Assembly: GCA_050251495.1 (NCBI GenBank)
Contig: JBFWMQ010000007.1
Span: 8,214 to 72,213, forward strand
Direction: 5' to 3'
Source: Desulfovibrio sp.
GTDB taxonomy: Bacteria; Desulfobacterota; Desulfovibrionia; Desulfovibrionales; Desulfovibrionaceae
DNA length: 64,000 nt
Positions 1 through 64,000 of the stretch are shown here, one piece after another. Position 1 is the first letter of the stretch. Each line of letters begins with the position of its first letter. A program made the position numbers and the translations under genes. The notes beneath the pieces are model-generated. The model worked only from the letters and a program-made list of their open reading frames with translations, was not told the origin of the DNA and did not search any database.

Positions 1-24
1 CTGCTTCATGGTAACGTAAGCCAT
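1..24 (-). CDS. rpsB: 30S ribosomal protein S2, 5' end only (continues beyond the window start)
   Basis: Reverse complement of 1-24 reads ATG GCT TAC GTT ACC ATG AAG CAG = MAYVTMKQ, the typical deltaproteobacterial S2 N-terminus. A GGAGG RBS lies just upstream, followed by an rpsB-type leader. Only 8 codons are visible. Confidence 0.8.
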
Positions 25-112
25 AAGTCCTCCTGGGTTGTACCTCCGCCCCGGCGTTTGGCCGTCCCCGGAACGTCCGGGGCACCCAGTGAAAAAACCG
101 GGGCGTGTGATT
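25..112 (-). promoter_or_regulatory. rpsB 5' leader (t44 / S2 autoregulatory RNA-like)
   Basis: Minus strand reads CACACGCCCCGG...GGGTGCCCCGGACGTTCCGGGGACGGCCAAACGCCGGGGCGGAGGTACAACCC. This resembles the conserved rpsB leader (CACAC...GGGTGCC...GGAGG-ATAACCC); there is an internal CCCCGG/CCGGGG hairpin at 66-82. Confidence 0.65.
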
Positions 113-254
113 TGTGAAACGGGTGTTTTTACGTCGAACGCCCGCGCTTGGCAAGGGGAAAAAGCACTCCCAGGCAAGACGGTGCGACCCGTTCCGGTGA
201 GGCGAAAAAACATCGAACGAATACAGCGACTCGTCGATCATCTCCGACGCAAGG

Positions 255-1031
255 CTACTGCACGGAGGCCGAATCGCGGTGGCACTCGCTGATGACGGGG
301 TTGAGCAGAAAGCCCACCTGGTCGATCTCCACGCTGACCTCGTCGCCATGCCGCAACGGGCCGATGCCCGCCGGGGTGCCGGTCAGGATCACGTCGCCGG
401 GCAGCAGGGTCATGACGCGGGAGATGAAGCTGATGAGCCGCGCGGGCGAAAAGATCATGTCCGCCGTGTTGCCCTGCTGCCGCAACTCGCCGTTGACCAC
501 CGTGCGCAGGGCCAGGGCGCGCTCGTCGGGCACCTGGGTCTCGATCCACGGCCCAACGGGGCAGAAGGTGTCGAAGCTCTTGGCCCGGGTCCACTGGCCG
601 TCCTTCTGCTGGAGATCGCGCGCGGTGACGTCGTTGGCGCAGGTGTACCCAAACAGGTGGTTTGGGGCGTCGGCCTCGGAGACATGGCGCGCCGTCCTGC
701 CCATGACCAGGGCCAGCTCGGCCTCGTAGTCCACGCGCTCGGAGTCGGCGGGCATGACGATGGCGTCGCCCGGCCCGATGACCGAGCTGGGCGGCTTCAA
801 GAAGAGCACCGGCTCCTCGGGCGCTGGCATGTCCAGCTCGTTGGCGTGGCCCAGGTAGTTCAAGCCCACGCAGACGATCTTGCTGGGCCGCACCAGGGGC
901 AGAAGCTCCACCTCGGCCAGGGGAATCTCATCGGGCAGATTCTCCTCGTTGTTCAGGCAGCGCACGCTCTCCGGGCTGGTGATGGCCGCGTAGAAGGACC
1001 GGTCGCGATAGCGGACGCGTATGATGCGCAT
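255..1031 (-). CDS. Fumarylacetoacetate hydrolase family protein
   Basis: Motifs [60 protein letters not shown]. Start moved to MRIIRVRY (1031). Confidence 0.92.
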
Positions 1032-1038
1032 TCCCGGC

Positions 1039-1428
1039 CTACACGCCCTTCGCCGTCTTGCGGCGGTCATAGGCGATGTGGATGATGCCCAGCAGCTCGT
1101 CCATGGGATAGGGCTTGAGCAGATAGTCCGATCCGCCGTGGGTGATCATCTCCGCGGCGATGTCCACAGAGGCGTGGCCGGTCAGGATGATGACCTCGAT
1201 GTCCGGGTCGATCTTCTTGATCTCCGGCAGGGTCTGCTGCCCGCTCATGCCCGGCATCTTCACGTCCAGCAGCACGATGTCGTGCGGCTCGCGCCTGAGG
1301 ATCTCCAGCGCGCTGGCCCCGCCGTCCGCGAGGCTCACGGTCATCCCGTGGGCGGTGAGCAGTTTGCCCAGGGTGTTGCGGAAGCGCTCCTCGTCATCCA
1401 CCACCAGCACCTTAATAACCTCAGCCAT
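1039..1428 (-). CDS. Single-domain response regulator (receiver only)
   Basis: [15 protein letters not shown] (phospho-Asp), ILTGH and YLLKP motifs; 129 aa with no output domain. Confidence 0.9.
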
Positions 1429-1598
1429 GCTGCGCGCTCCTTGTCAGTCGTTGCGGACGGGGGCTGAGACACGGGGGCCGCGCCCGCCACGGTCCAATCC
1501 ATGCCACATCGCCAGGGCTTCGTCGAGAGGGGGGGCGAATGAATGCGAAGCCGCCGACAGCTCGAACCAGCAAGAAACATGAGAATAAGCCTGTCGGA

Positions 1599-3578
1599 TC
1601 AGGCCGACGCGCCAGACTTGGCCAACGGCACGCTGATGCTGAACACCGCGCCCTGGCCCGGCGCGCTGGCCACATGGATGGTGCCGCCCATGGTCTGGGT
1701 GACGAGGTTGTACACGATGGAGAGTCCGAGCCCGCTGCCGCCCTTTTGCCGATAGGTGGTGAAGAAGGGCTCGAAGATCAGGTTCAGATGCTCGGGCGCG
1801 ATGCCCTTGCCGTTGTCGCCGAAGATGAAGCGCAGGCGCCCCGGTTCCAGCGTGGCGGTGATGGTGATGCATCCGGCCTGGCCCGGGTCGAAGGCGTGCT
1901 GCAGCACGTTCAGCACCAGGTTGGTCACGATCTGGGACCAGACGCCGGGGTAGGAGTCGATTTCCAGTTCCGGGTCGCACTCGATCTTCACCTCGATGGG
2001 CGCCTTCTTGAGGTAGTTCCGCAAGGACAAAAGCACCTGCTCCAGGTAGGCCCGGAGGTGGAACACGCGCCGCTCCTCGGTGGAGCGGTCCACCGCCACC
2101 TGCTTGAAGCTGCGGATGAGGTCCGAGGCACGCCGCAGGTTGGTCAGGATCATGTGCGCGGACTCGTCGCACACGCCCAGATACTCCTCCAGGCTGGCGC
2201 GCTTGAGCGCCCCGCCGCGGAACTCCTCAAGCATGGCCTTTGTCCTGTCCTCCAGGTGCGAGGCGGCGGTGACGCCGATGCCCACCGGGGTGTTGATCTC
2301 GTGCGCCACCCCGGCCACCAGCCCGCCGAGCGAGGCCATCTTCTCCGACTGGATGAGCTGCGCCTGCGCCTGGGACAAGCGCTCCATGGCCAGGGTCAGC
2401 TCCTTGTTGGCCTGCCCAAGCTCACGGGTGCGCTTCTCCACCCGCGCCTCCAGGAACTCGTTCAGCTCGCACACCTCGTTCTCGTAGCTGTCGCGTTCCT
2501 GCTCGCGCGCCTGCAAGGCCTTGGCCATGGAGTCGAAGGCCCGGCCAAGGCGGCCAAGCTCATCGGCGCCCTCCGCCAGTCCGGAGCGCGCCCCCAGATC
2601 CCCGGCCTCCAGGCGCGCGGCGGCGGCAAGCAACGCCTTGAGCTTGCGCACCACGGCCACCTCGCCCAGCGCCCAGGCCGAGGCCATGAACAGCGCCGCG
2701 GCCAGGCCGAGCAGCAGGAGGTTGCGCCGCACCACGCCGCGCGCCTTGGCCAGGGCCTCGTCCACGGGAATGCCCAGGCGGATCATCAGGTAGGGGAACG
2801 GAGCGCCCTCGAAGTGCAGGCGCTTGTAGGCATACAGTCGCGACATGCCGTCCACCCCGGTCTCGTGGAACGCGCCCTCGTCGCCGGGGCCGGTCATCCG
2901 CTCAAGCATCCTGGGCAGGTCGGGCACCCAGGTGTACTTGTCCGTTTCCGGGAAACGCGTCAGGCGCATGCCCTTGGCGTCGGTGAGGGTGAACACCGAG
3001 CCCTTGGGCAGCCCGGCCTCGACAAAGAGGCTGCCGAAGTGCTGGAGGTCGAAGGCCGCCAGGAGCACGCCCCGGCCCTCGGCGCGGCCATTGGAGACCG
3101 GCTGGGCGAAATGCAGCACCACATGTCTGGTGGGCCGCAGGTAGACATAGTCTCCGGTGACGAAGTCGCCCGTGGCCAGGGCGGCCTTGAAATAGGGGGC
3201 CTTCGCAAGGGCGGCGCCCTCTTCCGGAAGCGGCTGGACCGGAGCCCGCGCCAGGATAGCGCCGCGCTCGTCGGCCAGGGCCAGGCTGACATACACGGGG
3301 TTGCGCTGCTGGATGTCCCGCAGAAGCTCCTGGCTGGCCCCGGGGTCAAGGCTCCTGATTTCCGAGGTCTTGGCCAGGGTGGCCAAGAGCAGGCGGGCGG
3401 TCTCCACAACGCGCTCGTGGTGGGCAGCCATGTTCTGCACCTGGCGCAGGGCCGCGCTTTCTGCGCTTCGGACCACGCTCTCTTCAAGCTCGCGGCCGGT
3501 GAAGAGCATGATGCCCAGGGCGGGCAGGGCCGCCGCGAGCATGAGCGCGAGCAAACGGGTGCGGATGGAGATGGTCAT
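1599..3578 (-). CDS. Sensor histidine kinase (Cache-type periplasmic domain, HAMP, HisKA, HATPase)
   Basis: Two TM segments, a HAMP-like DELGRLGRAFDSM, H-box LVAGVAHEINTPVG, N box NLVLN, and DNGKGI / FEPFFTT / GSGLGL. Start at MTISIRTRLL. Confidence 0.92.
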   Translation of the reverse strand: MTISIRTRLLALMLAAALPALGIMLFTGRELEESVVRSAESAALRQVQNMAAHHERVVETARLLLATLAKTSEIRSLDPGASQELLRDIQQRNPVYVSLALADERGAILARAPVQPLPEEGAALAKAPYFKAALATGDFVTGDYVYLRPTRHVVLHFAQPVSNGRAEGRGVLLAAFDLQHFGSLFVEAGLPKGSVFTLTDAKGMRLTRFPETDKYTWVPDLPRMLERMTGPGDEGAFHETGVDGMSRLYAYKRLHFEGAPFPYLMIRLGIPVDEALAKARGVVRRNLLLLGLAAALFMASAWALGEVAVVRKLKALLAAAARLEAGDLGARSGLAEGADELGRLGRAFDSMAKALQAREQERDSYENEVCELNEFLEARVEKRTRELGQANKELTLAMERLSQAQAQLIQSEKMASLGGLVAGVAHEINTPVGIGVTAASHLEDRTKAMLEEFRGGALKRASLEEYLGVCDESAHMILTNLRRASDLIRSFKQVAVDRSTEERRVFHLRAYLEQVLLSLRNYLKKAPIEVKIECDPELEIDSYPGVWSQIVTNLVLNVLQHAFDPGQAGCITITATLEPGRLRFIFGDNGKGIAPEHLNLIFEPFFTTYRQKGGSGLGLSIVYNLVTQTMGGTIHVASAPGQGAVFSISVPLAKSGASA

Positions 3579-3699
3579 GGAGATCACCGCCTTGGACGTT
3601 GCGGTCCGGGGCTGACTCGCCTTTTCCCACGCTTGATGTGTACCGCTTTTCATTTATCGCAGTCAAGAAATGCCTGAACCAATCAGGCCTGGCACCTGG

Positions 3700-3747
3700 A
3701 AGGGCACACGGAAGAGCGCACGAAAGGACACGCGAGAGGGCACGAGG
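3700..3747. repeat. Four imperfect 12-bp tandem repeats in the cbiK-kinase intergenic region
   Basis: AAGGGCACACGG / AAGAGCGCACGA / AAGGACACGCGA / GAGGGCACGAGG with exact 12-nt periodicity. Confidence 0.5.
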
Positions 3748-3870
3748 CAGGGCGGGACCGGACAGGGGCGGCGGGATGAAAGATGACGCGCCAAAGCGGG
3801 AAGCGCACGACGGCCCAGGCCAAGGCCTGAAGGCGGGGAAGGCCCGCGCGCGGAACAGGGAAACGTGGCC

Positions 3871-4671
3871 CTACGCCCTGAGCCGCTCCACGGCCTCGCG
3901 CAGGTGGTCGAGCCAGATGTCCGCCAGGGCCGGATGCTCGCCAGCGCCCTTGAGGTGCGTCTCGCAGGCGAAGCCCGCGCGGGCCAGCCCGGCGCGCCAG
4001 GAGTTCTTGCCCTCCCCGGCCATGTCGCGGGTGGCGTGCACCCCGCGCGCGAACAAAAGCGGCATGAGGTGCACCTTGGTCACGTTAAGCGCCCGCAGCT
4101 CGTCCACCTTGGCGGCCAGGCCGGGCTCGGCCTCCAGCGCGCCGATGAGCACCAGCGGATCCAGGGCGCGCAGCTCATCGGCCAGATCCTGATACACGCC
4201 ATTGGCGCGGCCGCGCGTGCCGTGCCCCATGAGCAGCACGGCCTGGCCCGGCAGACGGGAGGGCGGCAAGACCGTGAGCAGCGTCTGGGCCACCCGGCGC
4301 ACGTCCTCGGCGTTCCCCAAAAGCGGCCGCCCGAGCTCGATGCGCTCAAAACCCTGCGCGCCGCCCGTGAGCCCGGCCACCACGCGCTCCAGGCTCTTGT
4401 ACTCGTCGCCGGGGATGACATGCAGGGACTGCACGGCCAGCCGCGTGACCCCCTCGCGCGCAAGCCCCTTGAGGATGTCCTCGGGCGACTGGCCCTGGCG
4501 GGTGTGCGCGCCCTTGTGGCGGCGCACAGTGCCGGAGGTCAGCGCCGTCTCCACGCGATAGTCCGGGTACAGTTCGATGGCGCGGGCGCGGATGGCGTCG
4601 AGGGAGGCCTCGGCCCCGGGCAGACGCGAGCCGAAGGCGGCAAGCAGGATGGCGTTCTGTGTTTCAGGCAT
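3871..4671 (-). CDS. cbiK: Sirohydrochlorin cobaltochelatase, cytoplasmic type (no signal peptide)
   Basis: AILLAAFGS, VQSLHVIPGDEY, LLMGHG (His ligand), LMPLLFARGVHATRDMAG and GAGEHP motifs. Start moved to MPETQ (4671). Confidence 0.85.
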   Translation of the reverse strand: MPETQNAILLAAFGSRLPGAEASLDAIRARAIELYPDYRVETALTSGTVRRHKGAHTRQGQSPEDILKGLAREGVTRLAVQSLHVIPGDEYKSLERVVAGLTGGAQGFERIELGRPLLGNAEDVRRVAQTLLTVLPPSRLPGQAVLLMGHGTRGRANGVYQDLADELRALDPLVLIGALEAEPGLAAKVDELRALNVTKVHLMPLLFARGVHATRDMAGEGKNSWRAGLARAGFACETHLKGAGEHPALADIWLDHLREAVERLRA

Positions 4672-4772
4672 GCGGGCGAGAATGTAGCGCAGAACAGAAC
4701 GGCCCGAAAGGGATTTCTGGCCCGGCGCAAACGCCGGGGAAAGGCGATGGGGACATGAAGCGGATACGCCGC

Positions 4773-4928
4773 CTAGGGGCTGTTTCCAAAAGATGGATCT
4801 TGTTCCCTGGCGAGGAAGGGGGCGACTGGAGGCCAGGGATGGTACTCTCTTTACGGTACAGCCCTGGACCCCAGTCGCCTCGTGACGAAGTCCAGGGGGC
4901 AAAAGACACTCTTAGAAACAGCCCCTAG
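4773..4928. mobile_element. MITE-like 156-bp palindromic element with terminal inverted repeats
   Basis: Perfect 14-bp inverted ends CTAGGGGCTGTTTC ... GAAACAGCCCCTAG. Nested internal arms TCTTGTTCCCTGG/CCAGGGGGCAAAAGA, GGCGACTGG/CCAGTCGCC, CCAGGG/CCCTGG and GTAC/GTAC. No coding capacity; the right CTAG contains the polA stop codon. Confidence 0.7.
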
Positions 4929-7867
4929 TGGGCCTCGGCCCAGTTCCTGCCCTGGCCCACGTCCACCTTGAGGGGCACCGCCAGGGAGACCACGCCCTGC
5001 ATCAGGCGCGAAAGCTCCGCCGCCGCCGCCGGGGCGTTCGCCTCGGGCACTTCCAAGAGCAGTTCGTCATGCACCTGCAAGATCAGCTTGGCGTTCAGCC
5101 GCGCCAACTCCGGGCTGTTATAAACGCGCAGCATGGCCAGCTTGATGACGTCCGCCGCGCTGCCCTGAATGACCGTGTTCACGGCCTGCCTGCGCGCCTG
5201 GGCCTGCACCTGCTGGTTGCGCGAGAACAGCTCCGGCAAGAGCCTCCGGCGGCCAGCCAGCGTGGTCACGTAGCCGCGCGAAAGCGCCTCCTGCACCAGG
5301 CCCTCGTAGAAGTCCTTGAGCGTGCCCAGCTTCTCGAAGTAGCGGGCGATGAACTCCTTGGCCTGGTTGGTGGTGATGCCAAGCTCGCGCGCCAGCTTCT
5401 GCGGCCCCATGCCGTAGATCAGGCCGAAGTTGATGGTCTTGGCCCCGCGCCGCTCGTCCGGGGTGATGTCGCCCGCGTCCTTTTCGAACAGGAGCGCAGC
5501 GGTGCGGCTGTGGATGTCCTCGTCCTTCTGGAAGGCGTCCAGCAGGGCCGGGTCTTTGGAGAAGTGCGCCAGTACGCGCAGCTCCACCTGGGAGTAGTCC
5601 GCCCCCACGAAGAGCATTCCCGGCGAGGCCACGAAGCAGGCCCGCATGCGCGCGCCCTGCGGTCCCCGGATGGGGATGTTCTGCAAATTCGGACCGGAGC
5701 TGGAGAGCCGCCCGGTGGCCGTGGCCAGCTGGTTGAAGCGCGTGTGCAGACGGCCCGAGGCGTCCGCCAGGCGCGGCATGGGCTCCAGGTAGGTGGAGCG
5801 CAGCTTCTCCGCCACGCGGAAGGCCAGGATCGCCTCGATGATCGGGTGCTGCCCGGACAGCTTCTCCAGGGCGTCGCTGCCGGTGGAGAGCGCGCCGCCC
5901 GGGGTCTTGCCCGCGGGCTTGAGGCCCAGCTTCTTGAACAGCACCTCGGCCAGCTGCTGGCTGGAGCGCACGTTCAGCGGCGCGCCCGCCAGTTCCTGGA
6001 TGCGCTTGCCGTGCAACTCCACCTCGGCGCTCACCTCGTCCAGAAAACTCCTGAACGCGGCGAAGTCGATGCGCACGCCCCGGCGCTCCATGGCGGCCAG
6101 CACCGGGATGAGCGGGGTCTCCAGGTCGCGCATGAGGTCCAGCAGCCCGGCGTCCTTCAAGCGCCGCGAGAGCACGCGCAGGCAGGCCAGCGCCGCCAGG
6201 GCCTGGGCATCCGGGTGCGGCGCCGGCTCATCGGACGGCGGGCTCTCAAGGGCCGCGTCCTCCGGGTCGGCGAAGGGGTCTGGCGCGATGAACAGGGCCG
6301 AGCGCAGGCGCTCGAAGGAATAGTTGCGGTCCTCCGGGTTCAGCAGGTACGCGGCCAGGCCCAGGTCAAACCAGGCCGCCAGCGGCACCGTGCCCCAGGC
6401 CGGGCTGCGGCGCAGCAGATCCTGCAGGCTGGGAACGGCGATCTGCGCAGCTGAAGCCAGCCGTGCCATGAGGGCCTCGTCCGGCCCGGCAAACACCAGC
6501 TCCCCCTCCTCGCCTTCCCCATCCGCAAGCGCGATGCGGAACCCGCCCGCCAGCCCGCCCAGCAGGCCGGGCACGCTCTCGCCGAGCGGCACAAGGCCGA
6601 CGGTGCGGCCCGTGAAGTCCGGCAGGCCCGTGGCGTCGGCCACGTGGCGCAGGGTCAGGGGCGGGACATCTGCGGCGGCGGCAGGGGCGAAGGACAAAAG
6701 CGGCGCGGACGCGGCCTTGGCCTCGCCGGGAGGTGCGGACGCGGCAGGCGCGACAGGGGCGGCGGGCGCGCCGAAGAGCGAGAACTGCGGGGACGCCGCG
6801 GCCTTGGCGGCGGCCTTGGCCTTGGGCTTGGACGCCACCGGCGCGATGAACGAGGCCGTGGCCTCGGACACCGGCGCGGCCGGCGGGGCCAGCGGGGCGT
6901 GCGCGCCCTCCTGCCACGGCGGCGGGCCGCTGTACGAGGCCGAGGCCAGGGGCGCTGCCGCAGCGGCTTGCCCCGGCTGGGGAATCTCGCGCAGCAGGGT
7001 GCGGAACTCGTAGGTACGCAGGAACTCGGCCAGCTTGGCCACGTCCGGCGGCTGAACGGCCAGCGCGTCCAGGGTCAGGTCCGGGCAGCAGCCCGGGCGC
7101 AGGCGCGTGAGTTCGCGGTACAGGAACACGTCGTCCATGCGGCCTTCGAGCTTCTTGCGGAAGCTCTCGGGCAGACGCTTGTCGCCGTTCGCCTCGCCCT
7201 CGCGCAAATCTTCGAGAGTGGGAAAATCGTGGATGACCTTGAGCGCGGTCTTGGGGCCGACGCCCGGCAGGCCGGGGATGTTGTCCGAGCTGTCGCCCAT
7301 GAGGGCCTGCAAGTCCGGCCACTGCGCGGGCTGGATGCCCAGCTCGGCGACAAAGTCGGCCTGGCTGGTGACCTTCTCGTTCTTGCCCGCCGGGTCCCAG
7401 AGGTACACGTTGGGCGTCAGGCACTGCTTCAGGTCCTTGTCCGAGGCCACCAGGATCACCGGGCGCTCGGCCTGGTGGGCCGCGGCCAGGCTGGCGATGC
7501 AGTCGTCGGCCTCAATGCCCTCCGACACGGTGAGCGGCAGGCCGAGCAGCCTCACGGCCTCGCGCAGGGGCTCGATCTGCACGGCGAGGTCCTCGGGCAT
7601 CTTGGGCCGCTGCGCCTTGTAGGGCTCGAACAGCGCATGGCGGAAGTTCGGGCCCTTGCCGTCCATGAAGAAGCCCACGTACCTGGGCCGCTCGTCGCGC
7701 AGAATCCGCAGCAGGATGCGCAGCACGATGAAGATGGCGTTGGTGGGCAGGCCGTCGGAGCGCTTCAGGTCCGGGTAGGCGTAGAAACCCCGGTAGAGAA
7801 AGCTGGTGCCGTCGACGAGGTACAGCGGCTCGGCGTCGCCGAGGTTCAGGCGGGCTTTGAGGGACAT
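4925..7867 (-). CDS. polA: DNA polymerase I
   Basis: 5'-3' exonuclease (LVDGTSFLYRGFYA, EADDCIASLA, GDSSDNIPGLPGVGPKTA) and polymerase motifs (TGRLSSSGPNLQNIP, DYSQVELR, AKTINFGLIYG, QVHDELL). An Ala/Pro-rich insertion separates the domains. Confidence 0.97.
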   Translation of the reverse strand: MSLKARLNLGDAEPLYLVDGTSFLYRGFYAYPDLKRSDGLPTNAIFIVLRILLRILRDERPRYVGFFMDGKGPNFRHALFEPYKAQRPKMPEDLAVQIEPLREAVRLLGLPLTVSEGIEADDCIASLAAAHQAERPVILVASDKDLKQCLTPNVYLWDPAGKNEKVTSQADFVAELGIQPAQWPDLQALMGDSSDNIPGLPGVGPKTALKVIHDFPTLEDLREGEANGDKRLPESFRKKLEGRMDDVFLYRELTRLRPGCCPDLTLDALAVQPPDVAKLAEFLRTYEFRTLLREIPQPGQAAAAAPLASASYSGPPPWQEGAHAPLAPPAAPVSEATASFIAPVASKPKAKAAAKAAASPQFSLFGAPAAPVAPAASAPPGEAKAASAPLLSFAPAAAADVPPLTLRHVADATGLPDFTGRTVGLVPLGESVPGLLGGLAGGFRIALADGEGEEGELVFAGPDEALMARLASAAQIAVPSLQDLLRRSPAWGTVPLAAWFDLGLAAYLLNPEDRNYSFERLRSALFIAPDPFADPEDAALESPPSDEPAPHPDAQALAALACLRVLSRRLKDAGLLDLMRDLETPLIPVLAAMERRGVRIDFAAFRSFLDEVSAEVELHGKRIQELAGAPLNVRSSQQLAEVLFKKLGLKPAGKTPGGALSTGSDALEKLSGQHPIIEAILAFRVAEKLRSTYLEPMPRLADASGRLHTRFNQLATATGRLSSSGPNLQNIPIRGPQGARMRACFVASPGMLFVGADYSQVELRVLAHFSKDPALLDAFQKDEDIHSRTAALLFEKDAGDITPDERRGAKTINFGLIYGMGPQKLARELGITTNQAKEFIARYFEKLGTLKDFYEGLVQEALSRGYVTTLAGRRRLLPELFSRNQQVQAQARRQAVNTVIQGSAADVIKLAMLRVYNSPELARLNAKLILQVHDELLLEVPEANAPAAAAELSRLMQGVVSLAVPLKVDVGQGRNWAEAH

Positions 7868-7870
7868 GGC

Positions 7871-8866
7871 CTAAATCCGCTGGAACCCGGTTGTTTTGCC
7901 GCGCGAGAGCTTCTTGAGCACATACAGCTCCGGGTCCTTGCCGTCCAGGGCGGCCAGGGGAATCTCGGCCCGGCCAGCGCCCTTGTGCCCGCCCGCGGAG
8001 CCGATGTCGCCAAAGAGCGAGGCCGCGAACTTGCCGATGTCCTTGCGGATGCCGTCGCCTCGGAAGATGACCACCAGGGTGTCGCCGCACACGCCGGACA
8101 CCGCGTCCCAGGAGATGGAGTGCACGCGCATGTAGAAGTCGGCCACCACCACCAGGATGTCCGGGCTGTCCACCTTGCCCAGGTGCGCGGTGAGGCCCGT
8201 GCCGATGCGCCGCAGGTTGTAGAACGCGCGGGAGAAGTAGCGCATCCATTCCAGGTGGTATTCGCTGCGCACGATGCGCGTGATGAGCGTGTGGTCCGCG
8301 TACTTGGACAGGTACTTGAAGGCGTTGATGTCCGCGTCGATGAACTTGCGCTGGAAATTCATGGTGTCGGCCTTGATGCCGTACAGAAGCGCGGAGGCCA
8401 GGAGCTTGGGCGGGCGGATCTGCAAACGCTGGAGGTATTCGGTGAGCATGGAGCAGGTGGAGCCGAACTTGGGGCGGATGTCGGTCACCGGGGCGGTGAC
8501 GGGGTTGTCCGGCAGGATGGGATGGTGGTCGATGATCACCGTGTAGTCGAGCTTGGCCATCTCCGGGTGATGGTGCGGCTGGGAGTCCACCAGGGCGAAA
8601 TGGTCATACTGGGCGATGAGGTTCGGGATGAGCTTGCGCGTGGGCACGCGCAGGTAGCGGATCATGGCCAGATTGTCGGGACGCTGGATCTCGTTCACAT
8701 GTCCGATGCCGATATCCAGCACGCGCCGCGAGAGGATGGCCTTGAGCGCCAGGGCCGCCCCCATGGCGTCCGGGTCCGCGTTGATGACGATGAGCCAGCG
8801 CTGGTCCTTGGCGAGCAGGGGCAATAGCGCCTGGACTTTTTCGTCAGTCAGCTTGGATACGCCCAT
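7871..8866 (-). CDS. DHH family phosphoesterase (DHH + DHHA1)
   Basis: NADPDAMGA, LVDS, IIDHH, LLYGIKADT and GSAGGH motifs. Confidence 0.9.
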   Translation of the reverse strand: MGVSKLTDEKVQALLPLLAKDQRWLIVINADPDAMGAALALKAILSRRVLDIGIGHVNEIQRPDNLAMIRYLRVPTRKLIPNLIAQYDHFALVDSQPHHHPEMAKLDYTVIIDHHPILPDNPVTAPVTDIRPKFGSTCSMLTEYLQRLQIRPPKLLASALLYGIKADTMNFQRKFIDADINAFKYLSKYADHTLITRIVRSEYHLEWMRYFSRAFYNLRRIGTGLTAHLGKVDSPDILVVVADFYMRVHSISWDAVSGVCGDTLVVIFRGDGIRKDIGKFAASLFGDIGSAGGHKGAGRAEIPLAALDGKDPELYVLKKLSRGKTTGFQRI

Positions 8867-9377
8867 GGTCCGCCTTTTTGAGCGCCAGGGGCAGACCCGC
8901 CACCACGAGGTACGCCTCGTGGGACAGGGCCGCCACAGCCTGGTTGAGCCGCCCGAGTTTTTTCAGAAACCGCCTGGCCTCGCTTGAGGCAGGCAGGGGC
9001 GAGAAACCGATCTCGCAAGAAACAAGAATGATCCTGGTATCCTGGCAGTCGCAAAGAACCTCGATCAGGGCCTCGTGCAGCTCGGCCTCGCGCCCTTCCT
9101 GGGTGCAGACGTACAGCCAGAAGTCCAGGCTGTCCACCAGCACGGCCTTGTAGTCCTTTCTAGCCTCCTGCAGGGCGCGTGGCAAGTCCCGGCCCACCTC
9201 CACAACTGGCAGGGCGGGGTCGCGCCGCTCGCGGTGGGCCGCGATCTGGCTGCGGAAGGCCATGTCCTTGGCCTTGCCCGTGGCCAGAAACAAGGCCGGG
9301 CCGGGGCAGGCCTCCAAGAGCTTCATGGCGTAGTCCGACTTGCCGGACTTGTTCCCGCCGATGACGAAGGTGATCAC
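8844..9377 (-). CDS. cobU: Bifunctional adenosylcobinamide kinase / adenosylcobinamide-phosphate guanylyltransferase
   Basis: GTG start overlapping the upstream TGA; P-loop-like GGNKSGKS; LATG, RHxxRR-like AHRERR, LVDSLDFW, VSCEIG, R.F...LG.LNQ and VVAGLPL motifs. Confidence 0.88.
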   Translation of the reverse strand: MITFVIGGNKSGKSDYAMKLLEACPGPALFLATGKAKDMAFRSQIAAHRERRDPALPVVEVGRDLPRALQEARKDYKAVLVDSLDFWLYVCTQEGREAELHEALIEVLCDCQDTRIILVSCEIGFSPLPASSEARRFLKKLGRLNQAVAALSHEAYLVVAGLPLALKKADHGRIQAD

Positions 9378-10162
9378 GCGTCGGCCTCCAATTCCGCGCC
9401 AAGGCCCATCCTCGCAAAAACGGCCTGGCGCAGGCAGCGCAGGGAGTCGGACAGGGCGTCCGGGTTGAAAAGCTCCAGCACCACCACCCCGCCAGGAGCC
9501 AGCCCTTCGAGCAGGCGGAGCATCAGCGCCTGGCCGCGCGCGTCCAGCAGCGAAAGCGATGCGTGGCGCGCGGGATTCCGCGGGTCCGGGGCGTTCAGGT
9601 GCACCATGCGCAGACGCGGGGCAAGCCCCGGCAGGTCCAGAAAGTCCTCCTGCCCGTGCACCAGCATGTGCCCCAAGTCCAGGCACACGCCAAGGCCCTC
9701 GGCCTCAATCACCGGCCAGTGCAGGGGCAGGTCGCGGCCCTGGATGTTCTCCACCAGCAGGGACTCCGGCGGCAGGCCGCCCGTATCGAGCAGCCGCGCC
9801 AGCTCCGCAAGCTGCCCCGGCTCCCGGGGCGGATGCAGCACGAACGCGCTTGGCGCAAGGTGCTCGGCGCGTTGCCGCAGTTGAAGCACCACCTCGGCCA
9901 CGCGCCGCGCGCCCGCCTCCCACGGCAGGTCGAGCGGCAGGTGCATGTGCCAGCTCACGGGCAATTGCGCAAGCCCGGGCGGCAGGTCCTCCCCGGTGTA
10001 GGCGAGGCAGGCCTCGGTCTCGAAAAAGGCCAGGGCGATCTCGTCATAGTCCGGGGCCAGGGATGCACAATTTTCCGCCACTCCGGCCGGCAAAACGCAG
10101 GAGGGCGCGGCCAGCACCCACGGCAACCTCTGCGCTTCCCCCGAACTTGCTGACGAATTCAC
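9374..10162 (-). CDS. cbiR: TIM-barrel metal-dependent phosphodiesterase (AP endonuclease 2 / xylose isomerase-like fold), CbiR-like cobamide remodelling enzyme
   Basis: Metal-ligand pattern HMHLP, VLHPP, LLVEN, CLDLGH, VHL, VLELF; translationally coupled to cobU. The CbiR assignment rests on fold plus context. The start (GTG 10162) is uncertain. Confidence 0.6.
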   Translation of the reverse strand: MNSSASSGEAQRLPWVLAAPSCVLPAGVAENCASLAPDYDEIALAFFETEACLAYTGEDLPPGLAQLPVSWHMHLPLDLPWEAGARRVAEVVLQLRQRAEHLAPSAFVLHPPREPGQLAELARLLDTGGLPPESLLVENIQGRDLPLHWPVIEAEGLGVCLDLGHMLVHGQEDFLDLPGLAPRLRMVHLNAPDPRNPARHASLSLLDARGQALMLRLLEGLAPGGVVVLELFNPDALSDSLRCLRQAVFARMGLGAELEADA

Positions 10163-10165
10163 GAC

Positions 10166-10181
10166 AGGCACGACCTTTGCT
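10166..10181 (+). promoter_or_regulatory. Sigma-54 (-24/-12) promoter
   Basis: AGGCACGACCTTTGCT versus consensus TGGCACG-N4-TTGC; exact GG-N10-GC spacing, about 45 nt upstream of a small ORF with a strong RBS. Confidence 0.7.
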
Positions 10182-10224
10182 TGATTGTCGCCAAACCCAG
10201 TCCCCCGCCAAGGAGGGGGCCGCC

Positions 10225-10371
10225 ATGAACACATTGCGCGAGCGCCTGCAACACCTGCTGAACCCCCTGCACCTGTACTGCCGCCTGCGCGAGGCCGGGC
10301 TCACCGAGACCCTGGCCCGGGGCATGAGCCGCGCCTACGAGCGCGCCCTGTACCGCCGCCTGCTGGCGTAA
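10225..10371 (+). CDS. Small hypothetical protein, 48 aa (MNTLRERLQHLLNPLHLYCRL...)
   Basis: AAGGAGG RBS, ATG at 10225, TAA at 10369-10371, GC3-rich codon usage and an upstream sigma-54 promoter. It appears in the ORF track only as the tail of 9559..10371. Confidence 0.75.
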   Translation: MNTLRERLQHLLNPLHLYCRLREAGLTETLARGMSRAYERALYRRLLA

Positions 10372-10524
10372 GGCCGCAGGTCTCCAGCGTCCAAGGGGGG
10401 CGAAAACACCACGGCATCCCCAATACATCGTGGGCTGGCAGGACGCAATGCGAACTTCTTGCCCTGCGCGCCCGCCCTGGGCTAGACGTTGCGCAACGCA
10501 GCCCGCAAGCCCAGGAGGCCCGCA

Positions 10525-11109
10525 ATGACGCCGCCCGACTCCATCGCCCTGGCCATCATCGACATGCAGAACGACTTTGTGCTGCCCGGGGCCATCGCCT
10601 GCGTGGCCGGGGCGGCGTCCACCCTGCCCTCCGTGCGCCGCCTGCTGGCGGAGGCGCGGGCCAGGGGCTGGGCGGTGGTCCATGTGACGCGCGAACACCG
10701 CGCCGACGGCAGCGATGTGGAACTCTTCCGGCGCGAAGCCTTTGGCAGGGGCCGGGGCATTTGCGTTGCCGGGACGCCAGGGGCGGACATCGTGCCCGAA
10801 CTGGCCCCGCTGCCCGGCGAATACCGCCTGACAAAGCGCCGCTTCAGCGCCTTTTTGTTCACGGAGTTCGATGCGCTCCTGCGCCGCCTGGGCGTCTCAA
10901 CCCTGGTGCTGGCGGGCACGCAGTACCCCAACTGCATCCGCGCCACGGCCGTGGACGCCATGAGCCGCGACTACCGCGTGATCGTGGTCACCGACGCCTG
11001 CTCGGCCCAGACCCCGGAAGTGGCCAGCCACAACATTTTCGACCTCTCGCGCATGGGCGTGTTTTGCGTGGAGTTCGACGGGCTTCCCGCGCTCCTGGCC
11101 GGACCCTGA
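10525..11109 (+). CDS. Cysteine hydrolase / isochorismatase family protein
   Basis: ALAIIDMQNDF, TKRRFSAF, LAGTQYPNCIRATAVDA (Asp-Lys-Cys triad); AGGAGG RBS. Confidence 0.9.
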   Translation: MTPPDSIALAIIDMQNDFVLPGAIACVAGAASTLPSVRRLLAEARARGWAVVHVTREHRADGSDVELFRREAFGRGRGICVAGTPGADIVPELAPLPGEYRLTKRRFSAFLFTEFDALLRRLGVSTLVLAGTQYPNCIRATAVDAMSRDYRVIVVTDACSAQTPEVASHNIFDLSRMGVFCVEFDGLPALLAGP

Positions 11110-11169
11110 GCAGCCCCGCCCCGGCCCCCGCCCTTGACCGTACCGGCTCTCCAGCATAGGAAGCCCGGC

Positions 11170-13119
11170 ATGGCACTTATCAGCGTAAACAACCTGAGCA
11201 TGAGTTTCGGCGGCCCCAAGCTGCTCGACGGCATCTCCTTTCAGATCGAGCCCGGGCAGCGCATCTGCATCGTGGGCCGCAACGGCGAGGGCAAGAGCAC
11301 CCTCTTGCGCCTGCTTTCCGGCGACCTGACCCCGGACAGCGGCGACATCGCCCGGTCCGTGGGGCTCAAGGTGGCGCGCCTGTCGCAGAAGGTGCCCGAG
11401 GAACTCTCCGGCACGGTGTACGAGGTGGTCACCCAGGGCCTGGGCGAGCTTGGCAAGCATATCGCCCTGCATCACCGCGCCCTGGCCAGCGGCGACGCCG
11501 AGGCGCTGACCGAGGCGCAGATCGCCCTCTCCGACCTGAACGGCTGGGAGGCGCTGGCTGACGTGGACACCGCGGTGACGCGCCTGGCGCTCAACCCGGA
11601 CCAGCGTTTCGAAGACCTTTCCGGCGGGCTCAAGCGCCGCGCCCTGCTGGCCCGCGCCCTGGTGGGCGAACCGGACGTGCTGCTGCTGGACGAGCCCACC
11701 AACCACCTGGACATCGACTCCATCGCCTGGCTTGAGGATTTCATCCTGCGCCACGTGAAGACGCTCGTCTTCATCACCCACGACCGCATGTTCCTCAGAC
11801 GCATCGCCACACGCATCATCGAACTGGACCGGGGCAAGCTGGCCGACTGGACCTGCGACTACGACACCTTCGTGGAACGCAAGGAGGCCCTGCTGGCTTC
11901 CGAGGAAAAGGGCTGGGCCGAATTCGACAAGAAGCTCGCCCGCGAGGAGGTCTGGGTGCGCCAGGGCATCAAGGCGCGCCGCACCAGGAACGAGGGCCGC
12001 GTGCGCGAACTGAAGAAGCTGCGTGAGGAGCGCGCCAAGCGGCGCGAGCGCTCGGGCAACGCCACCATCATCGTGCAGGAGGCCGAACGCTCCGGCAGGC
12101 TGGTCATTGAGGCCAAGAAGATTTCCCACACCTGGCCCGGCAGCGAACATCCGGTGTTCAAGGACCTGGACCTGACCATCATGCGCGGCGACAAGCTGGG
12201 GCTCATCGGCCCCAACGGCGCTGGCAAGACCACGCTCATCCAGGTGCTGCTCGGCCGACTGAAGCCCACAAGCGGCACGGTGCGCCTGGGCACCAACCTT
12301 GAGGTGGCCTATTTCGACCAGCACCGCGAGGAGCTGGACCCGGACCTGAGCGTGCGCCAGTGCGTGGCCGAAGGCTCGGACCAGGTGACCATCGGCGGCC
12401 ACACGCGGCACGTCATGGGCTATTTGAAGGACTTCCTCTTCTCGTCCGAGCGCGCCAACAGCCCGGTGCGCGTGCTCTCCGGCGGGGAGCGCAACCGCCT
12501 CCTCTTGGCGCGGCTGTTCACCCGGCCCTGCAACGTGCTGGTCATGGACGAGCCCACCAACGACCTGGACGCCGAGACCCTGGACCTGCTGGAGGACCGG
12601 CTGGTGGAGTATCCGGGCACGCTGATCATCGTGAGCCACGACCGCGCCTTCCTGAACAACGTGGTCACCAGCACCCTGGCCTTCGAGGGCGATGGCGTGG
12701 TGAACGAGTACGTGGGCGGCTTTGACGACTGGCTGCGCCAGCGCCCCCAGCCCGCCGAGGACGCGGCAGGCAAGGCGGCCAAGCCCGCCCTTGTGCGGCA
12801 GCCCGCGCCGGCCAAGTCCGCCGCCCAGGCCGCCCCGGCGCAACCCGGCAAGCCGCGCAAGCTCAGCTTCAAAGAGCAGCGCGAGCTGGAGACCCTGCGC
12901 GCGGAGCTCGCCGCCTTCCCGGCGCGCATCGAGGCCCTGGAAAAGAGCATCGCCGCGGCTGCGGAGAGCCTGGCCAACCCGGAGCTGTACAAGAAGGCGC
13001 CCAAGCTCCTTGTGGCCACGCGCAACGAGCTGTCCGACCTGGAGAGCGAGCTGGAGCAGGCCTTTGCCCGCTGGGAGGCCGCCGAAGCCCGCGTGGCCGA
13101 ACTGACCGCCGAGGCGTAA
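11170..13119 (+). CDS. uup: ABC-F family ATPase, Uup-like
   Basis: Two NBDs (GRNGEGKST / LSGG / LLDEPTNHLD and GPNGAGKTT / LSGGERNR / DEPTNDLD), linker EEVWVRQGIKARRTRNEGRVR and C-terminal KLSFKEQRELE coiled coil; no TM domain. Confidence 0.85.
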   Translation: MALISVNNLSMSFGGPKLLDGISFQIEPGQRICIVGRNGEGKSTLLRLLSGDLTPDSGDIARSVGLKVARLSQKVPEELSGTVYEVVTQGLGELGKHIALHHRALASGDAEALTEAQIALSDLNGWEALADVDTAVTRLALNPDQRFEDLSGGLKRRALLARALVGEPDVLLLDEPTNHLDIDSIAWLEDFILRHVKTLVFITHDRMFLRRIATRIIELDRGKLADWTCDYDTFVERKEALLASEEKGWAEFDKKLAREEVWVRQGIKARRTRNEGRVRELKKLREERAKRRERSGNATIIVQEAERSGRLVIEAKKISHTWPGSEHPVFKDLDLTIMRGDKLGLIGPNGAGKTTLIQVLLGRLKPTSGTVRLGTNLEVAYFDQHREELDPDLSVRQCVAEGSDQVTIGGHTRHVMGYLKDFLFSSERANSPVRVLSGGERNRLLLARLFTRPCNVLVMDEPTNDLDAETLDLLEDRLVEYPGTLIIVSHDRAFLNNVVTSTLAFEGDGVVNEYVGGFDDWLRQRPQPAEDAAGKAAKPALVRQPAPAKSAAQAAPAQPGKPRKLSFKEQRELETLRAELAAFPARIEALEKSIAAAAESLANPELYKKAPKLLVATRNELSDLESELEQAFARWEAAEARVAELTAEA

Positions 13120-13246
13120 CGCCCCGGAAACCGCCGCCCACGCGCGGCCTCACCGCCCCGCCCTTTCCCTGCGCCTGCGAGAACAACCGAGTTCGCGAGT
13201 GATTCCCGTCTTGCGCACAAATCCCAATGCATGCTACGTAGTGAGC

Positions 13247-15058
13247 ATGAAACCCTCGTTCGCCCTTCTGGGCCTCGCACTCATCCTGCTCACCCTGGCC
13301 ACGGACACCGCCGCGGACGAGTCCGTGTTGCGGCGGCGGGTGCTCGTTCTGCACTCCTACGGCCCGGATTTCTCCTGGACCCGGGACCAGCACGCGGGAA
13401 TCCTCTCCGTGCTGGAGTCGCCCCGGGTGCAGGCCAACTACCGGGTGGACTACATGGACGCCAAGCACCAGGAATCGCCGGAATATCTCGCCACGCTGCT
13501 GGAGCTCTTCCGCAAGAAGTACGTCGGCCAGCATTTCGACGGCGTCATCCTGACGGACAACAACGCCCTGGCCTTTGCGGCCAAGCACCGGGCTGAGCTG
13601 TTTCCAGACGCCTTCATTGCGGCCAGCGGCATCAACAACCTGCAATCAATCCCCAAGAACGCCGGCGACATGAACATCATTCTGGAGAGCGTGCCGCACG
13701 TGGAGACCTTGAACGCGGCGCTGCGGCAGAATCCCGGCACGCGCTCCATCTACGTGATGATCGACGACACCCTGACCGGACAAACCATCCGCCGCGATTT
13801 CCTGGAGCAGACGCGCGACTTGGCAAAGCGCGTGCACATCGAGGTGCTGCCGCCCAAGCCCCTGGCCTGGCTCATCCAGTTCGCGCTTGGGCGCGCCAAG
13901 GGCGATCTCCTCTATCTGCTGGTCTACTTCCAGGACCCCACGGGCCGGTCCTTCTCGCCCACAGAGGTGCCCAGGGCCATCGCCGCAAGCTCCCCTGTGC
14001 CGGTGTACGTGGCCTGGGACTTCCAACTGGGAACCGGAGTTGTCGGCGGGTGCGTCCAAAGCGGCTACGGCCATGGCCAAAAGGCCGCGCAGACCCTGCA
14101 GGAGCGTTTGTCCGGCATGCGGCCTCCCGCAGTGTATGACCAGACCCAGGGGATAGCCAAACCCACTTTCGACTACCGGGTTCTGGAGCGGTTCGGCATC
14201 CCGCTTTCAAGCCTGCCGCAAGACGCCGTGCTGCTCAACAGGCCGCAGAGCTATTACCAGAAGCACAGGCCCGTGCTCCTCGGCGCCCTGGGCGTCATCG
14301 GCATCCTCGGCGTCATCATTGCGCTGCTGGCCCAAAACGTGCTCAAGCAGCGCAAGATCAACCGAGGCAATGCGCGCATCCTGTCCCTGAACCGCGAAAT
14401 GATCGAAATGCAGGTGGACCTCCTGTCCACCCTGGGCGAAGTCATCGAGACGCGCTCCCGGGAGACGGCCAACCACGTGCGCCGGGTGGCCGCGTATTCC
14501 GGGCTGCTCGGAAGGAAGCTCGGCCTTTCGCCGGAAGAAGTCACCCTGCTTGAAACGGTTTCGCCCATGCACGACGTGGGCAAGATCGGCATCCCGGAAA
14601 TCATCCTGAACAAGCCGGAGCGGCTGACGAGCGACGAGCATGACATGATCAAGCACCATACGGTCATTGGGCACAAGATTCTGCATTCCTGCGAGCGGAA
14701 GCTCATGACCGGCGCGCGCGACATCGCCCTGCAGCACCACGAGCGCTGGGACGGCAGCGGCTACCCCTGCGGGCTCAAGGGCGAGGAGATCAGCGTGCTT
14801 GCGCGCATCACGGCCCTGGCCGACGTGTACGACGCCCTGTCCACCGAGCGGGTCTACAAGAAGGCCTGGCCCAGGGAGGAGGTGCTCGAATACATCCAGG
14901 AGCAGCGCGGCGCCATGTTCGACCCCAGGCTGGTGGACCTGCTCTTCGAGAACCTGGAGGAGGTCGAGGCCATCAAGCTGCGGCTGGCCGACGCCCCCTG
15001 CGACGAGGAGGGCTTCTGCCTGTCCGGCCCCCTGGTCTGCCCGCTCAAGGAGGGCTAG
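13247..15058 (+). CDS. HD-GYP c-di-GMP phosphodiesterase with a periplasmic ABC-substrate-binding-like sensor domain
   Basis: Signal peptide; VLVLHSY sensor domain; one TM; ETANHVRRV, MHDVGKIG, HHERWDGSGYP and ADVYDAL motifs. Confidence 0.88.
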   Translation: MKPSFALLGLALILLTLATDTAADESVLRRRVLVLHSYGPDFSWTRDQHAGILSVLESPRVQANYRVDYMDAKHQESPEYLATLLELFRKKYVGQHFDGVILTDNNALAFAAKHRAELFPDAFIAASGINNLQSIPKNAGDMNIILESVPHVETLNAALRQNPGTRSIYVMIDDTLTGQTIRRDFLEQTRDLAKRVHIEVLPPKPLAWLIQFALGRAKGDLLYLLVYFQDPTGRSFSPTEVPRAIAASSPVPVYVAWDFQLGTGVVGGCVQSGYGHGQKAAQTLQERLSGMRPPAVYDQTQGIAKPTFDYRVLERFGIPLSSLPQDAVLLNRPQSYYQKHRPVLLGALGVIGILGVIIALLAQNVLKQRKINRGNARILSLNREMIEMQVDLLSTLGEVIETRSRETANHVRRVAAYSGLLGRKLGLSPEEVTLLETVSPMHDVGKIGIPEIILNKPERLTSDEHDMIKHHTVIGHKILHSCERKLMTGARDIALQHHERWDGSGYPCGLKGEEISVLARITALADVYDALSTERVYKKAWPREEVLEYIQEQRGAMFDPRLVDLLFENLEEVEAIKLRLADAPCDEEGFCLSGPLVCPLKEG

Positions 15059-15127
15059 GGCTTTCGGCTGCCAAGCCAACCCGCACACCAGTCAGTGCCG
15101 AATCGCGCGCGGCAAGAGTTCCGTTAG

Positions 15128-15170
15128 GAAAAAGAAAAAACGGGCTACAGCGTTTCTGCCGTAACCCGTT
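15128..15170 (-). terminator. Intrinsic terminator downstream of tRNA-Ala
   Basis: AACGGGTTAC...GTAGCCCGTT hairpin followed by TTTTCTTTTT on the minus strand. Confidence 0.65.
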
Positions 15171-15178
15171 GATTTCCT

Positions 15179-15254
15179 TGGTGGAGATGAGGAGGATTGA
15201 ACTCCTGGCCTATGCGTTGCGAACGCATCGCTCTCCCAGCTGAGCTACATCCCC
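15179..15254 (-). tRNA. tRNA-Ala (anticodon CGC)
   Basis: GGGGATGTAGCTCAGCTGGGAGAGCGATGCGTT-CGC-AACGCATAGGCCAGGAGTTCAATCCTCCTCATCTCCACCA; 76-nt cloverleaf, G3:U70 Ala identity pair, encoded CCA. Confidence 0.97.
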
Positions 15255-15300
15255 AAGGGCGCCCTGTGAATGCGGGCGGAAGCGTTGTTTAGCGGTTTTC

Positions 15301-16041
15301 TCACGGGTGGGCAAGTTTTTTTTGCGTCGCCGCCGCAGGGGATTGCCGTGGAGCCTGCCCCTCCGGGGTCTCCCCGGCCGGGACCTCCGCCTTTGGAAAG
15401 CGCAGCTTCAGGTACGGGGCCTCGGTCGTGCCCGAAATGATGCTCCAGCGGTACGCGCCACGGGGCGTGGTCGGGGTTTGCTGCGCATTGTGCTCCAGCA
15501 CCTCGATGCCCTCGGCCAGGGTCACGGCCAGGCTGCCCTCGGTCTTCACGCCAAGGGCACGCGCCTCGGCCCCGGGCACCACGGCCCGCACCTTGAGCCG
15601 CACCGTGCCGTCCTGCCCCACGCCGTAGGAAATGGGCGTATCGAGCTTGTTGAACACCAACAGGTTTCGGTCCATGACCCAGGTTCCGCCCGCGCTGAAG
15701 CGCACGCGGCCATCACCGATGGAGTTTGCGCCCTGGATGCGCTTGTCGCCCTTGAACGCCTCAAGCTCCTTGGCAAGCGGGGCCAGGGCCTCGGCCTTGG
15801 CCGCGGCGAGCTGCCCTTCTTCCTTGAGCCTGCCCGCCTTGGCCTCGGCATTCACGCGGCGCAGGGCGAGCCAGGCCTCCGGATGCACCGCCGTGCCCTC
15901 CATGTAGGCATGGTAGGTCCCGTCGGACTCGATCTTGATGCGGGCGATGTAGTTCTGCGGCACCCAGCACCCGCCCAGGAGCGCGAGCACGGCAAGGCTG
16001 GCCGCCAGGGCGGCGCATCGGGAAAAGGCTGTGCGGGTCAT
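15301..16041 (-). CDS. Hypothetical lipoprotein
   Basis: Signal with lipobox LLGG-C; start moved to MTRTAFSR; function not recognised. Confidence 0.7.
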   Translation of the reverse strand: MTRTAFSRCAALAASLAVLALLGGCWVPQNYIARIKIESDGTYHAYMEGTAVHPEAWLALRRVNAEAKAGRLKEEGQLAAAKAEALAPLAKELEAFKGDKRIQGANSIGDGRVRFSAGGTWVMDRNLLVFNKLDTPISYGVGQDGTVRLKVRAVVPGAEARALGVKTEGSLAVTLAEGIEVLEHNAQQTPTTPRGAYRWSIISGTTEAPYLKLRFPKAEVPAGETPEGQAPRQSPAAATQKKLAHP

Positions 16042-16150
16042 GCGGGGCGCTCCTCTGGTTTCAATGATGCTACTCCCGGCGCGAAGGGCTGGCAAGGCGC
16101 AGGTTCCAGGCGCCGCAGCCCCCTGGCGGGCCAGCCCCCCCGCGCCTTAC

Positions 16151-16179
16151 TTGACAGGGGGGCGGCGAGCCCCTACCTT
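16151..16179 (+). promoter_or_regulatory. Sigma-70-type promoter
   Basis: TTGACA-N17-TACCTT, 32 nt before the ATG at 16212. Confidence 0.65.
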
Positions 16180-16211
16180 CCGCCTCACACAAACACCAAG
16201 GAGTCACCCTC

Positions 16212-16526
16212 ATGGCTTACGATATCCGCCTGGTCAAGCTCATCAACGGCGAAACCGTCATCGGCAAGTGGAGCGACGACGGCCAGACCATCAACGATCC
16301 CGCCGTGATCCAGACCGTGCCCATGCAGCAGGGCGTGCAGATGATGCTGCTGCCCTTCGGCTACCCCTTTGAGCAGGAGATCACCGGCTCCATCTCCACC
16401 AAGCACGTGCTCTACGAGTACACCAAGGCTCCCGAGGAGTTGAAGACCAAGTACCTCGAGGCCGCCAGCAACCTGACCCTCTCCGCTCCCGGCGCGGGCA
16501 ACCTCTCCCAGCTCATCACCAAATAG
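16212..16526 (+). CDS. Small hypothetical protein (beta-rich, possibly Sm-like)
   Basis: AAGGAG RBS, strongly biased codons, own promoter and terminator; MAYDIRLVKLINGETVIGKW. Confidence 0.8.
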   Translation: MAYDIRLVKLINGETVIGKWSDDGQTINDPAVIQTVPMQQGVQMMLLPFGYPFEQEITGSISTKHVLYEYTKAPEELKTKYLEAASNLTLSAPGAGNLSQLITK

Positions 16527-16550
16527 ACCAAACATCCGCCTGTAATGCAG

Positions 16551-16589
16551 AGGGGGCGGCGGGACGACCGGTCCTGCCGCCCCCTTTTT
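16551..16589 (+). terminator. Intrinsic terminator
   Basis: AGGGGGCGGC...GCCGCCCCCT hairpin followed by TTTT. Confidence 0.7.
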
Positions 16590-16617
16590 CCGCACAACGC
16601 CCCCAAGGAGCCACCGC

Positions 16618-19362
16618 GTGAAGGAACTTCTGCCCCTGCTTCCCCGGCCCAGCCGATACCTCGGCAACGAGTGGGGCGTGGTCCGCAAGGACGCTGCCGC
16701 CGTGCGGGGGCGCATCGCGCTCGCCTTCCCGGATCTCTACGAGGTGGGCATGAGCTACCTCGGCCAGAAAATCCTGCTGCACGCCATCAACCAGCACGCG
16801 GACCTGCTGGCCGAGCGGGTCTACTCCCCCTGCGTCGACGCGGCCGCAATCCTGCGCGCCCACGACACCCCGCTGGCCACGCTGGAGACCGACACGCCGC
16901 TGGCGCGGATGGACGCGGTGGGCTTCAGCCTGACGCACGAGCTTTGCTACACCAACGTGCTGTTCATGCTCGACCTGGCGCGGATTCCCCTGCGCGCGGC
17001 CGAGCGCATGACCGGCGGGCCAGACAGCGCAAAGGAAGGCGGTAACGGCGGCGCGCCCTGGCCCATCATCATGGCCGGAGGCGGCGCGGGCTACAACGCC
17101 GAGCCGCTGGCCGAGTTCCTGGACCTGCTGGTGCTGGGCGACGGCGAGGCGGTCATGCCCGAGCTGGTGAGCCGCATCGCCGACGCGCGCAAGGCCGGAA
17201 CGCCGCGCGAAGCGCTGCTGCGCGATTTGGCGACGATCCCCGGCGTGTACGTGCCGGCCTTCTTCGCCTGGGACGGCCCCGGCCAGCCGGTGCGGCCCCT
17301 GGTGCCCGGGTATGAGCGCGTGGAAAAGGCCATCGTCGCAGATCTTGCCAGCGCGCCCTTCCCCCTTTCCCCCGCCGTGCCCTTTGGCCAGGCCGTGCAC
17401 GACCGCTACACCATCGAGCTGGCGCGCGGCTGCACGCGCGGCTGCCGTTTCTGCCACGCGGGCATGGTCTACCGCCCGGTGCGCGAGAAGACCCCGGAAC
17501 AGCTGGGCGACATGCTCTCCAAGGCCATCGAGGCCACGGGCTTCGAGGAGGTCTCGCTGTTGTCGCTCTCCACCGGCGACTACTCCGCGCTGGACACGCT
17601 GTTCGAGACCGTGTTCGACCGCTGCGCCGCCGAGCAGGTGACCATCTCCCTGCCCTCCTTGCGCGTGGGCTCCCTGTCGGAGCGCATCATGGCCCGCATG
17701 GCCAGCATCCGCCGCACCGGCGTCACCCTCGCGCCCGAGGCCGGCAGCCAGCGCCTGCGCGACGTCATCAACAAGGGCGTGGACGAGGACGCGCTCATCG
17801 CCCATGTGCGCACCCTGTTCGAAAACGGCTGGCAGCAGGTGAAGCTCTACTTCATGCTCGGCCTGCCCACGGAGACCGACGCCGACCTGGACGCCATCGT
17901 GGACCTGTGCGTCAAGGTGCGCGACGCCGCCGGACGCCACGTGAAGCGTTTGCAGGTCACCGCCGCGGTCTCGCCCTTTGTGCCCAAGACGCACACGCCC
18001 TTCCAGTGGGAGGGGCAGATCAGCATGGAGGAGATCCGCCGCCGCATCTACTACCTCAAGGACGCGCTCAAGCCGTACAAGCGCATCACCCTCAAGTACC
18101 ACCAGCCGGAAATGAGCTGCCTGGAGGGCGTGTTCTCGCGCGGGGACCGCCGCCTGGGCAAGGTCATCGAGACCGCGTACCGCAAGGGCGCGCTGTTCTC
18201 CAGCTGGAAGGACCACCTGCGGCTGGAGCCCTACCTGGAGGCCCTGGCCGAGCACGGCCTGACTGCCGAGGAGTTCCAGGGCCCGCGCGATCCCGCCGCG
18301 CCCCTGCCCTGGGACCACCTGAGCTGCGGCGTCTCCAGGAAGTTCCTGCTCGCCGAGCGCGAACGCGCCCTGGCCGAAAAGATCACGGACGACTGCCGCT
18401 ACGGTGCCTGCCGCAACTGCGGCGTGTGCAACATGCAGGGCCGCGCAAGCGAACTCGCCCGGCAGGCGCAGACTGCGGACATCCGCCCCCGCGTGGTCTT
18501 TGCCCGGCGTGACCAGGAAACCACGGACGGCGCCGAGGCCGACGCCGCTGCCCAGGGCAGAACAGCCCAGGCCCCGGCTGGCGGGCAGACGGCAACGGCC
18601 CACAGCACGCCTCCGCCAGCCCTGGCGCAAAACCCGGCCGCAAGTCCGCCCCGCGCCAACCCGCCCCATAATCCGCCCATGGGCGGCAAGAAGCCGCTCC
18701 CGCCGGACCTCGGCCTGTCCGACCGCAAGGCCCAGTACCGCATCTGGTACGAGAAGCGCGCCGAGGCCGCCTATTTGAGCCAGCTGGAATTGCAGAGCAT
18801 TCTTGAGCGCGCGCTCAGGCGCACGCGCTTCCCCCTGTCCTTCAGCGCGGGCTTCCACCCCATGCCGCGCATCTCCTTTGGCCGTGCGCTGCCCGTGGGC
18901 GTGGAGAGCGTGAGCGAATGGTTCACCCTCACCCTGCGCGAGGCGCTCAAACCGGAGTACGTGCTGGACGTGCTGGCCGCGCAGATGCCCGGCGGACTCG
19001 ACCCGGTGCGCATCGAGGAGCTGCCGGTGCTGAAGCGGCCCGTGCAGGCCGTGCGCGAGACCTTCCTGGTGCGCTATGTCGGCGGCGAGGACGAGGTGGT
19101 CCGCTGGCGGGCCTCCTGGGCGGAGTTCATGAAGCAGGACGTGGTGATGTTCGACCGCAAGAGCAAGAACGGTCCGAAGCCCACGAACCTGCGCTCCCTG
19201 GTGGCCAGCGCCGAGCCCAGGCACGACGGGACCATGGCGCTCACCTTTGACTGGTCCAAGGACTACATGAGCCCGCAGGCATTGGTGCTGGCCGTGAACA
19301 CGCCCATCAGCCCGCTTGCCGCGCATCTGCTCAAGGTGGGCCAGCAGTTCCCGGAGGGATAA
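16618..19362 (+). CDS. TIGR03960-type B12-binding radical SAM protein fused to a C-terminal DUF2344 / TIGR03936-type domain
   Basis: PSRYLGNE, AFPDLYEVGMS, ELARGCTRGCRFCHAG (CxxxCxxC), TLAPEAGSQRLR; C-terminal YLSQLEL...FSAGFHPMPRISFGRALPVGVES. Confidence 0.88.
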   Translation: MKELLPLLPRPSRYLGNEWGVVRKDAAAVRGRIALAFPDLYEVGMSYLGQKILLHAINQHADLLAERVYSPCVDAAAILRAHDTPLATLETDTPLARMDAVGFSLTHELCYTNVLFMLDLARIPLRAAERMTGGPDSAKEGGNGGAPWPIIMAGGGAGYNAEPLAEFLDLLVLGDGEAVMPELVSRIADARKAGTPREALLRDLATIPGVYVPAFFAWDGPGQPVRPLVPGYERVEKAIVADLASAPFPLSPAVPFGQAVHDRYTIELARGCTRGCRFCHAGMVYRPVREKTPEQLGDMLSKAIEATGFEEVSLLSLSTGDYSALDTLFETVFDRCAAEQVTISLPSLRVGSLSERIMARMASIRRTGVTLAPEAGSQRLRDVINKGVDEDALIAHVRTLFENGWQQVKLYFMLGLPTETDADLDAIVDLCVKVRDAAGRHVKRLQVTAAVSPFVPKTHTPFQWEGQISMEEIRRRIYYLKDALKPYKRITLKYHQPEMSCLEGVFSRGDRRLGKVIETAYRKGALFSSWKDHLRLEPYLEALAEHGLTAEEFQGPRDPAAPLPWDHLSCGVSRKFLLAERERALAEKITDDCRYGACRNCGVCNMQGRASELARQAQTADIRPRVVFARRDQETTDGAEADAAAQGRTAQAPAGGQTATAHSTPPPALAQNPAASPPRANPPHNPPMGGKKPLPPDLGLSDRKAQYRIWYEKRAEAAYLSQLELQSILERALRRTRFPLSFSAGFHPMPRISFGRALPVGVESVSEWFTLTLREALKPEYVLDVLAAQMPGGLDPVRIEELPVLKRPVQAVRETFLVRYVGGEDEVVRWRASWAEFMKQDVVMFDRKSKNGPKPTNLRSLVASAEPRHDGTMALTFDWSKDYMSPQALVLAVNTPISPLAAHLLKVGQQFPEG

Positions 19363-19465
19363 CGGGGAACATTCCCAAGGCAACGGCGGCGTTTAGCCCC
19401 GGCCAGCCTTGCCGGGCACAGCGACAACCCGCACCCTGTTCCGCGGCGCAATGGAGAGGCTTCCC

Positions 19466-20227
19466 ATGCCCAGCACGCAACAGTCCCGGACCGCCCTCAG
19501 CTACCTTGCCGTGGTTGCCTTGAGCGTTCTGGCGCTGCAAACCGTGGTCGTCATCGCGCACGAATTCACCCACAGCACCGTGGCCTGGCTCCTCGGCCAG
19601 ATGGACAGCCCCGGGGACATCATCTGGGGCAACCCTTTCACCTTGAGCGGCTGGGATGAGGGCGTCGAGTACCACAGGCTGTTCGCAGCCGGGCAGCTCA
19701 CGGAGGCCGCCATCATCGGCGTCAGCCCCCTTCTCCTGCACGCGGGCATCGTGAGCTGCGGGCTTGCGCTGCTCGTGCGGGGCAGGCCGCGGAACCGCTG
19801 GGCCTTCCACGCCCTGTACTGGTTCGTGGTGACCAACCTGATGGAGCTCATTGCCTACCTCCTCATGCGCGCCTTCGCCTCCGGCGGGGATACCGGCATC
19901 TTCAACCGAGGGATGCAACTGAACCCTTGGTTCCTGTTCTGCCTAGGCAACCTCGCCCTGGCAGCCTGGCTTGGCGTGCTTTTCGGGAAGGTCTTGCCAC
20001 GCATGAACGCCCGCTTCGCCGCAGAAAATCCGCTCGGGCAATGGCTCATCCTGGGGCTGACGGCCTTCGTCCTCTTTCTCTGGGGCAGCGGACTGCGCAT
20101 CGTGCTGTACGTGTACCCCGACCCGCAGTGGCTGTTCGGCCTGCTGGGCTTCGCGGCCTTTGGCGCTGCGCTGGCGCTGTGCCAGCCTTCACGGCCCTGG
20201 ATGGCCCGGCGCACGCAGGCGCGCTGA
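19466..20227 (+). CDS. Polytopic membrane protein with HExxH, putative M50-like zinc metalloprotease
   Basis: About 6-7 hydrophobic segments; HEFTH at 19559-19573 at the end of TM1; later GGDTG. RBS GGAGAGG precedes ATG 19466. Confidence 0.6.
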   Translation: MPSTQQSRTALSYLAVVALSVLALQTVVVIAHEFTHSTVAWLLGQMDSPGDIIWGNPFTLSGWDEGVEYHRLFAAGQLTEAAIIGVSPLLLHAGIVSCGLALLVRGRPRNRWAFHALYWFVVTNLMELIAYLLMRAFASGGDTGIFNRGMQLNPWFLFCLGNLALAAWLGVLFGKVLPRMNARFAAENPLGQWLILGLTAFVLFLWGSGLRIVLYVYPDPQWLFGLLGFAAFGAALALCQPSRPWMARRTQAR

Positions 20228-20276
20228 GGCCGCCGATCCAGCGGGGACATTCCCGGGCGGATGTATGCCTCGTATC

Positions 20277-21380
20277 CTACTGCGCCGGGGGCACCGGCAC
20301 GGTTGCGAAGGGCCGCGTCGGGTCCGGCTTGAGGGTGCCCTTGCCGGGAAAGATGGCGTCGTACTGGAGGTTGTCGCCCGGGATGGTGAAGTAGCCCTCG
20401 CGCACGGCCTGGGGCGCGCCCAGGCGCAGCAATTCGCTTACCGTCACCAGCTCATAGCCCCGCTTGCGCAGGGCGGGCAGCAAGCGCTCCAGGATCTCGA
20501 AGCTCTTTTGCGGCACGGCGTTGGCGTGCAGCAGGATGATCGAGCCCGGCCGCACCTGGGCCAGGGCGTTTTTCGCAAGCACATACGGCGCATTGTGCTC
20601 CTCCTCGCGCTCCCCATCCACGTCCCACTGGATCACCGGATAGCCCAGCTCCGCAAGGGTGTTCAGCGCCAGCTCCGAGCTGCGGCCATAGGGCAGGCGC
20701 ATGAGCGCCAGCCCCTGCGGCACGCGGTCCATTTCCCGGTCCAGCCCCCTGGCCGCCGCCCTGCGCCCAAGCTCCACGCGCAGGTTGGCGTACTGCACCT
20801 CGGTGAGCCGCATCTGGCTCTCGATCTCCGCGCGCGTCATGAGCGCCAGATTGCCGTGGGTCCAGGTATGGCTCGCAAGCTCGAAGCGCGGGTCGGCCAT
20901 GAGCTGCATGGCGGGTTCCGGGTGCGAGCGCATCCACTTGCCGCCCGCGAAGAAGGTGGCCTTGGCGTTGCTTGCCCGCAGCAGGTTGATGATTCTGTTG
21001 TTGTAGCCCGCCACGTTGTTGGCCCGCTCGCAGAGGTCGAAGGTCACGGCCACGAGCTTGCGGCGGGATTGCGGCTGTACCCGGCGGATGGCCCCGTGCA
21101 GGGCGGCGGGCACGGGTTGCCGCGCGGCGAGGGCGGCCCCGGGGGCCAGAACCGGGGTGCTCGGGTCCGGCTCGCCCACCGCGCCGATGACGCGGTCAAC
21201 GTCGCTCCCGGCAAGCTCCGCCGGGGACCAGAGCCCGCGCAGCAGGGCGTCCGAGCCGAAGCGCAACCCGGCAGGCGGCTCCGACGCCTTGGCGGCGGGC
21301 GGTCCAGCCGCGAGGCTGGCCGGAGCAAGACAGAGCATGAGACCGAGAGACAGAAGCAAAAAGCGCGGCAGCATCTTCAT
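20277..21380 (-). CDS. Polysaccharide deacetylase (NodB / CE4) family, exported
   Basis: Signal peptide; VAVTFDL, ATFFAGG, LASHTWTH, MRLPYG, IQWDVD, GSIILLHAN and GYELVTVSELL motifs. Confidence 0.85.
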   Translation of the reverse strand: MKMLPRFLLLSLGLMLCLAPASLAAGPPAAKASEPPAGLRFGSDALLRGLWSPAELAGSDVDRVIGAVGEPDPSTPVLAPGAALAARQPVPAALHGAIRRVQPQSRRKLVAVTFDLCERANNVAGYNNRIINLLRASNAKATFFAGGKWMRSHPEPAMQLMADPRFELASHTWTHGNLALMTRAEIESQMRLTEVQYANLRVELGRRAAARGLDREMDRVPQGLALMRLPYGRSSELALNTLAELGYPVIQWDVDGEREEEHNAPYVLAKNALAQVRPGSIILLHANAVPQKSFEILERLLPALRKRGYELVTVSELLRLGAPQAVREGYFTIPGDNLQYDAIFPGKGTLKPDPTRPFATVPVPPAQ

Positions 21381-21423
21381 CAAACGAACCTCCAGAAAAG
21401 TCGGCTGCCCCACCGGCCAGGGG

Positions 21424-22557
21424 CTACTGCGGCACGACGCCGGGAATGATGATCTCCGACTCCTTCAGGGCGTCGGACGGAGCGGGCTGAGTGGGCTTTT
21501 CCGGCTGCTGCTTCTCGCCTTTGAGCGCCGGGCGCAAGGGCAGCCCGGCCTTGCGCTTCTGCTCAATCTCCGCCGCGGCGGCTTCCAGGCCCACATAGCG
21601 GGCGCTGGTGCTCGGGTGGGAACTGCCCATGGTGATGGCCCCGGGGTTCTCCACGGCCATGCGCCGCCAGATGTCCGGCACGTTCTGGATGCTGTACCCG
21701 GCCCGCGCGGTGAAATAGAGCCCCGCGTAATCGGCCTCGGCCTCGAACTCCTGACTGTAGGCGTTGGCACCGATCTGGCCGCCCACGTTGGGGTTCACTC
21801 CGGTCAAGATGGCGATGGGCAGGTCGAACAGCAGCGCGCCGAGCAACGCGTTGCCCCGCTTTGCGCCGATGTGCTTCATTGTGTTGTGGGCCAGCTCGTG
21901 TCCCAGGATCGCCGCAAGCTCATCGTCAGACTGCACGAACTTCATCATGCCGGTGTAGACGACAATGTTTTCGCCATCCGCGTACGCGTTGACCATGGGA
22001 TTCTGCTTGAGCAGAAGGCCATGCCCGCAAAGACGCGCAGGGGTGATGCCGACTTCCAGCGGCGCGCCGGCGCGCTCCAGCGCCAGCTTCAGGGGGGCGC
22101 CCGTGGCCAGCGCCTTGTCCATGGCGGCCAGCGCCTCCTTCTTGCTCGCAACCGGCCGCCCCTCCACGGACGACAGCACGTCGCCGGGCTGGATTCCGGC
22201 AGCCCTGGCCGGACTGCCCGGGGCCACTTGGTACACGGTGACGCGGTCGCCCACGCCGACCACGCTGGCCAACGCGGGCCGATAGTCCTTGGGGAAGTCC
22301 CCGGCTGCGGCGAAGCTCATCCCCAGGCCGTAGGACAGCAGATCTCCGCACAGCTCCACGTTGGCGCTGCGCAGCGCCCAGCCCACGCGGTCCAGGCGCT
22401 CCAGCTTGGTCATATAGTCGCGCATGGCCATCTCCTGCTGTTTTCTCGCCTCATCCCCCACGCGGGAGGAATCGACAACAGGCAGGTTGGCCTGCGGGGC
22501 GCAGGCGCACAGCAGCAGGGCGCACAGCGCGCAGAACACGAAACGCGGGCAAGGCAT
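21424..22557 (-). CDS. M48 family zinc metalloprotease lipoprotein with a PDZ domain
   Basis: Lipobox LLCA-C; PDZ-like VAPGSPARAAGIQPGDVL; VNAYADG, AAILGHELAH, YSQEFEAEADYAG and SHP. C-terminal part of track ORF 21424..23625. Confidence 0.87.
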   Translation of the reverse strand: MPCPRFVFCALCALLLCACAPQANLPVVDSSRVGDEARKQQEMAMRDYMTKLERLDRVGWALRSANVELCGDLLSYGLGMSFAAAGDFPKDYRPALASVVGVGDRVTVYQVAPGSPARAAGIQPGDVLSSVEGRPVASKKEALAAMDKALATGAPLKLALERAGAPLEVGITPARLCGHGLLLKQNPMVNAYADGENIVVYTGMMKFVQSDDELAAILGHELAHNTMKHIGAKRGNALLGALLFDLPIAILTGVNPNVGGQIGANAYSQEFEAEADYAGLYFTARAGYSIQNVPDIWRRMAVENPGAITMGSSHPSTSARYVGLEAAAAEIEQKRKAGLPLRPALKGEKQQPEKPTQPAPSDALKESEIIIPGVVPQ

Positions 22558-22700
22558 ACGGAACCTCCAGTGACGGCAGCCCCTTGGTCTGCGGACGCAA
22601 GGCAAAACAAGGAGACTGCGGCGCATACCGACTACATGATGCCGCCGCATGAAGGCAAGCGGCCACGCATGCCTCCCCCCCTCTTTTGCCCGCCATGCGG

Positions 22701-23477
22701 CTACTTGCCGCCAAAGACCTTCTTGAGCAGCGAGGTGGTGCGCTCCGCCGGGTTGGTGCGGATGTCCTTCTCCTCCTGGGCGATCAGGGTGAACAGTCCG
22801 TCCTGGGCCTTGGCGTTCACGTAGGCGTCCAGGTCCAGGCCATAGGACTGGGCAAGGCTTGCCGCCAGCGGATTGGCCGCAAGGCGCTTGTAGGCCTTGG
22901 CCACGCCCACGGAGTCCGTGGCCTTGGAGATGATGGGCTGCATCAGCTCGGCGATCTTGGCTCCGCTCGACTTGCGGAAGTACTGCGTGGCCGCGTCCTG
23001 CGGGCCGGTGAGGATGCCCTTGGCGTCGCTGACGCTCATGTTCTTGACCGCGTCGCCCAGGATGTTCGCGGCCTGGGGGACCGCCTTTTCCGCCGCGCGG
23101 TTCATGGCCAGCACCAGATCGTCGATGAGTTGGCCCTGGCCCGCGAGGCGCAGGGGGCCTTCCAGCTTTTGCAGTTGTTCCGGCAGCAGGATGCGCACGG
23201 CCTGGTTGCCGAAATAGCCGTCGGTCTTGCCCAGGCTGGCGATGGACGTGCTGACGCCCTTGCCCAGGGCCTCCTTGAGCCCCTTGGTGATGTCCGTGTC
23301 CGACAGCCCGGCCCCAAGGGCGGTTGTGGCGGTGGAGCCGCCCTGCTGCACGGGGACCTGCTGCTGGACCTTGTCCAGAACATCGGCCCAGCCAGCCAGG
23401 GCGGGCGGTGCGAGAAGGGCCGCGCCGAGGAGCGTGGCGGCGAAAAGGCGCAGGGGCATGGTGAGGGAACGTTTCAT
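22701..23477 (-). CDS. DUF4197 family exported protein
   Basis: Signal peptide; GLKEAL.KG, LGKTDGYFGN.AVRILLP, MNRAAE.AVP.A, AATQYF and GLF.LIA.EEK.IR.NP. Confidence 0.88.
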   Translation of the reverse strand: MKRSLTMPLRLFAATLLGAALLAPPALAGWADVLDKVQQQVPVQQGGSTATTALGAGLSDTDITKGLKEALGKGVSTSIASLGKTDGYFGNQAVRILLPEQLQKLEGPLRLAGQGQLIDDLVLAMNRAAEKAVPQAANILGDAVKNMSVSDAKGILTGPQDAATQYFRKSSGAKIAELMQPIISKATDSVGVAKAYKRLAANPLAASLAQSYGLDLDAYVNAKAQDGLFTLIAQEEKDIRTNPAERTTSLLKKVFGGK

Positions 23478-23564
23478 GGCGGCCTCCTGAAGGTCGGACG
23501 GTTTCGAGCCTGTCTGAGCATATCCCTTGGGGAGGCGCTCGGCAAGAATCTCCGGAAGCGTTCC

Positions 23565-23580
23565 TGGTCCGCATCATGCA
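23565..23580 (+). promoter_or_regulatory. Candidate sigma-54 promoter
   Basis: TGGTCCGCATCATGCA with GG-N10-GC spacing, about 28 nt upstream of the EF-hand gene ATG; only a partial match to consensus. Confidence 0.4.
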
Positions 23581-23607
23581 TATAGGCGCGCAGGAGGAAA
23601 AAAACTC

Positions 23608-24219
23608 ATGCGCATCAATCCACATCTTGCCAACCAGATGTACCTGAACTCCGGCGACGAGGACAAGACCTGCCTTTCAACAGGCACCTATACCGGCCTG
23701 GCGGCGGCGAAATACATCAAGGACAACGACAAGGACGGCGACAAGTGCCTGTCCGCCGACGAGGTGACCCTCTCCGCCGAGGCCTTCGCCAAGCTCGACG
23801 CCGACAAGGACGGCAAGGTGACCAAGGATGAGATGAAGGCCTCGCTGGCCGGCAAGGACAACGAAATCTACCAGTACTACAAGAACGGCGGCGCAACCGC
23901 CGAGACGCCGGACATCACCTCAGCGCTGTTGAACAATTCCAACTCAAGCAGTACGACCTCTGGCACCTATGCAGGCTTGGCGGCCAAGCGCTATCTGGCC
24001 GACAAGGACAAGAACGGGGACGGCGTGCTCAGCAGCGACGAGGTCTCCCTCACGGCCGAAATCTTCACCAAGATGGACAAGGACGGCGATGGCAAGGTGA
24101 CCAGGGCCGAGCTGAACTCCGTGCTCTCCAGCAAGGACAGCGCCATCAGGAAGTACTACCAGAACGGCGGCACCAGCGCCGTTACGGACTTGACATCCAC
24201 GTTGCTGGCGAAAATTTAG
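23608..24219 (+). CDS. Four-EF-hand protein made of two tandem ~93-aa repeats
   Basis: AGGAGG RBS; EF loops DKDGDKCLSADE, DADKDGKVTKDE, DKNGDGVLSSDE and DKDGDGKVTRAE; repeats start at 23683 (GTYTGLAA) and 23962 (GTYAGLAA). Confidence 0.85.
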   Translation: MRINPHLANQMYLNSGDEDKTCLSTGTYTGLAAAKYIKDNDKDGDKCLSADEVTLSAEAFAKLDADKDGKVTKDEMKASLAGKDNEIYQYYKNGGATAETPDITSALLNNSNSSSTTSGTYAGLAAKRYLADKDKNGDGVLSSDEVSLTAEIFTKMDKDGDGKVTRAELNSVLSSKDSAIRKYYQNGGTSAVTDLTSTLLAKI

Positions 24220-24223
24220 GGGC

Positions 24224-24505
24224 ATGAGCCCGGCAAACGGCAGCGACGAATTCCCCTCCCTCGGCCCGGCGACCGGCCAGGGCGAGGGGGTGCGCATCTA
24301 CGGCAAGGAAGGCTGCCCGCACACCAAGCGGGCCAGGGCCGCGTTGCCGCGCGCGCTTTTCGTGGACGTGCTGGCCGACCCGGCCGCGCTGGAGGAGATG
24401 CTCCGGCTCTCCGGCGGGGTGCGGCGCATCCCGGTCATCGTCCAGAGTGACGGGCACGGCGACGCCGTTCAGATCGGCTTCCAGCGCGGGGCCTGACACA
24501 TCTGA
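24224..24505 (+). CDS. Glutaredoxin-like UXX-star-type (seleno)protein; TGA at 24494-24496 probably Sec
   Basis: YGKEGCPHT and LSGGVRRIPVIV thioredoxin-fold motifs; ends GFQRGA-TGA-CAC-ATC-TGA, i.e. U-H-I-stop. The ORF track stops at 24496. Confidence 0.7.
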
Positions 24506-24532
24506 ACGCCGGGCCGTGCGCCTGCGCACCAG

Positions 24533-24569
24533 GAAAAAGAGCCGACGGGTCACCCCGCCGGCTCTTTTC
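24533..24569. terminator. Bidirectional intrinsic terminator
   Basis: GAAAAAGAGCCG...CGGCTCTTTTC between convergent genes. Confidence 0.7.
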
Positions 24570-24591
24570 GCGTCATGTGGACGCGCTTCGG

Positions 24592-25266
24592 TTAGCGCAG
24601 GCCGCGCACCCGGTCCAGCACGGCCTCCAGCACCTCGGTCTCTGTCAGGTGCGTGGTGTCCACCACCATGGCGTCGGGCGCGGGCATGAGGGGCGCGATG
24701 CTGCGGGTGCGGTCCTGCTCGTCGCGCTGGCGGATGCTCGCCGCGATGGCGGCAAAATCCGCCGGGCGGCCCTGGCTCTCAAGCTGGCGGCAGCGTCTGC
24801 GCGCCCGCTCGTCCGGGTCGGCGTCGAGGAAGAACTTGTGCGCGGCGTCCGGGAACACCACCGTGCCCATGTCGCGGCCCTCGGCCACCAGCGGCGTGGT
24901 CTGGCCCAGGCGGATCTGCGCCATCTTCATGTACGCGCGCACCGAAGGGGCCACAGCCAGTTGCGAGGCCCAGCGGCCCGTCTCCTCGCTGCGGATGGCC
25001 TCGGGCAGGGGCTGGCCGTTCAACAGCAACTCGGTGTCCTGGCCGCTGCCGCGCAGGGAGAACTCGAAATCGCCCAGCTTCTGCTGGAGTATGCCCTGGC
25101 TCCAGTCCCAGGCCCCCTCGCCCAACGAGTGGGCCGCGGCGCGGAACATGGCCCCGGTGTCCAGGAATGCCAGGCCGAGTTCAGCGGCCAGACGTTTGGC
25201 CAAGGTGCTCTTTCCCACTCCGGCGGGTCCGTCCAGGGTAACGATCATCGGGGGCTTCCTAGCCAT
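24592..25266 (-). CDS. cmk: Cytidylate kinase
   Basis: TLDGPAGVGKST, LDTGAMFRA, VAEGRDMGTVVFPDA and RDEQDRTR..APL. Confidence 0.96.
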   Translation of the reverse strand: MARKPPMIVTLDGPAGVGKSTLAKRLAAELGLAFLDTGAMFRAAAHSLGEGAWDWSQGILQQKLGDFEFSLRGSGQDTELLLNGQPLPEAIRSEETGRWASQLAVAPSVRAYMKMAQIRLGQTTPLVAEGRDMGTVVFPDAAHKFFLDADPDERARRRCRQLESQGRPADFAAIAASIRQRDEQDRTRSIAPLMPAPDAMVVDTTHLTETEVLEAVLDRVRGLR

Positions 25267-26359
25267 GCAGGATATCCTCCAGGGCCTTCAGGAAAGCCTC
25301 GGTTTCGGGCTGCGTGCCCACGTTGACGCGGATGTTGCCCGCCAGGCCGAAGCTTTTCAGGTGGCGCACGATGATGCCGCGCTTGAGCAGCTCCTCACAG
25401 ACCAGGCCAGCCGAAAGCGGCGGGCGGAACATGACGAAATTGGCCTGCGAGGGCCAGACTTGGCAGTCAAGCTCCGGCAGGCGCTTGAGCAGCAGCTCCC
25501 GGCCCTTGAACACCACCTCCAGGGTGGCGGAATAGAAATTGTCGTCCTCCAGCACGGCCAGGGCGGCCTCCTCGGCCAGCAGGTTCACCGTGAACGGAGG
25601 CCGCGCGCGGCGCACGTGGTCCGCCAGCCACAGGGGCAGCGCCCCGTAGCCCAGGCGCAGGCCCGCCAGGCCGTAGGCCTTGGAAAAGGTGCGCAGCACC
25701 ACCACGTTGTCCATCTCCGGCACCAGATTCAGCATGGAATATTCTTCCGGCGGCCAGGAGAAGTCCATGTAGGCCTCGTCCACCACAAGCACCGCGCCCT
25801 TCGGCAGCACGCTGGAAAGCACTTGCAGCTCCTCGGCCCGGGCGGCAAGGCCGGTGGGGTTGTCCGGGGTGGTGACGAAAACCATGGCCGTGTTGTGGTC
25901 CGCGGCCTCGGCCAGGGACTCCAGCGGCAGGCGGTAGTCCTCGCCGCGCGGAACCTCTCGGTACTCCACGCCGCAGAGCCGCGCGGTGAGGGCGTACATG
26001 CTGAACGAATGCTCGTAGCAGACCACGTTGTCCTTGCCGGGCTGGGCAAGCACGCGGAACAGCAGGTCGATGACCTCGTCGGACCCGTTGCCCGCCACCA
26101 CATGTCCTTCCGGCAGGCCCATGGCCTTGGCGATGGCCGCGGCAAGGCGCGGGCTGTGGTTCTGGGGATAGCGGAACGCCTGCTCCGCCGCCCGGACGAT
26201 GGCCGCCTGCGCCAGGGGCGAGACGCCGAGCGGGTTCTCGTTGCTGGCCAGCTTGATGACGTGCTCAAGGCCGTATTTGGCCTTGATCTCCTCCACCGAG
26301 AGGCCCGGCACATAGGGTGTGAAATCAAGAATTTCTGGCCGGACACGGTGGCTTGACAT
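25259..26359 (-). CDS. hisC: Histidinol-phosphate aminotransferase
   Basis: IKLASNENPLG, GNGSDEVI, PDNPTG, VDEAY and RTFSKAYGLAGLRLGY. Confidence 0.95.
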   Translation of the reverse strand: MSSHRVRPEILDFTPYVPGLSVEEIKAKYGLEHVIKLASNENPLGVSPLAQAAIVRAAEQAFRYPQNHSPRLAAAIAKAMGLPEGHVVAGNGSDEVIDLLFRVLAQPGKDNVVCYEHSFSMYALTARLCGVEYREVPRGEDYRLPLESLAEAADHNTAMVFVTTPDNPTGLAARAEELQVLSSVLPKGAVLVVDEAYMDFSWPPEEYSMLNLVPEMDNVVVLRTFSKAYGLAGLRLGYGALPLWLADHVRRARPPFTVNLLAEEAALAVLEDDNFYSATLEVVFKGRELLLKRLPELDCQVWPSQANFVMFRPPLSAGLVCEELLKRGIIVRHLKSFGLAGNIRVNVGTQPETEAFLKALEDILHG

Positions 26360-26500
26360 GGGCGCTTCCTTTTCTTTGACGCGCGGAGACTGTGCGCAAT
26401 AATAACAAAAACAACACCGGGGGCGGCGCCTCTTCGGGCCGCCCCCGCCTGTGCCGCACGCGGCAAATTCATCCGCCCCGGGGACCGGGCGCGCGGACTG

Positions 26501-26944
26501 CTACTTCGCGGGACGAATGGTGAGCACCGGGCACTTCGCGCCCTTGACCACCTTCTCGGCCACGGAGCCGAAGAGGATGCGGTCGATGCCCTTGCGACCG
26601 TGGGTGCCCATGATGATGAGGTCAGCGGCTTCCTTCTCGGCAGCGCTGAAGATCTCCTCGGCCGCGTAGCCGGTGACCACATGGCCCTCGGCCTGGACGC
26701 CCTGGAAATTCTCATTCAAGAAGGCGCTCATGGTGGCTTCCGCGCCGGTGACGATCTCGCCCACGAAGTTCTCGATGGAACTGGGCGGCACATGGAAGCC
26801 GACATATTGGGACAGGGACGGGGCCACGTACAGGCAGACTATCTTGGCTCCAAGGCCCTGGGCCAGAATCCTTGCATACTCGGCCACTGCGGGGCTGTGT
26901 TCGGAAAAGTCCACTGCGCACAGAATCTTCTTGACTTGGGCCAT
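26501..26944 (-). CDS. Universal stress protein (UspA family)
   Basis: KKILCAVDFS, DLIIMGTHGRKG and FGSVAEKVV...CPVLTI; C-terminal part of the track ORF. Confidence 0.93.
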   Translation of the reverse strand: MAQVKKILCAVDFSEHSPAVAEYARILAQGLGAKIVCLYVAPSLSQYVGFHVPPSSIENFVGEIVTGAEATMSAFLNENFQGVQAEGHVVTGYAAEEIFSAAEKEAADLIIMGTHGRKGIDRILFGSVAEKVVKGAKCPVLTIRPAK

Positions 26945-27009
26945 GGCGCCCTCCCTCTTCGGTGACTCGCGGGTTGCCCCCTTTCGACGCAGGGGGGAAG
27001 CGGAGACAA

Positions 27010-27025
27010 TGTGAAAATAATCACC
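27010..27025. promoter_or_regulatory. Possible CRP/FNR-type or Rex-type operator upstream of usp
   Basis: TGTGA-AAATAA-TCACC (TGTGA-N6-TCACA with one mismatch) in an AT-rich patch about 70 nt upstream of usp. Confidence 0.3.
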
Positions 27026-27243
27026 CGAGTTCATTAATGCAAGGAAAAAAAGCGCCGATACAGAATACGCCAAGAGAACGTCCCGGTGCGTGGCGCGGCC
27101 CGCCCCGGATGGACAAGAGACAAGGCATCGGGTATCCGGGGCATTGGGGACGCGGAAGCGCGCCCCGCATGGAACGGGCAACTTTTTCCCCCTGGCGAGA
27201 ACAAAATACTCTGCAATTTCAGCGAATACGCTGCGCGTCGCCT

Positions 27244-27259
27244 TGGCATGGTCTCTGCA
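27244..27259 (+). promoter_or_regulatory. Sigma-54 promoter
   Basis: TGGCATGGTCTCTGCA, GG-N10-GC, 34 nt upstream of ATG 27293. Confidence 0.65.
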
Positions 27260-27292
27260 CAATTCTAGCAAACCACAGGATGAGGAGCAGCC

Positions 27293-27790
27293 ATGAAAAT
27301 CCATCCTGACCAGTTGGAGAGCGTTCGTCTGGACCCGACCACCCAGACGAGCCGAGGCACACAGTCCAGCACCGCCTTTGGCGACATCTTGAGCCAAGAG
27401 GTCACGAAGACGGGCGCGCAGTCCACGTCCAGCATCGCTTCCCTGCCCCCTCCGGGAGGGCTCGGCGCCTTAAACGCCCTCATCGGGGCCCAGGAGGTCG
27501 AGGCCACACCCCCGGTAACCCAGGCGGAGAATGCGATCATGGACAAGGTGGACAGCGTGCTCAACAAGTGGGACCAGTACGCCCAGAGCCTGCAAAGCAC
27601 CGGCAGCTCCACCAGCCTCAAGCAGGCTTACGGAGTCCTCGACGACATCGACGGGGCCGTGCGGCAGATACGGGGCGACAATCCCGACCTCGCCGAGAAG
27701 CACCCCGCCCTCCAGGGCGTGGTCTCGGAACTTGAGGCCATGACGGTGACGGAACGCATCAAGTTCAACCGGGGGGACTACACCGCCTAG
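27293..27790 (+). CDS. Hypothetical protein (possibly flagella-associated)
   Basis: GAGGAG RBS, sigma-54 promoter, low-complexity S/T/Q N-terminus with FGDIL; helical C-terminus ending ERIKFNRGDY. Confidence 0.75.
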   Translation: MKIHPDQLESVRLDPTTQTSRGTQSSTAFGDILSQEVTKTGAQSTSSIASLPPPGGLGALNALIGAQEVEATPPVTQAENAIMDKVDSVLNKWDQYAQSLQSTGSSTSLKQAYGVLDDIDGAVRQIRGDNPDLAEKHPALQGVVSELEAMTVTERIKFNRGDYTA

Positions 27791-28410
27791 GCGGTCCTTC
27801 CATCCGGGCTCCCGCCGTGGTCGCGGGCCGGAAAACTCTTGAGCATGGCGTACTTGGGCCCAAGCTGTCCAAGTACGCTGCTCCAGAGCAGCATCTCCCC
27901 CGCCAGCACCGGCGCGAACGCCGTATCCAAAAGCCTTTGCTCCACTTCCCGGCCCGCAGCCGCCCAGCCGTCGCCCTCGCGCGCCTGCTTCACCCTTCCC
28001 AGGGTCACATGCGGGCGAAAGTTCCTGGCCTCCGGCGCACAGCCGCAGGGCGCAAGCGCCCGGTTGACCGCACCGGCCAGCCGTGCGCAGGCCTCGCCGC
28101 CTTCGGCCAGCCCCACCCACAGGGTGCGCGGCGCGCCCCGCTGCGAGAAAAAACCGCTCCCGCCCAGGCGCAGGCGCACGGGCGCGAAGTCCACGCCCCG
28201 CAGCGCTGCAATGATTCCCGGCAGGCGCGCCTGCTCCACCTCTCCCAAAAACATGAGCGTCACGTGCCAGTTGCCGGGTCTGGTCCAGGAAACGCGCGAG
28301 GCGAGCCGCCCGGCCAGGCTTTGGACCAGGGCGTCCAGGCCGCGCTGCCAGGCGTCCGGCAGCGGCAGACCCACAAAGCAACGGACGGAAGAGCGGGCGG
28401 GATCAGCCAT
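27787..28410 (-). CDS. thpR: RNA 2',3'-cyclic phosphodiesterase (2H family)
   Basis: RCFVGLP, two HxT motifs (WHVTLMFLGE, FRPHVTLGR) and GPKY. Confidence 0.88.
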   Translation of the reverse strand: MADPARSSVRCFVGLPLPDAWQRGLDALVQSLAGRLASRVSWTRPGNWHVTLMFLGEVEQARLPGIIAALRGVDFAPVRLRLGGSGFFSQRGAPRTLWVGLAEGGEACARLAGAVNRALAPCGCAPEARNFRPHVTLGRVKQAREGDGWAAAGREVEQRLLDTAFAPVLAGEMLLWSSVLGQLGPKYAMLKSFPARDHGGSPDGRTA

Positions 28411-28430
28411 GCGCCTCTCCAACTGCCGGA

Positions 28431-28967
28431 CTATTTGACGAAGGTCGCAAGCCCGAACAAGGCCCCGGCAACGCTTTGGGCCTTCACCGCCGTGCGCGCG
28501 CCGCGGAACAGAAAGCTCTCGGCCCGCTCGCCGCCGGGCCAGGCCCAGGCGATCCACACCGTGCCCACGGGCTTCTCCCGCGTGCCGCCCGTTGGTCCAG
28601 CGATGCCGGAGATGGCCACGGCGCAGCCTTGCCCCTCGGGCATTCCCGGCAGGGCCAGCGCGCCGCGCGCCATGGCCAGCACCACGGGCTCGCTCACGGC
28701 CCCGTGCGCCGCGATGAGCGCCTCGGGCACGCCGAGCAGGCCGGTTTTCAGCGCATTGGAATAGGACACCACGCCGCCGTGGAACCAGGCCGAGCTGCCC
28801 GAGAGATTGGTCAGCGTGCTGGCCAGGAGCCCGCCGGTGCACGACTCAGCCACGGCCAGCATCCAGCCGCGCCCGGCCACAAGCCGACCGGCCTCGGAGG
28901 CCAGGCGCTCCAGCCGCAGCGTGTCTTCCTGCTCCAGCAGCTCCGGCTTTGCAAACTTCTTCCTCAT
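28431..28967 (-). CDS. CinA C-terminal domain / NMN deamidase PncC-like
   Basis: [29 protein letters not shown]...AMA.GA and SGIAGPTGG...KPVGTVW. Confidence 0.9.
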
Positions 28968-29055
28968 GCGCCCCCCATCCGAGCCCAGGCCCCGCGTGCA
29001 AGCATTCTCGCTGACCTTGTTTACAGAACAGGGCCGCGCGTGGCAATTGAAAGCC

Positions 29056-29514
29056 ATGGACGACACCTCCCAGCCGGAGCCACTCGGCCAGCGGGCCGCA
29101 AACCTGCTGCAACGCCTGCGTCTGCGCCGCCGCGAGCCCTGGAACTGGCTGGTGCAGACGTTCTTCGCCACGCTCTTGCCGCCGGGGCTGCTCTTCCACA
29201 GCGCGCCCCTCATCGCGCTCTCGATTTTGGGCATGCTGGCGGGCTGCCTGCCCCTGCCCCTGCCGCCCATGCAGCACACCGAGGCCAGACGGCTGGCGCC
29301 GCACATCGAAAAACTCATCGGCCTGGAGTGCGCCTGGCTGGCCGAGCCCCTGACGCCCCGCAAGAAGCGCCAGCTGCTGTTCCTGGCCCTGGGGGTTCCG
29401 CTCACGGCCCTGCTCCTCTGGCTGCAGGACCTCGGCCCCATCGGGCTGGCCATCGTGGTCTGGGCGCTCTACCACATGCGCCGCCGGAACATCGCGGACG
29501 GCATAGACCCGTGA
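29056..29514 (+). CDS. Hypothetical membrane protein
   Basis: Three to four hydrophobic segments; start at MDDTSQPE inferred. Confidence 0.6.
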
Positions 29515-29641
29515 GCGCCCGCGGCCCGGCATTCCGCTTCCCGCAAATTCCCCCTTTATTCCCGGCCCGGCTTTGGGTACACGGCTGGGAGCGCGCCTGT
29601 CGGCCTCAAGGTCGCTGCGCCCCCATTTCAAGGAGATGACC

Positions 29642-30919
29642 ATGCTTGACCTGAAATTCGTGCAAAAAAACCTGGACGCCGTGAGCCAGGGCCTGAAAAA
29701 GCGCTGCAAGACCGAACCCGATGTGGCCGAGTTCGCCCGCCTCGACGAGGCGCGCATCGCCCTCATCCGCGAGGCCGAGGCCCTCAAGGCCGAGCGCAAC
29801 CAGGGCTCCGGCGAGGTCGCCAAGCTCAAGCGCGCCGGGCAGGACGCCAGCGAACTCATGGCGCGCATGTCCAGCATCGGCGAGCGCGTCAAACAGCTCG
29901 ACGCCGAGCTGGCCGTCATCGAGGCGCAGGAGTCGGACTGGCTCCTGAAGGTGCCGAACATCCCGCACGAATCCACCCCGGACGGCTGCAGCGAGGACGA
30001 CAACCCGGTGCTGCGCACCTGGGGCGCCAAGCCGCAGCTGGATTTCCAGCCCAAGGAACACTGGGAGCTGGGCCAGGCCCTGGGCGGGCTCGACTTCGAG
30101 CGCGCGGGCAAGCTCACCGGCTCGCGCTTCTGCGTCAGCTTCGGCTGGGCGGCGAAGCTTGAGCGCGCGCTCGGCGCCTTCATGCTCGATTGCGCGAGCG
30201 AGAACGGCTACACCGAGGTGCTGCCGCCCTTCATGGTCAACAGGCAGGCCATGACCGGCACGGGCCAGCTGCCCAAGTTCGCCGAGGACCTGTTCAAGAT
30301 CGAGGGCCAGGAATACTACCTCATCCCCACCGCCGAGGTGCCGGTCACCAACCTGCACGCGGGCGAGGTGCTGGAGGAGGACCAGCTGCCCACGGCCTAC
30401 TGCGCGCTGACCCCCTGCTTCCGCTCCGAGGCGGGCAGCTACGGCAAGGACACCAAGGGCCTCATCCGCCAGCACCAGTTTCACAAAGTCGAGCTGGTGC
30501 GCTTCGCCCATCCGGACAACTCCATGGCCGACCTGGAGCTCTTGACCAGCCACGCGGAGATGGTGCTCCAGCGCCTGGGGCTGCACTACCGCGTCATCGC
30601 GCTGTGCGGCGGCGACCTGGGCTTCAGCTCGTGCAAGACCTACGACATCGAGGTCTGGCTGCCCGGCCAGAACAAATACCGTGAGATTTCGTCCTGCTCG
30701 AACTTCCAGGACTTCCAGGCCCGGCGCGCGAACATCCGCTTCAAGGCCAAGGGAGCCAAGAAGAGCGAGTTCCTGCACACCCTGAACGGCTCCGGCCTGG
30801 CCGTGGGCCGCACCCTGGTGGCCGTGCTGGAAAACGGCCAGCGGGCCGACGGCAGCGTGATTCTGCCCGAGGCGCTCAGGCCGTACATGGGCGGGCTGGA
30901 GAAGATCGAAATGAAATAG
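29642..30919 (+). CDS. serS: Serine--tRNA ligase
   Basis: [53 protein letters not shown] and [12 protein letters not shown]. Confidence 0.98.
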
Positions 30920-31078
30920 GGGCCTGGGGCGGCGTTCCTGGAGCCGCCCACAACAACATGATTATTCATGACTTCTGGCCTGCTCGTGGCGTGCTGCCCG
31001 ATCGCCCTTGTTTAATGCGTCAAAACGAACTATGAGTTCCACCTGCTCCACAACCGAGAAAAAAGCGACGATCAAACG

Positions 31079-32161
31079 GTGCACCTCTGTTTCTTCAACT
31101 CTTCCGGCCCCTGGGGGGGCGGCGAGCAGTGGCACTACGAATCCGCCCTCATGGCCCGGGACAAGGGCTACCGGGTGACGGTCATCGCCAACATCGACAG
31201 CGTTCTGGCGCGCCGCCTGGCCGACGAGAAAGGCATCGAGCTGTTCACCCTGGCGCTGGGCAGCCTGTCCTTCCTGAACCCGCTGACGCTCATAAGCCTT
31301 GTGCGCCTGCTCCGCGCGCAGCAGGTGGACACGGTGATCCTGTGCCTGCCCCGCGACGTCAAGGCGGGCGGCCTCGCGGCCAAGCTCGCCGGGGTGCGGG
31401 ACATCATCTACCGCCGGGGCATCGCCGTGCCGGTGCGCAACAGGTGGACGAACCGGCTCTTGTTCAAGCACGTCATCACCAAGCTCATCGTGAACTCGCA
31501 GGAGACGAAGCGCTGCGTGCTTGGCGAAAACCCCGGCCTCATCGCGCCGGAGCGGATCTTCATGGTCCACTGCGGTCTGGACGTTGCGGGCTTTGACGCC
31601 AGGAAGGGCCTGCCGCTGGTGCCGCGCACACCCGGCCAGGTGGTCATCGGCAACGCCGCGCGGCTCACCAGGCAGAAGGGCCAGCGCCTGCTCATCGAGG
31701 CCGCGGCGCTTTTGAAAGGCAGGCTGCCCGACTTCCGGGTGCTCATTGCCGGCACGGGCGAGTTGGAGGCGGAACTCAAGGAGCTGGCAAGACAGCTCGG
31801 CGTGGAGCGCGAGGTGCGGTTTCTCGGCTTCGTCACCGACATGCGCGGCTTTCACGAAAGCCTGGACATTTTTGCCCTGCCCTCGCTCTGGGAGGGCTTC
31901 TGCATCGCGCAGATGGAGGCCATGTGCGCGGAGCGCCCGGTGGTGGCCTTCCGGGTCAGCAGCATCCCCGAGGTGCTCCTTGACGGCGAGACCGGGCTCT
32001 TGAGCGAGCCCGACGCCCAGGCCCTGGCCGACAACCTGCTGCGGCTGGCCCAGGACGCGGACCTGCGCCACCGCATGGGCGCGGCGGGCCGCCAGCGGGT
32101 GTGCAGCCAGTTCGATGTTCACAAGGTCTTTGCCGACCTGGAGAAGTGTTTGCGAGCCTGA
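31079..32161 (+). CDS. Glycosyltransferase family 4
   Basis: WGGGEQW, ARLTRQKG and FALPSLWEGFC...EAM; GTG start. Confidence 0.9.
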   Translation: MHLCFFNSSGPWGGGEQWHYESALMARDKGYRVTVIANIDSVLARRLADEKGIELFTLALGSLSFLNPLTLISLVRLLRAQQVDTVILCLPRDVKAGGLAAKLAGVRDIIYRRGIAVPVRNRWTNRLLFKHVITKLIVNSQETKRCVLGENPGLIAPERIFMVHCGLDVAGFDARKGLPLVPRTPGQVVIGNAARLTRQKGQRLLIEAAALLKGRLPDFRVLIAGTGELEAELKELARQLGVEREVRFLGFVTDMRGFHESLDIFALPSLWEGFCIAQMEAMCAERPVVAFRVSSIPEVLLDGETGLLSEPDAQALADNLLRLAQDADLRHRMGAAGRQRVCSQFDVHKVFADLEKCLRA

Positions 32162-32270
32162 CCGGACCAGCGGGTGAAGGCGGCATCGCGCAGAAAACGA
32201 TTGAGGGCGTTGCGCCCGGCCAGCTCGGCCAAACGCAGCGGCACGACAACAGACAAGACAGGGAGGTCCT

Positions 32271-33251
32271 GTGGCTCGCGTTCTCATTACCGGCGGCGCC
32301 GGATTCATCGGTTCACACATTACGCGTCTGCTCATGGATGCCGGGCACGAAACCCTTGGCGTCGACTTCTACCAGCAGTACATCCACCCGCTCCAGCCCA
32401 CGTTCCTGGAGAACATGAACTACCGCTTCGAGGTGCTGCTCAAGGGCGCCAACCTCGTCCGGGTCAGCACCTTGAGCAGCGACTCCCTGCGGCGCGTCAT
32501 CGACGAGTTCAAGCCGACCCACGTGATCCACCTGGCCGCGCTGCCCCTGGCCAACATCTCCATCCACCACCCGGAAGAGGCCTTCGACACCATCATCAAG
32601 GGCACCGTGAACATGCTGGAGGCCATGCGCGACCAGCCGCAGATGGAGCGTTTCGTGTTCACCTCCTCCAGCATGATCTACGGCGACTTCGAAAAATCGC
32701 CCCAGCCCGAGGACGCCCGCAAGGAGCCCAAGGAAATCTACGGCGGCATGAAGCTCAGCGGCGAGATTTTGACCAAGGTCTACTCCCAGCGCTACGGCAT
32801 CCCGTACAACATCGTGCGCCCGTCCGCCGTGTTCGGCCCCACGGACAACAACCGCCGGGTGTTGCAGATCTTCGTGGAGAACGCCTTCCGCAAGCTGCCC
32901 ATCCGCATCACCAACCCGGAGACCCGGCTGGACTTCACCTACGTGAAGGACGCGGCCCAGGGCTTCATCGACATCGCCTTCTCAAACGCGCCGAACGAGG
33001 CCTTCAACCTCACGCGCGGGCAGCCCACCAGCCTGCGCGAGGCGGCCCAGGCTGTGAAGAGCCGCTTCCCGGACCTCGTCATCGAGGAGCGCATCAAGAC
33101 CGACACCTACCGCCCGGAGCGCGGCGCGCTGGACATCGCCAAGGCCGTCAAGCTGGCGGGCTACAGCCCGAAGTATGACGTGGAGACCGGCCTGAACGAG
33201 TACGTGGACTACATGCGCCGCTACAACCCCTCCATCACCGAAGGAAAATAG
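32271..33251 (+). CDS. NAD-dependent nucleotide-sugar epimerase/dehydratase
   Basis: ITGGAGFIGS, TSSSMIYG, YGGMK (YxxxK) and RPSAVFGP. Confidence 0.92.
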   Translation: MARVLITGGAGFIGSHITRLLMDAGHETLGVDFYQQYIHPLQPTFLENMNYRFEVLLKGANLVRVSTLSSDSLRRVIDEFKPTHVIHLAALPLANISIHHPEEAFDTIIKGTVNMLEAMRDQPQMERFVFTSSSMIYGDFEKSPQPEDARKEPKEIYGGMKLSGEILTKVYSQRYGIPYNIVRPSAVFGPTDNNRRVLQIFVENAFRKLPIRITNPETRLDFTYVKDAAQGFIDIAFSNAPNEAFNLTRGQPTSLREAAQAVKSRFPDLVIEERIKTDTYRPERGALDIAKAVKLAGYSPKYDVETGLNEYVDYMRRYNPSITEGK

Positions 33252-33253
33252 CC

Positions 33254-34363
33254 ATGGCCGAGGCAAGGGTTCCATTCTTCGGCGTTGCGCGCGAATACGC
33301 CGCCTGCGGCGGGGAGATGCTCCCCCTCATCGAGCGGGTGCTCTCCTCCGGCGGGCTGTTGCAGGGAGCCGAGGTGACGGCCTTCGAGCAGGAGCTGGCG
33401 GCCTACTGCGGCCGCGCCCACGCCGTGGCCGTGGGCTCCTGCACGGACGCGCTGTTCTTCTCCCTGGTCTCCGCCGGGGTGAAGGGCGGCGACGAGGTGC
33501 TCGTGCCGGACTTCTCCTTCGTGGCCTCGGCCTCGTGCATCCTGCGCACCGGGGCAACGCCCGTGTTCTGCGATGTGGACGAATGGGGCAACATGGACCT
33601 GGCCAAGGCCGCCGCGCGCGTCACGGCGCGCACCAAGGCCGTGGTCTTCGTGCATCTGTATGGCCGCATGGGCAAGCCCGAGGCCGTGGAGGCCTTCGCC
33701 CGCGAGCACGGGCTCACGCTCATCGAGGACGCGGCGCAGGCCATCGGCGCGGCGCATGGCGACAGGAAGGCGGGCTCCATGGGCCTGGCCGGGTGCATCA
33801 GCTTCGATCCCACCAAACCCCTGTGCTGCCTGGGCAGCGGCGGCGCGGTGGTGACGGACGACGTCTCCCTGGCCGAGGACATCCGCAGCCTGCGCTACCA
33901 CGGCCGCGACATGAACCGGAAGTTCGCCCGCCTGGGCTACAACTCGCAGATGCCCTCGGCCTCGGCCGCCATCCTGCGCTACAAGCTCCGGCAGGACCCC
34001 GCCTGGGGCGACCGCCGCCGGGAGATCGCCGCGCGCTACTGCGACGGCCTGGAGCCCCTGGGACTCGCGGTCCAGCGCGAGGAGCCGGGAACCCGGCACA
34101 TCTACCACAAGTACGTGGTCAAGGCCGGGCGGCGCGACGAGCTGGCCGCGCACCTGCGCGGGCAAGGCATCGAGGTCATGGTGCACTACACGGACCCGCT
34201 CCACGCCCACCCGATGTTCGCAGAGGTGCTGCCCAAGGGCGGCGTGGACTCCCCGGCGGCGCGCGCGCTCGCCGCCACGGCCCTGTCCCTGCCCATGCAT
34301 CCCTGGCTCGACGAGGCCGACATCAGCGCCGTGCTTGAGGCCGTGAAGGGATTCTACAAGTAA
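33254..34363 (+). CDS. DegT/DnrJ/EryC1/StrS sugar aminotransferase
   Basis: VHLYG, IEDAAQAIGA, SFDPTK (PLP lysine), LRYHG and GYNSQM. Confidence 0.92.
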   Translation: MAEARVPFFGVAREYAACGGEMLPLIERVLSSGGLLQGAEVTAFEQELAAYCGRAHAVAVGSCTDALFFSLVSAGVKGGDEVLVPDFSFVASASCILRTGATPVFCDVDEWGNMDLAKAAARVTARTKAVVFVHLYGRMGKPEAVEAFAREHGLTLIEDAAQAIGAAHGDRKAGSMGLAGCISFDPTKPLCCLGSGGAVVTDDVSLAEDIRSLRYHGRDMNRKFARLGYNSQMPSASAAILRYKLRQDPAWGDRRREIAARYCDGLEPLGLAVQREEPGTRHIYHKYVVKAGRRDELAAHLRGQGIEVMVHYTDPLHAHPMFAEVLPKGGVDSPAARALAATALSLPMHPWLDEADISAVLEAVKGFYK

Positions 34364-34387
34364 GCGCCAGGCCGTGAAACAGACTCC

Positions 34388-34422
34388 GAGGCCCGGATCG
34401 CCCTTGCGGCGGTCCGGGCCTC
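34388..34422. terminator. Hairpin between convergent genes (probable terminator)
   Basis: GAGGCCCGGATCGC...GCGGTCCGGGCCTC. Confidence 0.5.
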
Positions 34423-34428
34423 GTCGTT

Positions 34429-35247
34429 TCAGCCGAAGTAGGGGGTCACCAGGGGCCAAAGCATCTTGGTTCCCATGGCGATGAGCAGGAAAGCGAAAAT
34501 CTTCTTGAGCTTGCCCACGGGCAGGCTGTGGGCGAGCTTTGCGCCCAGCGGCGCGGTGAGGATGCTGGTGGCGGCCACGCCCACCAGGGCGGGCAGGTAG
34601 ATGAAGCCCAGGTAGCCGGCCTCCCAGCCGGGCAGGGGCGCGCCCAGGCCGTTGAAGATGTACCCGGCGGTCCCGGCGATGGCGATGGGAAAGCCGATGG
34701 CCGCGCTGGTGCCGATGCAGGTGTGCAGGGGCACGTTGCACCAGGTCATGAACGGCACGGACAGGGTGCCGCCGCCGATGCCCACCAGGCTCGACACGCC
34801 GCCGATGACGCCTCCCGCGCCGAACATGCCCAGGCCGCCGGGCACCTGGCGCGCGGCCTTGGGCTTGATGTTCAGAAGCATCTGCGCGGCCACGTAAAAG
34901 AGGAAGACCACGAAGAAGGCCGAGAGGAACCGCGTGGACAGGTGCGCGGCCACCTTGGAGCCCAGGAAGGTGCCGATGAGGATGCCCGGGGTGATGGCCT
35001 TGACGATGGGCCAGACGACCGCCCCGTGCCGGTGGTGGGCGCGCAGGGACGACACGCTGGTGAACATGATGCTGGCCAGCGAGGTGCCCAGGGCCAGATG
35101 CTGGATGTAGTCGCCGGGCAGATCGATGACATGGAACACGAAGTTGAGCATGGGCACGATGACGAGCCCGCCGCCCACGCCGAGCAGTCCGGCCAGGACT
35201 CCGGCAAAGGCGCCAGTGGCGATGTAGAGAAGCCAGGCGGTGATCAT
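34429..35247 (-). CDS. Sulfite exporter TauE/SafE family membrane protein
   Basis: GLLGVGGG, ALGTSLASI, SLVGIGGG..VP, IGTSAAIGFPIA and AH.LP...LK..FA; start MITAWLL. Confidence 0.9.
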   Translation of the reverse strand: MITAWLLYIATGAFAGVLAGLLGVGGGLVIVPMLNFVFHVIDLPGDYIQHLALGTSLASIMFTSVSSLRAHHRHGAVVWPIVKAITPGILIGTFLGSKVAAHLSTRFLSAFFVVFLFYVAAQMLLNIKPKAARQVPGGLGMFGAGGVIGGVSSLVGIGGGTLSVPFMTWCNVPLHTCIGTSAAIGFPIAIAGTAGYIFNGLGAPLPGWEAGYLGFIYLPALVGVAATSILTAPLGAKLAHSLPVGKLKKIFAFLLIAMGTKMLWPLVTPYFG

Positions 35248-35420
35248 ACGGGGGGGGAACCTCCGGGGGGTTTCGCACGGCCGCAGGCAAAAGCGCCCAG
35301 GCCCTGCATGAGGCGTTGCAGGCCCCCTGTCTACGTCCAGGCGCGGGGCTTGTAAAGACGCTGGCCTGCCCCCGAAACGCTCCATTGCCACCCGCAGGGC
35401 GACCTGCTATCAGATGAAAT

Positions 35421-37457
35421 ATGTGCGGCATTGCGGGCATTTTCGATCCAAGCGGGGGGCAGGCTCCGGGGGAACTGGCGGCGACCGCCGGGCGCATGGC
35501 CGATGTCCAGGCCCATCGCGGCCCGGACGGGCGCGGCGTCTGGGCCGACCCCGACGGCGGGCTCGCCCTGGGGCACCGGCGCCTGGCGGTGCTGGACCTT
35601 TCCAAGGCCGGGGCGCAGCCCATGCTGAGCCATTGTGGCCGCTATGCCCTGTGCCTGAACGGCGAAATCTACAACCACGCCGATCTGCGCGCCCAGATCG
35701 AGGCGGCGCGCGCCTATTCCGGCCGCCCGGCCATCGCTTGGCGCGGCCGCAGCGACACCGAGGTCCTGCTGGAGGCCCTGGCCCTGTGGGGCGCGGAGGA
35801 GGCCCTCAAACGCTCGGTGGGCATGTTCGCCCTGGCCCTGTGGGACCGCCGCGAACGGACCCTGACCCTGGGGCGCGACCGCCTGGGCGAGAAGCCCCTG
35901 TGCTATGCGCGCAGCCGGGGCCGCCTGCTCTTCGCCTCGGAGCTGCCGGGACTGACCGCCGGCACGGACTTCTGCCCCGGCGTGGACAAGAACGCCCTGG
36001 CGCTGTTCCTGCGCCTGTCCTGCCTGCCCGCGCCGCATTCGATCCTGTCCGGCGTCCGCAAGCTCCCGGCGGGCTGCCTGCTGACCCTTGGCGCGTCCGA
36101 CCTCTCCGCCGCCAGTTCCACCAGCGAACTGCCCAAGCCCCGGCCCTACTGGTCGCTCAAGTCCGTGGCCGAGGCGGGCCTGGCCCTGCCCTTTGCCGGA
36201 ACCGACGCCGAGGCCCTGGAACGGCTGCTGGGCCTGTTGCGCCAGAGCGTGCGCGGCCAGATGCTGGCCGACGTGCCCGTGGGCGCGCTCCTGTCCGGCG
36301 GCGTGGATTCTTCCCTGGTCACCGCGCTCATGGCCGAGGCGGCGGCTTCGCTGGGGGCCGAGCCCGTGCGCACCTTCACCATCGGCTATGCGGACGGCGA
36401 CGGCGCGGCTTATGACGAGTCCGTGCAGGCCCAGGCCGTGGCGCACCACCTGGGCACGCGGCACACCACGCTTGTGTTCCAACCGCAGGACGCCCTGAAC
36501 TTGGCCACGCGGCTCTCGCAGGTGGCGGGCGAGCCCTTTGCCGACGCCTCGCTCTTGCCCTCGCGCCTGGTGGCCGGACTGGCGCGGCGGCAGGTCACGG
36601 TCTGCCTGACCGGCGACGGAGGCGACGAAATCTTCGCCGGGTACAACCGGCACGTGCAGGGCGCGGCCCTGTGGGCGCAGCTGGCCGGGGTCTCGCCCGG
36701 CCTGCGCACCGCGGCGGCCGGGGCCTTGCAAAGCCTCTCGCCCCGCGCCTGGGACCGGCTCTTCGCCCTGGTGAACCCGCTGCTGCCGGAGAGCGCGCGC
36801 CAGCGCCTGCCGGGCGAGAAGCTGCACAAGCTGGCCCTGGCCCTGCCCGTGCGCGTGGCCCCGGCCTACTACTCGGCCCTCGTCTCGGCCTGGCCCGACC
36901 CCGGCCAACTGGTGCCCGGCGCGTCCGAGCCGCCCTGGGCGCTGCGCCAGCCCGGCGGCTGGCCTTCCCCATCCCTGTGCCCGGAGGGCGGCACGGCCTG
37001 GATGCAGTTCCTGGACTCGTCCTGGTATTTGCCGGAGGACATCCTGACCAAGGTGGACCGGGCGTCCATGAGCGTCGGGCTGGAGGCGCGCGCGCCCTAT
37101 CTGGACCACCGCGTGGCCGAGTTCGCCTGGAGCCTGCCCCCGGAGATGCGCGTGCGCGCGGGCCACGGCAAGTGGGCCTTGCGCGCCCTCTTGGAGCGCT
37201 ATGTCCCCCGCGCCCTGTGGGAACGCCCCAAGACGGGCTTCGGCGTGCCGCTGGACGCCTGGCTGCGCGGACCGCTCAAAGGCTGGGCCGAGGCCCTGCT
37301 GGACCCGGAGCGCCTGGCCTGCGAGGGCTATTTCGAGCCCGCGCCCGTGGCCAAAGCCTGGGCCGAACACCAATCCGGCCGCTACAACCGCCAATACCGC
37401 CTCTGGCCCGTGCTGATGTTCCAGTCCTGGCTGGAAAGCGCGGGCATTTCAGGATAG
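35421..37457 (+). CDS. asnB: Asparagine synthase-like glutamine amidotransferase (glycan amidation)
   Basis: MCGIAG, HRGPD, GHRRL, NGEIYN, RDRLGEKPL, LSGGVDSS, TGDGGDE and R.K.GF; heads a polysaccharide operon. Confidence 0.92.
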   Translation: MCGIAGIFDPSGGQAPGELAATAGRMADVQAHRGPDGRGVWADPDGGLALGHRRLAVLDLSKAGAQPMLSHCGRYALCLNGEIYNHADLRAQIEAARAYSGRPAIAWRGRSDTEVLLEALALWGAEEALKRSVGMFALALWDRRERTLTLGRDRLGEKPLCYARSRGRLLFASELPGLTAGTDFCPGVDKNALALFLRLSCLPAPHSILSGVRKLPAGCLLTLGASDLSAASSTSELPKPRPYWSLKSVAEAGLALPFAGTDAEALERLLGLLRQSVRGQMLADVPVGALLSGGVDSSLVTALMAEAAASLGAEPVRTFTIGYADGDGAAYDESVQAQAVAHHLGTRHTTLVFQPQDALNLATRLSQVAGEPFADASLLPSRLVAGLARRQVTVCLTGDGGDEIFAGYNRHVQGAALWAQLAGVSPGLRTAAAGALQSLSPRAWDRLFALVNPLLPESARQRLPGEKLHKLALALPVRVAPAYYSALVSAWPDPGQLVPGASEPPWALRQPGGWPSPSLCPEGGTAWMQFLDSSWYLPEDILTKVDRASMSVGLEARAPYLDHRVAEFAWSLPPEMRVRAGHGKWALRALLERYVPRALWERPKTGFGVPLDAWLRGPLKGWAEALLDPERLACEGYFEPAPVAKAWAEHQSGRYNRQYRLWPVLMFQSWLESAGISG

Positions 37458-37466
37458 AGGGTCGCC

Positions 37467-38690
37467 ATGCGCATTGCTGTCATCGCCGGTCACGCCCCGT
37501 CCCTGGTGAACTTCCGGGGGCCGCTCCTCGCCGCCCTGCTGGCGCGCGGGCACGAGGTCCTCGCCCTGGCCCCGCCGGAGCGCGGCGGCGGCGCGGCCAC
37601 CGAGGCCGCCCTGCGCAAACTCGGGGTCACGCTGCTGCGCTACCCGCTGGATCGCGGCGGCATGAACCCCTGCCGCGACCTGCGCACCCTGCTCGCCCTG
37701 CGCAACCATTTCCTGGCCCTCAAGCCGGACCTGGTCCTGCCCTACACCATCAAGCCCGTGATCTACGGCTCCCTGGCCGCGCGCTGGGCGGGCGTTCCCC
37801 GCGTGGCCTCGCTCATCACCGGCCTGGGCTACGGCTTCGGCGGCCTGCCCAACGGAACCGGCGAAGGGAGCGACGGCCCGCTCAGCCAGCCGCAGACCGT
37901 GGCCCGCCGCTGCCTGACCGAGCTGGTGGCGCGCCTGTACGCCAAGGCGCTGGAGCAGAACCGCGCCGTCATCTTCCAGAACCCGGACGACCGCGACCTG
38001 TTCCAGCGTCTGGAAATCATCACTCCGGGCCAGCGCGTGGCCGTGGTGGGCGGCAGCGGCGTGGACCTGGAGCATTTCGCCCCCGCGCCCCCGCTTGCGG
38101 CCGAGGCCGACGCGCCGGTGTTCACCTGCGTGGCGCGGCTGTTGTGGGCCAAGGGCGTGGGCGTGTTCGTGGAGGCCTGCCGGATGCTCAAAAAACGCCA
38201 CCCGCGCGTGACCTGCCGGCTCATCGGCCCGGCGGACGACGTGCCCGACGCCGTGGCGCCGGAGATGCTGCGCCGCTGGCGCGAGGACCGCGTGGTGGAG
38301 ATCCTGGACCCCGTGGACGACATCCGGCCCGTGCTGGCCCAGACCAGCGTGTTCGTGCTGCCGAGCTACCGGGAGGGAACGCCGCGCTCCAGCCTGGAGG
38401 CCATGTCCATGGCCCGGCCCGTCATCACCACGGACGTGCCCGGCTGCCGACAAACCGTGGAGGACGGCGTCACCGGCTCCCTCGTGCCGCCCTTTGAGCC
38501 CGGCGCGCTCATGCGGGCCATGGAGCGCTATCTGCTCGAACCGGAACTCATCGCCCAGCAGGGCGCGGCCGCGCGCAGACTGGCCGAGGAGCGCTTCGAC
38601 GTCCGCCGCGTGGTGGCCGATATGCTCGCCGCGCTGCCCCTGCCGGAAAACGCGCCAATTCCCCAAGCGCCGCACGGGGAGCCCCGGTGA
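37467..38690 (+). CDS. Glycosyltransferase family 4 (PglA / WbpU-like)
   Basis: SLVNFRGPL, YTIKPVIYG, GSGVDL, ARLLWAKG and PSYREGTPRSSLEAM. Confidence 0.9.
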   Translation: MRIAVIAGHAPSLVNFRGPLLAALLARGHEVLALAPPERGGGAATEAALRKLGVTLLRYPLDRGGMNPCRDLRTLLALRNHFLALKPDLVLPYTIKPVIYGSLAARWAGVPRVASLITGLGYGFGGLPNGTGEGSDGPLSQPQTVARRCLTELVARLYAKALEQNRAVIFQNPDDRDLFQRLEIITPGQRVAVVGGSGVDLEHFAPAPPLAAEADAPVFTCVARLLWAKGVGVFVEACRMLKKRHPRVTCRLIGPADDVPDAVAPEMLRRWREDRVVEILDPVDDIRPVLAQTSVFVLPSYREGTPRSSLEAMSMARPVITTDVPGCRQTVEDGVTGSLVPPFEPGALMRAMERYLLEPELIAQQGAAARRLAEERFDVRRVVADMLAALPLPENAPIPQAPHGEPR

Positions 38691-39295
38691 CGGCCAAGCG
38701 GCTGCTCGACCTGGCCCTGGTCCTGCCAGGACTGGCGCTGGCTGCCCCGCTCCTGCTTCTCCTCGCCTTTTCCGTGCGCCTGGCCCTGGGACCGGGCGTC
38801 ATCTTCCGCCAGCAGCGCCCCGGCCTGCACGGCGAGCCCTTCAACATCCTGAAATTCCGCACCATGCGCCACGGCCCAGGCACGGACGCCGAACGCCTGA
38901 CGCCCTTTGGCCGCTTCTTGCGCAGCACCTCCCTGGACGAACTGCCGGAACTCCTGAACGTGCTCAAGGGCGAGATGAGCCTGGTCGGGCCGCGCCCGCT
39001 TTTGATGCAGTACCTGCCGCGCTACACCCGCGAGCAGGCGCGCCGCCACGAGGTTCCGCCCGGCATCACCGGCTGGGCGCAAATACATGGCCGCAACGCC
39101 CAGAGCTGGGAGGAGCGCTTCACGCTCGACGTCTGGTACGTGGACCACCGCTCCCTCGCCCTCGACCTGCGCATCCTGGCGCGGACCATCGCCCTGGTGC
39201 TGCGGCGGCAGGGCATCAGCGCCCAGGGCCAGGCCACCATGAGCGAGTTCCTGGGCTCCGGCCCGGCTGCGGAAAGCCCGCGCCCCGGCGATTGA
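38687..39295 (+). CDS. Monotopic phosphoglycosyl transferase (PglC-like sugar transferase)
   Basis: KRLLD, FRQQRPG, KFRTM, RSTSLDELP (DE dyad), GEMSLVGPRP and PGITGWAQ. Confidence 0.92.
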   Translation: MTAKRLLDLALVLPGLALAAPLLLLLAFSVRLALGPGVIFRQQRPGLHGEPFNILKFRTMRHGPGTDAERLTPFGRFLRSTSLDELPELLNVLKGEMSLVGPRPLLMQYLPRYTREQARRHEVPPGITGWAQIHGRNAQSWEERFTLDVWYVDHRSLALDLRILARTIALVLRRQGISAQGQATMSEFLGSGPAAESPRPGD

Positions 39296-39374
39296 ACATC
39301 CGGCCCGCTTCTGGTACCCCGGAAGCCGGTTGCCAGACCCGGCCACGCGGCCACGACCCCAACAAGGAAGCACA

Positions 39375-40565
39375 ATGTCCGAGCGTCCCCCTGTCCGCAC
39401 CAAGGAAAATTTCCTCGTCTTCGGTTCGCCAGCGCTTGAGCAGGCCGAGATCGACGAGGTGGTGGCCTGCCTGAAGAGCCGCTGGATCGGCACCGGCCCG
39501 CGCACGGCCCAGTTCGAGCGCGACTTCGCCGCCTACAAGGGTGTTCCCGCCGCCGTGGCCCTGCACTCCTGCACCGCCGCCCTGCACCTGGCCATGGTGG
39601 CCTTGAACCTCAAACCCGGCGACGAGGTCATCACCACCCCGCTCACCTTCTGCGCCACGGTGAACGCCATCCTGCACGCGGGCGGCACCCCGGTGCTGGC
39701 CGACATCGACCCGGCCAGCCTGAACATCGACCCGGAAAAAGTGCGCGAGAAGATCACGCCGCGCACCCGCGCCATCCTGCCCGTGCACTTCGCGGGCCGC
39801 CCCTGCGACATGGACGCCCTGCTGGCCCTCGCCAAGGAGCACAAGCTCGCGGTCATCGAGGACTGCGCCCACGCCATCGAGACGCTCTACCACGGACGCC
39901 ACGCAGGCACGCTCGGCGACTTCGGCTGCTTCAGCTTCTACGTCACCAAGAACATCATCACCGGCGAGGGCGGCATGGTGGTGGCCAAGAATCCGGACGA
40001 CCTGGCGCGCATCAAGGTGCTGGGCCTGCACGGCATGAGCGCCGACGCCTGGAAGCGCTTCGGCGACGAGGGCTACAAGCACTACGCCGTGGTCGAGGCC
40101 GGGTTCAAGTACAACATGATGGACATCCAGGCGGCGCTGGGCATCCACCAGCTGCCGCGCGTGGACGCCTACCACGCGCGCCGCGAGGCCGTTTGGGAGG
40201 CCTACGACACGGCCTTCGCCGGGCTGCCCCAGGGCAAGCGCCTGGGCCTGCCCGCGCCCCAGGAGCCGGGCACCCTGCACGCCCGGCACCTGTATACCGT
40301 CCTCGTGGACAAGGAAGCCTGCGGCATCGAACGCGACGACTTCCTCATGGCCATGACCAAGCAGGGCATCGGCGTGGGCGTGCACTACCTGTCCCTGCCG
40401 GAGCACCCCTACTATCAGGAGCGCCTGGGCTGGACGCCCGCGCAGTACCCCGAGGCAGCGCGCATCGGCCGACAGGTCGTCAGCCTGCCCATCTCCGCCC
40501 GGCTGGAGGAGCAGGACGTCTCCGACGTCATAACCGCGGTGAAGCGCGTACTGGAGGTGGAATAG
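39375..40565 (+). CDS. DegT/DnrJ family sugar aminotransferase
   Basis: LPVHFAG, IEDCAHA, FSFYVTKNIITGEGGM and GFKYNMMD; start MSERPP. Confidence 0.92.
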   Translation: MSERPPVRTKENFLVFGSPALEQAEIDEVVACLKSRWIGTGPRTAQFERDFAAYKGVPAAVALHSCTAALHLAMVALNLKPGDEVITTPLTFCATVNAILHAGGTPVLADIDPASLNIDPEKVREKITPRTRAILPVHFAGRPCDMDALLALAKEHKLAVIEDCAHAIETLYHGRHAGTLGDFGCFSFYVTKNIITGEGGMVVAKNPDDLARIKVLGLHGMSADAWKRFGDEGYKHYAVVEAGFKYNMMDIQAALGIHQLPRVDAYHARREAVWEAYDTAFAGLPQGKRLGLPAPQEPGTLHARHLYTVLVDKEACGIERDDFLMAMTKQGIGVGVHYLSLPEHPYYQERLGWTPAQYPEAARIGRQVVSLPISARLEEQDVSDVITAVKRVLEVE

Positions 40566-41347
40566 TGAACGTTCAGCATCACGAAGCAAAGTTCAGCGGC
40601 TGGGCCTTGGCGGCTCGGCAGTTTCTGCTGGCCGCCGCGCTGGTCATCCTTTCCGCAACCGGGCTGTTCGCAGCGCAGGCCGCTCCGGCCAAGCAGCCTG
40701 CGCCGCCGCAGTACACGGCGCAGCAGAAGGTGTTCATGACGAGCCTGGACAGGCTGATCGCGGAGCAGAACTATCCGCAGTTCATACAAGCCATCACCAG
40801 TGTCGACAATGACGAGTTGTTGAACGCCGCCTTTGACTGGTGCAAGACGCGCACCCTCGACGGGGCCGGCATCGTGGTGCCCGCCACATACTCCACTCTC
40901 TTGTGGGCCGTGGCGGAAGGGGACCCAAGCGACGAGGTCCTGCGGAACACCTCGTCCCTCATGGCCATGTACTCTGTCCTCGTCGTGGCCGCCGATGGCC
41001 CCAAGTGCGCCGACCCAACCGCGCCGGAACGTCACATGAACAACCTGCTGCAGCAATACCAGCGCCAATTCGACGAGATATCCAAGCTCCCCGCCGACCA
41101 GAAGCGCCAAGCCATCGAGATGGCAATCGGGCTTGAGAGGCGGCTTGCCCCCCAACGCAAAAACGACAAGTACCTCTGCCGCTTCGGCGCGCAAGAGCAA
41201 GCGGACAAGCAGACCAGCGCGCGCACCGACATGGACTACACGCCGAAGTTCCGCCCGCGCGAGCAATGGGAGCCGGAGCAGACCGCCAAGCGGGCCGTGT
41301 TCTACGATTTCCTCAACACCCTGTTCAAGACCGTTCCGGCAAAGTAG
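40565..41347 (+). CDS. Hypothetical exported protein inside the glycan cluster
   Basis: GTG start overlapping the upstream TAG; signal peptide LLAAALVILSATGLFA-AQA; motifs DGPKCADPTAP and DKYLCRFG. Confidence 0.7.
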   Translation: MNVQHHEAKFSGWALAARQFLLAAALVILSATGLFAAQAAPAKQPAPPQYTAQQKVFMTSLDRLIAEQNYPQFIQAITSVDNDELLNAAFDWCKTRTLDGAGIVVPATYSTLLWAVAEGDPSDEVLRNTSSLMAMYSVLVVAADGPKCADPTAPERHMNNLLQQYQRQFDEISKLPADQKRQAIEMAIGLERRLAPQRKNDKYLCRFGAQEQADKQTSARTDMDYTPKFRPREQWEPEQTAKRAVFYDFLNTLFKTVPAK

Positions 41348-41419
41348 CCCCAGGGCGGAAACGGCGACGGAACTGAAGCAGGCGAACCCCAACGCGGCGG
41401 ACATCCGCCGGAGGCAGCA

Positions 41420-42046
41420 ATGAAGATCGTGGTCATGGGCGCAAGCGGACACGGACAGGTGGTGGCGGACATCCTCTTCCAAATGTGGGCCAAGGGCCGG
41501 GAGATGGAGTTGGTGGGCTTTCTCGACGACGACCAGAAGCTCACGGGCACGCGCATTCTGGGCCTGCCCGTGCTGGGCAGGCTGGCCGACCTGCCCTCCG
41601 TCCCGCATGACTGCGTCATCCTGGGCATCGGCGACAACGCCGACCGCGCCCGCGTCTACGCCGAACTGCTCCAGGCCCGCAAGCGCTTCGCCACGGCCAT
41701 CCACCCCTCGGCCATCCTGGCCCCGGACGTCATCGTGGGCGCGGGCGCGGCCCTGGCCGCAGGGACAATCGCCAACCCCGGCGCGCGCATCGGCGAAAAC
41801 GCCATCCTGAACACCGCTTCCAGCATCGACCACCATTGTGTGCTTGGCGCGCACTCCCATGTTGCGCCAGGGGCGCATCTGGCAGGGCGCGTGAGCGTGG
41901 GCGAGGGCGCGTTCATCGGCATCGGCGCCTGCGCCGTGCAGTGCGTGCGGATCGGCGCGTGGAGCGTGGTGGGAGCCGGGGCCGCCGTGACCCGGGACGT
42001 GCCCGAGCGCGCAACCGTGGGCGGCGTGCCCGCAAAGCCGCTGTAA
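41420..42046 (+). CDS. Hexapeptide-repeat sugar N-acetyltransferase (PglD / NeuD-like)
   Basis: GASGHGQVV, GFLDD, IGDNADR, AIHPSA, NTASSIDHH and GVPAK. Confidence 0.9.
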   Translation: MKIVVMGASGHGQVVADILFQMWAKGREMELVGFLDDDQKLTGTRILGLPVLGRLADLPSVPHDCVILGIGDNADRARVYAELLQARKRFATAIHPSAILAPDVIVGAGAALAAGTIANPGARIGENAILNTASSIDHHCVLGAHSHVAPGAHLAGRVSVGEGAFIGIGACAVQCVRIGAWSVVGAGAAVTRDVPERATVGGVPAKPL

Positions 42047-42050
42047 GCCC

Positions 42051-43232
42051 ATGAAGCGCCCCGGACCGCCCCGCCTGTTCCTTTCCCCGCCGCACCTGGG
42101 CGGCAGCGAGCAGGCGCGCGTGGCCGAGGCCTTTGCCAGCAACTACATCGCGCCCCTCGGCCCGCAGGTGGACGCCTTTGAGGCGGCCTTCGCCGAGCTG
42201 ACGGGCATCCCGCATTGCCTGGCCGTTTCCAGCGGCACGGCGGCCATGCATCTGGCCCTGCGCTGCCTGGGGGTCGGCCCCGGCGATCTGGTGCTGGGCG
42301 CAAGCCTCACCTTCATCGGCTCCGTGAGCCCGGCCCGCTTCCTGGGGGCCGAAGTCGCCTTTGTGGACAGCGCGCCCGGCAGTTGGAACATGGACCCGGA
42401 ACTGCTGCGCGACGCTTTGACGCGGCTGGCCTCGGAAGGCCGCAGGGTCAAGGCCGTGATCCCGACCGACCTGTACGGCCAGTGCGCGGAGTACCAGCGC
42501 TTGCTGGACGTGTGCGCGCCGTTCGGTGTGCCAATCGTGGCCGACTGCGCCGAGAGCATGGGCGCGCGCGCCGACGTTCCAGGCGAGGACGACCCGCTGC
42601 ACGCCGGGGCCTGGCCGGGCCTGGCCGCCAGCGTCTTCTCCTTCAACGGCAACAAGATCATCACGACCTCCGGGGGCGGGATGCTGGCCTCGCGCGATGC
42701 GGACCACATCGCCCATGCGCGCAAGCTCTCGCAGCAGGCGCGCGAGCACGCACCGCACTACGAGCACGCGGAGCTGGGCTACAACTACCGCCTGAGCAAC
42801 ATCCTGGCGGCCATCGGCCTGGGCCAGTTGGAGTGGCTGGAGGCCCGCGTGGCCCAGAAGCGGCGCATCTTCCGCTGGTACAAGGAGCTGCTGGGCCAGA
42901 CGCCCGGCCTGTCCTTCATGCCCGAGGCGGCCTCGGGCCGGGCCAACCGCTGGCTCACGGTGCTCCAACTGGACGAAGGGCAATTCGGCGCAACGCCCGA
43001 AGCCGTGCGCCAGGCCCTGGAGGCCGAAAACATCGAGGCCCGGCCCGTGTGGAAGCCCATGCACCTGCAGCCAGTGTTCGCTGGCTGCCGCATGTTCGGC
43101 GGCGCGGTATCCGAGGCGCTCTTCGCGCGCGGCCTTTGCCTGCCCTCGGGCACGGCCATGACCTTTGCCGACGCCGAGCGCGTGGCGGGCATCGTCCTCC
43201 GGGCGGGGAAGCAGCGCGGGAAGCGGGCGTGA
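42051..43232 (+). CDS. DegT family aminotransferase (PglE / EpsN-like)
   Basis: FLSPPH, NYIAPLGP, FSFNGNKIITTSGGGM, QARE..PHYEH.ELGYNYRLSN and RPVWKPMHLQP. Confidence 0.9.
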   Translation: MKRPGPPRLFLSPPHLGGSEQARVAEAFASNYIAPLGPQVDAFEAAFAELTGIPHCLAVSSGTAAMHLALRCLGVGPGDLVLGASLTFIGSVSPARFLGAEVAFVDSAPGSWNMDPELLRDALTRLASEGRRVKAVIPTDLYGQCAEYQRLLDVCAPFGVPIVADCAESMGARADVPGEDDPLHAGAWPGLAASVFSFNGNKIITTSGGGMLASRDADHIAHARKLSQQAREHAPHYEHAELGYNYRLSNILAAIGLGQLEWLEARVAQKRRIFRWYKELLGQTPGLSFMPEAASGRANRWLTVLQLDEGQFGATPEAVRQALEAENIEARPVWKPMHLQPVFAGCRMFGGAVSEALFARGLCLPSGTAMTFADAERVAGIVLRAGKQRGKRA

Positions 43233-45082
43233 TGCTCTGCAACCTGAAGAACCGCCACTTCTATCTCATGCTTGCGGCCGAGGCCGCCTGCTTCGCCCTG
43301 GCCATGAGCGCAAGCTATCTGCTGCGCTTCGACTTCAGGGTGCCCGCCGCCTACGCAACGCAGCTGGCCGCCATGCTCGTCATCGCCCTGCCGCTGAAGC
43401 TCGGCGTGTTCCTGGGCCTGGGCCTGTACCGGGGCATGTGGCGCTACACCAGCCTGACGGACTTCCGCCGCCTGTGCGAGGCCGTGCTCCTGTCCTCCGC
43501 CCTGCTGGTGGCCGTTGTGGCCTTCCGGTACGGCTTCGCCGGGTTCTCGCGCGCGGTGCTGCTCCTGGACGCGATGCTCACCCTGCTCTTGACCGCTGGC
43601 CTGCGCCTGGGCATCCGCGTGGGGTTCGCCAAGAGCCAGCTTCGCGCCAACCACACCCCGCAGGGCCCGGCCCGGCGCGTCCTGGTCCTGGGCGCGGGAG
43701 GGCTGGGCGAGCGCCTGCTGCGCGAGATCGCGCAGAATCCGGCCCTGCACTTCGACGTCATCGGCTTTCTGGATGACGACCCGGACAAGCTGGGCCGCAC
43801 CCTGCATGGCCGCGAGGTGCTGGGGGGCATCGACGACTGCGCGCGGCTTGCCCGCAGGCACCGGGCCGAGGAATTGCTCATCGCCGTCAGCCACGCCAGC
43901 TCGGCACAGATGCGCCGCATGGTCGAAGCCTGCAAAACAAGCGGCCTGCCGCACCGCATCCTGCCAGCCACGAGCCGCCTGCTGGACGGCCACGACGTGC
44001 TCAGCCCGCGCCCGGTGGACTATCAGGATCTTCTGGGCCGGGGCGAAGTGGCCCTGGACCAGGACGGGCTCGCGGCCATCCTGACCGGGCGCGTTGTGCT
44101 GGCGACCGGCTGCGGCGGGTCCATCGGCTCGGAGCTGTGCAGGCAGGTGGCGCGCTTCAAGCCCCGGCGGCTGGTGCTGCTGGACGCCAGCGAATACAAT
44201 CTTTACGCCATCGCCGGGGAACTGGCCGAGGCCGGTTTATCCGCGTTTACCTGCGTGCTGGGCAGCGTGGCCGACGCGGCCCTCATGGAACGCGTGTTCG
44301 CGGAACACAAACCTTCGCTGGTGCTGCACGCGGCGGCCTACAAGCACGTGCCCATGCTGGAGGACAACCCCTGGGCCGCGGTGACGAACAACATCCTGGG
44401 CACGCGCACGCTCATGGCCGCGGCGGTGGCGCACGAGGTGGAGCGCTTCGTCATCGTCTCCACGGACAAGGCCGTGAACCCGTCGAGCGTCATGGGCGCG
44501 AGCAAGCGCGTCACCGAGCGGCTCATGGCCAGCTTCGCGGGCGGGCCGACGCGGTTTTCCGCCGTGCGCTTCGGCAACGTTGTGGGCTCGTCGGGCTCGG
44601 TGGTGCCCTTGTTCCGGCGGCAAATCGAGGCGGGCGGGCCGGTGACCGTGACGCACCCGGACATGACGCGCTACTTCATGAGCACCAGCGAGGCCTGCCA
44701 GCTCATTCTGCAGGCGGCGGCCATGCAGCACGCGGAGAACAATGGCGGCGGCATCTTCGTGCTCAAGATGGGCGAGCCGGTGCGCATCGTGGACCTGGCG
44801 CGCGACCTGATCCGGCTGTCCGGCCGGGAGCCGGGCGATGTGGACATCGTGTTCACGGGCCTGCGCCCGGGCGAGAAGCTCTCCGAGGAGCTCATGGGCG
44901 CGGGCGAGGACGTGGTGCCCACCGGACACGAGAAGATCATGGTGCTGCGCGCGCGCGGCGGCGATGCCGGTCCTGACGAGGCGCTGCTGCTCGACCTGGA
45001 GGAGGCGGCCAAGGCGCGGGACGCGGCGGCCATCCGTACGCTTCTGCGCCGTCTGGTGCCGGAATACACGCCAGCAGACTGA
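43232..45082 (+). CDS. UDP-GlcNAc 4,6-dehydratase (PglF / CapD / WbpM family)
   Basis: Four N-terminal TMs; TGCGGSIGSEL, HAAAYKHVP, STDKAVNP..VMGASKR, RFGNVVGSSGSVVP and GLRPGEKL. ATG overlaps the upstream TGA. Confidence 0.93.
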   Translation: MLCNLKNRHFYLMLAAEAACFALAMSASYLLRFDFRVPAAYATQLAAMLVIALPLKLGVFLGLGLYRGMWRYTSLTDFRRLCEAVLLSSALLVAVVAFRYGFAGFSRAVLLLDAMLTLLLTAGLRLGIRVGFAKSQLRANHTPQGPARRVLVLGAGGLGERLLREIAQNPALHFDVIGFLDDDPDKLGRTLHGREVLGGIDDCARLARRHRAEELLIAVSHASSAQMRRMVEACKTSGLPHRILPATSRLLDGHDVLSPRPVDYQDLLGRGEVALDQDGLAAILTGRVVLATGCGGSIGSELCRQVARFKPRRLVLLDASEYNLYAIAGELAEAGLSAFTCVLGSVADAALMERVFAEHKPSLVLHAAAYKHVPMLEDNPWAAVTNNILGTRTLMAAAVAHEVERFVIVSTDKAVNPSSVMGASKRVTERLMASFAGGPTRFSAVRFGNVVGSSGSVVPLFRRQIEAGGPVTVTHPDMTRYFMSTSEACQLILQAAAMQHAENNGGGIFVLKMGEPVRIVDLARDLIRLSGREPGDVDIVFTGLRPGEKLSEELMGAGEDVVPTGHEKIMVLRARGGDAGPDEALLLDLEEAAKARDAAAIRTLLRRLVPEYTPAD

Positions 45083-45114
45083 GCACGCTTCAAACCCTGG
45101 CCGCACCTGAAATG

Positions 45115-45156
45115 AAAGCGTCCTGTCCGGCGATTTCGCCGGACAGGACGCTTTTT
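45115..45156. terminator. Strong bidirectional intrinsic terminator
   Basis: Perfect 18-bp stem AAAGCGTCCTGTCCGGCG / CGCCGGACAGGACGCTTT with an ATTT loop, between convergent genes. Confidence 0.85.
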
Positions 45157-45200
45157 GCTTCTTGTGGAGAGCCCGAGGGCCGCCGCCCCCGCTCTTCTCT

Positions 45201-47231
45201 CTACGATGCCTTCAAATCGCCGATGAGCTGCCGCAGCTCCCCGGCCATGCGCGCCAGTTCGCCGATGGCGGCGACCGACTGGGTCATGCCCTCGGCGGTC
45301 TCCGAGGCCACGCGGTTCACTTCCTCAATGGCGGAGCTGATCTGCTCGGACACGCCGGACTGCTCTTCCGCCGCGCCGGCTATGCCCTGGACCTGCTCGG
45401 CGTTGCTTCTGGAGATGACCACGATCTCCTCAAGGGCCTGGGCGGACTCGTTGGAGTGGCTGGTGGCCTCGCCGATGGCCTGGGCCACGTTGTCCATGCT
45501 GCCGATGTTCTTGCGGCTGGACTCCTGGATGGCGCGGATGTTCTCGCCCACTTCCTTGGTGGCGCCCATGGTCTTCTCGGCCAGCTTGCGCACCTCGTCG
45601 GCCACCACGGCGAAGCCACGGCCCGCGTCTCCGGCCCGGGCGGCCTCGATGGCGGCGTTGAGCGCCAGCAGGTTGGTCTGGTCGGCGATGTCGTTGATGA
45701 CGTTCATGACCTGGCCGATGGCCTGGGCCTGGGCGCCCAACTGCTCCATGTTCTCCTTGAGCTGCACGGCGATTGCGTTCACGTGGCCGATGGCCTGCTG
45801 GGAGCGGCGCACCACGTCGGAACCGCCAGCGGCCTTGGTCTTGGCGTTGTCCGCGGAGGAGGCGACCTCGCCCGCCTGGCGCGCCACGGAGATGACCGAG
45901 GCGTTCATCTGCTCCATGGCGGAGGCGGTCTCGGCCACGCGGTCGCGCTGGAGGTCCATGCCCCGGCTCATAAGCTCCACCTGCTGGGAGAGCTCCTCGG
46001 AGCTGGAGGTGATGCGCTCGACGATCTCCTCAAGCTTGTTCGCCGCGTCGAGCATGCCCTCGCGCTTGGCGCTCTCGGCCTGCTGCTTGGCGTCCAGGGC
46101 CTCCTGGGTGGCCACCTGGGCCTCCTGAGCCTTGGCATCGGCGGCCCTGGTGCTTGCCTCGGCCTCCTGGATCTTGACCTTGAGGTTGGCGGTCATGGTG
46201 CGCAGGGCCTCGGCCAGGGTGTGCGTCTCGTCGTTGGAGGTCACGGTCAGGTCGGCGTCCAGGTTGCCCTGGGCGGCGTTGCGCGCGTACTCGATGGTCT
46301 GCAGGATGGGCCGGACAAGGGCCTTGGAGAAGAGGTAGCCCGCAATGAGCATGAGCAGGCCCACGATGACCGTGGAGCCGAGGCTGGACATCTGCGTCTT
46401 GCTCAGCACGAGTTCAATGAAGGCGCGCTTCTGACCGATGAAGAACATGCCCACGGTCTTGCCGTTGATGTCCAAGAGAGGCCAGTAGACCGTGTTGTAT
46501 TCCTCGCCAAGGATCTTGTTGTGGCCATTGAAGCGCTGCCCCTTCTGAAGCACGGCCTCGAGCACGGCGGGATTGTCCATCTTTGTGCCCACGGCGCGCT
46601 TGCCGTCCGGCTTGACGATGGAGGTGGAAATGCGCGTATCGCCCTGGAACAGCGTGCACTCAAGGTCCAGCTTCTTCTTGATGTCATCCACGAAGCGTTC
46701 GCTGGAAAGGGTGAAGCCCGGGGTGATGACGCCCACGACCACGCCGTCCTTCTTGACCGGATAGCCGGCGCGCAGGGAGAACTTCACGATGGTCCCCTGC
46801 TCCACGCCAACCACGATCTCGCCCTTGAGGGCCCTCTGCACGTTGATCTGGTTGGCCACGCTGTCGCCCGACTTGTCGGAATGGCCGCGCGCGATGCACT
46901 TGCCCTCCCGGTCGGAGATGGTGATGGACTCCAAACCGGTCTCGGCCATGACCCCTTTCGCGTATTCCTGCAGCCAGGGCGTGTCGCCTTGGGCGATGCG
47001 GTCGGCCACCTGCGGATTCGCGGCCATGAGGGAGGCGTCGGCGATGAGGGTCTTCTTTTGGGCCTCGAACTCGCTGCTGACGAGGTCTGCGCGCTTGCCG
47101 ACATCCTTGATGTTCTGTTCGTCCAGGGTGGTGGAGAGGAAATAGCGGTTCGCGGCGTAGTTTCCGCCGCCCACCAGAATCACGGCGAGAAAGACCAAGC
47201 CCGTAATCTTCTTCAGCAAAGTAACGCGCAT
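45201..47231 (-). CDS. Methyl-accepting chemotaxis protein (Cache sensor, HAMP)
   Basis: Two TMs; signalling core [41 protein letters not shown]; AAGGAGG RBS. Confidence 0.95.
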
Positions 47232-47326
47232 AAGGCCTCCTTCAAAAAAAAGGGGGGGGAAGAACAGAACAAGCACCCAATCGGTTCAGCTTCGTGGCCC
47301 AGTTCCAAGAGCGCCCGCGCTCCTGA

Positions 47327-47342
47327 CGCAAGGCGCGCGCCG
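47327..47342 (-). promoter_or_regulatory. Candidate sigma-54 promoter for the MCP gene
   Basis: Minus strand CGGCGCGCGCCTTGCG (GG-N10-GC with TTGC), about 95 nt upstream of the ATG, with an AT-rich region further upstream. Confidence 0.4.
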
Positions 47343-47539
47343 AATGCCTGGCGCGCACAGACGCCTCACCAGATATCATGGAGCAATATCGGACAAATTA
47401 CTACAAGGCACTAGGTATTGGAACTGTAAAAGATTGGCACAAGGCAAATTACGTAGTCAACGGGTTCGTATCTAGTGAAATATTGCACAAATTGCGGCGG
47501 CAAATATGCACCCTCCTACGGAGAGGGAGCGCTCGCCCG

Positions 47540-48970
47540 CTACTCCTCGCCCTGGTCCTTGCCGGGAATCTGGATGTTGTATTTCTTGATCTTGTAGTGG
47601 ATGGCGCGTCGGCTGATGCCGAGCAGGTCCGCGGCGTTCTTCTTGACCCAGGCGGCGCGCTCCAGGGCACGGATGATGGCCTGGTGCTCGTTCTCCTCCA
47701 GGGACAGCGCATCCGGTCCAGAGGCGGCGTGGCCCGGCGCAACGGGCTCCGGCGCGTCCTGATGCAGGCTCTGGGCCTGCTCCAGCTGGATATCGCGCGG
47801 TTCAAGGGCCTGGCCCTGGCAGAACACCACCCCGCTCTCAAGGGCGTGCTTCAATTCGCGCACGTTGCCCGGCCAACTGTGCGCCATGAGCAGGCGCAGG
47901 GTCTCCGCCGAGGCCGCGACCCTGGGCCGGTTCTGGGCGGCGCTGAAGGTCTCCAGAAAACGCTCGGCCAAAAGCGGGATATCCTCCTTGCGCTCGCGCA
48001 GGGGGGGCACCTTGAGCGTCACCACCTTGAGGCGGAAGTACAAGTCTTCCCGGAACTCCCCCTTCTTGACCAGGGCGGGAAGGTCGGCGTTGGTGGCGGC
48101 GATGACCCGGCAGTTGACGGGAATGGCCCGGGTGTCGCCCACGCGCCGGATGGTGCGCTCCTGCAGGAAGCGCAACAGCCGCGTCTGCATCTCCGGGCTG
48201 ATGTTGCCGATTTCGTCCAGGAACAGGGTGCCGCCCTCGGCCTCCTCCATGAGCCCCTTCTTGTCGCGCACGGCGTGGGTGAAGGAACCCTTCACGTGGC
48301 CGAACAGCTCGCTCTCAAGCAGGGTGGGCTGGGTGGAGCCGCAGTCCACGATGACGAATGGCCCCTTGGCGCGCGGCGAAAGGTCATGGAGCATCCGCGC
48401 CACCATTTCCTTGCCCGTGCCGGATTCGCCCATGATGAGCACGGCCACGTCTGTTGGGGCCACCCGCTCGAGCAGGGCGTAGAAATCGCGCATCACCGGG
48501 CTTTTGCCGCCCCAGATGACGTCGGAAATATGCTTGCCCTTGCCCGCGTGGGGCTTGCCGTTCTTGTCGGCCTTGGCGGCCGCGTCCTGGGTGCGGCCCA
48601 GCAGGGCGGTGATCTTCGAGAGCAGCTGATGCCCGTCGAAGGGCTTGGTGAGGTAGTCGGCGGCGCCGGAGCGGATGGTCGAAACGGCGTCGGGGATGCT
48701 GCCGTAGGCGGTGAGCAGGATGACGGGAATGTGCGGCCACTGGACGAGAATCTCGTGCAGAAGCCCCACGCCGCCCATGCCGGGCATCTTCACGTCCGAA
48801 ACCACCAGGTCCACGGGGTGCCGGGCCAGGAGCTCGACGGCCTCCTCCGCGCTGCGGGCGGAGAGGGTCTTGTAGTGGGCGAAGGAAAGCCGCGCTTCCA
48901 GAACCTGCAGGATGTTCTTGTCGTCATCCACCACAAGGATGGTGGCGTTCTCGGGTTTGCGGCCTTCCAT
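47540..48970 (-). CDS. Sigma-54-dependent response regulator (NtrC family, GlrR-like)
   Basis: Receiver domain (VVDDD, SDVKMP); Walker A GESGTGKE; ESELFGHVKGSFTHA; FLDEIG; WPGNVREL; HTH LGISRRAIHYKIKKY. Confidence 0.93.
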   Translation of the reverse strand: MEGRKPENATILVVDDDKNILQVLEARLSFAHYKTLSARSAEEAVELLARHPVDLVVSDVKMPGMGGVGLLHEILVQWPHIPVILLTAYGSIPDAVSTIRSGAADYLTKPFDGHQLLSKITALLGRTQDAAAKADKNGKPHAGKGKHISDVIWGGKSPVMRDFYALLERVAPTDVAVLIMGESGTGKEMVARMLHDLSPRAKGPFVIVDCGSTQPTLLESELFGHVKGSFTHAVRDKKGLMEEAEGGTLFLDEIGNISPEMQTRLLRFLQERTIRRVGDTRAIPVNCRVIAATNADLPALVKKGEFREDLYFRLKVVTLKVPPLRERKEDIPLLAERFLETFSAAQNRPRVAASAETLRLLMAHSWPGNVRELKHALESGVVFCQGQALEPRDIQLEQAQSLHQDAPEPVAPGHAASGPDALSLEENEHQAIIRALERAAWVKKNAADLLGISRRAIHYKIKKYNIQIPGKDQGEE

Positions 48971-48978
48971 GCGCGGCG

Positions 48979-49632
48979 CTACTCCAAGCCCTTCTTCTTC
49001 ATGGTGATCTCCTTGTGCAGGCGCTCCAGCGCGTTCAACTGGCTGCGCAAGGCCTCGGCCTCCGCCGTCTTCTTGCGCAGAGCATCCTTCACCTTGCCCA
49101 TCTCCTCCTGGTAGCTGGCCAGGCGCTTGATGCGCCTCAACTCGCGGTCGATCTCCTCATCGGAGAGCAGGGCGGGGCCGCCAGCGCCCTGAAAAGGGGT
49201 CAGCCGGGGCAGAAGCGGGGTCACCAGGCGCGGGTCCTCGGAGGGCAAGCCCTCCGGGGTCATCTGCACCCAGGTGTTCCAGAGGTTCAGGCCGTCGTGC
49301 AGCTCCTCCGGGGTGCGGGCCGTGGCCAGCCGCGCGCAGGCGAGGCCGTAGTAGGCCTTGCGCGCGACGAAGGGGTCGTGCACCTCACCCGAGAGGCGCT
49401 GGAAGATGGAGGCGGCCTTCTCGTACTGCCCGGCCAGATACGAATCCACGGCCAAGGCATAGGCAGCGCGCGGGTCCTGGACCGGAGGGCCGACCTCCGC
49501 GCCGTTGGTCAGGGCGCACCCGCAAAGCGCCAGGGCGCCGAACATCAAAAAGGAGCGCGCCGAACAGGCCGCCAGGGCGGCCCAGCCCGCGCGTGCGCTC
49601 CGTGGCTGCGGAGAGTGCTGCGTCATGGTCAT
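48979..49632 (-). CDS. Lipoprotein with TPR-like helices and a C-terminal coiled coil (QseG-like position)
   Basis: Lipobox ALCG-C; Y..AV..YLAGQYEKA..IF...AYYGLA; C-terminal LRSQLNALERLHKEI; lies between the kinase and regulator genes. Confidence 0.7.
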   Translation of the reverse strand: MTMTQHSPQPRSARAGWAALAACSARSFLMFGALALCGCALTNGAEVGPPVQDPRAAYALAVDSYLAGQYEKAASIFQRLSGEVHDPFVARKAYYGLACARLATARTPEELHDGLNLWNTWVQMTPEGLPSEDPRLVTPLLPRLTPFQGAGGPALLSDEEIDRELRRIKRLASYQEEMGKVKDALRKKTAEAEALRSQLNALERLHKEITMKKKGLE

Positions 49633-49635
49633 TTT

Positions 49636-51081
49636 CTATACCATCGTCCTGGGCTTGGGAAGGGAAAAGCAGAAGCTCGCCCCGCAGCCCGGCGCGCTGT
49701 TCAGCCACAGGGTTCCGCCGTGGGCCTCCACGATGCCGCGCGCGATGGACAGGCCCAGGCCCAGGCCGTCCACGCTGCCGCGCACGGCCGGCTCGCGGTA
49801 ATACTTGAGAAAGATGCGCTCCTGCTCCTCCGGCGCAATGCCGGGGCCTTCATCCACCACGCAGAAGATGACGAACTTGCCCGCAGGCTCCGGAGTGACG
49901 CTCAGGCGCACCACCGACCCCGGCGGGGAAAACTTGACCGCGTTGCCCATCAGGTTCACCAGCACCTGGGTGATGTGCTCCTGGTCGGCCTCGACGAACA
50001 CGAAGTCCTCCGGCAGTTCGGCCTTGAGCTCGATGTCCTTGGCCAGGGCCGAGGACTGCAGCCTGTCCAGGGCCTGCCGCGCCAGGGCGGCCGCGTCCAG
50101 GGGCTCGGTGGCGAGCTTCAACCGCTGGGCCTCCAGGCTCGACACCTTCATCAGCCGCTCCAGCAGGTTCGTCAGCCGCAGGGCCTCCTGGCGGGAGATG
50201 TCCAGAAAGTGCCGCTGTTTTTCGTTCACTTCGCCGAACACCCCGTCGGCCACCAGGGCCACGGATTCGCGGATGCTGGTGAGCGGGGTGCGTATCTCGT
50301 GGGAGAGCATGGCGATGAAGTCCTGGCGCATCTTCTCTTCCTCGGTCAGGCGCGCGGTCATGCTGTTGAAGGCCTGGGCCAGCTCGCCCAGTTCGTCGTG
50401 GGTGGCCACGCGCACGGGCCGGGCGGGCTCGCCGCTGCCCAGCTCGCGGATGCCCCGGCGTATCTCGGAGAGGGAGAGGTTCAGGCGGTAGGCGATGAAC
50501 ACGCTGCCCAGCACGCCGAAGCCGATGCTGGCCATGAGGCCGAAGAAGCCCAGGCGCTCCGCCGCGCGGCTCTTGGCGGCAAGTTCGTTCAGGCGCGTCT
50601 CCATCTCCTGCTGGTTCTGCTCGCGCGCTTCGGAGAGGAGGTCCAGCCAGCTCGTCACGATCCTGTCCGGCAGCACCTTGGGGCCGGTGTCGCGGCTGCG
50701 GGCCAAAAGCGCGCCATATTCGCGCGTCAGAAGCGCCCAGCGCGCCCGGTACTCCGGATGGCGCTCCAGCACGGCGGTCAACGTGCTGCCGAAGTCCACA
50801 AGATCGGAGACAAAGGCCTCCATGTAGACGTCCTTCTGCAGGATCTCATAGCGCTTGCGGTTCTCCTCCAGGGAGAGCAGCTGCTGGATCATGCGCTGGG
50901 CCGAGAGGTCCATGTCGTAGTTGACGTTGACGATGGCCGAGGAGACCTCAACCAGGTTCTGGATGCGCAGGATGAGCACGCTGGTGGTGGCATAGAAGAT
51001 GCCCACCAGAACCATGCACCAGATGAGCAGTTTTCCGGTGATTCCGAGCCGCCTGGGAGTCTGTCTGTCCACGCCGCGCAT
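49636..51081 (-). CDS. Sensor histidine kinase (GlrK / QseE-like)
   Basis: Two TMs, helical periplasmic domain, HAMP DELGELAQAFNSM, SHEIRTPL, NLMGNAVKFS, DEGPGI and GLGLGLSI. Confidence 0.92.
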   Translation of the reverse strand: MRGVDRQTPRRLGITGKLLIWCMVLVGIFYATTSVLILRIQNLVEVSSAIVNVNYDMDLSAQRMIQQLLSLEENRKRYEILQKDVYMEAFVSDLVDFGSTLTAVLERHPEYRARWALLTREYGALLARSRDTGPKVLPDRIVTSWLDLLSEAREQNQQEMETRLNELAAKSRAAERLGFFGLMASIGFGVLGSVFIAYRLNLSLSEIRRGIRELGSGEPARPVRVATHDELGELAQAFNSMTARLTEEEKMRQDFIAMLSHEIRTPLTSIRESVALVADGVFGEVNEKQRHFLDISRQEALRLTNLLERLMKVSSLEAQRLKLATEPLDAAALARQALDRLQSSALAKDIELKAELPEDFVFVEADQEHITQVLVNLMGNAVKFSPPGSVVRLSVTPEPAGKFVIFCVVDEGPGIAPEEQERIFLKYYREPAVRGSVDGLGLGLSIARGIVEAHGGTLWLNSAPGCGASFCFSLPKPRTMV

Positions 51082-51140
51082 CCTTGTGCCGAGATATGTT
51101 CCTGCCCTACGCCACTTTACGGCGCTGGTCCATGCCCGGG

Positions 51141-52274
51141 CTACTGGCCGGGCGCGACAGCGGGCAGCAGATCCACCACCAGGATGTCCGGCGGGGCCAG
51201 CACGCGCAAAGGCGGCCCCCAGAAGCCTGCGCCCGCGCTCACGCCCAGCATCTGGCCGCCCTGCTCGTAAAAGCCGCCCATGAACTCATGGTACGTGGAG
51301 ACCACCAGATAGAACGGGAACACCTGTCCCTTGTGGGTGTGGCCGGAGAGCGTCAGCTCGATGCCCAGGGGCAGCGCGGCCTCGCGCCAGGCCAGGGGGC
51401 GGTGGTTCAAGAGCACGCGGAAGAGCGTGGGGTCCAGCTCCGGCTCGAGTGAGCGGATCTCCCGCGCGATGACGCCGGGAAGATCCGGCGCGCGGCCCGG
51501 GTCGACCACGCCCAGAAGCTGCACCCCGGCCTCGGGCAGGCTGAAGCTCTCGTTGCACAGAAGCCGCGCTCCGGCCCACTCAAACACGCGGGCGCTCCTG
51601 CCATCGCCCTCGTAGCGCTCGTGGTTGCCGAACACCCCGAACGCGCCCAGCCGGGGCTCCACGGCCTTGAACTTCGCGGCCAGCCGTTCCAGCGAGGCGG
51701 GATGGTCGTTCACCAGGTCGCCCACCAGCAGCAGCAGATCCGGCTTCTGGGCGCGGATGAGCGCCACCAGGGCGTCCAACCGGGCCTCGGTGCTCATGAC
51801 CCCCAGGTGCAGGTCGGTGACCGCCACGAGCCGCACGGGCTGGCGCACCTTGGCCGAGACGATCTGGCGCGAATGGACGCGCAGGTTGTCCAGTTCGTAC
51901 GTGCCGTAGGCCACGACAACAAAGGTGAGGGCAAAGGCCAGACAGAGCGCGCGCGGCGAGAGGAAAAACGGCACAAAGCGCCGCGCGAACAGGCGCGCGC
52001 CCAGCTCGGCGAACAGCAGGCAGACCTGGAACAGGAACAGGTATGAGACCACGGCAAAGGTGCCGTAGCCGGTCCACCACATGGCCCGCGAAAGGCTGAG
52101 GGACCAGGAGTCGGGCATGGCCCGCGTGGAGGCGAGCAGCAGGCTCATGACCAGGCCGATGCACATAAGCACCAGCGAGGCGTGGTGCGCCACGCCCACC
52201 TGACGGCGCGCCTGCACCAGGGACACGGCCAGCATGACCATGAAGATGACGGTGAAGACGAGATAGAAGCGCAT
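51141..52274 (-). CDS. Membrane-anchored metallophosphoesterase (YkuE / YaeI-like)
   Basis: Four N-terminal TMs; TDLHLG, VGDLVN, GNHE, LLNH, SGHTHKGQ and SAGAGFWGPPLR. Confidence 0.92.
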   Translation of the reverse strand: MRFYLVFTVIFMVMLAVSLVQARRQVGVAHHASLVLMCIGLVMSLLLASTRAMPDSWSLSLSRAMWWTGYGTFAVVSYLFLFQVCLLFAELGARLFARRFVPFFLSPRALCLAFALTFVVVAYGTYELDNLRVHSRQIVSAKVRQPVRLVAVTDLHLGVMSTEARLDALVALIRAQKPDLLLLVGDLVNDHPASLERLAAKFKAVEPRLGAFGVFGNHERYEGDGRSARVFEWAGARLLCNESFSLPEAGVQLLGVVDPGRAPDLPGVIAREIRSLEPELDPTLFRVLLNHRPLAWREAALPLGIELTLSGHTHKGQVFPFYLVVSTYHEFMGGFYEQGGQMLGVSAGAGFWGPPLRVLAPPDILVVDLLPAVAPGQ

Positions 52275-52310
52275 GGGGGCTCCGGCGTTGAGGGGGAGGC
52301 GCGCCACAGG

Positions 52311-52325
52311 GCAAACCGCTGGCCA
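52311..52325 (-). promoter_or_regulatory. Sigma-54 promoter for the metallophosphoesterase-kinase-lipoprotein-regulator operon
   Basis: Minus strand TGGCCAGCGGTTTGC (TGGC..G....TTGC), 37 nt upstream of ATG 52274. Confidence 0.55.
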
Positions 52326-52438
52326 CACTAGAAGCGGCGAGGCCCTTCCGTCAAGACGGGACAAAACCGCCTGCCGGGCCTTTACTCCGCCCCCCGGCCT
52401 GGGGCATGATGTCCGCAATCACCCGCCACGGAGGCCCC

Positions 52439-52684
52439 ATGCGTCAACTCTATCTCGTGTACCGCGTCATGCCCGACGGCGACCGCCACCCGGAAACCAT
52501 CATGGCCATGGACGAGGCCGACCTCAAAAAGGCCAGCAAGACCCTGGACGCGCTCATCCAGGACGATGCGCCGGAGCAGGCCCTGCGCCAGGGCGAACGC
52601 TGGGAGTTCGTGCCCCAGGACCTGGCCCCGCTGGCGGACTGGCAGGAGATCGCCCCGCCCGACGCCCGCTCGCTGCCTTACTAG
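52439..52684 (+). CDS. Small acidic hypothetical protein (81 aa)
   Basis: GGAGG RBS before ATG 52439; GC3-rich codons. Confidence 0.7.
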   Translation: MRQLYLVYRVMPDGDRHPETIMAMDEADLKKASKTLDALIQDDAPEQALRQGERWEFVPQDLAPLADWQEIAPPDARSLPY

Positions 52685-52765
52685 ACTTCCATGCAAAACG
52701 CCGGGGCAGGGTTCTCCCCGCGCCCCGGCGTCGGCAAAATTCATGCGCGAATGGAGCCGCCGGAA

Positions 52766-53992
52766 CTAGCCGACCGGGCTCCTGCGGGCCGAAAGCGCCG
52801 CGTTGGCCAGCACCCCGCCCACAAGGCCCCAAAAGGCCGAGCCCACGCCGAACACGGAAACGCCGGACACGGTCAGCAAGAACGTCACCAGGGCGGCCTC
52901 GCGCCGGGCCTCGTCGGCCATGGCCTGGGTGAGCCCGTTCTGCAGCGCGCCAAACAGCGCCAGCCCGGAGATGGCCGCGATGAGCCCCGGCGGCAGCGCG
53001 GTGAACAGCCCCACCAGCGTGGCCCCGAACAGCCCCACCACCAGATACGCCAGCCCGCAGACCACCCCGGCCACGTAGCGCTTGTCCGGGTCGCCGTGGG
53101 CCTCCGGCCCGGTGCAGATGGCCGCGGTGATGGCCGCCAGGTTGATGCCGTGCGAGCCGAAGGGCGCGAGCAGCATGGACAGCGCGCCCGTGGCCGCCAC
53201 CAGCGGCCCGCCCGGGGTTTTGTAGCCAGCCGTGCGCAGCACGCCCAGGCCGGTGGCGTTCTGCCCGGTCATGGTGACGAGAAACAGCGGCACCCCAAGG
53301 CCGATGAGCGCGCCCAGGCTGAACACCGGGGCGGTGAGCTCGGGCCGGGCGATGCTCGCCTCGACAAGGGAGAAGTCGAGCAGCCCCAGGAGGCCCGCGG
53401 CAGCAAGCCCGGCCAGCAGCGTGGCTACGATGGCGTAGCGCGGCCAGAGCCGCTTCATGGCGATGTAGCAGACCAGCATGGGCGCCACCAGAAGCGGCGT
53501 GGCGCGCATGGCCGTGAACACCTCCACCCCGAAGCGGAACAGGATGCCCGCCAGCATGGCGGCCACCACGGCCTGGGGGATGCGCTCCATGAGCGCGCCG
53601 AAGAGCCCGGTGGCCCCGAACACGGTGATGGCGACCGCCGCGAAGACAAAGGCCCCGATGGCTTCCGGGTACGGGTATGCGGCCCAGCCTGCGGCCAAGA
53701 GCGCCGCGCCCGGCGTGGACCAGGCGATGATCACCGGCGCGCGATAGGCCAGGCTCAAGATCACCCCGGCCAGGCCGGAGCCGATGGAGATGGCCCAGAT
53801 CCAGCTGGTGAGCTGGTCCGCCGAGAGCCCGGCAAGGCTGGCGGCCTGGAAGATGATGGCGGCGGGTCCGCCATAGGAAACCATCACCGCGATGACCCCG
53901 GCCACGGAGGCGGACAGGGAGAAGTCGCGCTTCAGGTCGCCCAGGCTCGCGGCCTGGGACAGGACAAGGGTTCTGGGGGCAGGGTCACGCAT
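52766..53992 (-). CDS. BenE-family (benzoate/H+ symporter-like) transporter
   Basis: About 11-12 TMs; AWSTPGAALL, VAAMLAGIL, LF.VTM.GQN..G, INLAAITAAIC.GPEAH.DP..RY.AG and FLLTVSG...FG.GSAFWG. Start MRDPAP with a GGAGG RBS. Confidence 0.92.
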   Translation of the reverse strand: MRDPAPRTLVLSQAASLGDLKRDFSLSASVAGVIAVMVSYGGPAAIIFQAASLAGLSADQLTSWIWAISIGSGLAGVILSLAYRAPVIIAWSTPGAALLAAGWAAYPYPEAIGAFVFAAVAITVFGATGLFGALMERIPQAVVAAMLAGILFRFGVEVFTAMRATPLLVAPMLVCYIAMKRLWPRYAIVATLLAGLAAAGLLGLLDFSLVEASIARPELTAPVFSLGALIGLGVPLFLVTMTGQNATGLGVLRTAGYKTPGGPLVAATGALSMLLAPFGSHGINLAAITAAICTGPEAHGDPDKRYVAGVVCGLAYLVVGLFGATLVGLFTALPPGLIAAISGLALFGALQNGLTQAMADEARREAALVTFLLTVSGVSVFGVGSAFWGLVGGVLANAALSARRSPVG

Positions 53993-54080
53993 GGGCGCCT
54001 CCGAGGGGGCCTTCCGCCGGTTGTCGGCTGGAAGGGTGTCGGTGGTACATCCCCGCGCTTCCGGGGAAGCGGAGGATGCA

Positions 54081-54155
54081 GCCCAGGCGAGCGGCAGGAA
54101 AGGGGTGTTCGCGCTCCCTCGTGGTAAGCTCCACGCTTGTTCGCCAGTCACGCGG
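54081..54155 (-). ncRNA. ZMP/ZTP riboswitch (pfl RNA)
   Basis: Minus strand CGCGTGACTGGCGAACAAGCGTGGAGCTTACCACGAGGGAGCGCG-linker-GCCGCTCGCCTGGGC. All hallmark elements are present: GACUGGCG, P2 GUGG/CCAC, GGAGC closing P1, and 3' GCCG..CGCCUGGGC forming the pseudoknot with GGCG. Confidence 0.93.
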
Positions 54156-54197
54156 CCCCGGTATGGGAAAGCCTTTACCCCCGGCGCGGGCCAGGCG

Positions 54198-54416
54198 TCA
54201 AGACGGCTTTGGCCGCCTGAGCAGTACGCTGTCCACAACCCGGCGGACATCGGAAAGGCATCAACGCCCGCTTGGGTTCATCTGCGCGCACTGGCAGCCG
54301 CCCGTCCGCTTCGCGGCCAAAATGGCCTCAAGAATCAGTGAGCGGCCATGCTCCCGCGCGTCCCGCTCTATGTCGGCCCTGGTGTGGCCGAAGCAGTGAC
54401 AGATCATCTCGCCCAT
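54198..54416 (-). CDS. 72-aa Cys-rich BFD-like / CopZ-N-terminal-like putative [2Fe-2S] selenoprotein (TGA at 54261-54263)
   Basis: MGEMICHCFGHTRADIERDAREHGRSLILEAILAAKRTGGCQCAQMNPSGR-U-CLSDVRRVVDSVLLRRPKPS; GGAGGGG RBS; not in the ORF track. Confidence 0.8.
54230..54249 (-). promoter_or_regulatory. Bacterial SECIS-like hairpin
   Basis: TGTCCGC-CGGGTT-GTGGACA (7-bp stem, G-containing loop) starting exactly 11 nt after the in-frame TGA. Confidence 0.7.
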
Positions 54417-54427
54417 GCGCCCCTCCG

Positions 54428-54478
54428 GGAAAGAAAGACGCCCGGCCCTTTCCGCGTGTGGATGGAAGGGGCCGGGCG
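54428..54478 (-). terminator. Intrinsic terminator after the class IV aminotransferase
   Basis: CGCCCGGCCCCTTCC...GGAAAGGGCCGGGCG hairpin followed by TCTTTCTTT on the minus strand. Confidence 0.7.
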
Positions 54479-54501
54479 CGCGTTGTCTCGTTGCGGCGCG
54501 G

Positions 54502-55440
54502 TTAGAATACCAAGCCGTTTTGCTGCAGATCCGCCTGGAGCAGGGCGCGGACCTTGCGCGTCACCGGGCCGGGCCGGGCGTCGAAGATGGGCTTGCCGCC
54601 ATAGCGCACGATGCCGATGGCGTCGAAGCTGGTGCCGATCATCATCACCTCGCGCGCGGCAAAGACCTCTTCCTCGGTCACGCCCTTGAAGATCACGGAC
54701 ATCTCCCCCTTCAGCAAGTCCACGGCGCGCATGAGGGTGGTGCCCGCCAGCGAGTTGGTGAACTCCGGAATCACCAGCCTGCCCGCCTCGTCCACCAGGG
54801 CCACGTTCTCCGTGGCGCCCTCGGCCAGAAAGCCGTTGCCGTCGAAGCAGAGGGGGAAGTCCACGCGGTTGTTCACGGCCTCGCGCTTCATCAGCACGTT
54901 GGGCAGGTAGTTGGTGGTCTTGACCGTGGCCATCCAGGCCTGCTTGGCCGGAATGCTCGTGCGCATGGCCGTGGCGCCCTTCTCGAACGCGCTCTCCGGC
55001 CGCTTGTGCATGCGGTAGGCCACCACGTACATGCTCGGCACCGGGCTCTCGTAGGGGTCCAGGCCGAACCCGCCGGGGCCGCGGCCAAGCAGCACGCGGA
55101 TCAGCCCGTCGGGCTCGTTGCCCGCCCGCGCCACCTCGATGATGGCCTCCGCAAGCTCGTTCCAGGAGCACGGCGGCTCCAGGTGGATGGCCTGGCAGGA
55201 GACCTTCATGCGCCGGATGTGGGCGTCCAGCTGGTACAGCTTGCGGCCCTCGTACTTGACGGACTCGAACACGCCGTCGCCCCGGTGCACCAGATGGTCG
55301 TCCCAGGGCATGAGCATGAGCTTCGGGTCGGTGCCGATGACCCCGACGCGGTGATCGTAAAAGGCCAGCACTTCCTCGCTGCCGGGCCGTATGGCCTCAA
55401 GCAGAGCCTCCAGGTATTCCTGCGAACCGGCGACGCGCAT
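54502..55440 (-). CDS. PLP-dependent aminotransferase class IV (D-amino-acid transaminase / IlvE / PabC family)
   Basis: HRGDGVFES, VKTTNYLPNVL (PLP lysine), EGATEN and LAGTT; the subfamily cannot be resolved from motifs. Confidence 0.9.
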   Translation of the reverse strand: MRVAGSQEYLEALLEAIRPGSEEVLAFYDHRVGVIGTDPKLMLMPWDDHLVHRGDGVFESVKYEGRKLYQLDAHIRRMKVSCQAIHLEPPCSWNELAEAIIEVARAGNEPDGLIRVLLGRGPGGFGLDPYESPVPSMYVVAYRMHKRPESAFEKGATAMRTSIPAKQAWMATVKTTNYLPNVLMKREAVNNRVDFPLCFDGNGFLAEGATENVALVDEAGRLVIPEFTNSLAGTTLMRAVDLLKGEMSVIFKGVTEEEVFAAREVMMIGTSFDAIGIVRYGGKPIFDARPGPVTRKVRALLQADLQQNGLVF

Positions 55441-55467
55441 GTGCTTTCCCCTTTTGACTTTTGGACC

Positions 55468-56496
<1,029 letters not shown>

Positions 56497-56508
56497 GTTG
56501 CTCTCCGT

Positions 56509-57384
56509 TTATCGCAAGGTAACGTTGTTGACGATTTCCAGGCAGGCCTCGGCCCGGTTCAAGGTGTACAGGTGCACCCCGGGCACGCCCGCATCCACGA
56601 GCCCCTGGACCTGCTCGGTGGCGCGGCGGATGCCCAACTCGCGCACGGCGGTGTCGCCGCCCTGGGCAAAGGCGCGCTCAAGCTCCTGGTAAAAGCCGCC
56701 GAACACCGCGCGCCCGTTCAGGCCGGCGATGAACTCCGCGCTCTTCATGCCCATGATCGGCATGACGCCGGGAAGCACCGGCACCTTCACGCCGCGCTCG
56801 CGCAGACGCGCCACGTAGTCCAGAAACAGCGCGTTCTCAAAAAACAGCTGGCTGACCACGAACTGCCCGCCCGCGTCCACCTTGTGCTTCAGCCACTTGA
56901 GGTCGTCCTCAAGCGTGGCCGACTCCGGGTGCATGGTGGGAATGCCCGCAACCCCGATGCCCATGGCCGGAAACTCCGCGCGGATGAAGCGCACCAGGTC
57001 CGAGGCGTGCCGGAACTCCTGGCCCTCAAAGCGGAAGTCCGGGTTGTTTTTGGGCGGGTCGCCGCGCAGGGCCAGCACGTTGTCGATGCCGACCGCGCTG
57101 ATGGCCTCAAGAAACTCGCGCAGCGCGGCGGACGACGCGCCCACGCAGGTCAGGTGCGCCATGGGCTCCAGGCCCATCTCGCGCTTCAGGTGGGTCACCA
57201 CGTCCAGGGTGTTGGCCTGGGTGCCGCCGCCCGCCCCATAGGTGACGGACACGAAAAGCGGGTCCACGGCCTTGAGCTTCTCCACCTCGGCGAAGAACTT
57301 GGGCCAGGTGTCGCGCTCCTTGGGCGGGAAGAATTCAAGGGAGAAGAAAGGTTTCCGTGTTGGAATAAGTTCCGCGATCTGCAA
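56509..57384 (-). CDS. metF: 5,10-methylenetetrahydrofolate reductase
   Basis: SLEFFPPK, SVTYGAGG, AHLTC, LALRGDPP, KVDAG and HLYTLN; probable TTG start at 57384 with an AAGGAG RBS. Confidence 0.93.
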   Translation of the reverse strand: MQIAELIPTRKPFFSLEFFPPKERDTWPKFFAEVEKLKAVDPLFVSVTYGAGGGTQANTLDVVTHLKREMGLEPMAHLTCVGASSAALREFLEAISAVGIDNVLALRGDPPKNNPDFRFEGQEFRHASDLVRFIRAEFPAMGIGVAGIPTMHPESATLEDDLKWLKHKVDAGGQFVVSQLFFENALFLDYVARLRERGVKVPVLPGVMPIMGMKSAEFIAGLNGRAVFGGFYQELERAFAQGGDTAVRELGIRRATEQVQGLVDAGVPGVHLYTLNRAEACLEIVNNVTLR

Positions 57385-57545
57385 GCGAATCCGCTCCTTG
57401 CTGGTTGCCGCGCCGATGATAGCACTCTCGTAGGGTGGCGCGGAAATTGAGTGCATACTCCTTCTTGCGGCGGTGCGCAATCCATGCGCCAGGCTTCACA
57501 AAGTAGAGAAGGAGCAAAGCGGAAGCACAAGAGCGTCGGCGGCGG

Positions 57546-57965
57546 TCAGCCAAGCTCCTGCGGCCAGGAAAGCGCGGGCACGATGTCCGCGTTGGCGGGC
57601 AGGAAGATGGACACGTCGGCCTGGCCCGGGGTGAACCAGGCGAAGCGCTGGCCCTCCTGGGGCTCCACCTCGCCGACGAAGTCCGTGACGTGGAAGAAGT
57701 TCAGGAGCACCGGCCCCTGCGGATACACGAAGCGTTTCTCGCGCCAGAACACAAGCCGCGTGGACGTGAAGGACAGCTCCTCCTGAAGCTCGCGGATGAG
57801 CGCGGCTTCAAGGCTTTCGCCCGGCTCCACCTTGCCGCCGGGAAACTCCCACCAGCCCGCGTGCGCCTTGCCAGCCGGGCGCTCCACGCCCAGGAAGCGG
57901 CCATCCCGCCACACGATGCCCGCCACCACGAGCAGGCCGCCGTCGCGCGTCCCCTCAGCCGTCAA
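57546..57965 (-). CDS. NUDIX hydrolase, MutT-like
   Basis: GWWEFPGGKVEPGESLEAALIRELQEEL Nudix box and FLPAN; start uncertain (TTG overlapping the upstream gene). Confidence 0.85.
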   Translation of the reverse strand: MTAEGTRDGGLLVVAGIVWRDGRFLGVERPAGKAHAGWWEFPGGKVEPGESLEAALIRELQEELSFTSTRLVFWREKRFVYPQGPVLLNFFHVTDFVGEVEPQEGQRFAWFTPGQADVSIFLPANADIVPALSWPQELG

Positions 57966-59991
57966 GGCAGACTCCCATCTCGGCCTGCACCGCGGCCATT
58001 TTCTCCTCAAGGCCGCCCATGCGCTCCATGAGCTTCTCAGCCCAGTCCGACACCTCGCGGTACTGGTTGTTCACGGCCAGCGCCTCGCCCGCGCTGCCGT
58101 AGGTGGCCGGGTCGTTCATCTTGGCCTCCAGCTCGCCCTGCTCCAGCAGCACGCGCTCCAGGTCCTTCTCGCACTTGGCGTATTCCTCGCGCAGGGGCTT
58201 CAGGGCGCGGGACAAGGCGTTGCGCTGCTCGGCCAGCTTGCGCTTCTCGTCCTTCGAGAGCCTTTTGGAGCCTTGGTCCTCCTCCACTTCGGGAGAAGCG
58301 GCGGGCGCGCATTCCTGCTTCCTGGCCTCGCGCCTGGCGCCCAGCTTGGCCTCGGCCAGCGCGGCCCGGCGCTTGGCGTCATACTCCTCAAAGCCCTCGT
58401 GGTGCTGGGTGAGCCCCTCCGGCCCGAGCACCCAGATCTCTTCGGCAACTTCGCCCATGAGGTAGCGGTCGTGAGCCACCATGAACAGCGTGCCCTCGAA
58501 ATCCTTGAGCGCGGCCACAAGGCCTTCGCGGCTCTCCAGGTCCAGGTGGTTGGTGGGCTCGTCGAGAATCAGCAGGTTGGCCTTGCCCAAGAACAGGCTG
58601 GCCATGACGAGCCTGCTTTTCTCGCCGCCGGAGAGCGCGGCCACCGGGCGCTCGAAGTAGTTCTCGCCAAGCAGGAACAGGCCCAGCACGCCCATGAGTT
58701 GCTCCTCGGTGCAGCGCGGGTCGCACAGGCGGCGCATCTCGCCGATGACCGTGCCCGTGGGCCGCAGGATCTCGGTCTGGTGCTGGCTGAAGTAGGCGAG
58801 CTGGGTGTTGTTGCCCAGCTTGGCGTAGCCGTGGGTGGGGGCGAGCTTCCCGGTGAGCACCTTGAGCAGCGTGGACTTGCCCGCGCCGTTTGGGGCAACC
58901 AGCGCGATCTTGCGGCCCCGGAAGATCTGGAAGTTCAGGCGCGGCCACAGGGTCTTGCCGCTGCGCCCGGACTCCGGGGCGTACTGGAACTCCAGGTCCA
59001 CGGCGTTGATGGCCACCTTGTCGCCGCGCGTGGGCTCGGGCAGGCGGAAGGAGAGCCTGCGGCCCGGCCTGGCGGCCAGGCTGTCGCCCTTCAGCTTGTC
59101 CAGCTCGTCCTGAAGCTTCTCCACCTTCTTGAGCTTGCTCTGGGCCTGGGCGGCCTTGCGCGCCTTGACCCGGAAGCGGCGGATGAACGACTCCTCGTGG
59201 TCGATGCGCGCGGAGATCTTGGCCGCCTCGCGTTCACGCTGCTCGGCGTTCTCGGCCATCCAGGCCAGAAAGTCGCTGAAGGAGCCCGCGCGCAGCACCG
59301 GCTTGGCCGTGCCCAGCACCAGCACTTGCGAGCCGACGCGCTCCAAAAATACGCGGTCGTGGGCCACGAAGATGAGCGTGCCCTTGAAGGCCAGCAGATA
59401 CTCTTCAAGCCACTGCACGGCCTCCAGGTCCAGGTGGTTGGTGGGCTCGTCCAGCAGCAGGATGTCGGCCCCCTGCAGCAGCACACGGGCCAGCTTGGCG
59501 CGCTCGCGCCAGCCGCCGGAGAGGTACTCGATGCGGCGCGAAAGGTCCTGGTCCTCAAAGCCCAGGCCGGAGAGGATGGCCCGGGCCTTGTGCTCCGGGT
59601 TGTAGCCGTACTGGCTCTCGAAACGCGCCTGGCGTTCGGAGAGCTTGTGCAGCCGGGCCTCGTCGCGCTCCTCAACCGCGTGCTCCCACTCGCGCCAGAA
59701 GTCGCGCCAGGAAGGCAGGGCCGAGAGCACCCAGCCCAGCAGCGGCTCGGAGAGATCCGCGCCGGAAAGCTCCTGGGCCACATAGCCCACGCGCGCGCCC
59801 TTGCTCATGACCACGCTGCCGCCTTCGGGCTCGGTGCGGCCCGCCAGGATGCGCAGAAGCGTGCTCTTGCCCGTGCCGTTCGCCCCGGCCACGGCCAGGC
59901 GCATTCCGGGCTGGGCCTCGAAGGACAGGCCAGAGAAGAGGGTCTCGCCCCCGTAGGACTTCTCGATGTTCTGGACAGTGATCTTGGACAC
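57955..59991 (-). CDS. ABC-F family ATPase (YheS-like)
   Basis: Two NBDs (GANGTGKST / LSGGWRER / DEPTNHLD and APNGAGKST / LSGGEKSR / DEPTNHLD), linker RFRVKARKAAQAQS and C-terminal coiled coil. Confidence 0.93.
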   Translation of the reverse strand: MSKITVQNIEKSYGGETLFSGLSFEAQPGMRLAVAGANGTGKSTLLRILAGRTEPEGGSVVMSKGARVGYVAQELSGADLSEPLLGWVLSALPSWRDFWREWEHAVEERDEARLHKLSERQARFESQYGYNPEHKARAILSGLGFEDQDLSRRIEYLSGGWRERAKLARVLLQGADILLLDEPTNHLDLEAVQWLEEYLLAFKGTLIFVAHDRVFLERVGSQVLVLGTAKPVLRAGSFSDFLAWMAENAEQREREAAKISARIDHEESFIRRFRVKARKAAQAQSKLKKVEKLQDELDKLKGDSLAARPGRRLSFRLPEPTRGDKVAINAVDLEFQYAPESGRSGKTLWPRLNFQIFRGRKIALVAPNGAGKSTLLKVLTGKLAPTHGYAKLGNNTQLAYFSQHQTEILRPTGTVIGEMRRLCDPRCTEEQLMGVLGLFLLGENYFERPVAALSGGEKSRLVMASLFLGKANLLILDEPTNHLDLESREGLVAALKDFEGTLFMVAHDRYLMGEVAEEIWVLGPEGLTQHHEGFEEYDAKRRAALAEAKLGARREARKQECAPAASPEVEEDQGSKRLSKDEKRKLAEQRNALSRALKPLREEYAKCEKDLERVLLEQGELEAKMNDPATYGSAGEALAVNNQYREVSDWAEKLMERMGGLEEKMAAVQAEMGVCLDG

Positions 59992-60126
59992 AAAACCTCC
60001 GGAAAAACGTGGCCCGATACTCCGCGCCGGGCTTATGCCCTTGGACGCCCCGAAAGGGCCGCTGTGCTGATATATCGCCTCTGCTCACCTTGGCAAGTGG
60101 GGCCTGGGCGGGCTATGCTCAGGCCC

Positions 60127-60429
60127 ATGTCCTGGAACGTGTACCTGCTGTCCTGCGCCGACGGCGCGCTTTACTGCGGCGTCACCACCGACGTTGCGCG
60201 CCGTGTGGCCGAGCACAACGCGGGCACGGCCTCGCGCTGCACCCGCGCCCGCCTGCCCGTTGCGCTTGCCGCCAGCGCGCCCTGCGCGGACAAGGGGGCC
60301 GCCCTGCGCCTGGAGCTGGCCGTCAAGAAACGCCCGCGCGCGAACAAAGTGGCCTTTCTGCTGGCGCAGCCCGGCGCGAGCCTTGCCGGTGAAAATCCGC
60401 CAGCCGAAGCAGAGGCGGAGTCCGCATGA
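60127..60429 (+). CDS. GIY-YIG nuclease family protein (YhbQ-like)
   Basis: WNVYLL.CADGALYCGVTTDVARRVAEHN and ALRLE..VK; this is the tail of track ORF 57796..60429. Confidence 0.88.
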   Translation: MSWNVYLLSCADGALYCGVTTDVARRVAEHNAGTASRCTRARLPVALAASAPCADKGAALRLELAVKKRPRANKVAFLLAQPGASLAGENPPAEAEAESA

Positions 60430-61331
60430 AGCCCTTCGACCCCACGCGTCCCTGCACCCTGTGCCCGCGCGCCTGCGGGGCCGTGCGGGCGGAAGCCCCC
60501 GGCTTCTGCGGCGCGGGCGCGTCCATGCGCGTGGCCCTGGCCCAGCTGCATTACGGCGAGGAGCCCTGCCTGAGCGGCCCGGACCCGGCCCTTGGCGGCA
60601 GCGGAACGATCTTCTTCTCCGGCTGCGCGCTTAAGTGCGTGTTTTGCCAGAACCACGACATCAGCTTCGGCAACCTTGGGCATGATTTGAGCGTGGACGA
60701 CCTGACCGCGCTGATGCTGGAGCTCCAGCTCTCGGGCGCGCACAACATCAATCTGGTGACGCCTTCGCACTTCACGCCCCAGGTGCGGCAGGCGCTTGCG
60801 CTGGCCAAGGCCAGCGGCCTGACCCTGCCCGTGGTCTGGAACTCCAGCGGCTACGAAACCGTGGAAACGCTGCGCGGCCTGGAGGGACTGGTGGACATCT
60901 ACCTGCCGGACCTGAAGTACATGGACTCGCATGCTGCGGCGCGCTACTGCGCCGCGCCGGACTATCCCCGCGTGGCCACCCGCGCCATCGCCGAGATGCA
61001 CCGGCAGGTGGGGCGGCTCGCCCTGAACGACGCGGGCCTGGCCGTGCGCGGGCTGCTCATCCGCCTGCTGGTGCTGCCGGGAAACGCCGGCCGCGCCGAT
61101 CTGGCGCTCGACTGGATCGCCGGCACGCTCGGCGCGGATACCGCGGTGAGCCTCATGGGCCAGTACTATCCCGCGCACCGGGCGGGCGAATTCCCGGAGA
61201 TCAACCGCTGCGTGACCCCCGGCGAATACGGGGCCGTGCGCGCGCGCCTGGAGGCGCTGGGCTTCCGGCGCGGCTTCGTGCAGGAGGTCGGCTCCAGCGC
61301 CGCCTGGACGCCGGACTTCCGGCAAAGATAA
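60426..61331 (+). CDS. Radical SAM protein, PflX-like
   Basis: N-terminal CTLCPRACG, HYGEEPCLSG..GSGTIFFSGCALKCVFCQN, NINLVTPSH and DIYLPDLKY. Confidence 0.88.
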   Translation: MKPFDPTRPCTLCPRACGAVRAEAPGFCGAGASMRVALAQLHYGEEPCLSGPDPALGGSGTIFFSGCALKCVFCQNHDISFGNLGHDLSVDDLTALMLELQLSGAHNINLVTPSHFTPQVRQALALAKASGLTLPVVWNSSGYETVETLRGLEGLVDIYLPDLKYMDSHAAARYCAAPDYPRVATRAIAEMHRQVGRLALNDAGLAVRGLLIRLLVLPGNAGRADLALDWIAGTLGADTAVSLMGQYYPAHRAGEFPEINRCVTPGEYGAVRARLEALGFRRGFVQEVGSSAAWTPDFRQR

Positions 61332-61376
61332 GGCGCGGGCCTCGACGCCGGACGCCAACCCTGCTAGGTTGAAACC

Positions 61377-62390
61377 ATGCCGACATCTGAACAGGACTTC
61401 CTGGCCGTCATCGACCGCCACTTCCCCAACCGGGGCGGGCATGTGCTGCTTGGCCGGGGCGACGACTGCGCGATCTTCGACCTTGAGGGGCACGACAGGC
61501 CGGGCAAGGCCGGCGGCACGCTCTGCGTCAGCACCGACCTGTTCGTGGAGGACGTGCACTTCCGGCGCGCGTACTTCACGCCCGCGGACATCGGGCACAA
61601 GGCGCTGGCCGCCGCGGCAAGCGACCTTGCGGGCATGGCCGCCGAGCCGCTGGGCTTCGCCCTGTCCCTGGTGCTGCCGGGCGACCTGGCCGACGATTTT
61701 CTGGACCAGATGCTGGCGGCCATGGCCGAGCTCTCGGGCCGCCTGGGGCTGCCGCTCGTTGGCGGCGACCTGAGCCGGGGGCCTGTCTTGGCGCTGGACA
61801 TGGTGGTCTTCGGCAGGCCCGACCCCACCGGGCGGCTGCTCAGGCGCGGCCAGGCAAAACCCGGCGACGCCCTGCTGCTCGCTGGCGACATCGGCCTGGC
61901 CCGGGCCGGGCTGGCCGAGCTGGAATGCCGGGGCCTGTGCGAGCCGGGCCAGTGGCCCGCCGCCCTGGCCGCGCACCTGCGACCGGAGCCGCGCCTCGCG
62001 GAAGGCCTGGCCCTGGCGCGCATCGAGACCCCGGACGGTCCGGCCATCTCCGGGCTCATGGATGTTTCCGACGGCCTGGCGCGCGACCTGCCGCGCTTCC
62101 TCGGCCCCTTTGGCGCGGACCTGAGCCTGGGCCCCGACGACCTGCACCCCGAGGTTGCGGCCTACTTCTCGTCCCTTGGCGAGGACCCGGTGGAGGCCGC
62201 CATCCTGGGCGGCGAGGACTACGCCCTGCTCGCCTGCGCGGAGCAGAAGCGCCTGCCCATGGTCCTGGCCGTGCTGCCCCAGGTGCGGGTCATCGGCCAG
62301 GTCTCCGCCGCGCCCGGCGTGCGGCTCAACAGCGGCGCCGTGCTGCGCCAGGGCTTCGACCACTTCGCCAAGCCGGGAACCGAAGGCTAG
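61377..62390 (+). CDS. thiL: Thiamine-monophosphate kinase
   Basis: GRGDDCA, STDLFVEDVHF, SDLAGM, LVGGD, MDVSDGLARD and GGEDYALL. Confidence 0.93.
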   Translation: MPTSEQDFLAVIDRHFPNRGGHVLLGRGDDCAIFDLEGHDRPGKAGGTLCVSTDLFVEDVHFRRAYFTPADIGHKALAAAASDLAGMAAEPLGFALSLVLPGDLADDFLDQMLAAMAELSGRLGLPLVGGDLSRGPVLALDMVVFGRPDPTGRLLRRGQAKPGDALLLAGDIGLARAGLAELECRGLCEPGQWPAALAAHLRPEPRLAEGLALARIETPDGPAISGLMDVSDGLARDLPRFLGPFGADLSLGPDDLHPEVAAYFSSLGEDPVEAAILGGEDYALLACAEQKRLPMVLAVLPQVRVIGQVSAAPGVRLNSGAVLRQGFDHFAKPGTEG

Positions 62391-62434
62391 CCCTCGGCTC
62401 CAGCTCCACCTCTCATCCCCCCAAGGAGCCCCGC

Positions 62435-62842
62435 ATGGACATGCTGCCCGAAAGCGCGCGCCTCACGATCCTGGGCCATGTGCGCTCCAGCCTCACGAAC
62501 CGTGATGCCGCGCCCAAATCCGGCGACGAGGGCGCGCCCGAAGCCTGGCTGGAGCTGGACGCGGAATTCGCCCCGGCCCTGCTCGGCCTGGAGCCGGGGC
62601 AGCGCATCCTGGTCATCACCTGGCTGCACCAGGGCGACCGCGCGACCCTGCAATGCCACCCGCGCGGCGACAAAAACCGGCCCAGGCGCGGGGTCTTCGC
62701 CACGCGCTCGCCCGACCGGCCCAACCCGCTGGGCCTGCATGAGGTGACGATTCTTGAGGTCGCGGCTCCGGCGCGTCTGCGCGTGGAACCTCTGGAGGCC
62801 ATCGACGGGACGCCGGTGGTGGATCTGAAGAGCGTGAAATAA
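62435..62842 (+). CDS. tsaA: tRNA (N6-threonylcarbamoyladenosine(37)-N6)-methyltransferase TrmO / TsaA family
   Basis: GVFATRSPDRPNPLGL and LEAIDGTPVVDLK; AAGGAG RBS. Confidence 0.85.
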   Translation: MDMLPESARLTILGHVRSSLTNRDAAPKSGDEGAPEAWLELDAEFAPALLGLEPGQRILVITWLHQGDRATLQCHPRGDKNRPRRGVFATRSPDRPNPLGLHEVTILEVAAPARLRVEPLEAIDGTPVVDLKSVK

Positions 62843-62914
62843 GGCGTGGACAATGCCGCACGCGCCGGGACGAGGCTACAGAGGCGCTGACGGCGACGCC
62901 GCGCAGGGCCGAGG

Positions 62915-63214
62915 CTACGGCAGCACGTGCCCCTTCTGTTCCGCGATGCAGGCGTTCAGCTCCGCGAGGAACATGGCGCGCATGTTGTTGTAGTACTTAA
63001 GCCTGCTTTGCAGCCGCATCATGCTGCGCCGGGCGGCGTCCTGGTATTTGCCGTGCCGCTCGTCCGTGCTCGTCTTGAAGGCGGGCTTCTTCTTCTCCTC
63101 GTCGATCTCGCGGCCAAGGTGCTTGATCTTGCCCTCATACTCCTTGACCCGCGCCGCGTAATACTTGCGCAGGATCACCAGCGCGTCCGGATTTGCACTC
63201 TTTTCCTCGACCAT
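62915..63214 (-). CDS. Hypothetical charged coiled-coil protein
   Basis: Start MVEEKSAN with an AAAGGTG RBS; K/E/R-rich and helical. Confidence 0.65.
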   Translation of the reverse strand: MVEEKSANPDALVILRKYYAARVKEYEGKIKHLGREIDEEKKKPAFKTSTDERHGKYQDAARRSMMRLQSRLKYYNNMRAMFLAELNACIAEQKGHVLP

Positions 63215-63388
63215 GCGCACACCTTTCCGCCGGGCCTGCCCAAACCGCCGCACCCGCGCCAGCCGAGGGGCAGCCCCATAGCGTCGTTACTTGCAGCCGC
63301 AAGGGCTGCGAAATGGAAACATTGCCCGTGGGCCAGGCTTTGTCAATCGCCGAATTGATGCGCGGCGAACCGCCCGCCCGCTCCACAC

Positions 63389-63426
63389 AAAAAACGCCCC
63401 CGCCGGTCCCTAAACCGGCGGGGGCG
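63389..63426 (-). terminator. Intrinsic terminator after the SufBD gene
   Basis: CGCCCCCGCCGG...CCGGCGGGGGCG hairpin followed by TTTTTT on the minus strand. Confidence 0.75.
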
Positions 63427-63452
63427 CAAATGCGCCGGAAGTGCGCCGCGCC

Positions 63453-64000
63453 TTACATGGCGTTGGCGTCGATCTGCTCCACCTGCTCCTGAATGGCCTT
63501 GGCCAGCGGCCCTTCCAGGCCCATGATGTCCACGTTGAGGAAGCCGCGCACGATGGTGCTGGTGGCCTCGCTCTCGTCCATGCCGCGCGCCATCAGGTAC
63601 TCGATCTCGTCCTGGGCGATCTTGCCCACGGCGGCCTCGTGCGAGAGGTCGACCCCCTCCACTGTGGCGTCCAGCTCCGGCACGGCCAGCATCTGCCCGC
63701 CGCCCAAAATGAGCCCCTTGCACTCCAAATGCCCCCGGCAGGGCACGGCATGGCCCGCGATGTGCCCGCGCGCGATGTTCACGCCGCCGGTGGTGATGGT
63801 GCGGCTGATGATCTCCGAGCGGGTCTCGGGGGCGTTCATGATGACGCGGTTGCCGCAGTCCACGTGGCTGCCCTCGGGCGTCACGATGACCGAGTTGAAA
63901 CGGGCCACGGCGCCGCGGCCGTTCAGGTGGATGGCCGGATACATTTGCAGGGTGCCCACGGGGTTCAGGAGCACGTAGTTGCTTTGGAACACGCCGCCCT
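63453..64000 (-). CDS. SufB/SufD family Fe-S assembly scaffold, 3' part (truncated by the window end)
   Basis: GHLECKGLIL, AVPEL, LSHEAAVGKIA.DEIEYLMARG..E.EA.STIVRGFL. Confidence 0.9.
   Translation of the reverse strand, partial: GGVFQSNYVLLNPVGTLQMYPAIHLNGRGAVARFNSVIVTPEGSHVDCGNRVIMNAPETRSEIISRTITTGGVNIARGHIAGHAVPCRGHLECKGLILGGGQMLAVPELDATVEGVDLSHEAAVGKIAQDEIEYLMARGMDESEATSTIVRGFLNVDIMGLEGPLAKAIQEQVEQIDANAM

What the first reader, a model, noticed from the sequence alone, without database searches (positions are those of the whole stretch)
54198..54426. Hidden 72-aa selenoprotein gene (CxC...CxC...NPSGR-U-C) with a well-placed SECIS
Seen: RBS, ATG 54416, in-frame TGA at codon 52 and 20 more sensible codons; a 7-bp hairpin with a G-rich loop starts 11 nt after the TGA. 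Known: NPxGxCC is the Fe-S-binding motif of the Archaeoglobus CopZ N-terminal / BFD-like domain, and 11 nt is the E. coli fdhF SECIS spacing. Inference: Sec replaces a cluster- or metal-ligating Cys in a stand-alone metallochaperone or redox protein. The gene starts right after an intrinsic terminator, so it may be expressed by read-through from metF-asd-aminotransferase.
Basis: partly seen in the sequence, partly recalled or inferred. Interest (0 to 1): 0.65.

Follow-up and report, generated by a model that had tools for sequence, protein, structure and literature searches.

The report
Small iron-sulfur selenoprotein gene, annotated truncated
This is a real 72-codon gene for a tiny iron-sulfur-type protein whose in-frame TGA is almost certainly read as selenocysteine; gene callers cut it at 51 residues, but the protein family is already listed in published selenoprotein catalogues, so this is a correct call and an annotation fix, not a new kind of system.

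Summary
On the minus strand an RBS and ATG (54416) open a frame with TGA at codon 52 (54263-54261). It then runs through Cys53 and 19 more codons to a stop at 54200-54198, and a 7-bp hairpin starts 11 nt after the TGA.

The selenoprotein reading is supported:
- The genome has selA, selB, tRNA-Sec and selD.
- All 28 strong matches among 201 genomes sampled from the same family, and 45 of 49 matches among 401 sampled from the phylum, keep the same in-frame TGA followed by Cys.
- Cys-containing relatives have an invariant NPxGxCC-LGDV. The TGA lies on the first Cys, which aligns with Cys118 of A. fulgidus CopZ (2HU9).
- Sequence after the TGA evolves like coding sequence.
- The hairpin is paired in 94% of cells across 28 distinct sequences and is absent from distant Cys forms.
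- The genome's own selD and fdhA use hairpins of similar geometry.

The predicted fold (pLDDT 88) resembles Bfd-type [2Fe-2S] ferredoxins.

The family is not new. [quoted passage not shown] The second residue of the pair is always Cys, so Sec is probably the reactive neighbour of the cluster ligand and not the ligand itself (inference). Function and expression route are untested.

The parts
54198..54416 (-). Full selenoprotein CDS: 72 codons plus the stop. Sequence MGEMICHCFGHTRADIERDAREHGRSLILEAILAAKRTGGCQCAQMNPSGR-U-CLSDVRRVVDSVLLRRPKPS.
   Evidence: Translation. Gene callers stop at 54261, giving 51 aa. NF047645 CopZ_Nterm_CC E 2.4e-13. AF2 model pLDDT 88.3.
54420..54426 (-). Shine-Dalgarno GGAGGGG, 5 nt between the GGAGG core and the ATG.
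   Evidence: Read directly from the sequence. Conserved in close relatives.
54261..54263 (-). UGA codon 52, read as selenocysteine.
   Evidence: It aligns with the first Cys of the invariant CC pair in Cys homologues and with Cys118 of 2HU9. The same TGA is in 28 of 28 strong family matches and 45 of 49 phylum matches.
54258..54260 (-). Cys53 codon (TGC). Invariant, and probably the fourth [2Fe-2S] ligand.
   Evidence: Invariant in 30 of 30 distinct Sec-form genes. Cys at this position in 149 of 150 cluster representatives, with one unparsed. The ligand role is inferred.
54230..54249 (-). SECIS hairpin: a 7-bp stem with apical loop CGGGUU, starting 11 nt after the UGA. It overlaps codons 56-63 (D-V-R-R-V-V-D-S).
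   Evidence: Fold. 94.4% of cells paired across 28 sequences, with 3 double changes. Absent from distant Cys forms, 1-3 of 7 pairs. Geometry similar to this genome's selD and fdhA SECIS.
54438..54479 (-). Strong hairpin directly upstream of the RBS, likely the terminator of the metF-asd-aminotransferase unit.
   Evidence: 15 bp, z -3.7. Not called by the strict consensus scan. Conserved in close relatives.
54427..54437 (-). U-rich tail UCUUUCUUUCC after the upstream hairpin.

Best explanation
The locus encodes a 72-residue stand-alone selenoprotein. It consists of the [2Fe-2S]-binding, Bfd-like C-terminal subdomain of the CopZ N-terminal domain family.

Recoding (inferred from the parts present). 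Ribosomes reaching UGA52 are recoded by SelB carrying Sec-tRNA(Sec). SelB is recruited by the hairpin that starts 11 nt downstream and shows a G-G-U-rich apical loop. Translation then continues through Cys53 and a C-terminal helix (residues 54-66).

Protein (inferred). It most likely binds a [2Fe-2S] cluster through Cys6, Cys8, Cys43 and Cys53. Sec52 sits beside the last ligand as a highly nucleophilic, redox-active or soft-metal-binding residue. The protein would then act as a small electron-transfer or metal(loid)-handling protein, comparable to the redox-active N-terminal domain of A. fulgidus CopZ.

Shown here: the gene anatomy, the Sec/Cys correspondence, coding conservation after the UGA, SECIS conservation, the Sec machinery, and the fold and family assignment. 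Not shown: actual Sec insertion, cluster binding, which residue of the U-C pair binds iron, and the physiological role. [quoted passage not shown]
For: Sec machinery in the same genome:
- selB 388.9 bits and selA 595.1 bits, both over cut-off.
- tRNA-Sec 86.2 bits.
- selD fragment at a contig end, itself carrying an in-frame TGA.

Conservation of the TGA:
- Eight database homologues are all called at exactly 51 aa. Their DNA shows TGA-TG[CT] and then an open, conserved frame.
- 28 of 28 strong matches in 201 genomes of the same family carry exactly one TGA, as do 45 of 49 matches in 401 genomes of the phylum.

Sec/Cys pairing:
- Among 150 cluster representatives there are 85 CC, 61 TGA-type (55 truncated at the motif, 6 read as W) and 3 RC. 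One 'W' form was confirmed to be a TGA.
- 2HU9 aligns NPSGRCC to NPSGR-U-C.

Coding signal after the UGA:
- Codon-position entropy is 0.67/0.73/1.10, against 0.66/0.66/1.35 before it.
- The frame is open for at least 16 codons in 30 of 30 sequences, while the other two frames hit stops within 13 codons in 10 and 3 sequences.
- C53 and V57 are invariant.

SECIS:
- The helix is 94.4% paired against 34-63% in slid controls, with 3 pairs showing double changes.
- L046 changes two residues (R to H, D to N) yet keeps the pairing.
- Distant Cys forms have 1-3 of 7 pairs.
- selD and fdhA of this genome have hairpins 12-16 nt after their UGA with GG-containing loops.

Family and fold:
- NF047645 E 2.4e-13 and Pfam Fer2_BFD E 0.002.
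- AF2 pLDDT 88.3 with a confident helix after the Sec.
- The top three PDB fold matches are Bfd.

Catalogue entry with motif GxUC.
Against: - There is no direct evidence of Sec insertion or of transcription.
- The window hairpin alone is not more stable than shuffles (z -0.98).
- Much of the helix conservation is confounded with conservation of the encoded V-R-R/Q-V-V/A-D. Only three double changes were seen, and one Cys form (P0012) keeps a perfect helix.
- Scores against all curated family models are below their cut-offs, because the protein is only one subdomain.
- Foldseek E-values are not significant (about 1).
- Which of U52 and C53 binds iron rests on inference. The 2HU9 paper could not be read.
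- No conserved gene neighbourhood supports any particular function.
Confidence: 0.9

Rival explanations
1. The UGA is an ordinary stop. The product would be a 51-residue Bfd-like peptide, and the downstream hairpin and conservation would serve something else, such as mRNA stability, a leader for the ZTP riboswitch and BenE unit, or a SelB-independent regulatory element.
For: All public gene calls end at 51 aa, and NCBI names one 'bacterioferritin-associated ferredoxin'. The hairpin is not exceptional against shuffles. A riboswitch lies only about 37 nt past the extended ORF.
Against: A 51-aa product would lack the invariant Cys53 and the C-terminal helix that every Cys homologue has. The post-UGA frame shows coding periodicity and is open in 30 of 30 sequences. 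The TGA and hairpin are kept in loci without any riboswitch or BenE neighbour. The Cys-for-TGA correspondence holds across 150 representatives.
Confidence: 0.04
2. The UGA is read through, but not as Sec. Near-cognate Trp, Cys or Arg insertion would give a 72-residue non-seleno protein.
For: Three representatives have Arg and many have Cys at this position, so the fold tolerates other residues. Sec insertion was not measured.
Against: The complete Sec machinery is present. A SECIS-type hairpin sits at the canonical spacing and resembles those of selD and fdhA in the same genome. Keeping TGA strictly in dozens of genera, instead of drifting to TGC or TGG, argues for selection on Sec itself.
Confidence: 0.03
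3. A functional variant of the main explanation: Sec52 itself, not Cys53, is the fourth ligand of the [2Fe-2S] cluster, giving a naturally selenolate-ligated iron-sulfur cluster.
For: The catalogue also holds a 'form 2' with CU (NF045877). If cluster geometry is conserved between the two forms, Sec occupies the ligand position in at least one of them. U52 aligns with a conserved Cys of the CC pair in 2HU9.
Against: The second position is Cys in 149 of 150 representatives, while the first varies (C, U, R). In Bfd the last ligand directly precedes the C-terminal helix, as C53 does here, with the helix starting at residue 54. All of this is inference.
Confidence: 0.2

Closest known systems
[quoted passage not shown]
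   Same: It has the same domain assignment (CopZ-like Fer2_BFD-like) and the same Sec motif, G-R-U-C, with Sec at the first position of the CC pair. It is a bacterial SECIS-dependent UGA recoding case. This gene is a member.
   Different: Nothing material. The catalogue gives only a name, a motif and one accession, which I could not fetch to compare length. No experimental work on the family was found. Here the gene is annotated as truncated at 51 aa.
Archaeoglobus fulgidus CopZ N-terminal domain (PDB 2HU9; NCBIfam NF047645 CopZ_Nterm_CC)
   Same: The CxC…C…NPSGRCC ligand pattern is shared. The heptapeptide NPSGR-[C/U]-C matches at every residue, and the HMM match is E 2.4e-13 to positions 86-137 of 138.
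   Different: The window protein lacks the N-terminal Zn subdomain and the C-terminal Cu-binding CopZ domain, has Sec in place of Cys118, and has an extra conserved Cys41. Its score of 50.5 bits is below the family cut-off of 100.
Csac_0668 family 2Fe-2S cluster-binding (seleno)protein (NF045877, 'form 2', motif CU)
   Same: It is a related CopZ-N-terminal-type domain in which one Cys of the same CC pair is Sec.
   Different: Sec is at the second position (CU, not UC). It is a 161-position two-subdomain protein, and the match is only 17.9 bits against a cut-off of 190.
Bacterioferritin-associated ferredoxin Bfd (Pfam PF04324; PDB 4E6K, 6E6R)
   Same: Both are small helical [2Fe-2S] domains starting with CxC. 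Bfd gives the top three structural matches, TM 0.52-0.66. NCBI names a truncated homologue this way.
   Different: Bfd uses C-x2-C for ligands 3 and 4, has no Sec and has no NPxGxCC loop. The Pfam score of 18.8 is below the gathering score of 26. No bacterioferritin link is seen here.

Membership tests
Bacterial selenoprotein gene (SelB/SECIS-dependent UGA recoding) | In-frame UGA that aligns with Cys in homologues | tested here: met
   U52 aligns with the first Cys of an invariant CC pair. Tally: 85 CC against 61 TGA-type among 150 representatives. It also aligns with Cys118 of 2HU9.
Bacterial selenoprotein gene (SelB/SECIS-dependent UGA recoding) | Conserved coding sequence downstream of the UGA | tested here: met
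   Third-position entropy is 1.10 against 0.67 and 0.73. The frame is open for at least 16 codons in 30 of 30 sequences, C53 and V57 are invariant, and the residues match those of Cys homologues.
Bacterial selenoprotein gene (SelB/SECIS-dependent UGA recoding) | Stem-loop immediately 3' of the UGA with G in the apical loop, at about the fdhF spacing | tested here: met
   The hairpin starts 11-12 nt after the UGA, with loop CGGGUU or AGGU. It is 94.4% paired in 28 sequences and absent in distant Cys forms. selD and fdhA of this genome have similar hairpins.
Bacterial selenoprotein gene (SelB/SECIS-dependent UGA recoding) | selA, selB, selC and selD present in the genome | tested here: met
   selD is cut off by a contig end, but its N-terminal 101 positions match at 105.6 bits with its own TGA.
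Bacterial selenoprotein gene (SelB/SECIS-dependent UGA recoding) | Selenium actually incorporated at the UGA | not testable with these tools
   Needs 75Se labelling or mass spectrometry.
CopZ-family (2Fe-2S)-binding selenoprotein form 1 (cd10141, GxUC) | GxUC motif | tested here: met
   G50-R51-U52-C53. The motif is as listed in PMC13188914.
CopZ-family (2Fe-2S)-binding selenoprotein form 1 (cd10141, GxUC) | CopZ-like Fer2_BFD-like domain | tested here: met
   CDD itself was not available. The equivalent NCBIfam model NF047645 matches at E 2.4e-13 over the [2Fe-2S] subdomain, 2HU9 aligns at E 0.047 with the identical NPSGRCC, and the top fold matches are Bfd.
NF047645 CopZ_Nterm_CC (equivalog) | Full two-subdomain protein scoring at or above 100 bits | tested here: not met
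   50.5 bits, matching model positions 86-137 of 138 only. The Zn subdomain is absent, so this is a relative and not a member of this equivalog.
NF045877 Csac_0668 CU-type (seleno)protein | CU dipeptide and a score at or above 190 bits | tested here: not met
   The motif is UC, not CU, and the score is 17.9 bits.
Bfd, Pfam PF04324 Fer2_BFD | Score at or above the gathering threshold, with CxC…CxxC ligands | tested here: not met
   18.8 bits against a threshold of 26. Ligands 3 and 4 are C43 and C53 or U52, separated by 8-9 residues, not C-x2-C.
[2Fe-2S] protein | Binds a [2Fe-2S] cluster | not testable with these tools
   Inferred only from homology to 2HU9 and Bfd.

The most novel reading that the evidence does not exclude
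Sec52 sits within bonding distance of, or directly ligates, the [2Fe-2S] cluster. This very widespread mini-protein (about 11% of sampled genomes of the phylum, and 41% of the family's cluster representatives are TGA forms) would then be a selenium-dependent, cluster-gated redox or soft-metal(loid) carrier. That function has not been demonstrated for any selenoprotein, and the family has been invisible in annotation because it is cut at 51 residues. Its position here, between a one-carbon/amino-acid operon and a ZTP-riboswitch-controlled transporter, could also mean co-transcription with the riboswitch unit.
Probability: 0.15. Interest if true: 0.6.

Novelty: already known. Interest (0 to 1): 0.22.

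Why it matters
The practical value is as an annotation fix. This gene and dozens of orthologues in sulfate-reducing bacteria are deposited as 51-residue 'hypothetical' or 'bacterioferritin-associated ferredoxin' proteins. Those records lack the last cluster ligand and a whole helix.

The family is common. It is present in 46 of 401 genomes sampled from the phylum, nearly always in the Sec form. As far as I could find it has no experimental characterisation, so it remains an accessible target for asking what a selenol next to a [2Fe-2S] cluster does.

It does not add a new kind of system. The selenoprotein family and its GxUC motif are already in published catalogues.

Tried and rejected
I used the genome search at family and phylum level instead.
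- The consensus promoter and terminator scan found nothing in 54000-54700. Direct folding showed the upstream hairpin.
- The A. fulgidus CopZ structure paper (PMC2859431) and Haft & Tolstoy 2025 (PMC12013261) are not held. The identity of the fourth cluster ligand therefore could not be taken from the literature.
- The primary reference the reviews cite for the family (Zhang & Gladyshev 2008, PMC2398784) does not mention it in its main text, and neither does Peng 2016. Prior knowledge therefore rests on the two review tables.
- The neighbourhood analysis found no conserved partner genes across genera. My ORF picking there was crude in this high-GC DNA.
- A first attempt to extract the selD and fdhA SECIS treated every TGA as open and gave noise. 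I redid it with the known frames.
- Pseudogene and chance-ORF readings were rejected because the TGA is conserved across dozens of genera.

Full report
**Observation**

On the minus strand the sequence reads GGAGGGG-GCGC-ATG (ATG at 54416). The frame is MGEMICHCFGHTRADIERDAREHGRSLILEAILAAKRTGGCQCAQMNPSGR, then TGA at 54263-54261. After it come TGC (Cys) and 19 further sense codons (LSDVRRVVDSVLLRRPKPS) before a TGA at 54200-54198. Mechanical ORF listing stops at the first TGA and gives 51 aa.

Folding the 71 nt after the TGA gives a 7-bp helix (UGUCCGC/GUGGACA, loop CGGGUU) beginning 11 nt after the UGA. On its own it is not more stable than shuffled sequence (z -0.98).

Upstream, a 15-bp hairpin at 54479-54438 is followed by UCUUUCUUUCC and lies between the aminotransferase stop (54504-54502) and the RBS. 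Folding the 89-nt stretch gives -46 kcal/mol, z -3.7. The strict consensus scan does not call it a terminator.

**Is the UGA a Sec codon?**

I ran the standard criteria.

1. Machinery. The same genome has selB (388.9 bits) and selA (595.1 bits), both above the curated cut-offs. It also has a tRNA-Sec at 86.2 bits and the N-terminal part of selD at a contig end, itself with an in-frame TGA.

2. Conservation of the TGA.
   - A search of 5.8 billion proteins found eight homologues, all called at exactly 51 aa.
   - Their DNA shows TGA-TG[CT] at the same codon in every case, followed by an open frame reading U-C-[LA]-[SA]-x-V-R-[RQ]-V-[VA]-[DG].
   - Whole-genome six-frame searches gave 28 strong matches in 201 genomes of the same family, every one with exactly one TGA.
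   - In 401 genomes sampled across the phylum there were 49 matches, 45 with a TGA. The four without lie in much longer ORFs.

3. Sec/Cys pairs.
   - An exhaustive HMMER search of 1.84 billion representatives gave 952 hits.
   - Among the best 150, 85 have CC at positions 52-53 within an invariant NP-x-G-x-CC-L-G-D-V context.
   - 55 end exactly at the motif.
   - Six have 'WC'. One of these was checked and translates only with TGA=W.
   - Three have RC.
   - The solved A. fulgidus CopZ N-terminal domain (2HU9) aligns VCYC…C…NPSGRCC to ICHC…C…NPSGR-U-C. This puts U52 on Cys118 and C53 on Cys119.

4. Coding signal after the UGA. Across 30 distinct Sec-type genes, column entropy by codon position is 0.67/0.73/1.10 after the UGA and 0.66/0.66/1.35 before it. 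The frame stays open for at least 16 codons in all 30, while the other two frames hit stops within 13 codons in 10 and 3 sequences. Cys53 and Val57 are invariant.

5. SECIS.
   - The helix occupies the same ungapped columns (16-22 with 27-33, counted from the T of the TGA) in 28 distinct sequences.
   - 94.4% of cells are paired, against 34-63% when the 3' partners are slid by 1-3 columns. Three pairs show double changes.
   - In L046 the helix reads GUUCACC…GUGAAC, which changes two amino acids (R58H, D62N) while keeping the pairing.
   - Distant Cys-form genes have 1-3 of the 7 pairs, and one has 5. They also do not keep V-R-R/Q-V-V/A-D, which suggests that part of this peptide's conservation is imposed by the RNA.
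   - The closest Cys form (P0012, TGT at the Sec position) keeps 7 of 7 pairs. I read this as a recent Sec-to-Cys switch, though it also shows that the helix is not a perfect discriminator.
   - As an internal control, selD and fdhA of this genome each have their UGA followed by a hairpin starting 12-16 nt downstream with a GG-containing apical loop.
   - The 11-nt spacing and the importance of loop G/U come from the E. coli fdhF SECIS literature. That part is my own knowledge and was not checked here.

**What the protein is**

- Pfam gives Fer2_BFD at 18.8 bits, below the gathering score of 26.
- NCBIfam gives NF047645 'CopZ_Nterm_CC, putative iron-sulfur cluster-binding metallochaperone' at E 2.4e-13. 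The match covers only model positions 86-137 of 138 and scores 50.5 bits against a cut-off of 100.
- NF045877 'Csac_0668 family 2Fe-2S cluster-binding (seleno)protein' (CU type) matches at only 17.9 bits.
- Longer Cys homologues (about 160 aa, with an N-terminal CxxC subdomain) pass the NF047645 cut-off. Short Cys homologues score like the window protein.

The window protein is therefore the stand-alone [2Fe-2S] subdomain of this superfamily. An AlphaFold2 model built from an 11-sequence alignment is confident (pLDDT 88.3, pTM 0.75). It places a helix at residues 54-66, directly after U52-C53. The three best PDB fold matches are P. aeruginosa Bfd (TM 0.52-0.66). The E-values are about 1, as expected for chains of around 60 residues.

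**How it probably works**

A 51-residue product would lack Cys53 and the C-terminal helix that all Cys homologues have, so read-through is needed for a complete domain. Conserved thiol/selenol positions are C6, C8, C41 (about 90%), C43, U52 and C53. C41 is absent from 2HU9 and from several Sec forms. The likely ligand set is therefore C6, C8 and C43, plus one of U52 and C53.

The second position of the pair is Cys in 149 of 150 representatives, with one unparsed. The first position varies among C, U and occasionally R. In Bfd-type folds the last ligand directly precedes the C-terminal helix, as C53 does here.

From this I infer that C53 is the ligand and Sec52 is its reactive neighbour, either a redox-active or a soft-metal-binding selenol next to the cluster. 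This is an inference. The 2HU9 paper was not available, and the existence of a CU-type 'form 2' keeps the Sec-as-ligand alternative open. I put that at about 0.2.

**Context and expression**

In the window and its closest relatives the order is metF, asd, class IV aminotransferase, hairpin, this gene, ZMP/ZTP riboswitch (54161-54074, 61 bits), then a BenE-family transporter. In other genera the neighbours differ completely. One lineage has the gene overlapping the stop of an HU gene, and clustering of flanking ORFs across about 30 loci found no recurrent partner.

Context therefore gives no functional clue.

**Comparison with what is known**

[quoted passage not shown] The 2026 review gives the Sec motif as GxUC. 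Both give the example WP_245779778.1 and list a 'form 2' with CU, which is the Csac_0668 family (PMC9312934; PMC13188914). The window protein has G-R-U-C in the same domain type, so it belongs to form 1.

The reference both reviews cite (the GOS paper, PMC2398784) does not discuss the family in its main text, and I found no experimental study. Eight earlier follow-ups in this scan, on homologues in other genomes, reached the same verdict. I had already reached mine. I treat those notes as agreement, not as independent evidence.

**Verdict**

This is very probably (about 0.9) a genuine Sec-containing 72-residue iron-sulfur-type protein. It is a member of an already catalogued selenoprotein family that annotation pipelines systematically truncate. 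Interest is low to moderate. The remaining open questions are biochemical: what the selenol next to the cluster does, and whether it binds iron or a metal(loid).

Noticed in passing
window 54074-54161 (-), with the downstream ORF 52766 to about 53992 (-): A ZMP/ZTP riboswitch (RF01750, 61 bits, full-length match) starts about 37 nt after the selenoprotein stop. It precedes a BenE-family transporter gene (408 aa in relatives).
   Followed up: partly
own genome G000:C53:2765-3061 (L030): selD lies at a contig end and only its first 101 model positions are assembled. It carries its own in-frame TGA (…GVRAAG-U-AAKV…) with a SECIS hairpin at +16, so SelD is itself a selenoprotein here.
   Followed up: partly
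own genome G000:C11:16735-19803 (L073): The formate dehydrogenase alpha subunit (1493 bits) has one in-frame TGA (…HQARI-U-HSATV…) and a downstream hairpin with a GGC apical loop. I used it as a SECIS control.
   Followed up: partly
L068:512-721 and L069:70-279 (P0012): This is the closest Cys-form homologue, with TGT at the Sec position and 57% identity. It still has a perfect 7-of-7 SECIS-type helix, which looks like a recent Sec-to-Cys conversion with a relic SECIS.
   Followed up: partly
P0023, P0047, P0066 (deep-search representatives): Three homologues have Arg at the Sec position (…GR-R-C…, …GK-R-C…) while keeping the Sec-type V-R-R/Q-V-V-D/N signature. This could be TGA-to-CGA/AGA substitution.
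   Followed up: no
L049, L051, L057 (same genus as the window; G046, G137, G162): These same-genus genomes carry a more divergent copy, about 50% identical and in a different neighbourhood. It lacks Cys41 (…SQC…), often has G-C-U-C, and ends in an acidic, Cys-rich tail (…DPLDPCC, …DDSCDACG…PCD, …DDCSDCEANGPCC), possibly an extra metal site.
   Followed up: no
L067 (G553:C22:9300-10100): A second copy in one genome has two in-frame TGAs and a garbled middle section (…GVR-U-SWKRLRPRKRP…). It looks like a frameshifted or decaying paralogue that still keeps the TGA-Cys and the hairpin.
   Followed up: no
L036 (G034:C69:1268-1474): Here the motif is G-G-U-C. The frame after the Sec runs for 264 codons with no stop into a protein with SEC-C-type CPCGSGKK…CCG motifs (YchJ-like). 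It is either a fusion or simply an in-frame neighbouring gene.
   Followed up: no
L014:532-750 (P0010): This metagenomic relative has a deletion that removes the NPSGR-U-C region and the hairpin, so the frame runs on into the downstream sequence. It is either a degenerate copy or an assembly error.
   Followed up: no
window 54201-54218 (-): A second small hairpin (GGCGGCC-AAAG-GCCGUCU) ends right at the true stop codon. It is conserved only in the closest relatives (L010, L015, L017), has no U-tail, and its purpose is unknown.
   Followed up: no
window 24224-24533: An earlier first-reader note (e1-5247892) flags a glutaredoxin-like gene ending U-x-x-stop as another possible selenoprotein in this window. 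I did not examine it.
   Followed up: no
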